Assembly (NCBI GenBank): GCA_001793855.1 | Contig: MGIR01000001.1 | Span: 8,645 to 72,644, forward strand | Direction of reading: 5' to 3' | From: Candidatus Wolfebacteria bacterium RIFCSPLOWO2_01_FULL_45_19 | Lineage (GTDB): Bacteria; Patescibacteriota; Minisyncoccia; UBA6257; GWB1-45-9 | DNA length: 64,000 nt | In this document: positions 1 through 64,000 of the stretch, in pieces | How the letters are laid out: every line of letters begins with the position of its first letter | How positions within the stretch are numbered: the stretch's first letter is position 1 | Made by a program: the position numbers and the translations under genes | The notes under the pieces: model-generated | The model's input: the letters and a program-made list of their open reading frames with translations, nothing else | The model's database searches: none | What the model was told of the DNA's origin: nothing

Positions 1-763
1 CAACGCCTTTTAAATCTTCGTCCAAAGTGTTCTCAAAATAAGGCAGGTGCTTCTTGGGAAAAATACGAATTTCAAACGGCTCGCGAGAAACAAACGGCGC
101 GAAAGCAACGGCGCTGTCATTTTCGTAAATAATTCTCTCTTTCTCCTTCAACTCAAATTCTATCATAACGCAATGCACGCATTTTTTGTTCGCTTGGAAA
201 TAATCCAAAGAACCGCTCAATGAATGTTGTACGTCAGGAGGAACAACGGGAATGGCTATAATTTGATAATGAGGATGATATATGGAAGCGCCCGCGGTAG
301 GACCCCAATTGTGAAAAATGGAAACGTAAGCGATATATTTGTCGTCAAGAAGCATCATGTAGCGATCGCGAAATGCGCGAAAAACAAGTTCGGCGTGTGA
401 AACGGTTAAATTTGGGAAATTTTTGTCGTGGTCGCGAGTTGTAACAACATCATGATATCCGACTCCCGGCAAAATATGATACGGTCCATGTTTCGCGGGA
501 ACGGCTACGATGCGTTCATGGCTGACAGCTGGATATTTATTGGGAATAATCGCCAATTCCCATCCGCGCTTATTCTTATAAACCAAAATCGGCTCCTCAT
601 TTCCCGGCGCTTGAGGATTTTCAAACGGACAACCGCGCGCGGACGCGCCAACACGCTTGATTTTTTTTTGCTTTTCTATCAAGTCGCTTGGGCGGTTGGC
701 GCGGCCCGGCGCCATCACAATCCAGTCACCTGAAACTATGTCTTGTCGTAGTTCAGAATCCAA
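1..763 (-). CDS. galT: galactose-1-phosphate uridylyltransferase (HIT family), 3' end of gene lies beyond window start
   Basis: Minus-strand translation is continuous to the window edge. HPHYQ active-site motif and SGDWIVMAPGRANRP N-terminus resemble E. coli GalT. The track may omit it because it is edge-truncated. The start is probably TTG at 763 or a downstream GTG/ATG. Confidence 0.6.
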   Translation of the reverse strand, partial: MDSELRQDIVSGDWIVMAPGRANRPSDLIEKQKKIKRVGASARGCPFENPQAPGNEEPILVYKNKRGWELAIIPNKYPAVSHERIVAVPAKHGPYHILPGVGYHDVVTTRDHDKNFPNLTVSHAELVFRAFRDRYMMLLDDKYIAYVSIFHNWGPTAGASIYHPHYQIIAIPVVPPDVQHSLSGSLDYFQANKKCVHCVMIEFELKEKERIIYENDSAVAFAPFVSREPFEIRIFPKKHLPYFENTLDEDLKGV

Positions 764-765
764 AG

Positions 766-835
766 TATAGATTTAAGATTTATGATTTAGGATTTAAGAT
801 TCTTACGTCTTAAATCTTACGTCTTAAATCTTTTT
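766..835. repeat. heptamer-tandem palindrome (gatttaN x4 / atcttaN arm) in the galT-mrdA spacer
   Basis: Tandem gatttaagatttatgatttaggatttaagatt is followed by its reverse complement, cttacgtcttaaatcttacgtcttaaatc. Confidence 0.7.
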
Positions 836-2680
836 TAATCTATTTTCATAATACCACCTCAAAACATCCTTAGCCATCGGGACAGAAACAAAAGAGCCCT
901 CCGGTACATCCTCTACAATAATAAGAATAGCGATTTGCGGCTCATCAGTGGGGGCGTAGCCGACAAAAATAGCATTTGCTTTAGCACCGCTGTTTGTTTG
1001 CGCCGTACCGGTTTTCGCCGCGATGCCGAACGATAAATTCGAAAGCAAATGCGCCGTACCGTATGACTGTTTAACCGCATCTTTCATTCCTTCCCTGACT
1101 TCCGTTATGGCATTTCCCCAATCTTGCCGTGAAAGCACTTGCGGTTCGCCCTCAACAAGCCGCGGTTCGTAAAAAGTTCCGCCGTTCGCGATTGCGGCAA
1201 TGTAATTGAGCAATTGAATTGGCGTAACCAAAAAATCACCTTGCCCGATGCTTACGTTGTATGTATCGCCAATACGCCATATCTCGCCCGTGCGCGATTC
1301 TTTATATTCCGGATCAGGAAGCAGTCCCTCCGCTTCTCCAGGCAAATCAATGCCTGTTTTTTTACCAAAACCGAATTTTTCCCACCATTCCTTAAGCTTT
1401 ACTATGCCCAAACCTTTTATATCTTCAAAACCGCCTCCGGCCGCGTAAAAATATATGTTGCTGGAGCGCGCTATTGCCGAACGCAAGTTTACCCAACCGT
1501 GAGGTTTCCAGTCGCGAAAAACGCTCGGCTGTGACGGAAAATAGGGGTTTGGGATTTCAATGAAACCTGCGGAAAAAATATTGGTCTCAGCCGTTACAAC
1601 CCCCTCAATCAAAGAGGCAAGAGCCACAAGCGGCTTAATGGATGAACCAGGATTGTAAATTCCGGAGACGGCGCGGTTAAAAAACGGTTTGCGCGGGTCC
1701 TCTAAAATTTTCTTTCTTTCTTCGCTTCTGTCCGGATAAGAAAAAGCGTTGGCCTCATAATTCGGAAAGCTGAACAAACTTAGGATTTCTCCGTTTTGCG
1801 GATTAATGGCGATGCCTACGCCGGAAGAACGTCCGAGCGCGGACAGCGTTTCCTTAAAACGTTGGAAAAAGTATTTTTGAAATTCCGCGTCAATTGTCAA
1901 TTTAAGAACCGTGCCGTCTTTCGGTTCAACGACCATTTGTTCGCCAAGCCGTTCACCCATCGCGTTTCTATAAATTATAAATCTGCCGCCTTCCCCTCTT
2001 AACACACCGTCATATTGCAATTCCAAACCGCCCCTGCCTATCAAGTCATTCGTATAAAGAGAGGGATTTTTGGCGATATCTTCCCGCGAGACCATTCCGA
2101 CATATCCAAGCACAGAAGAAAAAACCGGGTCGTCTTCATAATTTCTTATATAGTCCTCGCTTATTACAAAAATGGACGGGCTGAAACTTTTTATGCGTAT
2201 AACTTGTTCGTACGTTATTCCGCGAGCGATAAGAATTTCAGGATTTTTCTCAATATTCGTTTCTTTCAGCAATGATTTGAGTGAATCGCCGTCAATCAAC
2301 TTCGCCGTCTCAAGAGCGCCAATAATCGCTTCTTGTTCCTCTGAGGAGGCCTTTATAAATTTATGAGTCCGCAAACGCACATTAAATCCGGGAATGTTTT
2401 TTACAAGCGGGTTGTCAAAACGGTCAAGAAACAGACCCCGTTGCGCCTCGATTATTCTGACTTCATTTGCGTTGGCTTCGGCGCGCCTGCCGTAAAATTC
2501 TCCCTTGACGTAAACAAGATATAAAGAGCGCCCCGCTGCCATTATGGTGGCGGCCACTATTATTAACGCGAGAAGACGCAATGCCGATTCGGAAAGTGGG
2601 AGCTCTATCGTTTCCTCGTCTTTCGCGACTATCGCATCTTCAAGGTTCGGAGGAGGACTATTTTTTCTTCGCCAAAACAT
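824..2680 (-). CDS. mrdA: penicillin-binding protein 2 (peptidoglycan D,D-transpeptidase)
   Basis: SSIK (SxxK) and KTGTA motifs are present. It sits downstream of mreBCD. Confidence 0.8.
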   Translation of the reverse strand: MFWRRKNSPPPNLEDAIVAKDEETIELPLSESALRLLALIIVAATIMAAGRSLYLVYVKGEFYGRRAEANANEVRIIEAQRGLFLDRFDNPLVKNIPGFNVRLRTHKFIKASSEEQEAIIGALETAKLIDGDSLKSLLKETNIEKNPEILIARGITYEQVIRIKSFSPSIFVISEDYIRNYEDDPVFSSVLGYVGMVSREDIAKNPSLYTNDLIGRGGLELQYDGVLRGEGGRFIIYRNAMGERLGEQMVVEPKDGTVLKLTIDAEFQKYFFQRFKETLSALGRSSGVGIAINPQNGEILSLFSFPNYEANAFSYPDRSEERKKILEDPRKPFFNRAVSGIYNPGSSIKPLVALASLIEGVVTAETNIFSAGFIEIPNPYFPSQPSVFRDWKPHGWVNLRSAIARSSNIYFYAAGGGFEDIKGLGIVKLKEWWEKFGFGKKTGIDLPGEAEGLLPDPEYKESRTGEIWRIGDTYNVSIGQGDFLVTPIQLLNYIAAIANGGTFYEPRLVEGEPQVLSRQDWGNAITEVREGMKDAVKQSYGTAHLLSNLSFGIAAKTGTAQTNSGAKANAIFVGYAPTDEPQIAILIIVEDVPEGSFVSVPMAKDVLRWYYENRLKKI

Positions 2681-3098
2681 TAATTTTGAAATTCTTTACA
2701 ACGAAAAAGACTGCTAAAGCTATGGCAATATTCATGGCCGCCTCCGTTAAGTACTGATAAAAACCGGGCGGCAAAAAAACAAGAGTCGCGACCGCCGCGG
2801 CCGCTACAACGAATATGACGCTACCACGGCGAAAATAGTTCGCCGCAAAAATAAGCGCGGCTCCGGCGGCTATAAACAAAATTATTTCCATTTCAAAAAA
2901 TGCCTCGGTTTTCAACACAAAAGCGCCAAAAGACAAAAAGCCGGCGTTAACAAAAAAATTCTGGCTGAAAACAACCAGTGCCGCGAAAACCGCGAGAACC
3001 CAATTCGGCTTAACTCCCCAGACATTAAAAAATCCATACTGCAAAAAAACCGCCATTAAAATAAGAAAAAGGAAAAAGGCCTCACGTTTCATAATCAA
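2658..3098 (-). CDS. mreD: rod shape-determining protein MreD (polytopic membrane protein)
   Basis: Hydrophobic 146 aa protein between mreC and mrdA. Confidence 0.55.
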   Translation of the reverse strand: MIMKREAFFLFLILMAVFLQYGFFNVWGVKPNWVLAVFAALVVFSQNFFVNAGFLSFGAFVLKTEAFFEMEIILFIAAGAALIFAANYFRRGSVIFVVAAAAVATLVFLPPGFYQYLTEAAMNIAIALAVFFVVKNFKINVLAKKK

Positions 3099-3771
3099 TC
3101 ACGTAAATTACTCGCAATTTATTGAGCGAATACGGAATCTCTATACTCGCGGACTTGAAACTTTCTGCCGGAGTGTCAAATACTTCTCCAACCAAACCGA
3201 TGGATAGGCCGTATGGAAAACGCGAATCGGCCAAAACAACCGGAGCGCCTTCGAAAATATTTTCATCTTTTCCAATCATGGTCAGCAATGGATGGTTACC
3301 GCCTCGTAAAAAAGCGTCTATTTCTTCTGCGCCGATGCGAACCGAGATTTCAAAATCCTGGTCAAAAATAGTCCTGACTGAGCTTGTCTTTTCGGACACT
3401 CTGCTCACAAAACCAACAAGCACCTTCTCCCGGGTAACGACCGGCGCCACTTCTTTGATGCCGTCGGCTGTTCCGCCTTGAATTATAAGTTCATTTCGCG
3501 TGTTAAACGGATAACTGGAGTAAACGCGAACAGAAATAAATCCCTCGGTCTCGTTCGGGATATAATTTTCTTCCAACGCAAGCCGGCTCTTCAAAACGGT
3601 ATTTTCTGCCCTGAGTGTTTCCAATTCTTCGGAAACAGCCGAAGAAAAAAAATCGCCCAAACCGATATATAAAGAGCCAAGCGCAACGTTTTTGAGATCA
3701 ACAGCGAAACTTCCAGCGAAAGCAACGACAAGAAAGATGATTGCTAAAAACGAAAATAAATAATTCTTCAT
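3082..3771 (-). CDS. mreC: rod shape-determining protein MreC
   Basis: N-terminal TM segment plus coiled-coil. Position between mreB and mreD. Confidence 0.65.
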   Translation of the reverse strand: MKNYLFSFLAIIFLVVAFAGSFAVDLKNVALGSLYIGLGDFFSSAVSEELETLRAENTVLKSRLALEENYIPNETEGFISVRVYSSYPFNTRNELIIQGGTADGIKEVAPVVTREKVLVGFVSRVSEKTSSVRTIFDQDFEISVRIGAEEIDAFLRGGNHPLLTMIGKDENIFEGAPVVLADSRFPYGLSIGLVGEVFDTPAESFKSASIEIPYSLNKLRVIYVIDYET

Positions 3772-3774
3772 GCT

Positions 3775-4815
3775 TCATGATATGTCCTTTGGTTGCATGG
3801 GCACATTTAGAATATTCTTATAAAATTCAAGCTTCTCTATCGCGACGCCAGTGCCGCGCACAACGCAAGTTAGAGGGTCATCAATCACAACGGTTTTAAC
3901 ACCAAGCTCTTTTTCTATAAGCTGATCCATGCCTCTCAACAAACTGCCGCCGCCGCAAAGATGCACTCCGCTTTTCAGCGTATCGCCTACCAATTCCGGC
4001 GGAGTCATTTCTATAACGTCTCGAATGGCGTCTATTATCAAACGGAGAGAACGCGACATCGCCACGCGCGCCTGAGTATTTTTTATGTTAATTTCTCTCG
4101 GCAAGCCCGTTGCCATATCCCTGCCCCTGATAAGCATTTCAAGACGTTCGTCTATCGGCGTTGCGGAGCCGACTGTTTTTTTTATTTCCTCTGCCGTTGG
4201 CTCGCCTATCGCAAGCTTGAATTCTTCACGAACGAAACGAATCAGATCTTCATTTAATTTTTCTCCCGCGACTTTCAAGCTTAGCGCAGTGACTATTCCC
4301 CCAGTCGATATAACCGCGATTTCCGTGGTGCCGCCGCCTATATCAACTATCATGCTCGCGGTTGATTCGTTTATCGGCAAATCCGCGCCAAGCGCCGCGG
4401 CAAGCGGCTCTTCAATAATATATGCCCTGGCGGCTCCGGCACCGAGAACGGCGTCTTCCACCGACTTGCGCTCAACTTCGGTCAAATTGATCGGAACGCC
4501 TATAACCGCACGGCGATACCTGAAAAAACTGCTTCCAAGCTTTTGAAAAAATTTCTGAAGCATTTCCTGCGCCATATCAAAATCTGATATAACTCCGTTT
4601 ACCAGCGGCTTAACAACCTCTATATGAGATGGGGTGCGGCCAAGCATTCGACTGGCTTCGTGTCCTATCGCGTGTATCTGACTTGTTTTTGTATTCAGGG
4701 CGACCATCGACGGCTCGTTTATGACAATTCCTCTGCCAACTTGATAAATGAGCGAATTAGCGGTTCCAAGGTCAACTCCAAAATCTTGTGAAGCAAATTT
4801 TAAAAATTTAGTCAT
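3775..4815 (-). CDS. mreB: rod shape-determining actin homologue MreB
   Basis: DLGTANSLIY and the full actin fold signature. Confidence 0.9.
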   Translation of the reverse strand: MTKFLKFASQDFGVDLGTANSLIYQVGRGIVINEPSMVALNTKTSQIHAIGHEASRMLGRTPSHIEVVKPLVNGVISDFDMAQEMLQKFFQKLGSSFFRYRRAVIGVPINLTEVERKSVEDAVLGAGAARAYIIEEPLAAALGADLPINESTASMIVDIGGGTTEIAVISTGGIVTALSLKVAGEKLNEDLIRFVREEFKLAIGEPTAEEIKKTVGSATPIDERLEMLIRGRDMATGLPREINIKNTQARVAMSRSLRLIIDAIRDVIEMTPPELVGDTLKSGVHLCGGGSLLRGMDQLIEKELGVKTVVIDDPLTCVVRGTGVAIEKLEFYKNILNVPMQPKDIS

Positions 4816-4839
4816 ATTTTAACTGATACTACGCCAGTA

Positions 4840-6093
4840 TTATAATAATTTCAATATCTTCTCCAAATTCATCGTCCGCATTTCATCAGAATCACGCCGC
4901 TTAACTTCAATCTCATTTTTTGTCTTGTCGCTGATTACCAGCCTGTACGGAATGCCAATCAGGTCGGCGTCGTTGAATTTTTCTCCGGCACTCACGCCTT
5001 CGCGGTCGTCATACAATACTTCAACTCCCGCCTTTTGCAATTTGTCATATATTTTCTGCCCTCTGTCTTCTGTTTTCTGTTTTCTATTTATTGAAATCAG
5101 ATGCGCTTTAAACGGCGCAATGTTCTCCGGCCAGACTATCCCCCTTCCGTCATGAAAAACTTCCACAGCGGTTCCCATCGTGCGACCGAGACCTATGCCG
5201 TATGATCCCATAACAACGTATTTTTTTTCGCCTCGCTCATCGGTGAACCGCAAATTAAACGCCTCAGAATATTTAGTGCCTAAAGGAAAAATATTCCCAA
5301 CTTCAATAGCGCGCTTCTCCATTACCGCGCCTCCACATTTCGGACATTTGTCTCCGGTTTTAAGTTTTGATATTTCTTTATTTTCCGCGTACTCGCACTT
5401 TTCGCAGACGCAAATGGTATCCTCGCCAACGTCGGCAAGAATTTGGAATTCGTGGGTGTTGCTTACGGTAAATTCACCGCCGGCGGCCAAGGTGTAAATT
5501 GATTTAAGGCCGCAACGTTTAAATATTTTATGGTAGGCCTTGGCGACTTTTTGATAATATTTATTCAGATCATTTTCAGAAACGTGGAAGCTATACAAAT
5601 CCTTCATTAAAAACTCACGCCCTCTCAACAGGCCGGATTTGGCTCGCGGCTCATGCCGGAATTTGGTCTGAATCTGATAGGCGGCAAGTGGCAAATCTTG
5701 ATAAGAATTGACGTAACTCGCGGCAATTTCGGCAATAACCTCTTCGTGAGTCCAGCTTATGTTGAAAGACGGCTCGTCTTCGTTTCCGGCAAACACTTTA
5801 TACACCACTCCGACATCCCATCGCCCGGTCGCGGTTAAATAACGCTTGTCATGCAGGGCGGCCATCAACATTTCCTGACCACCGATGGCATCCATCTCTC
5901 CGCGAATAATATCCGCGATTTTTTTAAGCACCCGCCAGCCCAAAGGCAAAAAAGAATAAACGCCCGCGGAATTTTTGTACACAAAACCTCCGCGCGTAAG
6001 CAGTTTAGCGTTAACCGATTCTTCGTCCTTCGGCGCCTCCCGCCTTGTTTTTGAAAAAAGTTCTGATTGTCTCACGCAATCATTATAAAACAC
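4840..6093 (-). CDS. proS: prolyl-tRNA synthetase (short form without editing insertion)
   Basis: Class II motif 2 FRHEPRAKSGLLRGREFLMKDLYSF matches ProRS. C-terminal CxxC..CxxC. Confidence 0.75.
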   Translation of the reverse strand: MFYNDCVRQSELFSKTRREAPKDEESVNAKLLTRGGFVYKNSAGVYSFLPLGWRVLKKIADIIRGEMDAIGGQEMLMAALHDKRYLTATGRWDVGVVYKVFAGNEDEPSFNISWTHEEVIAEIAASYVNSYQDLPLAAYQIQTKFRHEPRAKSGLLRGREFLMKDLYSFHVSENDLNKYYQKVAKAYHKIFKRCGLKSIYTLAAGGEFTVSNTHEFQILADVGEDTICVCEKCEYAENKEISKLKTGDKCPKCGGAVMEKRAIEVGNIFPLGTKYSEAFNLRFTDERGEKKYVVMGSYGIGLGRTMGTAVEVFHDGRGIVWPENIAPFKAHLISINRKQKTEDRGQKIYDKLQKAGVEVLYDDREGVSAGEKFNDADLIGIPYRLVISDKTKNEIEVKRRDSDEMRTMNLEKILKLL

Positions 6094-6907
6094 AAAATTA
6101 TTTTAGTCATGCCCAATAATTAGGGCTTACGAAGCTCTAAATATTACTCCAAAGTTATTTGCGATATATCGCGTGAATCCATCTCCTTGAGCCAGCTCGT
6201 CATTGATTTTTTATACTGCTCCGGCCCATCAAAAAATTTAAGCAAGAGATCTCTCTGCGTTACGGAGGGAAAATTCTTTTTACCGATATAATCCGGAAAA
6301 CTGCTCCATCGGTAGTTTTCTAAATAGGCAAACGCTTTTTTATAATCTTTGACATCTCGCTCTCTCCAATTTGGCGCGAAATAATCAAGCGGATTGCAGT
6401 GAATATAAAATGGGAGGTGAATAAAATGCGCGTCATTATCGACGGCGATACATTTATATCTTCCTTCAAAAAGCGCGCCGGCTCTTTTGTATTTTAGATT
6501 AAAATAATTCGCGTATCCCATATTCAATCGCCGCATAAAAAGCGTCAACCATTCTTTAGAGCGCGCCCTGACGAGTAAATGATAATGATTTTTCATTAAA
6601 CAAAAAGTTAACATCTCAGCCAACAATATCCGCGGCCTTCGCTGTTTTTGTTGCCTCTCAATATTAGGGCTTGCGAAGCCCGAAGGATTAGTTTTGAAAA
6701 GATAGGTATTATTTGGAAGCGGCTGAGCGTCGTTAAATTCAAATAAATTATGAATAAATCTCATAAAATCCTCTTCATCCAAAAAAAGTTTTCTTTTGTC
6801 AACTCCTCTGCTTAAAATGTGGTAAATATTTCCAGGTATAATTTGCGGCCTCATAATAAACATACTCTAGCGCAACACTTAGGGCTTCGCAAGCCCTAAG
6901 TGTTGCG
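6094..6907. mobile_element. REP/RAYT unit: IS200-like tyrosine transposase gene flanked by TTAGGGCTT-NGC-AAGCCCTAA hairpins
   Basis: Hairpins at ~6100-6128 and 6871-6907 (16-17 bp stem), plus a third copy inside the ORF at ~6663-6683. Confidence 0.6.
6144..6863 (-). CDS. REP-associated tyrosine transposase (RAYT, IS200/IS605 Y1 family)
   Basis: YHILSRG and NHYHLLV HuH motif. Confidence 0.7.
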   Translation of the reverse strand: MFIMRPQIIPGNIYHILSRGVDKRKLFLDEEDFMRFIHNLFEFNDAQPLPNNTYLFKTNPSGFASPNIERQQKQRRPRILLAEMLTFCLMKNHYHLLVRARSKEWLTLFMRRLNMGYANYFNLKYKRAGALFEGRYKCIAVDNDAHFIHLPFYIHCNPLDYFAPNWRERDVKDYKKAFAYLENYRWSSFPDYIGKKNFPSVTQRDLLLKFFDGPEQYKKSMTSWLKEMDSRDISQITLE

Positions 6908-6941
6908 GCGCAGACTCAATTCCGCTTACAATATAAGCGGA

Positions 6942-8240
6942 ATGGCGAAATTTCTTACACAAGGCGGGCGGGCACTAAATGGTGAGATAACTTTGGCCGG
7001 GGCGAAAAACGCGGCGACCAAAATGCTGGTCGCTTCTCTGCTGACTGACGAGCAGTGCGAATTTGAAAACTTTCCTGAAATCGGCGACACGGAAATAACC
7101 GCGGAATTGTGCCGGACAATCGGCAGTGAAATTAAAATCAAAAACAATAAAGCCGTCATTCGCACTCCGCGAATAAAACAAACTTCCGCGGTTTCCCTCA
7201 GCAGAAAAAATCGCATTCCCATATTAACTTTGGGACCCCTGCTCGCGCGCGCGAGCGAAGCGGAAATACCCATTTTGGGCGGAGACAAAATCGGACCGCG
7301 TCCCGTGGACATCCATTTGGAAGCGCTTAGAAGCATGGGGGCTGAAATAGAAGCAACGGAAAATGGATACAAGGCGCGAGCTCCGCGCGGCCTGCGCGGT
7401 GCGAATCTGTCTTTTCTCCATCCGAGTGTCGGAGCCACAGAGAACGTCATTCTCGCGGCGACGCTCGCGAAAGGCAAAACAAGAATCCACAACGCGGCGA
7501 TTGAACCGGAAATAATCAGCTTGATAGAAATGCTCCAAAAAATGGGGGCTATAATAGAATTAGGCGCGAACCGAACAGTTTATGTTGAAGGCGTTGAAAA
7601 ACTGCGCGGCGCGAAACATGCCGTAATTCCGGACAGAAACGAAGCGGTTTCATTCGCTTGCCTAGCCGCGGCAACCGGAGGAAAAATAAAAATAAAAGGC
7701 GCGCGGCAAAATCATTTGATAACCTTTCTAAACGCTTTCAGAAAAATCGGGGGCGAATACGAAGTCGACGACGACGGCATAATTTTTTGGAAAAACGGCG
7801 CTCTTCACGGCATAGAAATTGAAACGGACGCACACCCAGGCTTTATGACCGATTGGCAACAACCATTCGCCATTCTTCTTACGCAGGCTAAAGGAACATC
7901 GGTGATTCACGAAACCATATACGAAAATCGCTTTGGTTACGCCAAAGACTTGAATACGCTCGGCGCGAACATACAAATATTTACGAAATGCCTCGGCGAA
8001 TTGCCTTGCCGCTTCAACGGGATGAATCTAAGTCACAGCGCGACAATACACGGAGCGACTCCATTGCGCGGTTCAAAGCTCATAGTGCGCGATTTGCGGT
8101 CGGGCATCGCCCACGTTATCGCGGCGCTTGTCGCATCCGGAGAATCCGTGATTGAAGGAATTGAAGAAATAGACCGCGGATATGAGAAAATAGACGAACG
8201 GCTTAGAACGCTTGGAGCCAAGATTGAGAGAATTTCATAA
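6942..8240 (+). CDS. murA: UDP-N-acetylglucosamine 1-carboxyvinyltransferase
   Basis: MAKFLTQGG...LAGAKNAATK N-terminus. The track ORF starts at 6900, but that extension overlaps the strong hairpin at 6871-6907, so the start is set at 6942. Confidence 0.85.
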   Translation: MAKFLTQGGRALNGEITLAGAKNAATKMLVASLLTDEQCEFENFPEIGDTEITAELCRTIGSEIKIKNNKAVIRTPRIKQTSAVSLSRKNRIPILTLGPLLARASEAEIPILGGDKIGPRPVDIHLEALRSMGAEIEATENGYKARAPRGLRGANLSFLHPSVGATENVILAATLAKGKTRIHNAAIEPEIISLIEMLQKMGAIIELGANRTVYVEGVEKLRGAKHAVIPDRNEAVSFACLAAATGGKIKIKGARQNHLITFLNAFRKIGGEYEVDDDGIIFWKNGALHGIEIETDAHPGFMTDWQQPFAILLTQAKGTSVIHETIYENRFGYAKDLNTLGANIQIFTKCLGELPCRFNGMNLSHSATIHGATPLRGSKLIVRDLRSGIAHVIAALVASGESVIEGIEEIDRGYEKIDERLRTLGAKIERIS

Positions 8241-8358
8241 TTGACTTACTATCAATTTAATGTAAAATTCAAAAATCAAAGTGCAAAATGACAATATAAA
8301 ATTTTAAAATTTTTAACTGTTGTTTTTCATTTTGATATTTACATTTTAAATTTTAACT

Positions 8359-9369
8359 ATGTTTACTCGCAAAATCGGCATAGACCTTGGAACCGCGAAC
8401 ACTATCATATTCGTGCCCGGACGCGGTTTTATAATAAACGAACCAACCATAGTCGCGCTTAACAATTCAGACAATTCGGTTTTGGCGGTTGGCCGCGAAG
8501 CCAAAGAAATGCTCGGACGCACGCCGGAAGACATCACCGCTTACCGCCCTCTTAAAGACGGGGTAATAGCCGACTACTACATAACCAAGGCGATGCTCAA
8601 ATATTTCATCGCCAAAGCCGTCGGCCGTTTCAATTTGTCACGTCCCGACATCGTAATATCCGTTCCAGCCGGCATAACCACCACAGAACGCCGCGCGGTT
8701 ATAAACGCCGCCAAAGAAGCCGGGGCACAAGAGGCATATCCGGTAAAGGAACCCATACTCGCCGCGCTCGGCGCCGGCATTCCAGTAAACGCCCACCATT
8801 CCGGCAATATGATAATAAATATAGGAGGAGGCACTTCGGAGGTAGCCGTTATTTCACTCGGAGGTATCGTGTCATATGCAAGCCAGCGCGTAGCCGGCAA
8901 CAAGTTTGACCAGGCAATCATAAATTATCTGCGTAAAAAATATTCTTTGGCGATAGGAGAACAAACCGCGGAAACTATAAAAATAGAAATCGGTTCCGCC
9001 CTGCCTATAAAAAACAAACTGGAATTCAAACTACGTGGAAGGGATTGCATAACCGGATTGCCCAGAGACCTCGTGGTCAATTCCAATGAAATAGCCGAAG
9101 CGCTTACCCCACATCTTGTGGACATCGCCTCAGCCGCGCAGGGTGTTTTCAACGAAACTCCACCGGAACTAGTGGCGGATATAATGGAAAAAGGCCTAAT
9201 AATTTCCGGTGGCGGCGCGCAGTTAAGGCACATAAACGAGTTCTTTGAACGCGCCGTAGGAGTTCCGTCTTATATAGCCGAAGAACCGCTGTTTTGCGTG
9301 GCAAAAGGAACCGGACTTATACTGTCACACTTGGACGTGTATAAACGAACATTGTTGAACAGAAGATGA
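8359..9369 (+). CDS. second MreB/Mbl-like actin homologue
   Basis: IGIDLGTANTIIF. Paralogue of the 3775-4815 gene. Confidence 0.85.
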   Translation: MFTRKIGIDLGTANTIIFVPGRGFIINEPTIVALNNSDNSVLAVGREAKEMLGRTPEDITAYRPLKDGVIADYYITKAMLKYFIAKAVGRFNLSRPDIVISVPAGITTTERRAVINAAKEAGAQEAYPVKEPILAALGAGIPVNAHHSGNMIINIGGGTSEVAVISLGGIVSYASQRVAGNKFDQAIINYLRKKYSLAIGEQTAETIKIEIGSALPIKNKLEFKLRGRDCITGLPRDLVVNSNEIAEALTPHLVDIASAAQGVFNETPPELVADIMEKGLIISGGGAQLRHINEFFERAVGVPSYIAEEPLFCVAKGTGLILSHLDVYKRTLLNRR

Positions 9370-10052
9370 AACGGGACAAGCTTGAATATTTCAAGAAATT
9401 GCTTGAAAACGGCAAACTTGGTCATACTTATCTTTTTTGGGGAGAAGCAGGCGCAGAAAAATTCGCTTTCGCGAAAAAGTTGATTTCGTTATGGGATGCA
9501 AAATTTCTCGAGACCGCGATTTTGGAAGCTGACAAAGGCGGTACGATAGGCATAGACAAAACAAGGTTCGCCAAACAATTTCTTTTCCAAAAACCTCTCT
9601 ACGCGCCGAGACGCGCGGTAATAATAAACGAAATGGAAAACCTGACGGACGAAGCCCAGAACTCTCTGCTCAAACTCGCGGAAGAGCCGCCGGGAACCTC
9701 TTTGCTTATTGGCATCGCCGTCAACCCAGAAAATTTATTTACGACTCTGTCTTCGCGTTTTTTAAAATTTTATTTCGGAAAAGTTCCGCACGCCGACGGC
9801 TATAACGATAACGCTGTCGCCTTTTTAAAAAATAAGCCGGCACGCGGCAAAATAATAGAAAAAGTGCTGGAAGACGAAAAAGAGAACGAATTTTTTGAAG
9901 GGCTTTTAATAATTTTACGGCGTGATATAATGACCAACTGGCGGCTCATCAAATTCGTAAACGAACGGATTGGGCTAATGCGGCGCTACCAAACCAATAA
10001 AAAACTCCAGCTTCAAGCCATCAAAGAGTTCGTAGACAAACATGGAAGATAA
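9366..10052 (+). CDS. holB: DNA polymerase III delta-prime-like clamp-loader subunit (short)
   Basis: GHTYLFWG P-loop-like box N-terminus typical of HolB. Confidence 0.5.
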   Translation: MKRDKLEYFKKLLENGKLGHTYLFWGEAGAEKFAFAKKLISLWDAKFLETAILEADKGGTIGIDKTRFAKQFLFQKPLYAPRRAVIINEMENLTDEAQNSLLKLAEEPPGTSLLIGIAVNPENLFTTLSSRFLKFYFGKVPHADGYNDNAVAFLKNKPARGKIIEKVLEDEKENEFFEGLLIILRRDIMTNWRLIKFVNERIGLMRRYQTNKKLQLQAIKEFVDKHGR

Positions 10053-11082
10053 AGCGTTTTTTTTAATATTACTGGTTATCTTAGTTTCGGTGGGGATATA
10101 CGCCTACACGACTTCTAACCCCGCCCATGAAGCGTACTTCATGAGCGGGGTTGGCGCGCGCGAAACAACTGCGGCTCCTTTTATTGCAGTATCGGATGAC
10201 GGCGGAAAAACTTTTAAAACGGCCTCAACGCACGACGTCGACGACAATCGGAAGCTTCAGGTTTACGACATTAAATTTATTCCAGGAAACGAAAAACTCG
10301 TCTACGCCGGCACAAATCAAGGACTTTTAATCAGCAAAGACGACGGAATGAACTGGTATCTTTACGCCGACCTTGAAAAAAAACTGGACGAAAAAACGCA
10401 AATATACGGGATAACGCCAAACTTAGATGAACCGCGGCAAATTTTCATCTCGGCTTTTAAAAACGACGTGGGCTATTTGTACGAAACGCGGGATAATTTT
10501 TTCACGCTGGAGAATTTGATTGAATTTGAAAATTCGGCGATATATTCTTTGGATTTTAACGGAGGTCGTCTATATATGGGCCTCTCCGACGGCAGAATTA
10601 TGGAATATTATCCCCGCTCATCCACCTTCAGAGCTTTAGCCGCGCTCGGCTCGCCAATTACCGATGTACTGGCAAAAAACGGAACAGGATTAATTTACGC
10701 CGCCACAAAAAACAAGGGCGTATTCGTTAGCGCGAACGGCGGCAACAGCTTCAAGACAGTTAACGGGAGCTCCGATTACCGCCAAGAAACGACAAGAATA
10801 ACCGGCGACAATCTGATTTATGCCGCCTCTCTTCACGGTCTCGCGCGAACAAACGACGGCGGCAATAATTGGACGGCTCTCAATGCGATTGTGCCGAAAA
10901 ATACGCCGATAAACGCGATGACCGTTGACGAAAACGGCAGTATTTACGCTTCGTCCGGCTCTATGTTATATATAAGCAGAGATTACGGATTCAGCTGGCA
11001 AACTGTTCGGCCGCTCCAGAACGAACGCGAAATTTCCGTAATAAGAGCTTCAAAGAATCGGGTAATAATAGGAACGCAATAA
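10042..11082 (+). CDS. BNR/Asp-box repeat protein with N-terminal TM anchor
   Basis: Repeated SxDxGxTW-like boxes: DDGGKTF, KDDGMNW, NGGNSF, NDGGNNW, SRDYGFSW. Confidence 0.6.
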   Translation: MEDKAFFLILLVILVSVGIYAYTTSNPAHEAYFMSGVGARETTAAPFIAVSDDGGKTFKTASTHDVDDNRKLQVYDIKFIPGNEKLVYAGTNQGLLISKDDGMNWYLYADLEKKLDEKTQIYGITPNLDEPRQIFISAFKNDVGYLYETRDNFFTLENLIEFENSAIYSLDFNGGRLYMGLSDGRIMEYYPRSSTFRALAALGSPITDVLAKNGTGLIYAATKNKGVFVSANGGNSFKTVNGSSDYRQETTRITGDNLIYAASLHGLARTNDGGNNWTALNAIVPKNTPINAMTVDENGSIYASSGSMLYISRDYGFSWQTVRPLQNEREISVIRASKNRVIIGTQ

Positions 11083-11087
11083 AACAG

Positions 11088-11618
11088 ATGGTTGATGACT
11101 TATCAAAAATTGTTGAGTCGCTAAGAAACGAATTAATAGGCACGCGCGGCAATCGCCCTTCGCCTAAAATGGTTGAAAACATACCGGTTGACGCCTACGG
11201 ACAAAAAATGACCGTAAAACAGCTCGGTTCCATAACTATTGTTCCGCCGCGGGAAATAGATATAACGGTATGGGACAAAGAAGCCGTAAATTTCGTCGCC
11301 AAAGCCGTGGAGGCGTCACCTCTCGGCGTAACGGCGAACGTTGAAGGAAATCTCATCCGTCTTAATCTTCCGACTCTGACCGAAGAAAGAAAAAAAGAAA
11401 TTATAAAAATGGTGAAATCAACCGCGGAAGAGCACAGAATAAAAATACGCGCCGCGAGAGACGAAGCAAACAAAAAAATAAAGGATGACGAACGGGATAA
11501 AAAAATAAACGAAGATGAATCGTTCAAGCTGAAAGAAAAAGTGCAAAAGAGCGTTAATGACGCCAACAAAAAAATTGAGGAAGTGGTTTTGGCAAAAATA
11601 AAAGAAATAGAAGAATGA
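11088..11618 (+). CDS. frr: ribosome recycling factor
   Basis: Full-length similarity to Frr. Confidence 0.85.
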   Translation: MVDDLSKIVESLRNELIGTRGNRPSPKMVENIPVDAYGQKMTVKQLGSITIVPPREIDITVWDKEAVNFVAKAVEASPLGVTANVEGNLIRLNLPTLTEERKKEIIKMVKSTAEEHRIKIRAARDEANKKIKDDERDKKINEDESFKLKEKVQKSVNDANKKIEEVVLAKIKEIEE

Positions 11619-12673
11619 TTGTATTTTTAGTCATAGTATTTCTGGTTTTGCTGATTATAGTGCACGAGTTGGGACATTTTTTGGCGGCTAAGCTTTTCAA
11701 AGTCAGAGTGGAAGAATTCGGCATCGGATTTCCGCCACGCCTATGGATTAAAAAGGCAGGTGAAACCGTTTACAGTTTTAATGCCTTGCCGCTCGGGGGT
11801 TTCGTAAAATTATTCGGGGAAAATATAAGCGATGACGAAAAAATATCCGAAGAGGAAAAACAAAGCAGTTTCCAGCACCAACCATCATGGAAACGCGCGG
11901 TTGTTATGTTCGCCGGCACGGGAATGAATTTCATCGCCGGTTGGCTGATTATTTCTTCTATTTTTATGCTCGGCATACCGCCGGGATTGGCAATTTCGCA
12001 AGTTGTAACCGATTCTCCCGCGGAATCAGCGGGTTTTAAAGTTAATGACTTTATTTTGGCAGTAAGCGCCAATGGCGCTTCTGTTTTAGAGCCAAAAACG
12101 CCTGATGAATTCGTAAATTTTGTAAAAGAATTTCGCGGGCAAGAATTGCTTATCGCCGTTAATCGCGCTGGGCAAACAGTGAAACTAAAAACGGTACCGC
12201 GCATAGACGCGGCCGAAAACGAAGGAGCTCTCGGAATAGCCGTGGTCCAAAAGGGCATAGAAAAACTCTATCCACCAGCCGCGATATATGAAGGACTTAA
12301 AACTGCAGCGTCAATTTCTTATTTAATAGCCGCGGCGCTTGGCCAAATGCTTGTCGGCGCGTTCAGCGGCCAGCCGGTGCTTGAAAACCTTGTGGGCCCA
12401 ATCGGCATATTCGGGATAGCAGTTAACGCCGGGCAAATCGGAATAATTTACCTTCTTCAGCTTGTGGCTTTAATTTCTTTAAATCTTATGGTTATAAATC
12501 TTATTCCTCTGGTTCCTTTTGACGGAGGCAAGCTACTATTCATAATTATTGAGAAAATAAAAGGTTCAGCGCTGTCTTTGCGAACTGAACAAACCGCCAC
12601 CGCAATAGGCATCGCGTTGATTATTCCGTTATTTATCGTGGTTATTGTCCGTGATATAATAAAATTTTTCTAA
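11615..12673 (+). CDS. rseP: site-2 protease, M50 family (RseP-like) with PDZ
   Basis: HELGHF zinc motif in the first TM segment, and a C-terminal LDG-like region. Confidence 0.8.
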   Translation: MIVFLVIVFLVLLIIVHELGHFLAAKLFKVRVEEFGIGFPPRLWIKKAGETVYSFNALPLGGFVKLFGENISDDEKISEEEKQSSFQHQPSWKRAVVMFAGTGMNFIAGWLIISSIFMLGIPPGLAISQVVTDSPAESAGFKVNDFILAVSANGASVLEPKTPDEFVNFVKEFRGQELLIAVNRAGQTVKLKTVPRIDAAENEGALGIAVVQKGIEKLYPPAAIYEGLKTAASISYLIAAALGQMLVGAFSGQPVLENLVGPIGIFGIAVNAGQIGIIYLLQLVALISLNLMVINLIPLVPFDGGKLLFIIIEKIKGSALSLRTEQTATAIGIALIIPLFIVVIVRDIIKFF

Positions 12674-13109
12674 TAACTGCCCAGGCGAACAATCCGCCCA
12701 GCAAATCAAAAAATAAATCCTTCATCGTATCGGCAGTGCCCAGTTGTGCCACCGCCATGTAGCCTTTTGAAGAAATAAAAACATCAAAAAAGAACTCAAA
12801 AAATTCCCATAGCACGCCGATAAAAGCCGCGAAACTCAGCGCCAAAATCACGCCCAGCCATTTTGAAAGAATTTCATCCCCACGCCCTAAAACGCCCAGA
12901 TGGCATTCGGGCGACCGCCCGTGAGGGTGATTTAGCCCTATAACACTGCGCGTTCGAAAAATCCAAAATAACAGAACAACGGCCCATGCTCCGCCGACGA
13001 AGTGCATAGGAATGTCAATCCATGGATAAGCAAAATACCACAGATTCAAAATCGCGGCGACATGCGCGACGCCGATTAATAAAAGAATGGTTACTACCGC
13101 TTTGCCCAT
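12642..13109 (-). CDS. hypothetical polytopic membrane protein
   Basis: Four predicted TM segments. No recognisable motif. Confidence 0.4.
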   Translation of the reverse strand: MGKAVVTILLLIGVAHVAAILNLWYFAYPWIDIPMHFVGGAWAVVLLFWIFRTRSVIGLNHPHGRSPECHLGVLGRGDEILSKWLGVILALSFAAFIGVLWEFFEFFFDVFISSKGYMAVAQLGTADTMKDLFFDLLGGLFAWAVIRKILLYHGQ

Positions 13110-13501
13110 TGAGGCGCCCGTCTGGCTTTTTTTAATCCGTATTTTTTTCGCTCCACCATTCTCGAATCGCGAGTCAAAAAGCCGAGTTTTCGCAAACGTT
13201 TTTTTAAAATCGGGTTCAAAACCACAAGCGCCCTCGCGAGACCGTGGCGAATTGCTTGCGATTGAGCCGTCAATCCTCCACCTTCCACTTTGGCGGTAAA
13301 ACTTACGTTATCCAGCTTTAATTCCGAAACGGGCACGACGGCGTCAGCGCGCTGGCGTTCCGTCTTGAAATAATCTTTCAACTGCTTTCCGTTCACAGAG
13401 AATTCCCCACTTTTAGCATAAATCCGGACACGCGCTATCGCGGTTTTTCTTCTGCCGACGGCTTCGTAGTATTTCTGTTTTTTATCAATTTTTTTCACCA
13501 T
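13094..13501 (-). CDS. rpsI: 30S ribosomal protein S9
   Basis: C-terminal KKYGLKKARRAPQWAKR. Confidence 0.9.
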   Translation of the reverse strand: MVKKIDKKQKYYEAVGRRKTAIARVRIYAKSGEFSVNGKQLKDYFKTERQRADAVVPVSELKLDNVSFTAKVEGGGLTAQSQAIRHGLARALVVLNPILKKRLRKLGFLTRDSRMVERKKYGLKKARRAPQWAKR

Positions 13502-13845
13502 TATTCTATAATCAATCTATTCAACCTCTTATCCTTCAACGAATTCTTTGGCAGCATTCCTCTGACGGCATGCCTCAAAACCCACCCCGGATTCCTTGAA
13601 AACGTTTCCTGATATTTTCTTTCTTTAAGATGCCCGATGTAACCAGTGTGCCGGTAGTACGTTTTTTGTTCGGCTTTTTTGCCACTGATCGTAATTTGTC
13701 CAATATTTTTAACAACAATTTTTGCCGTACCCGCATTCTTTTTTTCAAAATCCGGACTGTTTTTCTCCTGCAAAAGAATGGCTATTTCGGAAGCCAGGCG
13801 GCCCAATTTTTTATTTTTCGCGTCAATTATGTAATCCATTTGCAT
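13501..13845 (-). CDS. rplM: 50S ribosomal protein L13
   Basis: Similarity to L13; adjacent to rpsI. Confidence 0.8.
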   Translation of the reverse strand: MQMDYIIDAKNKKLGRLASEIAILLQEKNSPDFEKKNAGTAKIVVKNIGQITISGKKAEQKTYYRHTGYIGHLKERKYQETFSRNPGWVLRHAVRGMLPKNSLKDKRLNRLIIE

Positions 13846-13857
13846 AACTTAAAAACA

Positions 13858-13895
13858 GTTCTTGGGTTCTTCAGTTCTTACGTTCTTTAGTTCTC
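13858..13895. repeat. tandem gttcttNN octamer array (single arm) in the rplQ-rplM spacer
   Basis: gttcttgggttcttcagttcttacgttctttagttctc. Confidence 0.6.
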
Positions 13896-14245
13896 TATAC
13901 AAACTCTATAATCGCCATCTTAGCAGAATCTCTCTTTCTTCGCTTCATTCCTTTGATAATCCTGAGATATCCCCCTTTTCTGTCGACGTAACGCGGGGCT
14001 ATTTCATAATATAACTTCTGCGCCGACTGTTTCGGAAGACGCGAAAGCAAAAGCCGAAAGCTGGCCATAGTTTGCTTTTTAGCCAACGTCAGAAGTTTTT
14101 CCATTTTCGGCCTTAGTTCTTTGGCGCGCGGCTCCGTAGTTTCAATGTTCTCACGCATTATAAGATTGTTCAAAAGCCCCTTTAAGAACGCTCGCCTTTG
14201 TCCCCTTTCTCTTCCGAATTTTCTGCCCTTTTTTCCGTGCCTCAT
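13895..14245 (-). CDS. rplQ: 50S ribosomal protein L17
   Basis: MRHGKKGRKFGR start. Confidence 0.9.
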   Translation of the reverse strand: MRHGKKGRKFGRERGQRRAFLKGLLNNLIMRENIETTEPRAKELRPKMEKLLTLAKKQTMASFRLLLSRLPKQSAQKLYYEIAPRYVDRKGGYLRIIKGMKRRKRDSAKMAIIEFV

Positions 14246-15027
14246 TATTTTTTCTTAGCGGTTTTCTTTGATTTCGCTTTTTTCTCCGGCTTGTCCGCCA
14301 TAACCTTGACGTCGGCGGACTCGGCTGCCTTCATAACCTCTACCGCGGATACTTTTTCAAAATGGTCCTTCAGAATATTGCTCGCCTTATGAAGAGCGGA
14401 AGATGGAGCGATAGTTCCGTCAGTGACTATATGGAAACGCACGCGATTGTAGTCAGTGCGATCTCCGATTCGCATATTTTCCACTTCAAAATTAACTTTA
14501 ATAACCGGCGAAAAGGCGGCGTCCAAAGCTATAGCGCCTATCGGCAGCTTTTCGCTCTTTCTCGCTTCGGACGGAACATACCCCAAGCCCTTTTCAACCG
14601 TTAATTCGGCTTCAAATTCCGCGTTTTTGGCGGTAAGCGTGGCAAGCAAAACTTCGGGCGTTACAAGTTCAATCTGCGCGTTTGTTTTTATATCGGAAGC
14701 ATAAATTTTTTTCTCTCCCTTAACTTTAACAGTCAAAGCCTGCGGTTCATCGGTGTACATTTTGAAGCGCAATTTTTTGAAATTAAGCGAAATCGTTACC
14801 GCGTCTTCGAGAACGTTTTCCATCGCGGTAAATTCATGCCCGATTCCCTTAATCTTAATCTGAGTGACCGCCGCTCCCGGCAAAGAAGAATATAAGACGC
14901 GCCGAAGAGCGTTGCCCATAGTAATGCCATAGCCACTGTAAAGGCCTTCTATTTCAAAAACGCCTTCTTTTTCGTTTTCCGAAACGGTTTTAATCGCCAC
15001 TGTTTCGCTTAAATATTGGTATTTCAT
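14245..15027 (-). CDS. rpoA: RNA polymerase alpha subunit, N-terminal domain only with Lys-rich tail
   Basis: The alpha N-terminal domain is recognisable. The 260 aa protein ends in KPEKKAKSKKTAKKK and has no recognisable alpha C-terminal domain. Confidence 0.8.
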   Translation of the reverse strand: MKYQYLSETVAIKTVSENEKEGVFEIEGLYSGYGITMGNALRRVLYSSLPGAAVTQIKIKGIGHEFTAMENVLEDAVTISLNFKKLRFKMYTDEPQALTVKVKGEKKIYASDIKTNAQIELVTPEVLLATLTAKNAEFEAELTVEKGLGYVPSEARKSEKLPIGAIALDAAFSPVIKVNFEVENMRIGDRTDYNRVRFHIVTDGTIAPSSALHKASNILKDHFEKVSAVEVMKAAESADVKVMADKPEKKAKSKKTAKKK

Positions 15028-15029
15028 GT

Positions 15030-15650
15030 TTATTTACTATAGTAATCCACTACCAGGTTTAAATCAAAGGGCGCTTCTATATTTTTTGGCGCCGATACGA
15101 CCTTGCCGTCAAGCTTATCGTGTTCCAAAACAAGCCACGATGGCGGCTCGTATTTTTTGAGCAACTCCGGCAAATCTACGAACGGCTTTAAATTTTTGGA
15201 CTGCTCTCTGAGCGCTATGACATCTCCAATTTTAACTTTATGAGACGGCGAGGCGGTCTTGCGGCCGTTAACCGTAATATGGCCATGATTCACGAATTGA
15301 CGCGCGACAATTCGTGAAGGCGCGAAACCGAGCCGGTAAACCGCGTTATCCAGACGCTTCTCCAGCAATTCAATCATTTTCTCGCCGGTGACTTCCGGAT
15401 TACGCAAGGCATTCTTAACCAAACGAAGCGTTTGAGAATCATTTAAGCCGTATGTTAGTTTTATTTTTTGATTCTCGCGCCATTGTCTGCCGAGCTCCGA
15501 CATAATCTTTCGCTTTCTTGACTGTCCATGAGCGCCGGGACGATACGGCTTTTTTATCATGGCGCACTTTGGCGAATTGCAGCGATGAGCTTTCAAAAAA
15601 AGCTTCACGCCCAACGCACGTTCTTTTTTTTCTTTTGCTGCTATTGGCAT
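15030..15650 (-). CDS. rpsD: 30S ribosomal protein S4
   Basis: Zn-ribbon-containing N-terminus; S4 domain. Confidence 0.9.
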   Translation of the reverse strand: MPIAAKEKKERALGVKLFLKAHRCNSPKCAMIKKPYRPGAHGQSRKRKIMSELGRQWRENQKIKLTYGLNDSQTLRLVKNALRNPEVTGEKMIELLEKRLDNAVYRLGFAPSRIVARQFVNHGHITVNGRKTASPSHKVKIGDVIALREQSKNLKPFVDLPELLKKYEPPSWLVLEHDKLDGKVVSAPKNIEAPFDLNLVVDYYSK

Positions 15651-16114
15651 TATATTCTGCGAGCTTTTTTCGGCCTTGGACCATTATGCGCTATCGGAGT
15701 TATATCCGCTATTGATAATATATTAAACCCCTGATTGGCAAGGGAGCGCAATGCCGCGTCTCTTCCCGAACTCGCGCCCTTCAACTTTACATGAACATTG
15801 AGCGGCCCGGATTTTCTAACTTTTTCCGTGATGGCGGCGATGATTTTTGAAGATGCGAACGGAGTCGCTTTTTTTGGTCCGGAAAAACCCAAAGCGCCGG
15901 AAGATGCCCATGCGACCACGTTGCCTTTTTCGTCTGTAACGGTAACCATCGTATTATTGTAAGACGCGCTTATATACACGCAGCCCGTTTCTATTTTTTT
16001 GGCCTGCCCGCCCGTTGGCTGGGACGCGCTCTTAACTTCGGCGGGCGTGGATGTCGCTTTTTCTTCTCTTGAAACCTCTTCGGTTATTTTTTCAGCTATT
16101 TTTTTCTTACCCAT
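15650..16114 (-). CDS. rpsK: 30S ribosomal protein S11 (N-terminal extension)
   Basis: Conserved S11 core. Confidence 0.9.
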   Translation of the reverse strand: MGKKKIAEKITEEVSREEKATSTPAEVKSASQPTGGQAKKIETGCVYISASYNNTMVTVTDEKGNVVAWASSGALGFSGPKKATPFASSKIIAAITEKVRKSGPLNVHVKLKGASSGRDAALRSLANQGFNILSIADITPIAHNGPRPKKARRI

Positions 16115-16131
16115 GATATTTACACTTTACA

Positions 16132-16515
16132 TTATTTCAGGTCCACTTTTCTCTTACCGCTGCCGGCGGTCTTGCGAACATTGCCGCGAACAGTGCGCGA
16201 ATTTGTTTTTGTCCGCTGTCCTCTCACCGGAAGGCGCCGCGCATGGCGATTACCGCGATAACTTTGAATTTCTTTCAATCGCTGGATATTCTGCTTTGTA
16301 ACTTGCCGCAGTTCACCCTCAATTTTGAAATTCTTTTCAAGCGTGATCTTTATCTTATTAATCTCATCCTGCGTCAAATCTTTCGCCCTTTTATTCGGAT
16401 TAACTCCGGCGGTTTTCAAGATCACTCCGGAAGAATGCCGACCTACCCCGTAAATATAAGTCAGCGCTATCTCAACTCTTTTATTGTCCGGTATGTTTAT
16501 GCCTGTTATACGCAT
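16132..16515 (-). CDS. rpsM: 30S ribosomal protein S13
   Basis: MRITGINIP start. Confidence 0.9.
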   Translation of the reverse strand: MRITGINIPDNKRVEIALTYIYGVGRHSSGVILKTAGVNPNKRAKDLTQDEINKIKITLEKNFKIEGELRQVTKQNIQRLKEIQSYRGNRHARRLPVRGQRTKTNSRTVRGNVRKTAGSGKRKVDLK

Positions 16516-16580
16516 TTTTGTATATTTATCCCTAAATCAAACTGCGTTTGATCGGGCGAACAATTTGCAATCAAATTGTT

Positions 16581-16697
16581 CTAGCCTTGTCTTTGTTTAT
16601 GCTTCGGTTCTTTTTTGCATACTACATAAAGCCGTCCATTTCTTCGGACGGTTTGACAATTCTTGCATCTTTTTTTAACAGAAGCCTGTACCTTCAT
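16581..16697 (-). CDS. rpmJ: 50S ribosomal protein L36 (38 aa; not in ORF track)
   Basis: Minus-strand translation [38 protein letters not shown]. Confidence 0.85.
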
Positions 16698-16698
16698 T

Positions 16699-16911
16699 TT
16701 ATCTTCTACGAACTAACCTCCCTCTTGCCTTGTCGTATGGACTCATCTCCACCAAGACCCTGTCACCGGGAACAACTCTTATATGATAAAGACGCATTTT
16801 CCCCGCGAGATACGCCAGTATTACGGAATCGTCCGAAAGGCGCACCTTGAAATTGCCTCCCGGCAAAGCTTCTTCTACCAACCCTTCCATCAACCGATTC
16901 TGATCACTCAT
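16699..16911 (-). CDS. infA: translation initiation factor IF-1
   Basis: S1-like IF-1 sequence. Confidence 0.9.
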
Positions 16912-16962
16912 ACAAATATAGAGACAATTTTACAAAACTCATAATCAATAGTCAAGTCCTCG

Positions 16963-18495
16963 TTACTGTATTATTATCCTAACCTTATCCGGGTTGTCGG
17001 GAATGGTTCCAACCCAAAACGGCCAGAAATTTATGCTCCCAGATTTAAAACCGGGCAAAGAATAAATGACCGCCTGCGCGTCGTCTTCCTTTTTCCCAAT
17101 CAAGTTGCGCATAAGCGCGTTTTCTTCAATCGGCCGCGCGAAAACACCTTTGAAATTCACGCGAAAAGAAAGAGATACTCTGTCCTCGCTCAGATTGGCG
17201 CCACTGTAACTTATTTCATATTCTCTAACCGCTATATCCGGATGCGAATCTTTTTTGGCGCGTTCGCGAAGCATCTCAACCAAATCACTCTCTTTGAATC
17301 CAAAAGCGATTCTTTCCGCTTCTCCAAAGACAGAGAATTTGCCGTCGCTGTTTGTTTCTTCGTTAATCACTTGCCTTATTACGCGCGAAGCAAAAGCGCC
17401 TTCTATAAAAACGAAACCGTCGGGAACGTTTTGCGCCAAAGTAATTTTCAACACGTCTTCAAGCGCCTGATTCACCGCTTTTTTCGCGGCGGCTATATCG
17501 CTTTCGGTAGGATATGCTTGTTCTCCTATGAATCCACCATCCATATTCCCGGAAGAAGAACCGTAGAAACCTTCAAAGCGCGGGGTGCCTCTGAATCCCG
17601 GAATTGAAAAACGGGCGACCGGCCCTACATTATATTCGGAACCAGGCTTGTCCGCGGTAACGTTCGCATTGATACTTGACGGCTCAATCTTGCCGCCAAC
17701 AATTTTGGCGCCGGGCACGGTAATGCCGCTGTCCAAACGATAAATCTTGCCGTCCGTGGTTTCAAAACGAGTTGTGGCGACAAGCGGCTGGGGACTGGAA
17801 CTGAAAGCGTTGTAAATTGTCATAACCCCTTTGGCCTTGCGCTCCACGAATCGCTTTCCCGAAGCCGAAAAAACCTGTTGGACATTTTTAGGTTCCGTGA
17901 ACAACGCTCCCGGAATCAGCGCGCCCTCCGCGTCAAAGGCCGCGAGCGATTTATCTGCCTTAACCAATCCGGCGTATTCCCATTCCGTTTTTTGAACATT
18001 TACGATCACTTCTACGCGCGGAAGAACTTTAACCGCGACAAACGCCGTTAAGCCCAAAATAGCTACTGACGCAATCACAAAAAGCGGTTTCTTTAAAAAT
18101 TTTCGAGGCGGCGAAATTTTTTCTACGTAGTCGTTTTGAACTTCCTGAGATTCTTCACGCTGTGATTCCGGCCGCGCTTGGCGCGCAACGTTTCTTCGCG
18201 CCGGAGGAATTATGTCCGAGAACGTCTTTTTTTGGTCAACTCCCCTGAAAAACGGATTGTAGCTTGCTATGCCGACGGATTCGGCAAGTGCCAGAATATG
18301 TTCGTCAACGGACTCGACTATTATTTTCTTTCCGGCGGTGTCCGCCTCACGCTTAAGCAATTCAAAATTCATCACAGATTCTCCAAGCTTGGAAAATCTG
18401 GGCACGTTTAAAACCGCCTCGACGTTTTCGGTATTTATTATTTTTTCAGCTATTGACGAAAGCTCTTCGCTTTTGCCTATAAATATCTTTGCCAT
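16963..18495 (-). CDS. hypothetical single-pass membrane protein (cytoplasmic N-domain, large extracytoplasmic C-domain)
   Basis: TM helix around residue 140. No recognised domain. It occupies the slot where secY-adk-map usually sit. Confidence 0.45.
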   Translation of the reverse strand: MAKIFIGKSEELSSIAEKIINTENVEAVLNVPRFSKLGESVMNFELLKREADTAGKKIIVESVDEHILALAESVGIASYNPFFRGVDQKKTFSDIIPPARRNVARQARPESQREESQEVQNDYVEKISPPRKFLKKPLFVIASVAILGLTAFVAVKVLPRVEVIVNVQKTEWEYAGLVKADKSLAAFDAEGALIPGALFTEPKNVQQVFSASGKRFVERKAKGVMTIYNAFSSSPQPLVATTRFETTDGKIYRLDSGITVPGAKIVGGKIEPSSINANVTADKPGSEYNVGPVARFSIPGFRGTPRFEGFYGSSSGNMDGGFIGEQAYPTESDIAAAKKAVNQALEDVLKITLAQNVPDGFVFIEGAFASRVIRQVINEETNSDGKFSVFGEAERIAFGFKESDLVEMLRERAKKDSHPDIAVREYEISYSGANLSEDRVSLSFRVNFKGVFARPIEENALMRNLIGKKEDDAQAVIYSLPGFKSGSINFWPFWVGTIPDNPDKVRIIIQ

Positions 18496-18978
18496 TTAAA
18501 GAATTCCCAACTCCCGTAAAAATGCTTTATAGTTTTCAATTGCGTGTCCGGCTTCAACCGGAGAAACTTCAAAACCCGGCGTGTGGACTATATTGTTGCG
18601 AAGACGATGCGCGCGCCAAAGCGCGTCCAAACTCCTCATTTCGTCAGTCGGTAGATTGTCCAAGCGGTCCGCCATATGTTCTCCCGGCAAGCCGATTTTC
18701 TTCAAAACGCCGTCAACGAACTTGTCTGCCTCAATAATAGCAATTTTTGCCGCTTCGGGCAAATCAACAGCCGCCCTCTTTTCAATCTCCGACCATTTTT
18801 CGGCAAACACGGCGTTTTTAGCCGTAAGAATACGTTTTTTTTTCATCTCTTGTAAAGAAAAACGCGGTCTAAAATTCAGGCTTTTCCGTAAAACATAAAT
18901 AATGCCCCCAAGCAAAGCGGCTACAAGAACGTACATAATAGTCTTGAAAATTATGAACCCGGATTGAAATATCTCCAT
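18496..18978 (-). CDS. hypothetical membrane-anchored protein with C-terminal Rx4H (HEPN-like) motif
   Basis: N-terminal TM; RLRNNIVH motif. Confidence 0.35.
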   Translation of the reverse strand: MEIFQSGFIIFKTIMYVLVAALLGGIIYVLRKSLNFRPRFSLQEMKKKRILTAKNAVFAEKWSEIEKRAAVDLPEAAKIAIIEADKFVDGVLKKIGLPGEHMADRLDNLPTDEMRSLDALWRAHRLRNNIVHTPGFEVSPVEAGHAIENYKAFLRELGIL

Positions 18979-18982
18979 CTCG

Positions 18983-20275
18983 TTATTTAAACTTCTCTAT
19001 TTCTTCCTCTTCTCCAAATATAGCCAATCCAGCCGGCGGACCGGCCTTGCGGCTTTCAACGCGTTTCAGATGCGGGGCGATAAGAACGAATTGTGTCGGC
19101 GGATGAAAAATAGTCGCGAGACATTCCGTGTTCAACACGAAAGGAATAGAGTGAAAATTCCAATACAGCCAATGCGAAGTGATCACGCGCCCCATAAATG
19201 TCTCCGGTGGAGTTTCTCTGCGCCGATAATTATAAAGAAAGCGCTGTTTACGATACATTATTCTTTTTTTCGCAAAAACATAGGGCCATGCGAACCGCTT
19301 AATCACAGTACTCGCGCTGTAATTCGGGCGAAACGAGTTAAGATTCAGCGCGGAATACTGGTTAAACGCGCCCATCACTCCGCGCCTGGCAAAGGCATCG
19401 AAAAAAATATCTTTTGGCGCGATATAAAGCAATCTTACTACGGCAGCAAAAGCCGACTTTGAAAGATTGTTTTCCACCTCCTCGAGCACAAACGTTTCGC
19501 CGGGAGTCCGCATCACTTTCGCGAAATCCATAGCTCCGGATGGAGCGCTTTTAGCCGCGCCTTTGGTTGCCGATTCTTTTAATTTCGCGATGGTGCCCCT
19601 GTATTTGTCCGCCCAATCCGGTCCGCTCGGAGTTATCAAAATCTGTATGCCGACAAATTCTCCTTTTTTAACTTTGCTTAAAAGTTCAATAAAAGTGGAC
19701 ATCGGGTCAAATTCTTTTTCTTCGGCTGGCGATTCAAATTTGAGATATGTTTTTATCGGATACGCGGATTCTTTTATCAATGCCAATTCCGTCCCCCAAA
19801 TACTCAACTCTCTTTCTTCCATTTCGCGCAAATTAACCGGGATCTGATTGGCGTAATCGTCAACCTCCGAAACTTCAACGTCGGGATAATAAGAAAAAAA
19901 CGCGGCTTCAACCAAACCACGGTATCGCGCGTAGGTTCTTACAAAAAAACGCACTTCGCCCCCTAAGCTGACCATTTCCAAAGAAAAAGGCCTCGTGACT
20001 TCGCCGTCTATGTATTCGTCTTTTAAATTGGCCGGAGAATTGCGGAGCGAATGAATAGCCGCCAAAACCTGCTCCATGGCCCTTACACCTTTTTTTATTT
20101 CACGCGGCATCCTTAATTCCAAAACCGCCCACTCGTTTTCGCTCTTAAACAATTCCTGCCTCCAAAAAAGCCATGCCGACCTAAAAATCGGCAAAAGTAC
20201 GATGGGAATAAAAAACCACCAAGTGGCTTTTATAAAATTCTGTGTTAGTTGTAGAATTAGAAAAAGCGGCTCCAC
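18983..20275 (-). CDS. hypothetical membrane-anchored protein
   Basis: N-terminal TM, 430 aa, no recognised motif. Confidence 0.4.
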   Translation of the reverse strand: MEPLFLILQLTQNFIKATWWFFIPIVLLPIFRSAWLFWRQELFKSENEWAVLELRMPREIKKGVRAMEQVLAAIHSLRNSPANLKDEYIDGEVTRPFSLEMVSLGGEVRFFVRTYARYRGLVEAAFFSYYPDVEVSEVDDYANQIPVNLREMEERELSIWGTELALIKESAYPIKTYLKFESPAEEKEFDPMSTFIELLSKVKKGEFVGIQILITPSGPDWADKYRGTIAKLKESATKGAAKSAPSGAMDFAKVMRTPGETFVLEEVENNLSKSAFAAVVRLLYIAPKDIFFDAFARRGVMGAFNQYSALNLNSFRPNYSASTVIKRFAWPYVFAKKRIMYRKQRFLYNYRRRETPPETFMGRVITSHWLYWNFHSIPFVLNTECLATIFHPPTQFVLIAPHLKRVESRKAGPPAGLAIFGEEEEIEKFK

Positions 20276-20282
20276 TTCAAAA

Positions 20283-21284
20283 TTATACCTCTTTTACGCG
20301 GTATTTTCCATCCGAAGTTCGTTCAAAAAAGTTTTTATTTTGAAGATTCAAAAAAACGGTGTTGGGCTTAAAAAATCTTTCACTCTGCACCGCGAGCAAA
20401 ACATCATTCGCGCGCATCGGGCCTTTTTCTTTCAAAATTCTTCGGATTACTTCCTTCGCTATGCCCGGTTTGTGGCCGTATTCAGCAAGCCCATACATTC
20501 CGCGGCCGACCAAAACAAAACGCTCGTCTTTTATCAATTCGTTGTGAACCGTCTGCGCGTATGCTTTCTTGCTGTTAAAATTCATTTTGTTTATTTCTTC
20601 CGCTATCTCCGAAAAATGCATCGGCTTCACTATCTTTTTAAGAACTATGTGCGCTTTTTCTTTCACGGTTTTCGGATATATTTCGGGCCACTCCGAAAGT
20701 CCGATGTCGCCGTAAGGATTGACGCCAAATCTTTTTGAAATTGAAACGTAATTCAGGCCAACGGCTTCACTAAGTCCGTGAGCTTTGGCCGCGGCGGCGA
20801 AAAGAACGCCAAACTTCCCTTTGTCAATAACTTCGTTTTTATTATCTTTCAAGGACACTTCCAGTTTTTTCAAAAAATTCCGCGTGCGGACCATTGCGTT
20901 TTTATCGGTGTGCCAAAAAGCGTGAAATTCGCCGTCTTCGTCGCGATGAAAAACGGCGCCGTTTACTTTCAAAATAAAAGCGGCCGCGCCGGGAAAACGC
21001 AAAGAAAAGCGGTCAGTTATTTCAACTCCACCGAGCGAACGAAGATACGAAACCGCGTCGGCAACGACTTTCTTGGCTTCTTCGTCGCGGTTGACTGCTT
21101 CGGCCGCGGATTTAAGCGCGGCGACTTCAATCTGACGGACGCGTTCCCGCGTAATTCCATATTTTCCCCCAAGCGCGGCAAGAGTTATTTTTCCCACTCT
21201 GCCGTTAAATCCATAACGAGCGGTCAAAATCTCGCGTTGTTTATCCGTAAGACCGGATAAAAGCCGTTTTAACAGCATTTGCAT
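20283..21284 (-). CDS. sigma-70 region-4 HTH + C-terminal HARE-HTH domain protein
   Basis: N-terminal LTDKQREIL...GITRERVRQIE (sigma region 4). C-terminal MHFSEIAEEI...RFVLVGRGMYGL (HARE-HTH / RNAP delta-like). Confidence 0.6.
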   Translation of the reverse strand: MQMLLKRLLSGLTDKQREILTARYGFNGRVGKITLAALGGKYGITRERVRQIEVAALKSAAEAVNRDEEAKKVVADAVSYLRSLGGVEITDRFSLRFPGAAAFILKVNGAVFHRDEDGEFHAFWHTDKNAMVRTRNFLKKLEVSLKDNKNEVIDKGKFGVLFAAAAKAHGLSEAVGLNYVSISKRFGVNPYGDIGLSEWPEIYPKTVKEKAHIVLKKIVKPMHFSEIAEEINKMNFNSKKAYAQTVHNELIKDERFVLVGRGMYGLAEYGHKPGIAKEVIRRILKEKGPMRANDVLLAVQSERFFKPNTVFLNLQNKNFFERTSDGKYRVKEV

Positions 21285-21315
21285 ACAACGAGTTTAGCAT
21301 TATTTGAGTTAAAGT

Positions 21316-21379
21316 GTCAACCCCGCCTCTGAAATATGTTTCAGAAGCGAGGTTGACAAAACTTTCTCATAGATACAAT
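21316..21379 (+). promoter_or_regulatory. sigma70-like promoter (TTGACA ... TACAAT) embedded in a nested palindrome
   Basis: GTCAACC...TCTGAAATATGTTTCAGA...GGTTGAC overlaps the -35 box upstream of the 21387 ORF. Confidence 0.45.
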
Positions 21380-21386
21380 ATAAAAA

Positions 21387-21725
21387 ATGACTATGGAAAA
21401 CCGCGAAAAACAAGACGAGACGGCCGATGAACGGCCTATGACAGAAACCGAGCTTACCATCAGCAATTGGTTCTGGATTGAGTTTATGAAACGTATGGGA
21501 AAATCCGAAGCCGATCTCCCGGCGCTTATAGAAAAATACGGCGGGCTCGAAGAACATATCTTTTTCAAAAATGAAGAACGCGCGGAACATCTCGACGACG
21601 CGGCGCTTGAATCGCTCGCGCGCGACGCGGAAGCCGTCTTATTGCGAGGAGAGCCGCTTGAATCGCACCCTAAATTGCTCAAGCTTTACAAGCATATTGA
21701 AGCAAAACTATTGCGGGGGCACTAG
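21387..21725 (+). CDS. hypothetical acidic protein
   Basis: ORF with a good upstream promoter. Its 3' end overlaps tRNA-Trp by ~12 nt. Confidence 0.35.
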   Translation: MTMENREKQDETADERPMTETELTISNWFWIEFMKRMGKSEADLPALIEKYGGLEEHIFFKNEERAEHLDDAALESLARDAEAVLLRGEPLESHPKLLKLYKHIEAKLLRGH

Positions 21726-21784
21726 GAATCGAACCCAGATTGGCGGTTTTGGAGACCGCCGTCCTGCCATTGAACGATGCCCCC
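21714..21784 (-). tRNA. tRNA-Trp (anticodon CCA)
   Basis: Manual cloverleaf: acceptor GGGGGCA/TGCCCCC, anticodon loop CTCCAAA, T-loop TTCGATT. Confidence 0.8.
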
Positions 21785-21794
21785 GGATTAAAAT

Positions 21795-21880
21795 CTCTAA
21801 ACCCTTATCTCTAAATCCTAAACGTTTGAAGTTTTGAATTTGAGATTTATTTAGAAATTAGATATTAAAAATTAGGATTT
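21795..21880. repeat. palindromic heptamer-repeat element (ctaaatcc / ggatttag family)
   Basis: The left arm tctaaacccttatctctaaatcctaaac is nearly identical to the arm of the element inside the 16S gene at 32221. Confidence 0.7.
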
Positions 21881-21891
21881 ACATAAAAAAG

Positions 21892-22062
21892 CTACTTTCT
21901 CGCTTCTTTATGCGCGGTATGTTTTCTGCACCAATCACAAAATTTGGAAAGTTCAATCTTTCTTTCAACTTTCTTTTTATTTTTGTGCGCATTATAATTC
22001 ACACGCTTGCATTCGGCGCAGCGAAGCCGCACAAATCTTTCCGATGTTTTTATTTTAGCCAT
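21892..22062 (-). CDS. rpmG: 50S ribosomal protein L33 (56 aa; not in ORF track)
   Basis: Minus-strand translation MAKIKTSERFVRLRCAECKRVNYNAHKNKKKVERKIELSKFCDWCRKHTAHKEARK. Confidence 0.8.
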   Translation of the reverse strand: MAKIKTSERFVRLRCAECKRVNYNAHKNKKKVERKIELSKFCDWCRKHTAHKEARK

Positions 22063-22069
22063 AATTTTG

Positions 22070-22141
22070 AGCCAGCGGGGAGAATTGAACTCCCGCTCTT
22101 TCCCTTACCAAGGGAGTGCTTTACCACTAAGCTACGCTGGC
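22070..22141 (-). tRNA. tRNA-Thr (anticodon GGT)
   Basis: Manual fold: acceptor GCCAGCG, D-loop AGTGGTA, anticodon loop TTGGTAA, T-loop TTCAATT. Confidence 0.7.
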
Positions 22142-22185
22142 GTCAGTATAACACATATTAACACGCTCAACAAGAAAGAAAAGTG

Positions 22186-22257
22186 AGCCACCTCTCGGAT
22201 TCGAACCGAGGACCCACGCTTTACAAAAGCGTTGCTCTGCCGCTGAGCTAAGGTGGC
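22186..22257 (-). tRNA. tRNA-Thr (anticodon TGT)
   Basis: Manual fold: acceptor GCCACCT, anticodon loop TTTGTAA, T-loop TTCGAAT. Confidence 0.75.
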
Positions 22258-22307
22258 GGATTGAATTTTGAAACGCCGCCGAATATAATAATACCACCGG
22301 TGAAAAA

Positions 22308-22394
22308 GCGCAGGTAGTCCCGTAGGGCGCGGGGGCAGACTGTAAATCTGTTGGCCATTGGCCCCGGTGAGTTCGACTCTCACTCTGCGCACCA
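22308..22394 (+). tRNA. tRNA-Tyr (anticodon GTA), long variable arm, CCA encoded
   Basis: Anticodon arm GCAGACTGTAAATCTGT and T-arm GTGAGTTCGACTCTCAC. The D-arm is unusual. Confidence 0.55.
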
Positions 22395-22581
22395 CGTAGT
22401 AACTTTTTGAGCGTATACAAATATTCAGTACATGCGGAATTAATGTATAAAAAGATTGCGGGGTGGTCCCCTGTTTACGTCAAGAATCTTTATGGCGAAA
22501 TAGCTTGAGCCGGTTGATGTTCCGAAGAAGCGGCGGCTAAACTTATTTTTATGATTTTATTTTTCATATGCGCTTTTTATT

Positions 22582-23787
22582 TTAGTAGTAAGTGTAAGTG
22601 GTATAACTTGAATAAGCGCTCCAAGTGCACAACCCGGCGTTCAGAGGAGAGCTAGTATTAGTAGCTTTTCTGGAACCGCCTCCGTAGGGATAACAACTTC
22701 CATCAAACGGCCAGCCATTGGCGTCGGAAGTAGGAACCGTGCCATTTTGAGCGTATAAAGACACTCCAGGACTACTGCAAGCATAAGTAAGATTTGTGCA
22801 GGTCGCGTCACTCATATAACAGTTGAAGCCATTCGTAACTCCGTTCCACGAAACCATCCAAAAGCTAACCGTGTCGGCGCCGGACTGGCAACTACTGGGG
22901 GTCGGCGGGGTACAACTATATGACGCTCCCGGAGTAGCAGTTGATGCACCATTTGCACATTGTCCCAAGAAATTATAGCCTGTGCCAGTAGTGTAATTAT
23001 CCCAATATCTGTTGCAATCCTCATCAATGAGAGGCGTTGCCGAACCGGACCCTCCTACTGCCGAACAAGTCGCATTTTGCGAGAACGCCGCGACTGACGC
23101 GCTGTCCGAAATCCGTTGCAGTCTGATTTGCAGTCCGGTTGCATTCCAAGTCGTTGCGGTAAAGTTATCGCCATTCAATTGAGCGGCCGCGTTGGTCGTG
23201 TTGGCATCGCAATTGTAAGTGGCATAGCTTAAGTCAGTCCATACTGAACCGGTGTAATACTGCAACCGACAGCCGCCCACCCCTCCGTTGCCTGTGCCGG
23301 CAGTCCAGCTGACGGTGAAGTCCCTGCGCCTGACCGTCTGAGTTAAGACAAGCGAAGTCGGCGGAGAAGAGGCGCCCCAAACACAAGAAGTCGCGCCGTC
23401 GCTGGTTTTAACCCAGCCGGTTCCGTTGCAGGCGCAGGTCGTGTAACCTGCAGTCATAGCCAACGATTTGCTTGTTGAAGCGTCACAAGTAAAAGGACTG
23501 GAAGAGTTTATTGGAAATTTTAACGCTCCTGTCGCCTCAATAATCCCGTTAATCGTGAGCTTGCTTGCCGGAGAAACTGTGCCGATGCCGACATTGCCGG
23601 TTCCGGGGTCAAATACTAAACCAGCGGTGCTTGTCGCGTTGCCTACCCGAAACCCGCCGCTCACGTCAAAAGTGTACTCCGGCGTTATTCCGATGCCGAT
23701 GTTTCCGCTACTGAACTTAAGGTTTCCACCGCCGATGCCTGGGCTTAAACTGGCGGGGCCGGTGAATCCGAGCGCGACAAAAACCAA
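22582..23787 (-). CDS. Cys/Thr/Gly-rich secreted or surface protein
   Basis: N-terminal hydrophobic segment. GTGNVGIGT repeats and many Cys. Confidence 0.55.
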   Translation of the reverse strand: MVFVALGFTGPASLSPGIGGGNLKFSSGNIGIGITPEYTFDVSGGFRVGNATSTAGLVFDPGTGNVGIGTVSPASKLTINGIIEATGALKFPINSSSPFTCDASTSKSLAMTAGYTTCACNGTGWVKTSDGATSCVWGASSPPTSLVLTQTVRRRDFTVSWTAGTGNGGVGGCRLQYYTGSVWTDLSYATYNCDANTTNAAAQLNGDNFTATTWNATGLQIRLQRISDSASVAAFSQNATCSAVGGSGSATPLIDEDCNRYWDNYTTGTGYNFLGQCANGASTATPGASYSCTPPTPSSCQSGADTVSFWMVSWNGVTNGFNCYMSDATCTNLTYACSSPGVSLYAQNGTVPTSDANGWPFDGSCYPYGGGSRKATNTSSPLNAGLCTWSAYSSYTTYTYY

Positions 23788-23863
23788 GAAACCGGAAACT
23801 AAGATACTTATTGATATTAATAGATATTTATTGATATTCGTGAATCCAGATTAATTTGTTTGC

Positions 23864-24331
23864 TCACCAGACGCATGCCGTTATGCCGTCGCTGGTTTTA
23901 ACCCAGCCGGTCCCGTTGCAGGCGCAGGTCGTGTAACCTGAAGTCAATGACAATGAGCCGGCATTTGAAGCGTTACAGGTAAAAGGAGCCGATGCGTTAG
24001 CCACCAATTTGAATCCCCCCAAAGTGGATTCAATAATCCCGTTGATCATGAGCTTGCTTGCCGGAGAAACGGTGCCGATGCCGACATTGCCGGTTCCGGG
24101 GTCAAATACTAAACCAGCGGTGCTTGTCGCGTTGCCTACCCGAAATCCGCCGCTCACGTCAAAAGTATATAAAGGCGTTATTCCTAAGCCGGTGTTTCCG
24201 CCAGAAGTTACAAAAAACCCAGAGCCAGTTCCCGGAGAAACCGAAGGGCCTGTAAATCCCAACACAACCGATACAAAGATGCCGGCGGATACTATTATAC
24301 CTGCGGATATCAACAGATATTTATTGATCAT
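23864..24331 (-). CDS. truncated paralogue of the 22582-23787 gene (tandem partial duplication)
   Basis: About 95% nucleotide identity over ~450 bp with 23390-23790. It diverges after TSDG. Confidence 0.5.
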   Translation of the reverse strand: MINKYLLISAGIIVSAGIFVSVVLGFTGPSVSPGTGSGFFVTSGGNTGLGITPLYTFDVSGGFRVGNATSTAGLVFDPGTGNVGIGTVSPASKLMINGIIESTLGGFKLVANASAPFTCNASNAGSLSLTSGYTTCACNGTGWVKTSDGITACVW

Positions 24332-24409
24332 TGCTTATAATTTTTTCTTTGTCTAACATTTTTTTATTATAGCATATTCGACCTTGTTTGTTGGTGGATG
24401 TGGATAAGT

Positions 24410-25363
24410 TCAGGGGCTCCAGTTAATGATGATGTCGGTTACGGTTGGGCCGACGGTTCGTCCAGTATCTGTTTCTAAAATAACTTTGTAGCGCCAGTAA
24501 CGTTTGTCGGTGTGACAAGTAAGGTCAATTTTGGATTGAATATTCGGGCCACCCGGATTGTAAAAATCGCCAACGCTACAGTTGGGTCCTCCGGGTCCGA
24601 CAAACGCGCCGTCGCCGGTCAATTTATCTCCTCCCCAGCCGACGCCGGTATCGCAAGTCGGAGAATTTGTCGCGCCATTGGAACAATTCGCGGCGGCTAT
24701 CCGAAAAAAAACGTTCGTGCCGCTTGGTTGCGTTCCCTGCCACATAATGGTGTTTATGGCGGAGCCGCCCTCAACCTGCGAGTCAAAAATACTTGAAATT
24801 AAAGTTCCTTCCGCGGGGTAGTTTGTCCAGCTTGTTTTGACTTTGTAATTGGAAGTTCCGCAAGTGTTTGGAGGACCGGCGCAATTGAAACTGAACCAGC
24901 CGACATCATTATTCCACGCCCAACCGGAGAAAATTCCCGTGCTCGGGTCAACGGATACTTTATAATTAGATTCCAAACAATTGTCATTTAGGCAGTTGAA
25001 ACTAATCCAGCCGACGCCGTCGTTCCACGCGAAGCCGCCAAGCTCGTTGGTGCTTGTGTTGTTGGTTACCTTAAAATTGCTCTGACCGCATATGTCCCCT
25101 GCCGGCGTTGTTTGGCAATTCAAAATAATTTCTTCGACAGTTGAGCTTGCCCAGCCGCGAAGTTCTGTTTCGTCAACAAAAACGTTGTTAGTGCCGTAAA
25201 AGTCAATCCAACCGATGGAATCGTTCCAGGCCCATTGTGTATATTCGGGTGGATTGTCCGGAATGATATTTGTTACGGCGAAAACCACCAGCCATGACGC
25301 GGATATGGCAGTTATAAATATAATAAAAAATATAATTAGTTTTTTCATACTAATATCCTTCAA
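24410..25363 (-). CDS. secreted repeat protein (~40 aa GWAWNDxxGWIxFNC repeats)
   Basis: N-terminal TM or signal sequence, then four Trp/Cys-containing repeats. Confidence 0.55.
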   Translation of the reverse strand: MKDISMKKLIIFFIIFITAISASWLVVFAVTNIIPDNPPEYTQWAWNDSIGWIDFYGTNNVFVDETELRGWASSTVEEIILNCQTTPAGDICGQSNFKVTNNTSTNELGGFAWNDGVGWISFNCLNDNCLESNYKVSVDPSTGIFSGWAWNNDVGWFSFNCAGPPNTCGTSNYKVKTSWTNYPAEGTLISSIFDSQVEGGSAINTIMWQGTQPSGTNVFFRIAAANCSNGATNSPTCDTGVGWGGDKLTGDGAFVGPGGPNCSVGDFYNPGGPNIQSKIDLTCHTDKRYWRYKVILETDTGRTVGPTVTDIIINWSP

Positions 25364-26531
25364 TCCTTATTTGCCCCGACGTGGCGTAATCAATGTTTGT
25401 TGAAGTGTTAAAACTCGCGGTGGTAGTAGCGGTAATTGGATTGTCTGTCGGATCTGTATAGCCGCCGCTCCAGTCGGTCTGCGAAAACAGGCGGTTAGAA
25501 TGACGGGTAAAATATCTGAACTGGCTGAAAGAATCAGTCGCGGCTAAAATTTCCCAGCCGGAAGTTACGGTTATTTTCTGAGTGGACGGGTCGTCGGTTC
25601 CGCTCACGGCTATTGCTCCGTTCGCGTCTCTATTTACGTTCTCAACATAAAAAGAGCGCATATATCTGTCACTGTTATAAATCTGCCAAATTTCATCGGC
25701 GGATAGGGCGCGGTCGTAAATGCGGACGTCGTCCAGCAGACCGTCAAAATAACCAGCAGAAACACGCCCGATGTCCATCGCCGAAGCGCCAACGCCTGTC
25801 GTGTCGGTTATAGCGACGTGGCGCCAAACCGCTGTAATAGTCGCGGACGCGGAACTGCCGTCCACATACACGATGGAGGCGGGGAAGCCCGTTGCGACAA
25901 CGTTGCTGTTTGCGTCTATTTCAATTTGAGCCGTCCCGTTCATATCAATTATTTTTTTTGATACTATAACATCCGCCTTCATCCAAAACATCACCGTCTT
26001 AATGCCGGCTCCAACATTGCCCAAAACGACATAATCCTCCGTCCCGTCAAATTCCAAACATCTGCTCAATTTGCAGGCGGAAGTTGAGGTCGCGCCGCCG
26101 GTGACTGTGCCGTCGTTATTGTTGTTCGTAGCGTCAAAAGCCGTAGTCGTTCCTACTGCCTCGTCAAATTTCCAGTAACCAACCAAGCCGTTAATAATGT
26201 CATCGCTGATAAGCCCCTCTTCGCCTTGTATAATCGTGGACGTCGCTCCAAACTTAATAAAATATTTATTCGCGGAGCCCTTATCTAAATTGTAAATATC
26301 GTGCCAGTTTTTTTCGGACATTCCCGCAAGCGAAATAAAATATTCGGATGTCAGACCGGCCGCTGTCTGCATCTGTTTGCTCTGCACGTTGCCGCGTAAT
26401 ATTCCCACGATACTAACCACCACTCCGCCGACAATAATGGCGCCAACGGCAATGGCGACGATAATCTCAAGAAGGGACTGCCCTTTTTGAGCTTTTAGCT
26501 TATAGCTTTTAGCTTTTAGCTGATTTTTCAT
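25350..26531 (-). CDS. type IV pilin-like protein with C-terminal LamG/concanavalin-like domain
   Basis: Prepilin leader KGQSLLEIIVAIAV (Glu at +5). LamG_3-like signature FDGLLDDVRIYDRALSADEI. Confidence 0.65.
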   Translation of the reverse strand: MKNQLKAKSYKLKAQKGQSLLEIIVAIAVGAIIVGGVVVSIVGILRGNVQSKQMQTAAGLTSEYFISLAGMSEKNWHDIYNLDKGSANKYFIKFGATSTIIQGEEGLISDDIINGLVGYWKFDEAVGTTTAFDATNNNNDGTVTGGATSTSACKLSRCLEFDGTEDYVVLGNVGAGIKTVMFWMKADVIVSKKIIDMNGTAQIEIDANSNVVATGFPASIVYVDGSSASATITAVWRHVAITDTTGVGASAMDIGRVSAGYFDGLLDDVRIYDRALSADEIWQIYNSDRYMRSFYVENVNRDANGAIAVSGTDDPSTQKITVTSGWEILAATDSFSQFRYFTRHSNRLFSQTDWSGGYTDPTDNPITATTTASFNTSTNIDYATSGQIRIEGY

Positions 26532-26708
26532 TGCAGTTTTTTAATTATTGTTGTCAACATTTTTTGAGCTTCCGTGAGAAATGCTTCAGCTTTAGAAAAG
26601 TCAACGTCTTTGTAAAGCTCTTTGGCTATTAATATTTGCGTTTCAAGCTCCGCGAAAGATTCTACGTACATAAATAATTTCTAAAAGCTACGAGCTAACA
26701 GCTATAAG

Positions 26709-27167
26709 CTATCTCGTGATATTTCCATTTTCCAAAACGCTTACATTGATTATACCGTCTCCGACGGTGGTTAGCAAAGTAAATGTAGCCGTATTATCAG
26801 GGACGCCGCTTATTTTAAGAAAATTGATTATCGTTGAATTTCCCTGCGCCGGAGAGCTGAATTCAATATGCGACGGCAAAGTTACCGAACGATGCGTAGT
26901 TGAAGCGCCACCGATTGTCTCGGCGTAAAAAATATCGTACCTATCCCCGTCACCAGCCGGCGCGTTTACATATACTCCCCAAAAACTTGATTCCAGTTCG
27001 CTTATGGAATTTTGCTGGGCTTCGCGAAGAGTTTGAACAAGCTTGTCTGATTCAAATTCCAAAGTACGTTGAACCCGCAAGTTTTGAATCGTGAGCAAAC
27101 CTATACCGCCGACAATCACCGTTATGCCGAGCGAAATCAGAAGCTCAATTAAGGTAAAACCCTTCAT
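26709..27167 (-). CDS. type IV pilin/pseudopilin
   Basis: MKGFTLIELLISL class III signal. Confidence 0.75.
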   Translation of the reverse strand: MKGFTLIELLISLGITVIVGGIGLLTIQNLRVQRTLEFESDKLVQTLREAQQNSISELESSFWGVYVNAPAGDGDRYDIFYAETIGGASTTHRSVTLPSHIEFSSPAQGNSTIINFLKISGVPDNTATFTLLTTVGDGIINVSVLENGNITR

Positions 27168-28375
27168 ATACTACCAATAAGTTGATAGATCGGAACTATT
27201 ATTGAAAGCGCTATTGTTCCTATTATAACTCCGAGAACGAGAAGCATTGCCGGTTCAAGGAACGACACAAGTGTTTTTATTGAATTGTCTATTTCCGATT
27301 CGTAAAACTTTGAAAGCGTGTCCAGGATGTCTTCCAAATGCCCGGCTTTTTCCGAAATCGCGACAAGATTGACGACAACTTTCGGAAAAACCTGCTCCCG
27401 TCTGAACGCATCGCCGACGGTCATCCCCTTAACGAGGCCCTCGCGCGAAACGCGCATAAGCGCCTCTTTCAATTCCTCCCAACCGACGGCCCGCGAAGTA
27501 ATTTCAAGCGAATCGGTTATATGCAAACCGGCGCGCATAAGAGACGAGAACGTGGAAGTAAATCTCTGCAAAGACGTTTTGCGTAAAACTTCGCCGAGAT
27601 ACGGAACGCGAAACGCGAAACGCTGAAGGACGCGCCTCGCGTTTATGTTTTTTGAAAGCACGTACCAGCCGCCGAAGGCCGCGCTCGCAAGCAAAATAAG
27701 AACATAAATAATATTATTACTGATAAAAAGCCCGACACCGAACACCACTCTGGAGAAAAGCGGCGGCTCAAATCCTCCGGTCATAAAAACTTCGGCTATT
27801 TTCGGCAAAGCGAAAGTAACCAAAAGAAGAAGAATGATGAAAGACGCGGCGAGAAGCACAACGGGATAAATGAGCGCGGAACGGATACGGCCTCGCAGTT
27901 CCTGTTCTCGCTCCAAAGAAACCGACAGGTCCTCAAGAACTTTGTCCAGAGTTCCGGATTTCTCGCCGGCGCGAATAAGATTGACAAACGCGGACGAAAA
28001 AAATTTCGGATATTGCGCGAAAGTGGTGTAAAACGGATTTCCTTTTTCAAGATTTGAGCGTATCTGAAGCAGAAGGGCTTTGATGGTCGGTTTTTCAAAA
28101 TCGTTTATAAGAATGTCTATTGCTTTGAAAAGGTCAGTTCCGGCCCTAAGCATCAGCGCGAGATATTTCGTCAAAAACAACTGATCAAGCGTGGTAAACG
28201 TGGGACCAAAAAGGCGGGCGCGAACCCCACCGCCAAAACCTTTGGCGATTTTTATAGAAATAGGGCGCAGGCCTTGCGCGCCAAGCTTCGCGAGCAATTC
28301 GTCGGTGTTCCCGGCTTCCATGCTATCTTCAACTATTTTTCCTTCCGCGTTAGACGCGACGTAATGGAATAACAT
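27164..28375 (-). CDS. pilC: type IV pilus platform protein PilC / GspF family
   Basis: Two GspF-type repeats and polytopic membrane topology. Confidence 0.8.
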   Translation of the reverse strand: MLFHYVASNAEGKIVEDSMEAGNTDELLAKLGAQGLRPISIKIAKGFGGGVRARLFGPTFTTLDQLFLTKYLALMLRAGTDLFKAIDILINDFEKPTIKALLLQIRSNLEKGNPFYTTFAQYPKFFSSAFVNLIRAGEKSGTLDKVLEDLSVSLEREQELRGRIRSALIYPVVLLAASFIILLLLVTFALPKIAEVFMTGGFEPPLFSRVVFGVGLFISNNIIYVLILLASAAFGGWYVLSKNINARRVLQRFAFRVPYLGEVLRKTSLQRFTSTFSSLMRAGLHITDSLEITSRAVGWEELKEALMRVSREGLVKGMTVGDAFRREQVFPKVVVNLVAISEKAGHLEDILDTLSKFYESEIDNSIKTLVSFLEPAMLLVLGVIIGTIALSIIVPIYQLIGSI

Positions 28376-28379
28376 AATT

Positions 28380-30089
28380 CTACTCCCTAATTACCCGAAG
28401 CACTTCTTCAAGCGTAGTCATGCCTTTTTCCGCTTTACGGAGACCATCTTCAAACATTGAAATCATTCCTTCTTTCCTCGCCAAGTTCTTAAGCGCGCCA
28501 AGAGAAAAGTCGGACGACACTATTAATTTTCGCACGTTTTCGGTAACATTCAAAACTTCAAAAATACCCATTCTGCCGCGATAGCCGGTGTTATTACAAC
28601 TGCGGCAGCCCTTGGCTTTGAACACAAGCTTAGGCGGTTTGAATTCACGGCTTATTCCGAGTTCCTCCCATTGTTTTTTAACCGCTTCAACGACATCCGA
28701 CGATGGTTTTTGCGACTGGATGCAATACGTACAAACGCGGCGCAACAAGCGTTGAGCCAGCACGGCGTTTATCACTGCCGCGACAAGAAAGGCGGGAATT
28801 TTCATATCGGTAAGACGAGGCACCGCGGTTGAGGCGTCATTGGTATGCAAAGAAGAAAGAACGAGGTGGCCGGTCAGCGCGGAGTGCACGGATATTTCAG
28901 CGGTTTCTTCGTCGCGGATTTCTCCGACCATTATTACGTTCGGGTCCTGACGGAGAATGGCGCGAAGTCCGTTCGCAAAAGTGATTCCGGCCTGCGGATT
29001 AATCTGCGTCTGATTGACATACTGAATATCGTATTCTATCGGGTCTTCAATGGTAACGATGTTGACTTCCGGACGGTTTAAAATGTTGAGAATGGAATAA
29101 AGCGTCGTGGTTTTTCCGGAACCGGTCGGGCCGGTAACCAACACTATACCGTAGGTCTTCTGTGTATTTTCTTTAATGGTTTTAACTGTATCTTCTTCCA
29201 TTCCCAATTCTTCAAAAGAAAGCGGTCGCTGAGCCGCGGTCAAAAGACGCATTTCAATTTTTTCCCCGTAAAAAACCGGCATAATCGCGACTCGGACGTC
29301 AACAATTTCTTTTTCTATTTTGTAACGAAATCTTCCGTCTTGCGGACGGCTGTGCTCGTCAAGTTTCAAACCGCTCACGAGCTTTATTCGCGCCGCCATG
29401 GCGTCGCTTATTTCTTTCGGCAGTTTGAGAATTTCATGAAGAATGCCGTCAACGCGGTACCGAATTAAAATAATATCTTCCAGCGCTTCAATATGGATGT
29501 CGGAGGCGCGAAGAGAAAGGGCGTATTTAAGAATATTGTCAACCAGCGCGACAATCGGAACGTCTTTCGCGGCTTCTTCCACGCCCGCGGCGCGCGAACG
29601 AAACGCCTGTCGCACATTTTCTTCCATTATTTTCTGGAAATCTCCGGAGAGTTCTTTGCCGTAAAAAGCATACGCCTTGTTGAGGTCGTCGTCGCTCGCG
29701 AGAAACGGGCGGACTTTGGCGTTGAATCTCCGTTCTATGAGTTCAACTGTTTCAAGATTGCCCGGGTCCTCCATCGCCACATCAAGCGTCCCGTCGGTTT
29801 CGCGGCCGAAAATCACGACGCGCCTCTGGCGCGCAACGTTTTCCGGAAGCATTCTCACTAAATTGTCGTCAAGCTGAATCTCCACGAAATTGGCTTTCCG
29901 GACTCCAAGATATTCGGCTACAATCTCGGCGAGGTAAGTTTGAGTAATTATATTTTTCGAAAGAAGAACGTCGTTTGTTGAGGTGCCGAGGCGCTCGGCT
30001 TCTTCTCTGGCCTGCTCAAAGGCTTCTGCCGTAATAAGACCGGCGTCAGTAAGAATCTGCTTTAACTTATCCGAAGGAATTTGAAGCAT
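28380..30089 (-). CDS. pilB: type IV pilus assembly ATPase PilB / GspE family
   Basis: Walker A GPTGSGKTTT, a Cys4 cluster, and a GspE N-terminal domain. Confidence 0.85.
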   Translation of the reverse strand: MLQIPSDKLKQILTDAGLITAEAFEQAREEAERLGTSTNDVLLSKNIITQTYLAEIVAEYLGVRKANFVEIQLDDNLVRMLPENVARQRRVVIFGRETDGTLDVAMEDPGNLETVELIERRFNAKVRPFLASDDDLNKAYAFYGKELSGDFQKIMEENVRQAFRSRAAGVEEAAKDVPIVALVDNILKYALSLRASDIHIEALEDIILIRYRVDGILHEILKLPKEISDAMAARIKLVSGLKLDEHSRPQDGRFRYKIEKEIVDVRVAIMPVFYGEKIEMRLLTAAQRPLSFEELGMEEDTVKTIKENTQKTYGIVLVTGPTGSGKTTTLYSILNILNRPEVNIVTIEDPIEYDIQYVNQTQINPQAGITFANGLRAILRQDPNVIMVGEIRDEETAEISVHSALTGHLVLSSLHTNDASTAVPRLTDMKIPAFLVAAVINAVLAQRLLRRVCTYCIQSQKPSSDVVEAVKKQWEELGISREFKPPKLVFKAKGCRSCNNTGYRGRMGIFEVLNVTENVRKLIVSSDFSLGALKNLARKEGMISMFEDGLRKAEKGMTTLEEVLRVIRE

Positions 30090-30093
30090 AGTT

Positions 30094-30162
30094 GTAATTT
30101 TGAATTTCTAATTTCAGTCATTTAAAATTGGTTCGAAATTCAAAATTCAAAATTGAAAATTA
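30094..30162. repeat. aaaattc heptamer palindrome
   Basis: taattttgaatttctaatttc ... cgaaattcaaaattcaaaattgaaaatta. Confidence 0.6.
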
Positions 30163-30707
30163 AAACCGAGCCCACTGAATATTATAACAGAGATGGATAT
30201 TGGTAGCCAAAGCCAATATAACGGAATACGCTTTTGTTGTTTATGAATAATGAATAATGAAGTATGAATTATGAGATATATGGACAAGACAGCGGCGAGC
30301 GCATACATCCATCCCGGGTGTCCCGCGAGAAAAAGCGCCCCAGCGGCGATGTACGGCTCTTCCTTTTCAAAAAAGCGGTCTTGGAATTTGCGGTTTAAAA
30401 ATTTCGCGCCGAGCAAAACAAAAAGCGCCGCGAAAAACGCCAAAAACGGCTGGATTAGAAAATTCGTGAAACTGTACAGCGCGAAATAACTGAAGCCGCG
30501 ATACGGCGGAACGAGATAGCTTGCAGGAGGGCCGCCGCCATGCCAAGCAAGAAACTGTTCCCGCATCCAATATGCCTGGATTGCGAAAATTACAATGACA
30601 GACAACCAAAACAGCGTTCTAAAAATTCGCGACTTATGCTCAAAAAAGAAGCGCAGTAGAATCTGCGCTCCCAAAAAAACAACCGCGGCGACTAAGCCAA
30701 CGGTCAT
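30147..30707 (-). CDS. polytopic membrane protein (possibly prepilin-peptidase-like; unassigned)
   Basis: Five to six TM helices between the pilin and pilB. No clear A24 motifs. Confidence 0.35.
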   Translation of the reverse strand: MTVGLVAAVVFLGAQILLRFFFEHKSRIFRTLFWLSVIVIFAIQAYWMREQFLAWHGGGPPASYLVPPYRGFSYFALYSFTNFLIQPFLAFFAALFVLLGAKFLNRKFQDRFFEKEEPYIAAGALFLAGHPGWMYALAAVLSIYLIIHTSLFIIHKQQKRIPLYWLWLPISISVIIFSGLGFNFQF

Positions 30708-31279
30708 ATGGTCAACTTGTTGCCGACTTCGTAAATGGTGGCATTGTTTCCTCCGTCCGTGCCTTCTCTGTCGTCAGTTCCGCTGGACGCGTAGCGTTCG
30801 CTTTCAAGATTCGCGGTCAGTTCGTACTTCAAAGTATCATGGCCATAAGCATAAAAGTAGGTGGCGTCATTAACCGGGTCAAGCGGCAAACCCACCAACG
30901 GCGAGCCGCCGGGTATGGACCCGAAATTAACCCTCACCCATCCGGTGGCGTCAGTCGCGCGCGCAATTGCTACCGTGGTTGTGGCTGTGGCTGTTATTCC
31001 GGCTGAATATCTGGTCGAGCCACTGCAAGTCACAACTGCCTGATCGCCGCCGACAACACATGTAGTCGTGGCTAAACCGTTCTGAAAATCAGGGCTAGAC
31101 ACGGTTGCTAGATACAATCCAAGAGCCGAGTGAACTGTTCCCAGATCGGAAACGCGCTGTGAATCGCGCGCCTGCCTTAAAAGTTCCGCCGGGTTAATAA
31201 CCAAAACCGCGACCGTAGATAAAATTGCCAGAAGGCCGATAACGATAAGGAGCTCTATTAATGTAAAACCTTTTTTCAT
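30704..31279 (-). CDS. type IV pilin (probable major pilin)
   Basis: MKKGFTLIELLIVIGLLAIL. Confidence 0.8.
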   Translation of the reverse strand: MKKGFTLIELLIVIGLLAILSTVAVLVINPAELLRQARDSQRVSDLGTVHSALGLYLATVSSPDFQNGLATTTCVVGGDQAVVTCSGSTRYSAGITATATTTVAIARATDATGWVRVNFGSIPGGSPLVGLPLDPVNDATYFYAYGHDTLKYELTANLESERYASSGTDDREGTDGGNNATIYEVGNKLTI

Positions 31280-31340
31280 AAAATTAATTATATCATACTC
31301 CCCACCCCACCCCGCAAGACGCGAAACTGTGGATAACTTT

Positions 31341-31712
31341 TTACTTCATATAATCTTTGATTCTGACAACAAGCTCGTCTATGGAGGTTTTCGCTTTGAC
31401 GAAATACTCAATCGCGCCCAATTCCTTGCCGGTCTGAATGTCGGATTCTTGTCCAAGGTTTGAAATTATAACAATCTGGCTTTGGCTTAACTGCGGGTCA
31501 CTGCGAATCGCTTCAAGAACTTCAAATCCGGATTTTTTGGGCAAAATTATATCAAGCAGGACGAGGTCGGGTTTTTGGTCGCGCAAAAACTTCAGCGCTT
31601 CTTCGCCGTCAGGAGCGTGAATCACGGTGAAGTTTTCTTTTTGCAAACGCGTCTTCAAAAGAGACGACAAGAACACGTCGTCTTCCACAAGCAAGATGGT
31701 TTTCCCATTCAT
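31341..31712 (-). CDS. single-domain response regulator (CheY-like receiver)
   Basis: LLVEDD ... DLVLLDIILP ... receiver motifs, with no output domain. Confidence 0.8.
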   Translation of the reverse strand: MNGKTILLVEDDVFLSSLLKTRLQKENFTVIHAPDGEEALKFLRDQKPDLVLLDIILPKKSGFEVLEAIRSDPQLSQSQIVIISNLGQESDIQTGKELGAIEYFVKAKTSIDELVVRIKDYMK

Positions 31713-31994
31713 GATTTATATTATAGCAAAACTTTTCTCGTTGTCCCAAGAGTCGAGACTTGATGGCTCATCGACTAATACCATCCCGCCGAAGCGGGGT
31801 CGACACTAGTTTTCATTATTGAAAACTAAGTTTAATTAATCCACGCACAGCTTCCGCTACGCGTGCCTTGTTACGACTTCGTCCGTGTCACCGAACTTAC
31901 CCTAACCCCGCAAAACGGAGTTTTAGGTATTCCCGGCTTCCTTGACGTGACGGGCGGTGAGTACAGGACTCGAGAACGTATTCACCGCGGCATA

Positions 31995-32029
<35 letters not shown>

Positions 32030-32193
32030 AGGGCGAGTTGCAGCCCTCAATCCGAACTTGGGCCGGTTTTAAGGGATTAGCTCCACCTTACGGTTTGGCA
32101 ACCCTTTGTACCGGTCATTGTAGCACGAGTGTAGCCCAGGGCATCAGAGGGCCATGCGGATTTGACGTCGTCCCCTCCTTCCTCCCAGCACTT

Positions 32194-32359
32194 TGTTCGC
32201 AAACGAACAAAGCAATTTCTAAACTCTAATATCTAAATCCTAAACAAATTTTAAAAATCAAATCTCAAATTCGAAACGTTTGGAACATTTGAATTTGGAA
32301 TTTTGAGATTGTTTAGAGATTAGGATTTCGAATTTAGGATTTCTTTGCGCTTGTGCGCA
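32194..32359. repeat. ~165 nt palindromic heptamer-repeat element forming an expansion in the 16S h40 loop
   Basis: Closed by CAGCACTT/AAGTGCTG. The arms tctaaactctaatatctaaatcctaaac / gtttagagattaggatttcgaatttaggattt match the element at 21795. Confidence 0.7.
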
Positions 32360-32725
32360 AAGTGCTGGGCAGTTTTGCCTGACACGTATAACAGACAATA
32401 GGGGTTGCGCTCGTTTCCCCACTTAAGGGAACGTCTCACGATACGAGCTGACGACAACCATGCAGCACCTGTCCTGACGTCCTTGAGAGACAACACGCCT
32501 TTCAGCATGTCTTCGTCAAGATTTCTAGCCCTGGTAAGGTTCCTCGTTTAGTATCGAATTAAACCTCATGCTCCACCGCTTGTGCGAGTCCCCGTCTATT
32601 CCTTTGAGTTTTAAGCTTGCGCTCGTACTTCCCAGGCGGCCTGCTTAACGCGTTAGCTTCGCCACTCCGAGGGTCGATACTCGAAACAGCCAGCAGGCAT
32701 CGTTTAGGGCGTGGACTACAAGGGT

Positions 32726-33856
32726 TGAATTTGTTACTTCGCGACAATAGTATTATTGTCACGCGAGCCGAACATTTCTGTCGGCTTCTCTATGTTGCCA
32801 TAGAGTCCGGACTATATCTTTATCTGAAAGCCGTCCATCGAGCCAGTTTCTTCTCGTATTCGGATAAAATAACCGAACGAGGAAAGCGGCTCAAACTTAC
32901 AACCTCAGATATCCAGCGTTCTTGAAATTGAGAATCTTTATAGAGAAGTATTGCTTTGCGCAACATGTCCGGCGTTGGTATATGCGGCAGAATGATGCGA
33001 AGAAACTTTTTTAATTCCTCCTGCGATCTGATCCATATCCGCCAATATTGCCGCCGCTCTCCTTTATAGATACGGGATATGGGAGATACGATATTTTTTA
33101 TATCCCATACTACTTTAAGGTAGCGAGATAGTATTTTGACAGATTCTTTGTCAAAGCCATCGGTACAAAATACTCCCTTTCTTCCTCCGTAACTAATAAG
33201 TGAGCCATCATCACACCACCATACGGCGAGCGATAACGGGGTCATTCGGTTCAGCCAAGTGCGTCTAATGCGCAATCGGTTATTTTTATACGTTAAGCGA
33301 TGCAATTCAGTTAACGCTGGCAGATTTCTGCTTATAAACCGCCACTTGCTGTTTACGCTGAAACCGTCGGCCCTTTGGACACTAATACTTTTCTCTCGCG
33401 CTATCTCTTGAAGCATATCTGCTTTCCATAAGAGATAATCTTTTTGTGTTTCCGAATGACGAATTTGTAAATTCGCATTGGCACATTTTTTTTGAATCTT
33501 CAACGAACCGTCTCCTAGGATTGTTCCTAAAATAACGGCTCGCGCTTGATCCGACAAAGGCACATACTTTTTATCATTTTGCATATTATTATTTTATACG
33601 CTCATGACATAATGCGCCAACTATCTTAACTCAATTTCATAGTCTCTACGGGGTCAAACAAAATGAAATTTGAACTTTCAATTTTGCATTCTGTCGACTT
33701 CCCTCGGGATTGTCCGTCCGACAGGACGGAGTTCCCCGATACAGCTAGATGCTCACCCCGACGTCGCCGTCGAGGGGGACACCTTTGACAACCCCGATTT
33801 ACATCGGGGCTCTTTGTTTCTACGGGCAAAAGGAAAACCCTCCACAAAGATTTCGT
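32726..33856 (-). mobile_element. group I intron in 16S (near E. coli position ~790) carrying a homing endonuclease ORF; boundaries approximate
   Basis: It interrupts GGATTAGATA | CCCTTGTAGTCC. P7 elements GTAGAGACTATG (R) and AAGATATAGTCC (S) are present. Confidence 0.75.
32820..33584 (-). CDS. LAGLIDADG homing endonuclease (double-motif)
   Basis: ILGDGSL and WCDDGSL motifs. Confidence 0.8.
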   Translation of the reverse strand: MQNDKKYVPLSDQARAVILGTILGDGSLKIQKKCANANLQIRHSETQKDYLLWKADMLQEIAREKSISVQRADGFSVNSKWRFISRNLPALTELHRLTYKNNRLRIRRTWLNRMTPLSLAVWWCDDGSLISYGGRKGVFCTDGFDKESVKILSRYLKVVWDIKNIVSPISRIYKGERRQYWRIWIRSQEELKKFLRIILPHIPTPDMLRKAILLYKDSQFQERWISEVVSLSRFPRSVILSEYEKKLARWTAFR

Positions 33857-34457
33857 ATCTAATCCTTTTTGCTCCCCACGCTTTCGTGTCTCAGAGTCAG
33901 GAACGTCCCAGCCAGCTGCCTTCGCCTTTGGTGTTCCGCACGATATCAACGGATTTCACCCCTACACCGTGCGTTCCACTGGCCTCTGACGTCCTCTAGT
34001 TCGGCCGTATCTCTTGCAGCCTCAGGGTTGAGCCCCGAGATTTAACAAAAGACGCACCGAACATCCTACACACGCTTTACGCCCAATAAATCCGGATAAC
34101 GCTTGAGGTCTACGTTTTACCGCTGGTGCTGGCACGTAGTTACCCACCTCTTTCCACAGGGTACCGTCAACCTCGCGCGTAGCGCGAGAACCGAAAAACA
34201 CATGAACGTAAAAACGTAAGAACAAGTTGTTCTTTGGTTTATAGGTTCTTTAGTTTTTTAGTTCTTGTGCTACGCACAAGGCTTCTTCCCCTGCTATCGC
34301 GGTTTACGACCCGAAGGCCTTCTTCCCGCACGCGGCGTCGCTCGATCAGGCTTTCGCCCATTGTCGAATATTCTCGACTGCTGCCTCCCGTAGGAGTATG
34401 CACCGTGTCTCAGTTGCATCGTCGGGGAACAGGCTCTCACCCCCCCTACCGGTCATA

Positions 34458-34492
<35 letters not shown>

Positions 34493-34817
34493 CAGACCTA
34501 AGCCACTCCTGAAGCGATTTGCATCTTTACTCCGACACCCTTGCGGGGTCGGAGATTATTTGGAATTACCTCGTCTTTCGACGAGCTATGCCAAACTTCA
34601 GGGTATGTACTAAGGCGTTACTGACTCGTTCGCCACTGCCTCGCGCCTTGCGCGAGAACAAAAAAACGAAAGAACAAAAGAACTTAAGAACAAAAAGTTC
34701 TTGGGTTCATAAGTTCATGGGTTTTTTAGTCCTTGTGCAAAACACAAGGCCGTTCGACTTGCATGCCTTATCCACGCCGCCAGCGTTCATCCTGGACCAG
34801 GATCAAATCCTCAATAA

Positions 34818-34892
34818 GAGCTTTCAGCTTTTAGCTTATAGCTTATAGAAGGTAACCCCCCTAACAGCTAACAGCTATCAGCTAACAGCTCG
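34818..34892. repeat. agctNNN heptamer palindrome immediately upstream of the 16S 5' end
   Basis: agcttttagcttatagcttatag ... ctaacagctaacagctatcagctaacagct. Confidence 0.6.
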
Positions 34893-35296
34893 AAATACTT
34901 GGGACAACAAGAAAAATTTTGCTTGTTTTACTTAATTTGGACTCTTTTTTATTTTCCTTTTTTATTTTTAAAACAACGGTCAAATCTCTCTGGATTCAAT
35001 AAAACATCCACCGCTAACCCGTCTGCGACGGACTAGCGGTGGACGTCTTCAAATTAAATTATAGAATTGATTTTAAAATGTTAATCGTCCCATCCTTCAA
35101 TCATGTTTCCAGTATAACCGCAGCAAAAAACTTGTCAAGTGATGATTTTAATTGGAAGAATTAAACGCTGTGGATAACTCACTTACATACTCAACGATCG
35201 TTAAGTATGTAAGTAAATTGTTATACTTGCCCCCCATATCTATGCATAGATGTGGGGGCTTGCTTTCAAAAATGGTTTATTATAATATGTGAAACT

Positions 35297-35554
35297 ATGA
35301 AGCCCGATATACATCCGAAATATTATGAAAAAGCCAATGTTCGTTGCGCTTGTGGAAATGAACTCACGGTTGGCTCCGCCAAGCAGGAGTTAAAAGTGGA
35401 AATATGCTCAAAGTGTCACCCATTTTATACAGGACAGGAAAAACTGATTGACACGGCCGGACGCGTGGAGAAATTCAAATCGCGCAAAGCAAGAGCGGAA
35501 GCCGCGCCCAAAAAAGAAAAAAGACCGCGCGCCAAAAAACAAAAGATGTCCTAA
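35297..35554 (+). CDS. rpmE: 50S ribosomal protein L31 (C-terminal Lys-rich extension)
   Basis: [10 protein letters not shown], with CxC...CxxH zinc-type motifs. Confidence 0.85.
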
Positions 35555-35557
35555 GCG

Positions 35558-36274
35558 ATGGTTCAAAAAGTAATTCTTGAAATTCGCGCCGGGGCCGGTG
35601 GAGACGAAGCCGGCATTTTCGCCGGCGACCTCGCGCGCATGTACCAAAAATATGCCGCTCAAAAGGGATGGAGATTTTCTATTATTGATTTTAATCAAAA
35701 CGATTTAGGTGGATATAAAAATTTGTCGGCTGAAGTAGCCGGCGAGAATGTTTATGAGATTTTGAAATATGAGATTGGCGTACACCGCGTTCAACGAATA
35801 CCAAAAACCGAAAAGGGCGGACGCGTGCACACTTCAACCGCCTCGGTCGCGGTTTTGCCGGAAGTGGAAGCAAAAGAAGTAAACTTAAATCTAGGCGATT
35901 TGGAAATAACTTTTTCACGCGGAGGCGGACCGGGCGGACAAAACGTAAACAAGGTTGAAACTGCGGTAAGAGTACTCCACAAACCGACTGGCATCGTCGT
36001 CGCCTCGCGCTCCGAACGTTCCCAGCATGCCAACCGCGAGAAAGCGATGGAGATACTTCGCGCCAAACTTTACGAAGAACAGCGGCGCCAGGCAGTTGGC
36101 TCAATTACCGAACTCCGCCGCGAGCAAATCGGCTCCGCGGAGCGTTCAGAAAAAATACGCACCTATAATTTTCCGGAAGACCGAATCACCGACCACAGAA
36201 TCGGAAAAAAATTCCATAACATAGAAAAGATTCTTGACGGCAACTTGGACCCTATCGTGAAAGCGTTCAGCTAA
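35558..36274 (+). CDS. prfA: class-I peptide chain release factor lacking N-terminal domain 1 (RF1-like, PKT tripeptide, GGQ)
   Basis: It aligns to E. coli RF1 domains 2-4 from [13 protein letters not shown] onward. GGQ is present. There is no room upstream for domain 1. Confidence 0.65.
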
Positions 36275-36289
36275 ATTTTTCGCGTGACG

Positions 36290-36560
36290 CGCCGCCCGTA
36301 TTCCTACCTGAACCGAACCGGTAAGTTTTTCGCGGGTCCTGCCGCCAGTTTTTCTCGCAGACACGCTATCAAATTCCCCAGCGAGGAATTTGCGCTCGCT
36401 CTCGGCCTCGCTCCTCCGACTGCGAGTCGGAGACCATGCCCGCTCGGCCTGCGAGACGGTCTGCTCGCAATAACTGGCGTCACCCGCGAAAACCTACATT
36501 GGTTCCCCAAGAAATACAGGCGGCGTATAAAAAACCTTGTTAAAATCATTTTTTCGCGTT
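36290..36560 (+). other. GC-rich structured non-coding region (candidate ncRNA or infB leader)
   Basis: About 60% GC against ~45% background. It has a long nested helix (CGCGGGT...ACCCGCG, CGCCAGTT/AACTGGCG, GCAGAC/GTCTGC, CTCCGACTgcgAGTCGGAG). The in-frame reading does not look like IF2. Confidence 0.4.
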
Positions 36561-36564
36561 ATTA

Positions 36565-37981
36565 TATGGGAACTATGGCAGAGAAACGTTCGTCAATTGT
36601 TGTTGTAATGGGCCACGTTGACCACGGCAAGACAACACTCTTGGATTACATTCGTAAAACAAACGTAACCGCTAAAGAAGCCGGTGGAATTACGCAGTCC
36701 ATCGGAGCATACGAGATAACCCACCCTTCAACGAGCTCAGGGCAAGCAAGAAAAATAACATTTATAGACACGCCGGGGCATGAGGCGTTTGTGAAAATGC
36801 GCGCGCGAGGAGCCGGAGTTGCCGACTTGGCGATTCTTGTTGTTGCCGCCGACGACGGAGTGAAACCGCAGACAAAAGAGAGTATAAAAATTCTTAAAGA
36901 AACCGAAACGCCGTTCGTTGTGGCGATAAATAAAATTGACAAGCCGAACGCCGATGTTGAAAGAACCAAAGCTGATTTAATGAAAGAAGACGTTTTACTT
37001 GAAGGATTCGGCGGCAGTATAAGCTGGCAGGCGATTTCCGCGAAAACCGGACAAGGCGTGAACGAACTGCTTGATCTTGTTTTGTTGTCGGCTGAAGTTG
37101 AGGACTTTGTTTATAATCCTGAGAATAAAGCGCGCGGAGTTATTGTTGAAGTGGAACAAAGTAGCAGCAGGGGAATTGAAGTATCGGCGGTTGTTAAAGA
37201 CGGCGTGTTGAGGGTCGGAGACGAAATAGCCACTCCGACCGCGGCTGGACGCGTGAAGATTCTTGAAAATTTTTTGGGTAAACGGGTTAAAGAACTTTCG
37301 CCTTCAAGTCCTGCTCTTATTATTGGTTTTGAAAACTTGCCGCAAGTCGGCGAAGAGTTTATGGCTGGCAACGTCGTTTTGAATGTATTGGAAACGCCGC
37401 CGCGGTTAAAGGCCATTCCTAAAACGGGCGCGATAAACATTATTTTGCGCGCGGACGTAGCCGGTTCTTTGGAGGCGATAGCGGATATTTTGAAAGCTTT
37501 GCAAGGAATTGAAATCATAGACGCGACAGTCGGCAAAGTTACTGGCGGCGATGTCCAGCTTGCCATTTCAACCGGAGCCGTAATCGTAAATTTCAAATCC
37601 AAAGTTGAAAAATCAGCGGAAATATTTGCCAAAAACAACGAGGTAAGAATAATTTCCTCAGAAATAATATATAAACTCGTAAAAACAATTGAGGACTTGC
37701 TTAAAGAAGGCGTGAAAGAAATAAAAGGCGAGTTGGAAATACTTGCCGTATTCAGCAAAAAAGGCAATCGTCAAGTTGTGGGCGGCCGCGCTACCAAAGG
37801 TATGCTAAGAAAAGGACGCGCGGAAATATGGAAAGGCGAGGAGCGTTTGGGAGATGGCAAAATTCTTAATCTTCAGGAATCCAAAAAAGATGTGACACAA
37901 TTGTCAGTGGATAAAGAGGGAGGATTGTTTGTGGATTCGGCTGTTATAATAGAAAAAGGCCACCGCGTTATACAGAAATGA
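36565..37981 (+). CDS. infB: translation initiation factor IF-2 (G domain to C-terminus; minimal form)
   Basis: [13 protein letters not shown]1 motif ~10 aa after MGTMAEK. The track ORF extends to 36284, but that part does not look protein-like. Confidence 0.8.
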
Positions 37982-38304
37982 AACATAGGCCGCAGAGAGT
38001 AAGTTCCTTGATAGAACGGGAATTGAGCGCTATAATAATGCGCGAATTGGAATTTGAGAATTGTCTGGTTACCATTACCGGCGTTGAGGTCAATAACAAA
38101 TTGGAGCGAGCGATTGTCAAATTTAGCGTTTATCCGTCTGAGAAATTAAAAGGGGTATCCGCGATTCTTAACAAGTCCAGAGGGCGTTTGCAATTCTTAT
38201 TGGGACGCAAGATTAACATAATGCCGATGCCGCGGATTGAATTTCATGAAGACAAGGGATTGGAAGAAGCCGCGAAAGTGGAAAAAGCGTTGATGAATAA
38301 ATAG
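37978..38304 (+). CDS. rbfA: ribosome-binding factor A
   Basis: KH-like RbfA sequence. Confidence 0.75.
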   Translation: MKHRPQRVSSLIERELSAIIMRELEFENCLVTITGVEVNNKLERAIVKFSVYPSEKLKGVSAILNKSRGRLQFLLGRKINIMPMPRIEFHEDKGLEEAAKVEKALMNK

Positions 38305-38315
38305 AATTAAAATAT

Positions 38316-38390
38316 GGCCGAGTAGCCAAGTGGTAAGGCAGGGGACTGCAAATCCCTTACACGAGGGTTCGATTCCCTCCTCGGCCTCCA
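38316..38390 (+). tRNA. tRNA-Cys (anticodon GCA), CCA encoded
   Basis: Acceptor GGCCGAG/CTCGGCC, anticodon loop CTGCAAA. Confidence 0.8.
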
Positions 38391-38391
38391 A

Positions 38392-38479
38392 GCCCGGGTG
38401 GCGGAATGGTATACGCAAAGGACTTAAAATCCTTGGCTCCTAACGGGGCTTGTGGGTTCGACTCCCACCTCGGGCACCA
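38392..38479 (+). tRNA. tRNA-Leu (anticodon TAA), long variable arm, CCA encoded
   Basis: Anticodon arm AAGGACTTAAAATCCTT; T-loop TTCGACT. Confidence 0.8.
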
Positions 38480-38749
38480 CGTTGGAAAAGTCAAATCGGC
38501 TGGGGCTTCGCGGCCTTCGGCCGCGACCAAATCGTAAGGATTTTTCGGGGCAAAAAGAAATTCCCGATTCCCTTAAAAGCAGAAAAGAAAAATTTTCAAA
38601 TACTCCCAAGAGGCGGCACTTGCCGCCTCTTGACTTTTGTGGTCTAAAATGCTAGACTTGAGCATTATCGGAATCATAGTTAACCGATAATCTGTGACCG
38701 TAGCGGTTGCAGAAAGCACATTCCGAAACAAACACGAAAGGAGGTTCAT

Positions 38750-39139
38750 ATGAGTCTTGAACAGAACAAGACGTTCGCGTCTGAACTCGAAGCCGAGCTG
38801 CGGGAAGCTGGTCTCCCGTCCGACCCGAGTCAAATCGTTGGCCATCTCTATTGGTTTGGGTGTGAACATGGTTCGCACCATCACATTCTCTCCGGAACGA
38901 TTCAGGCCATCGAGGTTTCCGACGAGGGAGGTCTCGACCTCTACATCACAAATCCTCGTTTCTGGGGCGAGCGGCTCATTAGCATCAAGTACAGCAACAA
39001 GTGGATGGCCTACGTGGACGTCAAGCCTCGTGAGTGGAGCGACGAGGCACTGGAGCGAATGTCCGAAGAAGAGCACGAGCGCGCGATCCAAGAAGACATC
39101 GCGGCCAAGTTCTTCGAGGGCGAGTTCCAACTTCTCTAG
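38750..39139 (+). CDS. hypothetical acidic protein in a GC-rich islet, with a canonical Shine-Dalgarno
   Basis: AAGGAGG sits 7 nt upstream of the ATG, ~58% GC, with its own terminator. The antisense 223 aa ORF is not preferred. Confidence 0.45.
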   Translation: MSLEQNKTFASELEAELREAGLPSDPSQIVGHLYWFGCEHGSHHHILSGTIQAIEVSDEGGLDLYITNPRFWGERLISIKYSNKWMAYVDVKPREWSDEALERMSEEEHERAIQEDIAAKFFEGEFQLL

Positions 39140-39164
39140 TCGCGCATGCCTCCCACTAACATCG

Positions 39165-39201
39165 AAAGCGGTATGGTTCGCCCTGCCGCTTTTCTCTTTT
39201 T
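39165..39201 (+). terminator. rho-independent terminator
   Basis: AAAGCGG...CCGCTTTTCTCTTTTT. Confidence 0.55.
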
Positions 39202-39467
39202 CAATTTTTGATTTAAGAATTTTCATAAAAGAATTTGCCGCCAATCAACACATTTTTTAATAACTTTTAAATTGAAAAAATGTACTGAAATGAGTTATTA
39301 TTAACTCATTAGAAAAACTTGAAATTGTCATTCGTGCGGCTCCGCCGCCTTTCCGAATTTTCGCGGGCCTTCGCCTCGCCGAAGTGGCTTCGGCCACGCA
39401 GGCGGGGGGAATTTTCCGGAAAAATGTGTTTGGACTAATTCAAGAATACTGCACCACGTAAAATACA

Positions 39468-40529
39468 ATGCGAATTCTTGCCATTGAAACAAGTTGCGAC
39501 GAAACAGCTATAGCTGTTGTGGATGCGAAAGGCGGCCTGAAACGGCCGCGTTTTAAGATTGTCGCGAATGAAGTCGCTTCACAGATTAAAATACATCGCC
39601 CGTTCGGCGGCGTTGTCCCGAATCTTGCTAAGCGAGAACATATAAAAAACCTCCCCATTTTATTTAAAAGAATTCTTAAAGCTAAAGGCTTAAAGCTAAA
39701 AGCTGATATTATCGCCGTTACCGTTGGACCAGGGCTTGAACCGGCGCTGTGGACCGGAATTAATTTTGCAAAAGAGCTCGCGAAGAAATATAAAAAACCG
39801 CTTATCGGTGTTAACCATATGGAAGGGCACCTCTACTCGAACTGGTTTTTACCAGTTCGAGAAATTCAAAATTCAAAATTCAAAATTCAAAATTCCATCA
39901 AGACGATTGTTTTTCCAGCAATCGTTTTGGTTGTGAGCGGCGGCCACACCATTCTTTTGAAGATGGATTCTGTAACAAAGCGGAAAAAACTCGGTGAAAC
40001 TCGCGATGACGCGGCGGGGGAGGCATATGATAAAGTCGCGCGATTGCTTGACTTGCCGTATCCCGGCGGACCGGAGATAGAAAAGATAGCCAAAAGAGGA
40101 AATTCCGAAGCCGTACAATTTCCGCGCCCTATGCTTAACCAGAAAAATTATGACCTCAGTTTTTCCGGCCTAAAAACCGCAGTTTTGTATTATCTGCGTG
40201 ATAACCCTCTAAAAGCCAAAAGCTTAAAGCTAAAAGCTGATATCGCCGCTTCGTTTCAGCAAGCCGCGATTGATGTTCTTGTCGCAAAAACGATGAACGC
40301 CGCTAAGGAATACAAAGCTAAATCCGTGATGCTTTGCGGCGGAGTAGCCGCAAACAAAGCTCTTCGCAAAGAACTTAAAATTCAAAGCTTAAAATTTAAA
40401 GCTGATTTTTACGCTCCGGAATTTGCGTTGAATACGGACAACGCGGCAATGATAGCCGCCGCGGGTTATGTAAGTTTTTTGAAAAAGAAAAAACTGCGTC
40501 TGACCGCGCAGTCAAATCTCAGCTTGTGA
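39468..40529 (+). CDS. tsaD: tRNA N6-adenosine threonylcarbamoyltransferase TsaD, with a repeat-derived internal insertion
   Basis: Collinear with E. coli TsaD (HMEGH, GGHT, DDAAGEAYDK). It has ~14 extra residues (REIQNSKFKIQNSIKT) encoded by gaaattcaaaattcaaaattcaaaattcc. Confidence 0.85.
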   Translation: MRILAIETSCDETAIAVVDAKGGLKRPRFKIVANEVASQIKIHRPFGGVVPNLAKREHIKNLPILFKRILKAKGLKLKADIIAVTVGPGLEPALWTGINFAKELAKKYKKPLIGVNHMEGHLYSNWFLPVREIQNSKFKIQNSIKTIVFPAIVLVVSGGHTILLKMDSVTKRKKLGETRDDAAGEAYDKVARLLDLPYPGGPEIEKIAKRGNSEAVQFPRPMLNQKNYDLSFSGLKTAVLYYLRDNPLKAKSLKLKADIAASFQQAAIDVLVAKTMNAAKEYKAKSVMLCGGVAANKALRKELKIQSLKFKADFYAPEFALNTDNAAMIAAAGYVSFLKKKKLRLTAQSNLSL

Positions 40530-40971
40530 GTTCTTCTTTTAGCATTTGCGAAATTTTGTTTCCGTCTGCTCTGCCCTTCACTTGCGGCATTATTAATTTC
40601 ATTGTTTTGCCAAAATCCTTTTGACTTTGCGCGCCTGATTCCGCAACAGATTTTTTAACAATCTCGCGCAGTTCTTCATCCGGCATCTCCGGAGGCAGAT
40701 ACCCTTTTAATATCGCGGCTTCGCTCTCTTCTTTTTTTGCCGATTCTTCGCGCCCGCCTTTTTTGTATTCCACGGCGGCGTCTTTTCGTTTTTTGAGTTC
40801 GCTGTTTATTACGGGGATAATTTCGTCATCGGAAAGCCCCATGTCTTTTTTGCGCAGTTCTATCTCTTTGTTGGCGATTGCCGCGGACAGCATACGCAAG
40901 GTTGAAAGCCGCAAGGCGTCGCCGCTTTTAAGCGCTTGTTTGATGTTATCGGTTATTTTTTGCTTAAGCAT
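40519..40971 (-). CDS. yqeY: GatB/YqeY domain protein
   Basis: Similarity to YqeY from MLKQKITDNIKQALKSGD onward. The track ORF's N-terminal extension is probably spurious. Confidence 0.7.
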   Translation of the reverse strand: MLKQKITDNIKQALKSGDALRLSTLRMLSAAIANKEIELRKKDMGLSDDEIIPVINSELKKRKDAAVEYKKGGREESAKKEESEAAILKGYLPPEMPDEELREIVKKSVAESGAQSQKDFGKTMKLIMPQVKGRADGNKISQMLKEELTS

Positions 40972-41000
40972 ATTAAAAGTATAAATTGAATCGTGAGACA

Positions 41001-41028
41001 TTGACAAGTTTCGGGGTATGTTTATAAT
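41001..41028 (+). promoter_or_regulatory. consensus sigma70 promoter (TTGACA-16-TATAAT) for rplJL
   Basis: Seen directly in the sequence. Confidence 0.65.
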
Positions 41029-41031
41029 ACG

Positions 41032-41115
41032 ATAAAGCCGCAGATAATGGGCAGGGAATACCCAAGAGTCCCGTTGAGGCGTATGGCGGCTTTGGGTCGT
41101 TTTTTTATTTGCATT
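41032..41115 (+). promoter_or_regulatory. L10 (rplJ) leader with attenuator-like hairpin
   Basis: AAAGCCGC...GCGGCTTT helix followed by a U-run; position typical of the L10 autoregulatory leader. Confidence 0.45.
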
Positions 41116-41610
41116 ATGCTCACGAGAAAACAAAAAGAAGAATCGGTTAAACATGGCAAAGAGCTTTTACAAAAGAGCCGAAATTTGATTTTGGTTGATT
41201 TTAGCCGCGCGCCCGCGGAAGCGATGCGGCGATTGCGCCGGGTGATTAAAGACAAGCAATCCCAGCTTAAAGTTATAAAAAAGCGTTTACTTGGCTTGGT
41301 TTTAAAAGCAGCAGGCGCTGATTTTGATTCGGCGAAATTCAAGACATCGGTCGGGGCGGTATTTGTTTCTGGAGAGATAACTGACGTTGCCGGAGATTTA
41401 TATAAATTCAGCAAAGAAAACGAAGGCTTCAAAATGCTTGGCGGGTACAATCTTCAAACCAAAGAATTTGTTAGTGACGAATTGCTTAATCGCATAGGGC
41501 AATTGCCGTCGCGTGAGGTTTTGCTTGCTCAGCTTTTGGGAATGTTTACCGCGCCAATGAGGAAATTCCTTATTGTGTTAAACGAGAAAGGCAAAAAGGT
41601 CGTAGCATAA
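41116..41610 (+). CDS. rplJ: 50S ribosomal protein L10
   Basis: Similarity from MLTRKQKEE onward. Confidence 0.85.
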
Positions 41611-41620
41611 TAGATTTAAG

Positions 41621-41980
41621 ATGGAAAAGTACAACGATTTAATTTCAAAGTTGGAGGGAATGAGCGTTGTTGAGCTTGCCGATTTGGTTAAGGCGCTTGA
41701 AGAAAAGTGGGGAGTTTCCGCCGCTATGGTTGCCGCCCCTTCGGCTGGCTTAGGGCAAGCGGAAGAAAAAACGGAATTTGACGTGATTTTAAAAGCTGCG
41801 GGCGAACAGAAAATAAACGCCATTAAGGCAGTACGCGAAATTACCGGTCTCGGACTTAAGGAGGCAAAGGACCTGGTTGACGGCGCGCCAAAGACGGTTA
41901 AACAGAGCGTAAAAAAAGAGGAAGCTGAAGAGATAAAGAAAAAACTGGAGGCCGCCGGCGCGACCGCGGAGGTGCAATAA
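41621..41980 (+). CDS. rplL: 50S ribosomal protein L7/L12
   Basis: Characteristic N-terminal domain, Ala-rich hinge, and C-terminal domain. Confidence 0.9.
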
Positions 41981-41999
41981 ATGCAATAACATCTTCCGC

Positions 42000-42071
42000 G
42001 GGCGGTTAGCTCAGCGGCAGAGCACTGCATTCACATTGCAGGGGTCATAGGTTCAAATCCTATACCGCCCA
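42000..42071 (+). tRNA. tRNA-Val (anticodon CAC)
   Basis: Acceptor GGGCGGT/ACCGCCC, D-arm GCTCAGCGGCAGAGC, anticodon loop TTCACAT. Confidence 0.75.
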
Positions 42072-42076
42072 CAAAA

Positions 42077-42112
42077 AAGGAATACGCAACACGGATTGCG
42101 TATTCCTTTTTT
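42077..42112 (+). terminator. rho-independent terminator
   Basis: AAGGAATACGCAA-cacgg-ATTGCGTATTCCTTTTTT. Confidence 0.75.
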
Positions 42113-42155
42113 AACGGTTTGGGGGTATGATACTGGCGTTCTTTTGAAATTGGGG

Positions 42156-42830
42156 ATGATAATGAATTTCAGAGCCGGTTTAGGAATTGTGTTTGCGGTT
42201 TTGTTTTTGGCTCCAGTATCGTTTTACGCTTTCGCCGCGCCTGAAAATATTGATTTGCAGGCTGTTGTGAAAATTAGCGCGACGCGTGATTCAAGCAATT
42301 ATACATTTAAAGGCGCGCGTCTTCCGAAAAACGGCGAAGGCTCCGGATTCGCGGTAAGTGCGAACAAAATTTTAACCAATGCTCATGTTGTATGGGGCGC
42401 GTCTGTTGTTGAAGTCGTGACATACGACGGAAAAATAATCCCGGCGAAAATCGTTGAATTTGATTCTGATTTGGATATCGCTGTTCTTCGGGTTGATGAA
42501 CGGCTTCCGGCGGTTACGGCGATTCGCAAAAGTTCGGTTGTGCAGGGAGAAGCCGTATACGCGATTGGTCATCCGGAAGGACGACCGGACTGGACTGTTA
42601 TGCCCGGCGTTGTGAAAAGCGTGTATCACATAAGCAACGGCTTTGAAAAAAACGGAGCCATGATACGGCTTATATTGACTAACGCCATTGGAGAAAGGGG
42701 AGCGAGCGGCGGACCTCTTTTTGATTCAAAGGGACGCGTTGTCGGCATTGTTGCGCGAGTTAACAGAATGCTAGACGGCTGGTTGATTGTAGTACCGATA
42801 ACAAAGGTTTTGGAGAGTTTTGTGTTATAA
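42156..42830 (+). CDS. secreted trypsin-like serine protease (S1 family, no PDZ)
   Basis: Signal peptide. TNAHVV (His), DIAVL (Asp), GASGGPL (Ser). Confidence 0.75.
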   Translation: MIMNFRAGLGIVFAVLFLAPVSFYAFAAPENIDLQAVVKISATRDSSNYTFKGARLPKNGEGSGFAVSANKILTNAHVVWGASVVEVVTYDGKIIPAKIVEFDSDLDIAVLRVDERLPAVTAIRKSSVVQGEAVYAIGHPEGRPDWTVMPGVVKSVYHISNGFEKNGAMIRLILTNAIGERGASGGPLFDSKGRVVGIVARVNRMLDGWLIVVPITKVLESFVL

Positions 42831-42848
42831 TTTATTATTATAACTAAT

Positions 42849-43454
42849 ATGCATACGCTTCCTAAATTGTCTTACGCTTACGACGCGCTTGAGCCGCACA
42901 TTGACGCGCGGACAATGGAAATTCACCACGGCAAACACCATCAGACCTACGTTGATAAACTCAACGCGACACTGAAACTCTTCCCGGATTTGCAAACAAA
43001 AACTGTTGAAGAGCTTTTGAGCAATATCAGCGAAGTTCCGGAGGACATTCGCCAGGATGTCATAAATTACGGCGGAGGCCATGCTAACCATTCTCTGTTT
43101 TGGCGGATTATGTCTCCGAACGGTCAAGGGCCGGAAGGTGAATTGGCCGACGCCATTGTTAAGACATTCGGAGGCCTTGACGGTTTCAAAGAAAAATTTA
43201 CAAATGTCGCGCTGAATGTTTTTGGTTCCGGATGGGCTTGGCTGATAGTTGCCAAGGACGGTTCTTTGAAGATATGCCAGACTCCGAATCAGGATAGCCC
43301 GCTCACAAATGGCGACAGGCCAGTTCTTGTCCTGGACTTGTGGGAGCACAGTTATTATTTGCTTTATCAAAATCGTCGCGGCGATTACGCGAAATCGTGG
43401 TGGAACCTGATTAATTGGCAGGAGGTATCTAAATTGTGGACAAATAGGGGATAA
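42849..43454 (+). CDS. sodA: Fe/Mn superoxide dismutase
   Basis: HHGKHHQTY and DLWEHSYY motifs. Confidence 0.9.
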
Positions 43455-43601
43455 ACGAAGCGCCGATGTAGATTTTACGGCGCTTTTTTGATACTTGCGT
43501 GACTTGCGTCTTTTTTTGCGTTTTTTTAAAAGGTGGGGTATTGTTATATGTAGGTGGGGAATTGTGGATAAATATGGGGATAACCACCGCATTCTGGGGA
43601 T

Positions 43602-44033
43602 ATGTTCATAGGAGAATATCAACATAATTTGGATTCAAAGAGCAGGGTTGCGGTGCCTTCAAAGTTCAGGGCTAAACTTTCCAGTGGCGCGATTATCACG
43701 CGCGGTTTGGATTATTGTTTGTTTGTTTTCGGTTCCAAAGAATGGGAATCGCTGGCGCAAAAATTAACGTCGCTTCCTTTGGCGCAGGCGAACTCGCGCG
43801 CTTTTGTCCGTTTGATGCTTGCCGGCGCGATGGACGCAGTTCCGGACCAACAGGGCAGAATTCTGATCCCGGATTATTTGAGGCGTTACGCGGATTTAAA
43901 AAAGCAAGTTGTGATAGCCGGTTTATATAATCGAGTTGAAATATGGGATTCCGAGAAATGGCAGGAATACAAGAAGAAGACCGAAGGCGCTTCCGACGAG
44001 ATAGCCGAAAAGTTGGGAGAGCTCGGGATTTGA
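43602..44033 (+). CDS. mraZ: transcriptional regulator MraZ
   Basis: Similarity to MraZ. Confidence 0.8.
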   Translation: MFIGEYQHNLDSKSRVAVPSKFRAKLSSGAIITRGLDYCLFVFGSKEWESLAQKLTSLPLAQANSRAFVRLMLAGAMDAVPDQQGRILIPDYLRRYADLKKQVVIAGLYNRVEIWDSEKWQEYKKKTEGASDEIAEKLGELGI

Positions 44034-44956
44034 TGCACGTTCCCGTTCTTTTAAACAAAGCTATTGAGTTGCTTGACCCGAAGCCCGGAGAATTCTTCAT
44101 TGACGGTACTTTCGGAAACGGAGGACACGCGGCCGCGATTGTTGAAAAAATTTTTCCCGGCGGAAAGCTTTTGGGAATCGATTGGGACAAAAAGGTGATT
44201 GCAAACGGCAAAAACGTAATTTTAGTGAACGATAACTACAAAAACATTCCAATGATTTTAAAAGAGAAAAAATTAGGCAAGGCAGACGGATTACTGCTGG
44301 ATTTGGGAATGTCATCCGACCAGCTGGAATCTGCCGGTTGGCGGACCGGACGCGGCTTCAGTTTCAAAAAAGATGAACCTCTGGATATGCGCTACGGCGA
44401 CGATTCGGTAACTGCCGCGGAAGTTGTCAACACCTTCGGCGAGGACGCGCTTGTGGAAATTTTCAAAAAATACGGAGAGGAACGATACGCGCGGCGAATA
44501 GCGGAAAAAATCGTTGAACAAAGAAAGAAGTCGCGCATCATAACCACTTTCCAGCTTTCAAGAATTGTGGAAGACGTTTATCGCCATCGTAGCGGGCGAA
44601 GCTACTCCGAGCGGCCGCCTTACGCGGCCGAGCCGTCAGGCTGTAGGCTCGGACGCTCTAGGATTCATCCTGCCACCAAAATTTTTCAAGCGTTGCGGAT
44701 ATATGTAAATAATGAATTGGAAAATCTGGATAAAATTTTAGACGCCTTGCCGCTTGTCCTAAAACAAGAAGGAAGAGCGGTTGTCATATCATTTCATTCG
44801 CTGGAGGACAGAATTGTTAAAAATAAATTCAAAGAAATGTCGGCTCAAAACATCTTAAAAATTTTAACAAAAAAACCGGTTACGCCGGATGACGTTGAAG
44901 TCGCAGCGAATCCGAGAAGCCGTTCCGCGAAATTACGCGCGGCACAACTGTTATGA
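44033..44956 (+). CDS. rsmH: 16S rRNA (cytosine1402-N4)-methyltransferase RsmH
   Basis: MHVPVLL start overlapping mraZ; SAM-binding motifs. Confidence 0.85.
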   Translation: MHVPVLLNKAIELLDPKPGEFFIDGTFGNGGHAAAIVEKIFPGGKLLGIDWDKKVIANGKNVILVNDNYKNIPMILKEKKLGKADGLLLDLGMSSDQLESAGWRTGRGFSFKKDEPLDMRYGDDSVTAAEVVNTFGEDALVEIFKKYGEERYARRIAEKIVEQRKKSRIITTFQLSRIVEDVYRHRSGRSYSERPPYAAEPSGCRLGRSRIHPATKIFQALRIYVNNELENLDKILDALPLVLKQEGRAVVISFHSLEDRIVKNKFKEMSAQNILKILTKKPVTPDDVEVAANPRSRSAKLRAAQLL

Positions 44957-45261
44957 CAATCATTCAACCATATAAAAAACTAAATATGTCTTTTTACGCG
45001 CTGGGAGCATCGGCTCTGATAATTTTGTGCAGTGTTTGGGCGATTTATCTTTATAACAGCACTGTTAATACGCGTTACGCGATATCGGAAAAAACTAAGT
45101 CGCTTGAAGAATTGAGTGTTGAAAACGCCGACTTCCGAAGCGCGGTTTCGCGACTTATAAGCTCAGAAAACATGGAATTGTCGGCCGAACGGCTTAATCT
45201 AAAAAAAGAAAGACATCCGGAATATTTTTCAACCAAATGGCCGCTCGTTTCTCATTTCTAA
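44953..45261 (+). CDS. ftsL: FtsL-like cell division protein (single TM)
   Basis: Position between rsmH and ftsI; TM helix plus coiled-coil. Confidence 0.5.
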   Translation: MTIIQPYKKLNMSFYALGASALIILCSVWAIYLYNSTVNTRYAISEKTKSLEELSVENADFRSAVSRLISSENMELSAERLNLKKERHPEYFSTKWPLVSHF

Positions 45262-46865
45262 TAATTTGTTTTTTCGCGTTTTATTCCGCATTAGTTTGGA
45301 ACCTTTACAATATTCAAATAGAAAAAGGAAATTATTATGTTGGGCGGGCTTTGGCGCAGAACGAAGCGCGCGGTTTTTTTGACCCAAAGCGCGGGCGAAT
45401 TCTTTTTACGGACAAGAACAAAAATTTTTCCCCCGCGGCAATTAACCGGGAGAAGCTTTCAATTTTTGCCGCGCCAAAAGAAATAGAAGACGTTTCTGAA
45501 GCAGCGCATATTTTGGCTCCGATTTTTGGTTTGGAGCCCACGCGTTTGGAAGCCAGATTTCTAAGAGAGAATTCTTTGTACGAACTGCTTGACGGGCGGC
45601 CGAGCGAGGAGCTTGTAAAAGAGATTAAAGAACTTAATTTACGCGGCATATATATAGGAACGCGGCTTTCGCGTTATTATCCGCTTGGAGAGTTGGGAGC
45701 TCACCTGCTTGGTTTCATTGCTCCGACTGCGGAAGATGACAATTTCGCGGGTCGTTACGGCTTGGAGACGTATTATGAAGAGCGCCTTGCCGGCAAATCT
45801 GGTGAGATTACCGGCGAACGTTTGCTAAGTCCGGTTCACGGCGATGATTTGGTTTTAACAATTGACCCGGCTATTCAGGAACGCGCTTCGGCGATTTTGG
45901 AAAAACTTATTAAAGATTATCGAGCCGAAGGCGGAACCGTCATGGTACAAAATCCTTCAACGGGAGCGATTCTTGCCATGCACAGCGAGCCGTCGTTTGA
46001 CCCCAACGAGTATTATAAATTTTCTTTCGGTCACTTCACTAATCCTGTCGTTGAAGCGGTCTACGAGCCGGGTTCAATTTTTAAAGTGATAACGATGGCT
46101 ATCGGGCTTGATGCCGGAAAAATTACGCCCGACACGACTTATTTTGACGGTGGCTCGGTAACTTACAACACGCATACTATCCGCAACTGGGATTTGAAAG
46201 CGCACGGCACTATCACAATGACACAGGTTCTTGAAAACTCCGTGAATACAGGAGCGGTTTTCGCCGAGCGTCAAGTGGGGCACGAAAACTTTTTAAGTTA
46301 TTTGAAAAAATTCGGATTTGATTCTAAAACCGAAGTAGATTTGCCGGGAGAGGTCGCCGGTAATTTGAAAAATTTGGATGGTTCCAGCCGCGACATAAAT
46401 TTCGCGAATGCTTCTTTCGGACAGGGCGTCGCTGTTACGTCCCTGAATTTATTAAGAGCGATTTCCACCATCGCGAACGGCGGAGTTATGGCGCGTCCGT
46501 ATCTTAACGCGGAACTTCAACCGAAAAACGAGGGAAGGATTATTTCGGAAGGAGCGGCAAAACAAACCGTTGATATGATGGTTTCGGCGGTTGACAAAGC
46601 GCGTGTTGCCGCCATACCTTATTATTCGGTGGCAGGAAAAACCGGAACGGCACAAGTGCCGGATTTAAAACGCGGAGGATATACCAAAGACGTCATCAAT
46701 ACTTATATCGGATTTGCTCCCGCTTACAATCCTCAGGCAGTGGTTTTTATCCGGCTGGACAAGCCGTATGGCGCGCCGCTCGCGGGATTAACGGTAGTTC
46801 CGTCATTTCGCGAGCTTATGGAATTTGTGCTGAATTACTATAATGTTTCACCTGACAGATTGTGA
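45237..46865 (+). CDS. ftsI: penicillin-binding protein (FtsI/PBP3-like transpeptidase)
   Basis: SIFK (SxxK) and KTGTA motifs. Confidence 0.8.
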   Translation: MAARFSFLIICFFAFYSALVWNLYNIQIEKGNYYVGRALAQNEARGFFDPKRGRILFTDKNKNFSPAAINREKLSIFAAPKEIEDVSEAAHILAPIFGLEPTRLEARFLRENSLYELLDGRPSEELVKEIKELNLRGIYIGTRLSRYYPLGELGAHLLGFIAPTAEDDNFAGRYGLETYYEERLAGKSGEITGERLLSPVHGDDLVLTIDPAIQERASAILEKLIKDYRAEGGTVMVQNPSTGAILAMHSEPSFDPNEYYKFSFGHFTNPVVEAVYEPGSIFKVITMAIGLDAGKITPDTTYFDGGSVTYNTHTIRNWDLKAHGTITMTQVLENSVNTGAVFAERQVGHENFLSYLKKFGFDSKTEVDLPGEVAGNLKNLDGSSRDINFANASFGQGVAVTSLNLLRAISTIANGGVMARPYLNAELQPKNEGRIISEGAAKQTVDMMVSAVDKARVAAIPYYSVAGKTGTAQVPDLKRGGYTKDVINTYIGFAPAYNPQAVVFIRLDKPYGAPLAGLTVVPSFRELMEFVLNYYNVSPDRL

Positions 46866-46945
46866 AAACTAAAGAACATAAGAACATAAGAACGTAAGAA
46901 CGGTTTTGAGTTCATCAGTTCATTCGTTCATAAGTTTTTAAGTTA
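46866..46945. repeat. aagaac/gttctt octamer palindrome
   Basis: ctaaagaacataagaacataagaacgtaagaac ... gttcatcagttcattcgttcataagtt. Confidence 0.7.
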
Positions 46946-46953
46946 TACAAGAT

Positions 46954-48189
46954 ATGAAAGAGGCAATAATTAAAATTTTGCAGTATATATTAAAGAAGCT
47001 TGCTCAGCTGACTGTCTGGCGATATGAGCCGGGCGTTATTGTGATTACGGGTAATGTAGGCAAGACATCGACTAAAGAAACCATAGCCGCGGTGTTGCGA
47101 AACGGCCGTAATATACGTTATTCCAGCGGAAATTTTAATAACGAGCTTGGCGTACCTCTTACGATAATAGGCGACTGGGACAAAATAAGCGGGTGGTTTT
47201 TTTGGCCAAGAGTTTTAATAATGGCTGTTTTTCAGCTTATTTTTAAAAACGGAAATTATCCGGAATTGTTGATTCTTGAATACGCGGCGGGCAAGCCCGG
47301 AGACATAAAATATCTTTTAGAGATAGCGCGGCCCCAGATAGGCGTTATTACCGCGATAGGAGAAATTCCCGCGCACGTGGAATTTTTTAGCGGTTCCGAC
47401 GCCGTAGCAAGGGAAAAATCGCGCGTAGTGGAACATTTGCCATCCAACGGTTTCGCGGTTTTAAATTTTGACGATGAAGTTGTAATGGATATGAAAGAGC
47501 GGACGCGGGCGCATGTCATAACTTTCGGTTTCGGGGAGGGAGCGGAAGTAAGAATAACAAATTTTGAAATTCGCTCCGAAAACGGCAGGCCGGACGGCAT
47601 ATGGTTCAAATTGGTTTACGGCGGAAATGTCGTTCCGTTTAACTTGAAAGGAGTTTTCGGAAAACCGCAGGCGTATGCCACGGCGGCTGCGGCGGCGGTG
47701 GGAATTGTTTTCGGAGCAAACCTCGTTAAATCGGCCGAAGCCCTTGCCGGCTACCGCCCGATTAAAGGAAGAATGAGCTTGCTTCCGGCAATCAAAATGG
47801 CTTACATTATTGACGACAGTTACAACGCCGCGCCGCTTTCAATGCGTTCAGCGCTTGACACATTGAAAGCTCTTAAGGTCTCCGGAAGAAAAATAGCGGT
47901 TCTCGGTGATATGCTTGAAATAGGCAGATACGCGCTTGAGGCGCATGAAGAGATCGGGCGAATGGCGGCAAAGACGGCGGATTTTCTGATTACGGTCGGG
48001 CCGCGGGCAAAATTTATCGCCGAACACGCCGTAAGGCACGGTTTGTCGAAAAGGCGAGTGATGTCGTTTGATGTTGTTGAAGACGCCATCAAACCGGCGC
48101 AGGATATGATTAGGAAGGGTGACGTTGTATTGGTTAAAGCGTCCAGAGCAATTCAGTTGGATAAATTAGTGAAAGCTCTTATCGTCTAG
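46954..48189 (+). CDS. murF: Mur ligase family protein (probable UDP-MurNAc-tripeptide--D-Ala-D-Ala ligase)
   Basis: ITGNVGKTSTKE ATP-binding motif. Position after ftsI. Confidence 0.6.
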   Translation: MKEAIIKILQYILKKLAQLTVWRYEPGVIVITGNVGKTSTKETIAAVLRNGRNIRYSSGNFNNELGVPLTIIGDWDKISGWFFWPRVLIMAVFQLIFKNGNYPELLILEYAAGKPGDIKYLLEIARPQIGVITAIGEIPAHVEFFSGSDAVAREKSRVVEHLPSNGFAVLNFDDEVVMDMKERTRAHVITFGFGEGAEVRITNFEIRSENGRPDGIWFKLVYGGNVVPFNLKGVFGKPQAYATAAAAAVGIVFGANLVKSAEALAGYRPIKGRMSLLPAIKMAYIIDDSYNAAPLSMRSALDTLKALKVSGRKIAVLGDMLEIGRYALEAHEEIGRMAAKTADFLITVGPRAKFIAEHAVRHGLSKRRVMSFDVVEDAIKPAQDMIRKGDVVLVKASRAIQLDKLVKALIV

Positions 48190-48290
48190 TTTGGCCTAGG
48201 ACATCCCGCACCTTTCGTTTTAAAACGAAAGGTGCGGGACAAGTCAGCTTCCTTGCCCCGCATTAAAATTTAAGCAAAACTTAACAATAT

Positions 48291-48363
48291 GGCCCCATCG
48301 TCTAGTGGCCCAGGACATCAGCTTCTCAAGCTGAAAACACGGGTTCGATTCCCGTTGGGGCTA
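48291..48363 (+). tRNA. tRNA-Glu (anticodon CTC)
   Basis: D-arm TCGTCTAGTGGCCCAGGACA like E. coli tRNA-Glu. Anticodon loop TTCTCAA. Confidence 0.75.
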
Positions 48364-48403
48364 CGGAATTTTTAGTGCGTGGTCAAGACGAGAGCGTTAT
48401 AAA

Positions 48404-48437
48404 ACGAATACGCGCGGCGCCGCGCGTATTCGTTTTT
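48404..48437 (+). terminator. rho-independent terminator
   Basis: ACGAATACGCGCGGCGCCGCGCGTATTCGTTTTT. Confidence 0.7.
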
Positions 48438-48528
48438 GTTCGGGATTCGAACCCGGAAATGGATTTGATATTTTTCGGAATGCGTGATAGTTTGTATTTC
48501 AGCACGTTTCACAAAAAAGGAATGCGAT

Positions 48529-48948
48529 ATGTCGAAAGCGAAAGATTGGCTGAGAAAAAGAAAGCATCAAGGATATTCTTACGCCGAAGTGGTCGCAGAA
48601 ATTGAGCGCCGCGTCGCCGGGAATTATATCTTTTCAAAAGCGGAGAACGAAAAGCGTTTGTTTGACGCGCTTGAGCGGGTTGACTTATTGTTCTGTTTAT
48701 CCGCCACCCTTCACGATTTTCTTGAAGAACAGAGAATGACGCTCGGACAGCTTTTTGAACAGCTTGACGATTTGGATATGAATGATGGCATAGAACGAGC
48801 GCTTAATCCATTTCCTAAAGGATCCAAAGAGGACAAGGACGAAATAAAAACCTGCGGCATTATAGATATGTTTTATCCCGGTAAAGATCTGGACATAGAG
48901 CGCGATGCTTATTCAGAACTCCTTGTTTCAAGGCGAAAAAATAAGTAA
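48529..48948 (+). CDS. hypothetical protein
   Basis: ORF followed by a terminator at 48952-48978. It sits downstream of tRNA-Glu and a tRNA T-arm fragment. Confidence 0.4.
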   Translation: MSKAKDWLRKRKHQGYSYAEVVAEIERRVAGNYIFSKAENEKRLFDALERVDLLFCLSATLHDFLEEQRMTLGQLFEQLDDLDMNDGIERALNPFPKGSKEDKDEIKTCGIIDMFYPGKDLDIERDAYSELLVSRRKNK

Positions 48949-49080
48949 CTTGAGCCGCCCGGCATTGGGCGGTTTTTTACATGTATGATATTATGTGAAT
49001 AAGCCAAGCGTTCAAGTTGTGAATAAAATGATGTTGTTGCAAAAAGTGTCGTGAGGGATAAACTATAAGTAAGGTCTTGT

Positions 49081-59690: not shown

Positions 59691-60349
59691 GTAACAAAAT
59701 ACGCCCGGACGCGTTTCGTCTGGGAATAACTAAAAATTGGAGCTCGAGATGGTTCAAAAGAAGAAACTTTCAGTCCTTTTTAGAGGAGGATGTTTTGATT
59801 AGGAAAACAATTCAGGATAAAATTTCATCCGCCGGCATAGCAGGAATAGATATAGAAAAAACAGGTGATTCGTTTCGAATCACAATCAAAGCCGCGAAAC
59901 CCGGCTTTGTTATAGGCCGCGGAGGAAAAGGTATTGAAGAGCTGACGCGCGAAATAGAAAAAAAACTCGCCAAATACAGAATCGGCAAAAAACCGTCGTT
60001 AAGCGTTAACGTGGAAGAGCTTAAGAGAAGCGATGTATCCGCCGCGGTACTTGCCCAAAATATCGCTTGGGATTTGGAAAAACGTCAATCCGCGAGAAGA
60101 ACGATGAAAAAATATCTTGAAGCGATAATGCAAAATCGTGACGTTAAGGGCGCGAAAATACGTCTCTCCGGCAGGATTAACGGCGCGGAAATATCCAGAC
60201 GTGAATGGTTGGCAAAAGGCGCGATGCCGCTTCAGACCCTAAGAGCCGATATTGATTACGGCACAGCGACTGCGTTTACTTCCTCTGGAACCATCGGCTT
60301 GAAGGTGTGGATATATAAAGGCGAATTATTTGAAGACTCTAAACACTAA
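59687..60349 (+). CDS. rpsC: 30S ribosomal protein S3
   Basis: KH and S3-C domains. Confidence 0.9.
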
Positions 60350-60354
60350 ATTTC

Positions 60355-60768
60355 ATGCTTGTTCCAAAAAAAGTAAAACATAGAAAGTGGCAGAAGGGCC
60401 GTTCCAAAAAACGTACGGTTGAAACGCGCGGAACCAAACTTGAATTTGGAAGTTTTGGCCTTCAGTCTCTCGGGGCGAGTTGGGTTAACTCAAGGCAAAT
60501 TGAAGCTGGCCGAAAAGCGATAACGCACCATATGAAAAGAGAAGGAAAATTATGGATAAGAATTTTTCCGGACAAGCCGATTACAAAAAAACCACCGGAA
60601 GTGACAATGGGCGGTGGCAAGGGTGCTGTGGAAGAATATGTTTTTCCGGTAAAGCCCGGAAGAATAATTTTTGAATTGGATGGCGTTACGAAAGATATCG
60701 CGGAGGAAGCGCTACGGCTAGCCGGGCATAAATTGCCGGTAAAAACAAAAATAGTTTCAAAAATATGA
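60355..60768 (+). CDS. rplP: 50S ribosomal protein L16
   Basis: Conserved sequence. Confidence 0.9.
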
Positions 60769-60965
60769 AGCGTAAAGAATACGAAGAATTAAAAGCAAAA
60801 CCTGTCGTGGAATTACAAAAAGAGCTACGGGTGGCAAGGGAGCGTTTGAGGGCGCTTAAATTTGATTTGGCCGCCGGGAAAACCAAAAATGTTCGGGAAC
60901 TGCGTTCTTTGAAAAAAGATATAGCCAGGATTTTAACGATATTGCGAGAAACTAAGAAATTATGA
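60765..60965 (+). CDS. rpmC: 50S ribosomal protein L29
   Basis: Position and similarity. Confidence 0.8.
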
Positions 60966-61213
60966 AACTGAAAGAACAAGTAAAAAAAAGAAAATTGGAA
61001 GGCATTGTCGTTTCGGACAAGATGCAGAAAACAAGAGTGGTTGAAATAACGCGGTTTAAGAAAAATCCCAAATACTTGAAGTATTACAAAGTAAGCCGCA
61101 AATTTAAGGCGCATGACGAGAATAACGAATACAAGACGGGGGATAAGGTTGTTATTGAAGAAACAAGGCCGCTGAGCAGGGAAAAGAGGTGGAGAATCGT
61201 GCAAAAGATTTAA
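60962..61213 (+). CDS. rpsQ: 30S ribosomal protein S17
   Basis: Conserved sequence. Confidence 0.85.
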
Positions 61214-61274
61214 GATATAAGATTTAAGAAGTAAGAGTCTTAAATCATAAACCTTAAATCCTAAATCTAAACAA
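61214..61274. repeat. taagat/atctta heptamer palindrome
   Basis: agatataagatttaagaagtaagagtc ttaaatcataaaccttaaatcctaaatct. Confidence 0.6.
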
Positions 61275-61643
61275 ATGATACAAGAACGCGCAATATTAAA
61301 AGTAGCCGACAATTCCGGAGCGAAAACAATTCGCTGTTTTCGCGTTTTGGGAGGAACAAGACGGCGTTACGCGCGAATAGGCGACGTATTTGTCGCTTCT
61401 GTTCAAGTCGCGGAACCTCGCAAGGCGTTAAAGAAAAAAGACATTGTTAGGGCAGTTGTGGTAAGACAAAAGGCTCCTATGCGAAGAGCCGACGGCTCTT
61501 ACGTCAGATTTGACGAAAACGCTGCGGTAATAATAGACGAAAAACGCCAGCCAAAAGCATCGCGCGTTTTCGGACCAATGCCGCGTGAATTAAAAGAAAA
61601 AGGTTTTGAATCCATAATAACAATGGCGGAAGAAATTGTATGA
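61275..61643 (+). CDS. rplN: 50S ribosomal protein L14
   Basis: Conserved sequence. Confidence 0.95.
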   Translation: MIQERAILKVADNSGAKTIRCFRVLGGTRRRYARIGDVFVASVQVAEPRKALKKKDIVRAVVVRQKAPMRRADGSYVRFDENAAVIIDEKRQPKASRVFGPMPRELKEKGFESIITMAEEIV

Positions 61644-61945
61644 ATATCAAAAAGAACGACGCGGTAAAAATTATAGCCGGGAAAGATAAAGGCAAGACGG
61701 GCAAGGTCATACTCGTGGATTATAAAAAAGGCAAACTTACGATAGATGGCCTGAATTTGTATAAAAAGCATGTCAGGCCTAAGCGCAAAGGCGAAAAAGG
61801 GCAGATTATTTCAACGCCAAGATCCATTGACGCTTCAAACGCCATGCTTGCGTGCGGTTCATGCGATAAGGCGGTTCGTGTCGGCTATCGCGTCGAAAAC
61901 GGTCAAAAACAAAGAATATGCAAAAAATGCAAAGCGATAATTTAA
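61640..61945 (+). CDS. rplX: 50S ribosomal protein L24 with C-terminal CxxC...CxxC zinc-ribbon extension
   Basis: KOW core plus CGSCDKAVRVGYRVENGQKQRICKKCK. Confidence 0.85.
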   Translation: MNIKKNDAVKIIAGKDKGKTGKVILVDYKKGKLTIDGLNLYKKHVRPKRKGEKGQIISTPRSIDASNAMLACGSCDKAVRVGYRVENGQKQRICKKCKAII

Positions 61946-62409
61946 AGTTGGAAAAAATAGTTGTTAACGTCGGGGTAGGGCGATTGAGTCAGGCGCCTAA
62001 TTTTTCGGATAAAATTCTTCCGGAAATTGATAAAGAACTTGCTTTAATCACGGGCCAGAAGCCGTCTCCGCGCGGCGCGAAACAATCTATAGCCGGTTTT
62101 AAAATTCGCGCCGGAAATGTTGTTGGACTGAAAGTTACTTTGCGTGGTAAAAGAATGCGCGATTTCTTGAGCCGTTTGGTGAATATAGCTCTACCGCGAG
62201 TAAGAGATTTCAGGGGCGTTGACTTGAAAAATGTGGACAAATCCGGTAATCTTAGCATCGGCTTTCGTGAACACTCCGTTTTTCCGGAAATAAATCTTGA
62301 AACCAGCCGGGTCAATTTCGGATTGGAGGTAACATTGGTGCCGAAGATTCGTATTAGAGAGAAGGCGATTGAAGCATATCGGCAATTGGGAGTGCCGTTC
62401 AAAAAATAA
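61918..62409 (+). CDS. rplE: 50S ribosomal protein L5
   Basis: Conserved sequence. Confidence 0.9.
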   Translation: MQKMQSDNLKLEKIVVNVGVGRLSQAPNFSDKILPEIDKELALITGQKPSPRGAKQSIAGFKIRAGNVVGLKVTLRGKRMRDFLSRLVNIALPRVRDFRGVDLKNVDKSGNLSIGFREHSVFPEINLETSRVNFGLEVTLVPKIRIREKAIEAYRQLGVPFKK

Positions 62410-62500
62410 ACTAAAGAATTAAAGAACCAAAGAACGGAAGAGTAAAGAACGGTTTATGAGTTCTTAAGTTCATAAGTTCTCAAGTTAAACAAATTAAACA
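62410..62500. repeat. aagaac/gttctt octamer palindrome
   Basis: ctaaagaattaaagaaccaaagaacggaagagtaaagaac ... gttcttaagttcataagttctcaagtt. Confidence 0.7.
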
Positions 62501-62502
62501 AA

Positions 62503-62688
62503 ATGGCTAAAACATCGGTAATCGCAAGAGCGAAAAAAAAGCCCAAATATTCAACTCGCATAGTACGGCGATGTTTTCGCTGTGGACGTAAGCGCGGTTA
62601 TATGAGGGATTTCGGGCTTTGTCGCATTTGTTTTCGTGAAATGGCAAGCAGGGGCGAAATACCGGGAGTAAAAAAAGCATCATGGTAA
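62503..62688 (+). CDS. rpsN: 30S ribosomal protein S14 type Z (zinc-binding)
   Basis: CFRCGR...CRICFRE. Confidence 0.9.
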
Positions 62689-63062
62689 CAGATTTATTAA
62701 CGAGAATTAAAAACGCTCAGGCGGTAAAGCATGAACGGGTAAAGCTTCCATACAGCAAAATGAATGAGACAGTCGCTCATTTGCTCTTGAAGCACAAATA
62801 TGTTGCCGGAGTGGTAAAAAAAGGAAGAATGCCAAAACGTATGTTGGAGGTGGAGTTGAAGTATGAAAACGGCTCTGGCGTCATCAGGGGCATAAAATTT
62901 GTAAGCAAACCATCGCGTAGAATTTACGCCGGTTACCGTGATTTAAAATCCGTCAAACAAGGTTACGGCATGCTTATGATTTCTACACCGGAAGGTTTGA
63001 TGAGCGGCTCGGAAGCAAGAAAGAAGAAATTGGGCGGAGAATTATTGTTTGAGATATGGTAA
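62682..63062 (+). CDS. rpsH: 30S ribosomal protein S8
   Basis: Conserved sequence. Confidence 0.9.
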
Positions 63063-63133
63063 ATAATTAAAAACCAAAGAACTAAGGAACGCAAGAATGG
63101 TTTTAAGTTCATTCGTTCATAAGTTTTTAAGTC
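63063..63133. repeat. aagaac/gttctt octamer palindrome
   Basis: aaccaaagaactaaggaacgcaagaatgg ... gttcattcgttcataagtttttaagt. Confidence 0.7.
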
Positions 63134-63141
63134 ATCTAAAC

Positions 63142-63687
63142 ATGTCAAAACTAGCCAAAAAATTAATACCAATTCCGCAAGGAGTAACAATGGAAAAGAA
63201 CGTGGACGCGTTACAGATAAAAGGTCCCAAAGGCGCTCTGTCTTTAAGTTTACTGCCGTACATAGAGGTTTCGATTGAAGAAAACGGAATTCGCGTTTCT
63301 TTTACTACCGACGAGAAGCAGGCGCGGGCTAATTGCGGAACAATGTGGGCCTTGATCAGAAACGCCTTTGAAGGAGTCAGCAAAGGTTTTGAAAAGAAAT
63401 TGGAAATAGAAGGGGTCGGTTATCGTGTTTCAATGGAGGGTAAGGCGTTGGTGCTTAACATAGGTTATTCTCATCCGGTAAGATTTGAGTCGCCGGAAGG
63501 CGTTGAGATTAAAACGGAAAAGAATGTCATGCGCGTATCCGGAATAGACAAAGGACTGGTTGGTCGCGTTGCCGCGCAGATTCGCGCGATGAAGAAACCC
63601 GAACCATATAAGGGAAAAGGAATAAGATATCAAGGGGAAATAATAAGAAGAAAAGCCGGCAAGAGAGTGGCGGGAACCACAACGTAG
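63142..63687 (+). CDS. rplF: 50S ribosomal protein L6
   Basis: Similarity from MSKLAKK onward. Confidence 0.85.
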   Translation: MSKLAKKLIPIPQGVTMEKNVDALQIKGPKGALSLSLLPYIEVSIEENGIRVSFTTDEKQARANCGTMWALIRNAFEGVSKGFEKKLEIEGVGYRVSMEGKALVLNIGYSHPVRFESPEGVEIKTEKNVMRVSGIDKGLVGRVAAQIRAMKKPEPYKGKGIRYQGEIIRRKAGKRVAGTTT

Positions 63688-63719
63688 AAAATAGAATCTA
63701 GAATCTGGAATTTAGAATC
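63688..63719. repeat. tagaatc heptamer tandem array (single arm)
   Basis: gaaaatagaatctagaatctggaatttagaatc immediately before the rplR ATG. Confidence 0.55.
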
Positions 63720-64000
63720 ATGAACAGACAAAAAAAATTGAATAAAATACGAGTTCGGAGGAAGATAAGGGCAAGATCAAGATTGTTTGGCACCCAAGAG
63801 CGTCCGCGGCTCTCGGTTTTTAGAAGTAATCGCAATATGTTTCTTCAGCTCATAGACGATAAAAAAGGCATGACGCTTGCTTCGGTTTCAACTCGCGAAT
63901 TGAAAGAGGCGGCAAGAAAAAAATCAAAAGTCAGTCAAGCCGAACTGATAGCGGCCGCGTTGTTTCAAAAAGCGAAAAAACTGGGAATAACGAAAGCAAT
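63720..64000 (+). CDS. rplR: 50S ribosomal protein L18 (3' end beyond window)
   Basis: MNRQKKLNKIRVRRKIRARSR...RLSVFRSNR. Confidence 0.85.
   Translation, partial: MNRQKKLNKIRVRRKIRARSRLFGTQERPRLSVFRSNRNMFLQLIDDKKGMTLASVSTRELKEAARKKSKVSQAELIAAALFQKAKKLGITKA

Follow-up and report, generated by a model that had tools for sequence, protein, structure and literature searches.

Heptamer arrays and a fold-back hairpin within the tsaD gene of a Candidatus Wolfebacteria genome

How can a gene as widely kept as tsaD, which is generally essential in bacteria, hold tandem repeats of a unit that is not a multiple of three nucleotides, and from where do such repeats arise? In the window, that is the whole 64-kb stretch of DNA analysed here, which comes from a very small, uncultivated bacterium of groundwater, the tsaD coding sequence (39468-40529, + strand, 353 aa) stays open through all of its repeat arrays. 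A reading made from the sequence only had proposed that repeat units intrude in frame into tsaD and into a pilin gene, in analogy with the Rickettsia palindromic elements (RPEs).

The tsaD gene and its four repeat sites

The product of the gene belongs to the TsaD/Kae1/Qri7 family by sequence, by fold, by the HxxxH metal-binding motif, by the SGGHT segment and by the Asp of TDN, and PDB TsaD chains match residues 1-339 with E = 4e-83. The catalytic motifs are all kept, with H117, H121, G158-T161 and D324 invariant in 50 homologues. The predicted model superimposes on E. coli TsaD (YgjD) with TM scores of 0.87/0.92 and an rmsd of 2.6 Å, and its pLDDT, on average 90.2, falls below 50 only at residues 132-143.

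These low-confidence residues are encoded by the site B heptamer array (39861-39895, + strand), a 35-nt tract of GAAATTC followed by four AAAATTC units which specifies E132-S143 (EIQNSKFKIQNS) within REIQNSKFKIQNSIKT. TRF reports 39862-39895 with period 7, 4.9 copies and 100% matches; the array had been recognised earlier, with an end at 39889 that leaves out one unit. The loop between HxEGH and GGHT is 15 residues longer than in Thermotoga maritima TsaD, so that the insertion first put at about 14 extra residues is real and slightly larger. Alignment of orthologues confirmed the indel at the DNA level, since the closest relative (P0002/L071) has exactly 45 nt fewer at site B and lacks the hairpin described below. 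In the pairwise DNA alignment the in-frame insertion falls at 39848-39892 (+ strand), a placement that is ambiguous by a few nucleotides, and the identity to P0002 is 0.04 across the 45-nt stretch versus 0.76 in the rest of the gene. In the model the insert is a Lys-rich loop of 12-15 residues that is predicted to be disordered, and the catalytic core is unaltered.

The 45 nt consist of the loop and the 3′ arm of a hairpin together with most of the heptamer array. This hairpin (39836-39861, + strand; CTCGAACTGGT tttt ACCAGTTCGAG) has a 4-nt loop and a perfect 11-bp stem, its arms 39836-39846 and 39851-39861 being 100% complementary (11/11 bp paired), and its translation reads YSNWFLPVRE. Its 3′ arm ACCAGTTCGAG repeats the native upstream codons CTCGAACTGGT as their reverse complement. 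An imperfect hairpin (39899-39929, + strand; CAAGACGATTG / CAATCGTTTTG) flanks the array on its right, with 10/11 positions paired around a 9-nt loop. The five site B units are all present in three more assemblies of this species, which derive from other samples and are 99.6-99.9% identical over 11-13 kb; they differ from the window at this site by a single A>C at 39892, and no repeat-number polymorphism at 39861-39895 was found among the four assemblies.

The gene holds three other arrays. Site A (39674-39709, + strand), of the AAAGCTN type, codes for LKAKGLKLKADI, which spans the end of helix 51-74 and the loop after it; the T. maritima protein is shorter here by a single residue. Site C (40208-40243, + strand) encodes LKAKSLKLKADI, with the AAAGCT-based peptide PLKAKSLKLKADI encoded at 40205-40243, and has no more than 5 residues in excess of T. 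maritima; it had been read as a second insertion built on the AAAGCT unit, and while unit and location stand, the array is an old one common to relatives. Site D (40373-40408, + strand), where AAAATTC and AAAGCTT units are mixed, encodes LKIQSLKFKADF, has the same length as in P0002 and is 0.47 identical to it. At sites A and D the native sequence has been replaced by the array with little or no change of length.

A 36-nt AAAGCT-type segment is common to sites A, C and D, with C 92% and D 75% identical to A, and the AAAGCT-unit pattern AAAGCTNAAAGCT has 12 matches versus 0.95 expected. The 92% identity of sites A and C over 36 nt holds here, yet the two sites are unlike each other in P0002. 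Between the window and P0002 the units of site C have changed in concert, the same-phase G/A change being repeated in three successive units. In the site C arrays of relatives the segment is 29 residues long in 12/18, the units differ, and the clear cases have a common register despite their different units; at both A and C the periodicity has been kept across lineages although the units changed. The arrays at 39674-39709 and 40373-40408 go beyond the sequence-only reading, as do the hairpin that borders the insertion on its left, the thrice-present 36-nt segment and the enrichment of tsaD across Patescibacteria.

Arrays in the pilin genes and across the window

An array also encodes the leader of a type IV pilin-like gene (25350-26531, - strand) with an N-methylation motif and a LamG-like domain. 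The AAAGCTN array (26486-26522, - strand) specifies (M)KNQLKAKSYKLKAQKG, the prepilin leader, which precedes the cleavage motif G↓QSLLE, giving MKNQLKAKSYKLKAQKG↓QSLLE. The assignment as a type IV prepilin is borne out by a match of PF07963 to residues 13-37 and by the motif ...QKG↓QSLLE, which is common to homologues; in these the leaders are 4-54 residues long and many look array-coded. Both the array-encoded leader and its inverted partner had been noticed before and are upheld here. The partner (26681-26711, - strand), with the units AGCTTAT, AGCTGTT, AGCTCGT and AGCTTTT followed by AG, overlaps the TAG stop of the upstream pilin gene (26709-27167), and the pair has 30-nt arms that are 83% complementary and 161 nt apart. 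Leaders of this kind are removed by type IV prepilin peptidases.

Over the 64-kb window enriched lags were found only at 7 (12 arrays) and 8 (8 arrays) and at their harmonics 14 (9) and 16 (4), with counts of 0-1 at other lags and of 0-0.05 in shuffles. In having tandem 7-nt units in many arrays, far above chance, they agree with the bacterial heptanucleotide repeats. Most of the arrays lie between genes as inverted pairs, folding into hairpins whose stems are periodic; six are in coding DNA, and period-8 hairpins occur inside the 16S rRNA gene. The units are heterogeneous (AGATTTA, TTTTAGC, TTCAAAA, ATGAATA, CTAACAG and others). The AAAATTC unit of site B is also intergenic, as had been claimed, with a copy at 30135-30155 in a periodic hairpin with AAAATTC / GAATTTT arms (30091-30166) that begins 2 nt upstream of a pilB-like start codon (30089); the arms 30096-30115 and 30135-30154 are 90% complementary, and the pattern AAAATTCAAAATTC with ≤1 mismatch has 8 matches versus 0.38 expected. 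The sequence comparisons support the site B tract as a lineage-specific in-frame addition made of a heptamer that also occurs between genes. Directly upstream of the 16S rRNA 5′ end lies an AGCTTTN / CTAACAG periodic hairpin (34819-34890), and a degenerate heptamer array is found in the proline--tRNA ligase gene (5055-5089, - strand) at the start of the anticodon-binding domain. The 8-mer array 46872-46902 shows three phased changes in a sister strain. Folding energies of the sense and antisense strands of 15 periodic hairpins revealed no consistent asymmetry, and there is no sign of RNA-level selection on them.

Arrays in the tsaD genes of related Patescibacteria

Array densities were compared in 62 related tsaD loci that had been gathered irrespective of repeats. 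Per kb, tsaD has 0.75 arrays, other coding DNA 0.047, non-coding DNA 0.157 and the large neighbouring valS gene about 0.12. This gives tsaD approximately 16 times the density of the neighbouring coding DNA, and in some genomes tsaD contains 4-5 arrays whereas the 8 kb flanking it contain none. The gene is a hotspot for repeats across related bacteria, the cause of which is unexplained. Other array-bearing genes are valS and proS, and with these as hosts a link through them to t6A and ANN codons was ruled out. The notion of the units as a mimic of the 7-nt anticodon loop (U36-A37-A38) was likewise dropped, the perfect AAAATTC array being devoid of UAA.

At the codons of the site B hairpin, a stem of at least 10 bp was found in 12/55 tsaD genes compared with 9/680 control windows. 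The sequences of the stems at this position differ between lineages, and in a set of 17 genes, selected because they carry the hairpin, each of the 8 consensus pairs has changed on both sides. Further conserved coding palindromes occur in tsaD at residues ~295 and ~313. With perfect arms in an intact ORF and at the same position in related genes, these stems are coding palindromes. Two of the loci, L018 (MFE -55.1, z = -9.2) and L011, have complete two-arm periodic hairpins in frame at site B, and also a stronger palindrome at the FPAIALLVS codons equivalent to the hairpin 39899-39929. In homologues the site B loops have a median length of 31 residues against a basal 21, the basal length being found in 5/117, and contain 19.6% Lys with a net charge of +0.20 per residue.

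Most arrays in the tsaD orthologues are degenerate, and the A-rich strand is the sense strand in 44/58 of them. In 26 of the 58 arrays the consensus unit, read in frame, would contain a stop, and all 26 escape it by one base, TAA having become TAT, TTA, CAA, GAA or AAA. Units are shared 5-10 times more often between sites of the same protein than between sites of different proteins, and exact unit identity is enriched approximately 3-fold within loci. When all arrays per locus were compared with ≤1 mismatch, similarity was 0.108 within and 0.118 between loci, which is no enrichment (permutation 223/500).

A search for host proteins with the synthetic peptide (KIQNSKF)x6 in a set of 5.8 billion proteins returned only ORFs of 30-74 residues, without Pfam domain bar one weak hit, some of them from cyanobacteria and Bdellovibrio. 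These ORFs are probably miscalled on long arrays. The matches include short ORFs in Nostoc, Okeania, Moorena and Microcoleus.

Origin and standing of the arrays

On balance the arrays probably result from slippage, fold-back and short-tract copying at the DNA level, with the products tolerated in loops and leader peptides. The 45-nt addition would then join a fold-back copy of the adjacent 11 upstream nucleotides to five AAAATTC units. The process would be active genome-wide and across Patescibacteria, making and maintaining short palindromes and arrays with a 7- or 8-nt period: replication slippage may act as one step, intra-strand template switching may perfect and extend the inverted repeats, and short-tract copying between arrays may keep their units alike and spread units to other arrays. 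Coding DNA would keep arrays only where the encoded peptide is harmless, and most products would be the intergenic paired hairpins. A heptamer array can be harmless because all three frames encode the same 7-residue repeat, because the repeat of the A-rich strand is hydrophilic (K/N/Q/S-rich), and because in every 21 nt no more than one codon has to be altered, by a single base, to avoid a stop. The one-base change in every would-be stop argues that the DNA pattern precedes the peptide. The mutational mechanism and the absence of a dedicated function of the insert are inferences, and the loop, since it is strongly basic, may yet play a part in the protein.

Further points count against this explanation by DNA-level slippage and copying. 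The enrichment in tsaD exceeds simple tolerance; arrays and perfect stems are found at fixed sites across deep lineages, for which a selected cis-function could equally account; the sharing of units over whole loci is not clearly above background; and no driving enzyme or repair defect was identified.

It is possible, if doubtful, that the hairpins and arrays of tsaD are selected gene-specific cis-elements, in mRNA or DNA, acting perhaps by ribosome pausing, RNase access, an array-recognising protein or a feedback tied to the decoding of A-rich, t6A-dependent ANN codons. An array density that in the 62 loci is above even that of non-coding DNA would fit this, as would the genomes with several arrays confined to tsaD, the perfect stems with both-side changes at the same codons in many lineages, and the periodicity of sites A and C despite changed units. 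A single element is however not what is seen, as units and positions vary and the arrays are in many different loops; moreover the stability of the hairpins lacks sense/antisense asymmetry, the nearest relative is without the site B insertion and a few homologues have the basal loop, and the other hosts valS and proS have no link to ANN codons. A similarly modest chance is given to tsaD being a phylum-wide sink, either of working cis-elements (for instance a sensor or regulator of its expression, working by way of ribosome passage along A-rich codons or of a protein that recognises periodic arrays) or as a gene-specific mutational target.

An adaptive role of the array peptides, with Lys-rich loops as tethers for tRNA or as substitutes for lost subunit contacts, appears unlikely. 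The long, basic site B loops and the bias for an A-rich sense strand would fit such a role, and the other hosts ValRS and ProRS also bind tRNA. The composition, however, follows directly from translation of an A-rich heptamer, the peptides show no sequence conservation, tolerance extends to T-rich arms that code for FGFRISDFGF, and the loop is absent from close relatives.

Transposition in frame of a mobile repeat of the RPE/MITE type into tsaD and the pilin gene is decidedly unlikely. The same heptamer units are found in genes and in intergenic hairpins, complete two-arm hairpins stand in frame in some tsaD genes, the sites of one gene have common units, and a Y1-transposase gene is located ~5 kb upstream of tsaD in a sister strain. 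Against these observations stand the absence in the 64-kb window of an element consensus, terminal inverted repeats or a target-site duplication, the start of the 45 nt, which copies codons of the host gene itself in inverted orientation, the different units of different arrays and lineages, and the overwriting of sites A and D. Neither terminal inverted repeats nor a direct duplication were found at the junctions of the 45-nt insertion, and a conserved multi-copy element of ~100-150 bp was not found in the window, where only the 7-nt unit and the 36-nt intragenic segment are common. RPEs are ~150-bp elements of defined families, each with a conserved peptide (PMC10969869). The likeness to RPEs and MITEs is that repeat DNA is translated in housekeeping proteins where the fold permits it (PMC10969869), whereas the insertion here is 45 nt long, without family consensus, partly a copy of the host gene and made of tandem heptamers. 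The proposed RPE analogy holds as far as the outcome goes, in that repeat DNA is translated where the protein tolerates it, and fails for the mechanism and for family membership.

That the five-unit array is a phase-variation switch operating by gain and loss of 7-nt units is very improbable: the array is perfect (100% matches) and its unit is not a multiple of three, but the four independent assemblies all have five units, the gene is generally essential and most orthologue arrays are degenerate. An assembly or sequencing artefact at site B can practically be discarded, for although short tandem repeats can mis-assemble, an array of the same length, with one A>C, is present in three assemblies from different samples, the ORF stays open, and comparable tracts occur in orthologues across the phylum.

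Heptanucleotide repeats are known in bacteria as the STRR of heterocystous cyanobacteria and as TAACTGA of Beggiatoaceae, Cyanobacteria and Bacteroidetes (PMC4679880), and heptameric repeats are in general excess (PMC4692102). The arrays described here resemble STRR and TAACTGA in having tandem 7-nt units with few copies per array and many arrays, mostly intergenic and often before start codons. The function of those repeats is unknown, and binding of S1, Csp or Csr has been proposed. The present arrays differ in that no single unit dominates, period 8 occurs beside period 7, the arrays are usually inverted pairs forming hairpins with periodic stems, and they are found also in the 16S rRNA gene and in frame in conserved enzymes, with a hotspot in tsaD. 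No published report of heptamer arrays or of tsaD insertions in CPR was found in the literature searched.

The known long coding palindromes are similar in that both perfect arms are translated and kept complementary while the protein is functional, and template switching is the homogenising mechanism proposed for them. They reach up to 284 bp, unlike the stems here of 8-23 bp, which moreover are in bacterial chromosomes, have tandem arrays alongside and are concentrated in one gene family. In-gene repeat units of the Borg extrachromosomal elements are reportedly multiples of three nucleotides; here, unlike in Borgs, a 7-nt unit gives a peptide period of 7 residues, stops are patched, and the host is a universal housekeeping enzyme. 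Common to both are fast-evolving tandem repeats between and within genes that add disordered segments (PMC9879509).

In practice the arrays produce spurious small ORFs, make loops and 16S rRNA genes look more divergent than they are, and can give rise to false homology hits in CPR metagenomes. The case shows how even universal enzymes can be remodelled in very small, repair-poor genomes, by short palindromes and 7-nt arrays in coding DNA that stay periodic by concerted change and translatable by single-base patches. The puzzle is that tsaD is the hotspot among ~300 neighbouring genes surveyed. If the arrays are functional they would represent a new class of intragenic regulatory element, and if tsaD is indeed a phylum-wide sink, this would mean a new intragenic control or a targeted diversification in a universal tRNA-modification enzyme.

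The insertion at site B of tsaD

The tsaD ORF (39468-40529, +) encodes a TsaD of 353 residues, and direct reading shows, between its HMEGH and GGHT motifs, an array (site B, 39861-39895) made of one GAAATTC and then four AAAATTC units. TRF gives it a period of 7, 4.9 copies and 100% matches; the array described in the sequence-only reading is thus real, although its end at 39889 was set one unit too short. The in-frame insertion claimed there is borne out by orthologue alignment. The site B loop is 15 residues longer than in T. maritima TsaD, and P0002, at 75-79% identity the closest relative found, has the loop at the basal length of 21 residues and shows a clean 45-nt gap when its DNA is aligned to the window tsaD. 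A perfect hairpin, CTCGAACTGGT-tttt-ACCAGTTCGAG (39836-39861), contributes its loop and 3′ arm as the first part of the 45-nt insertion, and the heptamer array comes directly after this arm; at this site of P0002 the alignment shows neither. Reverse-complementing the 3′ arm yields the native YSNW codons, and part of the "insert" (PVRE) is therefore a fold-back copy of tsaD itself. An imperfect second hairpin (39899-39929) occupies the right flank of the array.

An AlphaFold2 model of the window TsaD, made with 50 homologues, has a mean pLDDT of 90.2 and a pTM of 0.89 and superposes on E. coli TsaD with TM 0.87/0.92. Whether the insertion lies in a loop had been left to modelling, and in the model residues 132-143, exactly those encoded by the array, form the sole segment with a predicted pLDDT below 50. 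The other repeat-array sites of the protein, A, C and D, are placed at helix ends and in loops (pLDDT ~77-97).

The protein is identical to OGM91582.1 of Candidatus Wolfebacteria (Parcubacteria, CPR). Three other assemblies from different samples, with 99.6-99.9% identity over 11-13 kb, all carry the five site B units with a single A>C at 39892, which rules out an assembly artefact; no copy-number variation at site B was seen among these assemblies and the window. One of these strains has 4 of its ~23 substitutions relative to the window inside arrays, three of them phased (46878, 46886 and 46894) in the 8-mer array 46872-46902. A sister strain (L068) loses synteny with the window upstream of infB, carries a Y1 transposase gene (PF01797, L068:4120-4833) ~5 kb upstream of tsaD and has, immediately before the tsaD start (window 39413-39431), an indel-rich stretch in which ~20 GC-rich nt are added.

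With at most one mismatch, AAAATTCAAAATTC has 8 matches in the window where 0.38 are expected, at 39861-39895 and 30135-30155 plus two singles at 8264 and 32291, so that the heptamer is indeed common to tsaD and the intergenic region, as first proposed. The copy between genes forms one arm of a hairpin (30096-30115/30135-30154, 90% complementary) beginning 2 nt ahead of the start codon of the pilB-like gene. AAAGCT-type arrays give 12 matches against 0.95 expected, three of the places being in tsaD, another the pilin leader (26486-26522) and the last a stretch (34819-34848) immediately upstream of the 16S rRNA gene. Sites A (39674-39709) and C (40208-40243, PLKAKSLKLKADI) share a 36-nt segment at 92% identity, to which site D has 75% identity; relative to T. 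maritima TsaD, site C has 5 residues more and site A 1. In P0002 sites A, C and D differ from one another, and between the window and P0002 site C shows the identical G/A change at constant phase in three consecutive units. Identity to P0002 is 0.56 at site A, 0.04 at B and 0.47 at D versus 0.76 for the rest of the gene, A, B and D being its most diverged stretches.

Arrays and palindromes in tsaD of other genomes

Both motifs could be placed in 117 of the 120 best TsaD homologues; in these the site B loop has 21-49 residues (median 31), and just 5 have the basal 21. The extra residues resemble translated heptamers (NSKFKIQNSK, ISNSKFLISK, KAKSYKLKAK, FGFRISDFGF). Peptides with a 7-residue period occur in 27 of the 120 homologues at site A and in 18 at site C, other lags giving 0-7. 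Twelve of the 18 site C arrays have an identical segment length of 29 residues, with a register common to the clear cases and differing units, and units are shared 5-10 times more often by sites within one protein than by sites of different proteins.

From species-representative genomes 67 tsaD loci were fetched, 62 of them recruited via the peptide patterns WTGINFAK or MLNQKNYD or otherwise without an array-derived pattern, and the selection of these 62 is therefore independent of the arrays. In them tsaD holds 50 lag-7 arrays in 66.5 kb (0.75 per kb), other coding DNA 15 in 316.7 kb (0.047 per kb) and non-coding DNA 12 in 76.4 kb (0.157 per kb). The tsaD genes of the full set have 56 arrays at lag 7 versus 0-3 at other lags. 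The second-ranking host of in-frame heptamer arrays is valS (valine--tRNA ligase), with over half of the coding arrays outside tsaD and ~0.12 per kb; it lies directly downstream of tsaD in 31 of the 67 loci (L005-L064; e.g. L036:5182-7488 and L064:5090-7261). Heptamer arrays were also found less than 100 nt from tsaD in three non-CPR genomes, of Pyrinomonadaceae, Balneolaceae and Anaerolineae (L067:3893-3971, L061:~4984, L065:~712), two of which were recruited by an array-derived pattern and are subject to ascertainment bias. L067, recruited without such a pattern, has a perfect ATTTACC x5 array and a partner just upstream of tsaD.

When perfectly repeated, the consensus unit would give an in-frame stop in 26 of 58 tsaD arrays, and in all 26 the sole affected codon is one base off consensus. 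This single-base stop patching explains why Y, L, C or H keeps recurring in peptides of the type LKAKS[Y/L]KLKA. The sense strand is A-rich in 44 of the 58 arrays, and the opposite strand would have stops in 45 of the 58 units.

Perfect palindromes of at least 9 bp occur 0.54 times per kb in tsaD, 0.19 in other coding DNA, 1.0 in intergenic DNA and 0.054 in shuffled tsaD. A stem of at least 10 bp was found within 45 nt past HxEGH in 12/55 genes versus 9/680 control windows, for example TACAGTTTTTTGC/GCAAAAAACTGTA encoding YSFLLSQKTV, TCTTTGCCAAC/GTTGGCAAAGA encoding IFANFVGKE and, in L032, a stem of 16 bp. Seventeen genes picked for having the hairpin, aligned without gaps, show changes on both sides at 8/8 consensus pairs. 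Further coding palindromes recur near residues ~295 and ~313, the latter giving KFFTPVKNF in place of the usual FFAPEFALN with unaltered length. At site B, L018 and L011 carry in frame a full periodic hairpin with both arms (L018: MFE -55.1, z = -9.2). GC-rich translated palindromes of another kind occur in some TsaD loops (L012:~1658, residue ~282; L008 site B; P0052, P0055, P0111 and P0112), such as TTTTCCGCCAAAGGCG-GATC-CGCCTTTGGCGGAAAA encoding FSAKGGSAFGGK, with peptides including KADPPRAEK and IPAKAGIH...WIPGQARND; hairpin repeats of more than one class thus end up there.

Periodic arrays elsewhere in the window

A lag scan of the window yielded 12 period-7 and 8 period-8 arrays plus harmonics at 14 and 16, with 0-1 arrays at other periods and none in shuffles. 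The majority are intergenic inverted pairs folding as long hairpins, with 4-6-bp core helices interspersed with small internal loops (e.g. 46872-46944, 54353-54442, 57355-57449 and 62409-62486). Together with 51471-51540 and 13856-13894, these four belong to a period-8 family on AAGAAC-NN/NN-GTTCTT in short gaps of co-oriented genes. Several intergenic hairpins terminate ~10 nt or less before the next start codon. No obvious Shine-Dalgarno was seen near AAGAAC-NN hairpins that abut start codons, and this family may have a role in processing, termination or translation initiation. Coding arrays are confined to tsaD (four), the pilin leader and the proline--tRNA ligase gene (array 5055-5089, gene 4840-6093), besides AACGCGA x2.7 at 27605-27623 in a T2SS-F-like gene, a short run that may be chance.

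The pilin leader array (26486-26522) has an inverted partner in a related AGCT-based array at 26681-26711, the two forming arms of 30 nt with 83% complementarity and a spacing of 161 nt. The TAG of the upstream pilin gene falls in the distal arm, in agreement with the overlap noted in the sequence-only reading. The N-methylation motif and the ...KG/QSLLE site imply that the array codes for a cleaved leader peptide. Homologue leaders range from 4 to 54 residues and many look array-coded (MKIKNWKLKISEQKG, MHSIKIKNLKFKILHDESG, MEKYSTKLKVKSLKFKVNG), short ones (MRKG, MNKKG) being the basal state; on the simplest reading the pilin ORF would have grown into an intercistronic array pair, taking in its 3′ arm. 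The pilus cluster also contains a tandem duplication (23395-24328; 493-nt period, 1.9 copies, 78% identity) covering the uncharacterised ORFs 22582-23787 and 23864-24331, for which no Pfam match was obtained. A tRNA-Tyr predicted by ARAGORN (22308-22394, +) is missing from the Rfam gathering-threshold scan and overlaps a crude opposite-strand ORF.

The 16S rRNA gene (31829-34818, -) measures 2990 nt versus 1533 nt for the model. Among its insertions are a LAGLIDADG endonuclease ORF (32820-33584), period-8 array hairpins at 34200-34266 and 34655-34723 (V1 region) and another array-bearing hairpin at 32200-32330, so that such hairpins intrude into rRNA too. The cumulative GC skew minimum and a coding-strand switch coincide at ~34.9-35.2 kb, with genes mostly on the minus strand before and on the plus strand after, which suggests a replication origin beside the 16S gene, ~4.5 kb from tsaD. 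The nearby peptide chain release factor gene (35252-36274, +; PCRF and RF-1 domains) is interrupted by an in-frame TAA (35552-35554), its ORFs 35252-35554 and 35558-36274 sharing one frame, with a Lys-rich stretch before the TAA and an ATG two codons past it; the arrangement differs from the canonical prfB +1 frameshift site.

Origin of the arrays

The evidence is best fitted by palindromes and heptamer arrays that are generated and maintained in situ at the DNA level, a reading to which we give moderate credence. A cis-regulatory role specific to tsaD is made worth testing by the array hotspot in this gene, but sense versus antisense folding energies lend no support to selection at the RNA level, and we regard such a role as unlikely. 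That the basic TsaD loops serve a role at the protein level seems more doubtful still. Mobile hairpins may have contributed in part. Transposition like that of Rickettsia palindromic elements, the analogy drawn originally, is rejected, as in the 64-kb window element consensus, ends and target duplication are lacking and the insert is partly copied from tsaD.

Heptamer tandem repeats are known from cyanobacteria, Beggiatoaceae and Bacteroidetes (PMC4679880, PMC4692102), in-frame repeat insertions from Rickettsia (PMC10969869), coding palindromes from nematomorph mitochondria (PMC6649704), protein change by template switch from yeast (PMC8604942) and disordered protein regions made from repeats from Borgs (PMC9879509). 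Our search of the accessible literature found no published account of this combination, of the periodic hairpins or of the tsaD hotspot in CPR bacteria. Generation in situ would proceed by slippage, fold-back template switching and short-tract copying, and selection would then keep only variants that are translatable and structurally harmless.
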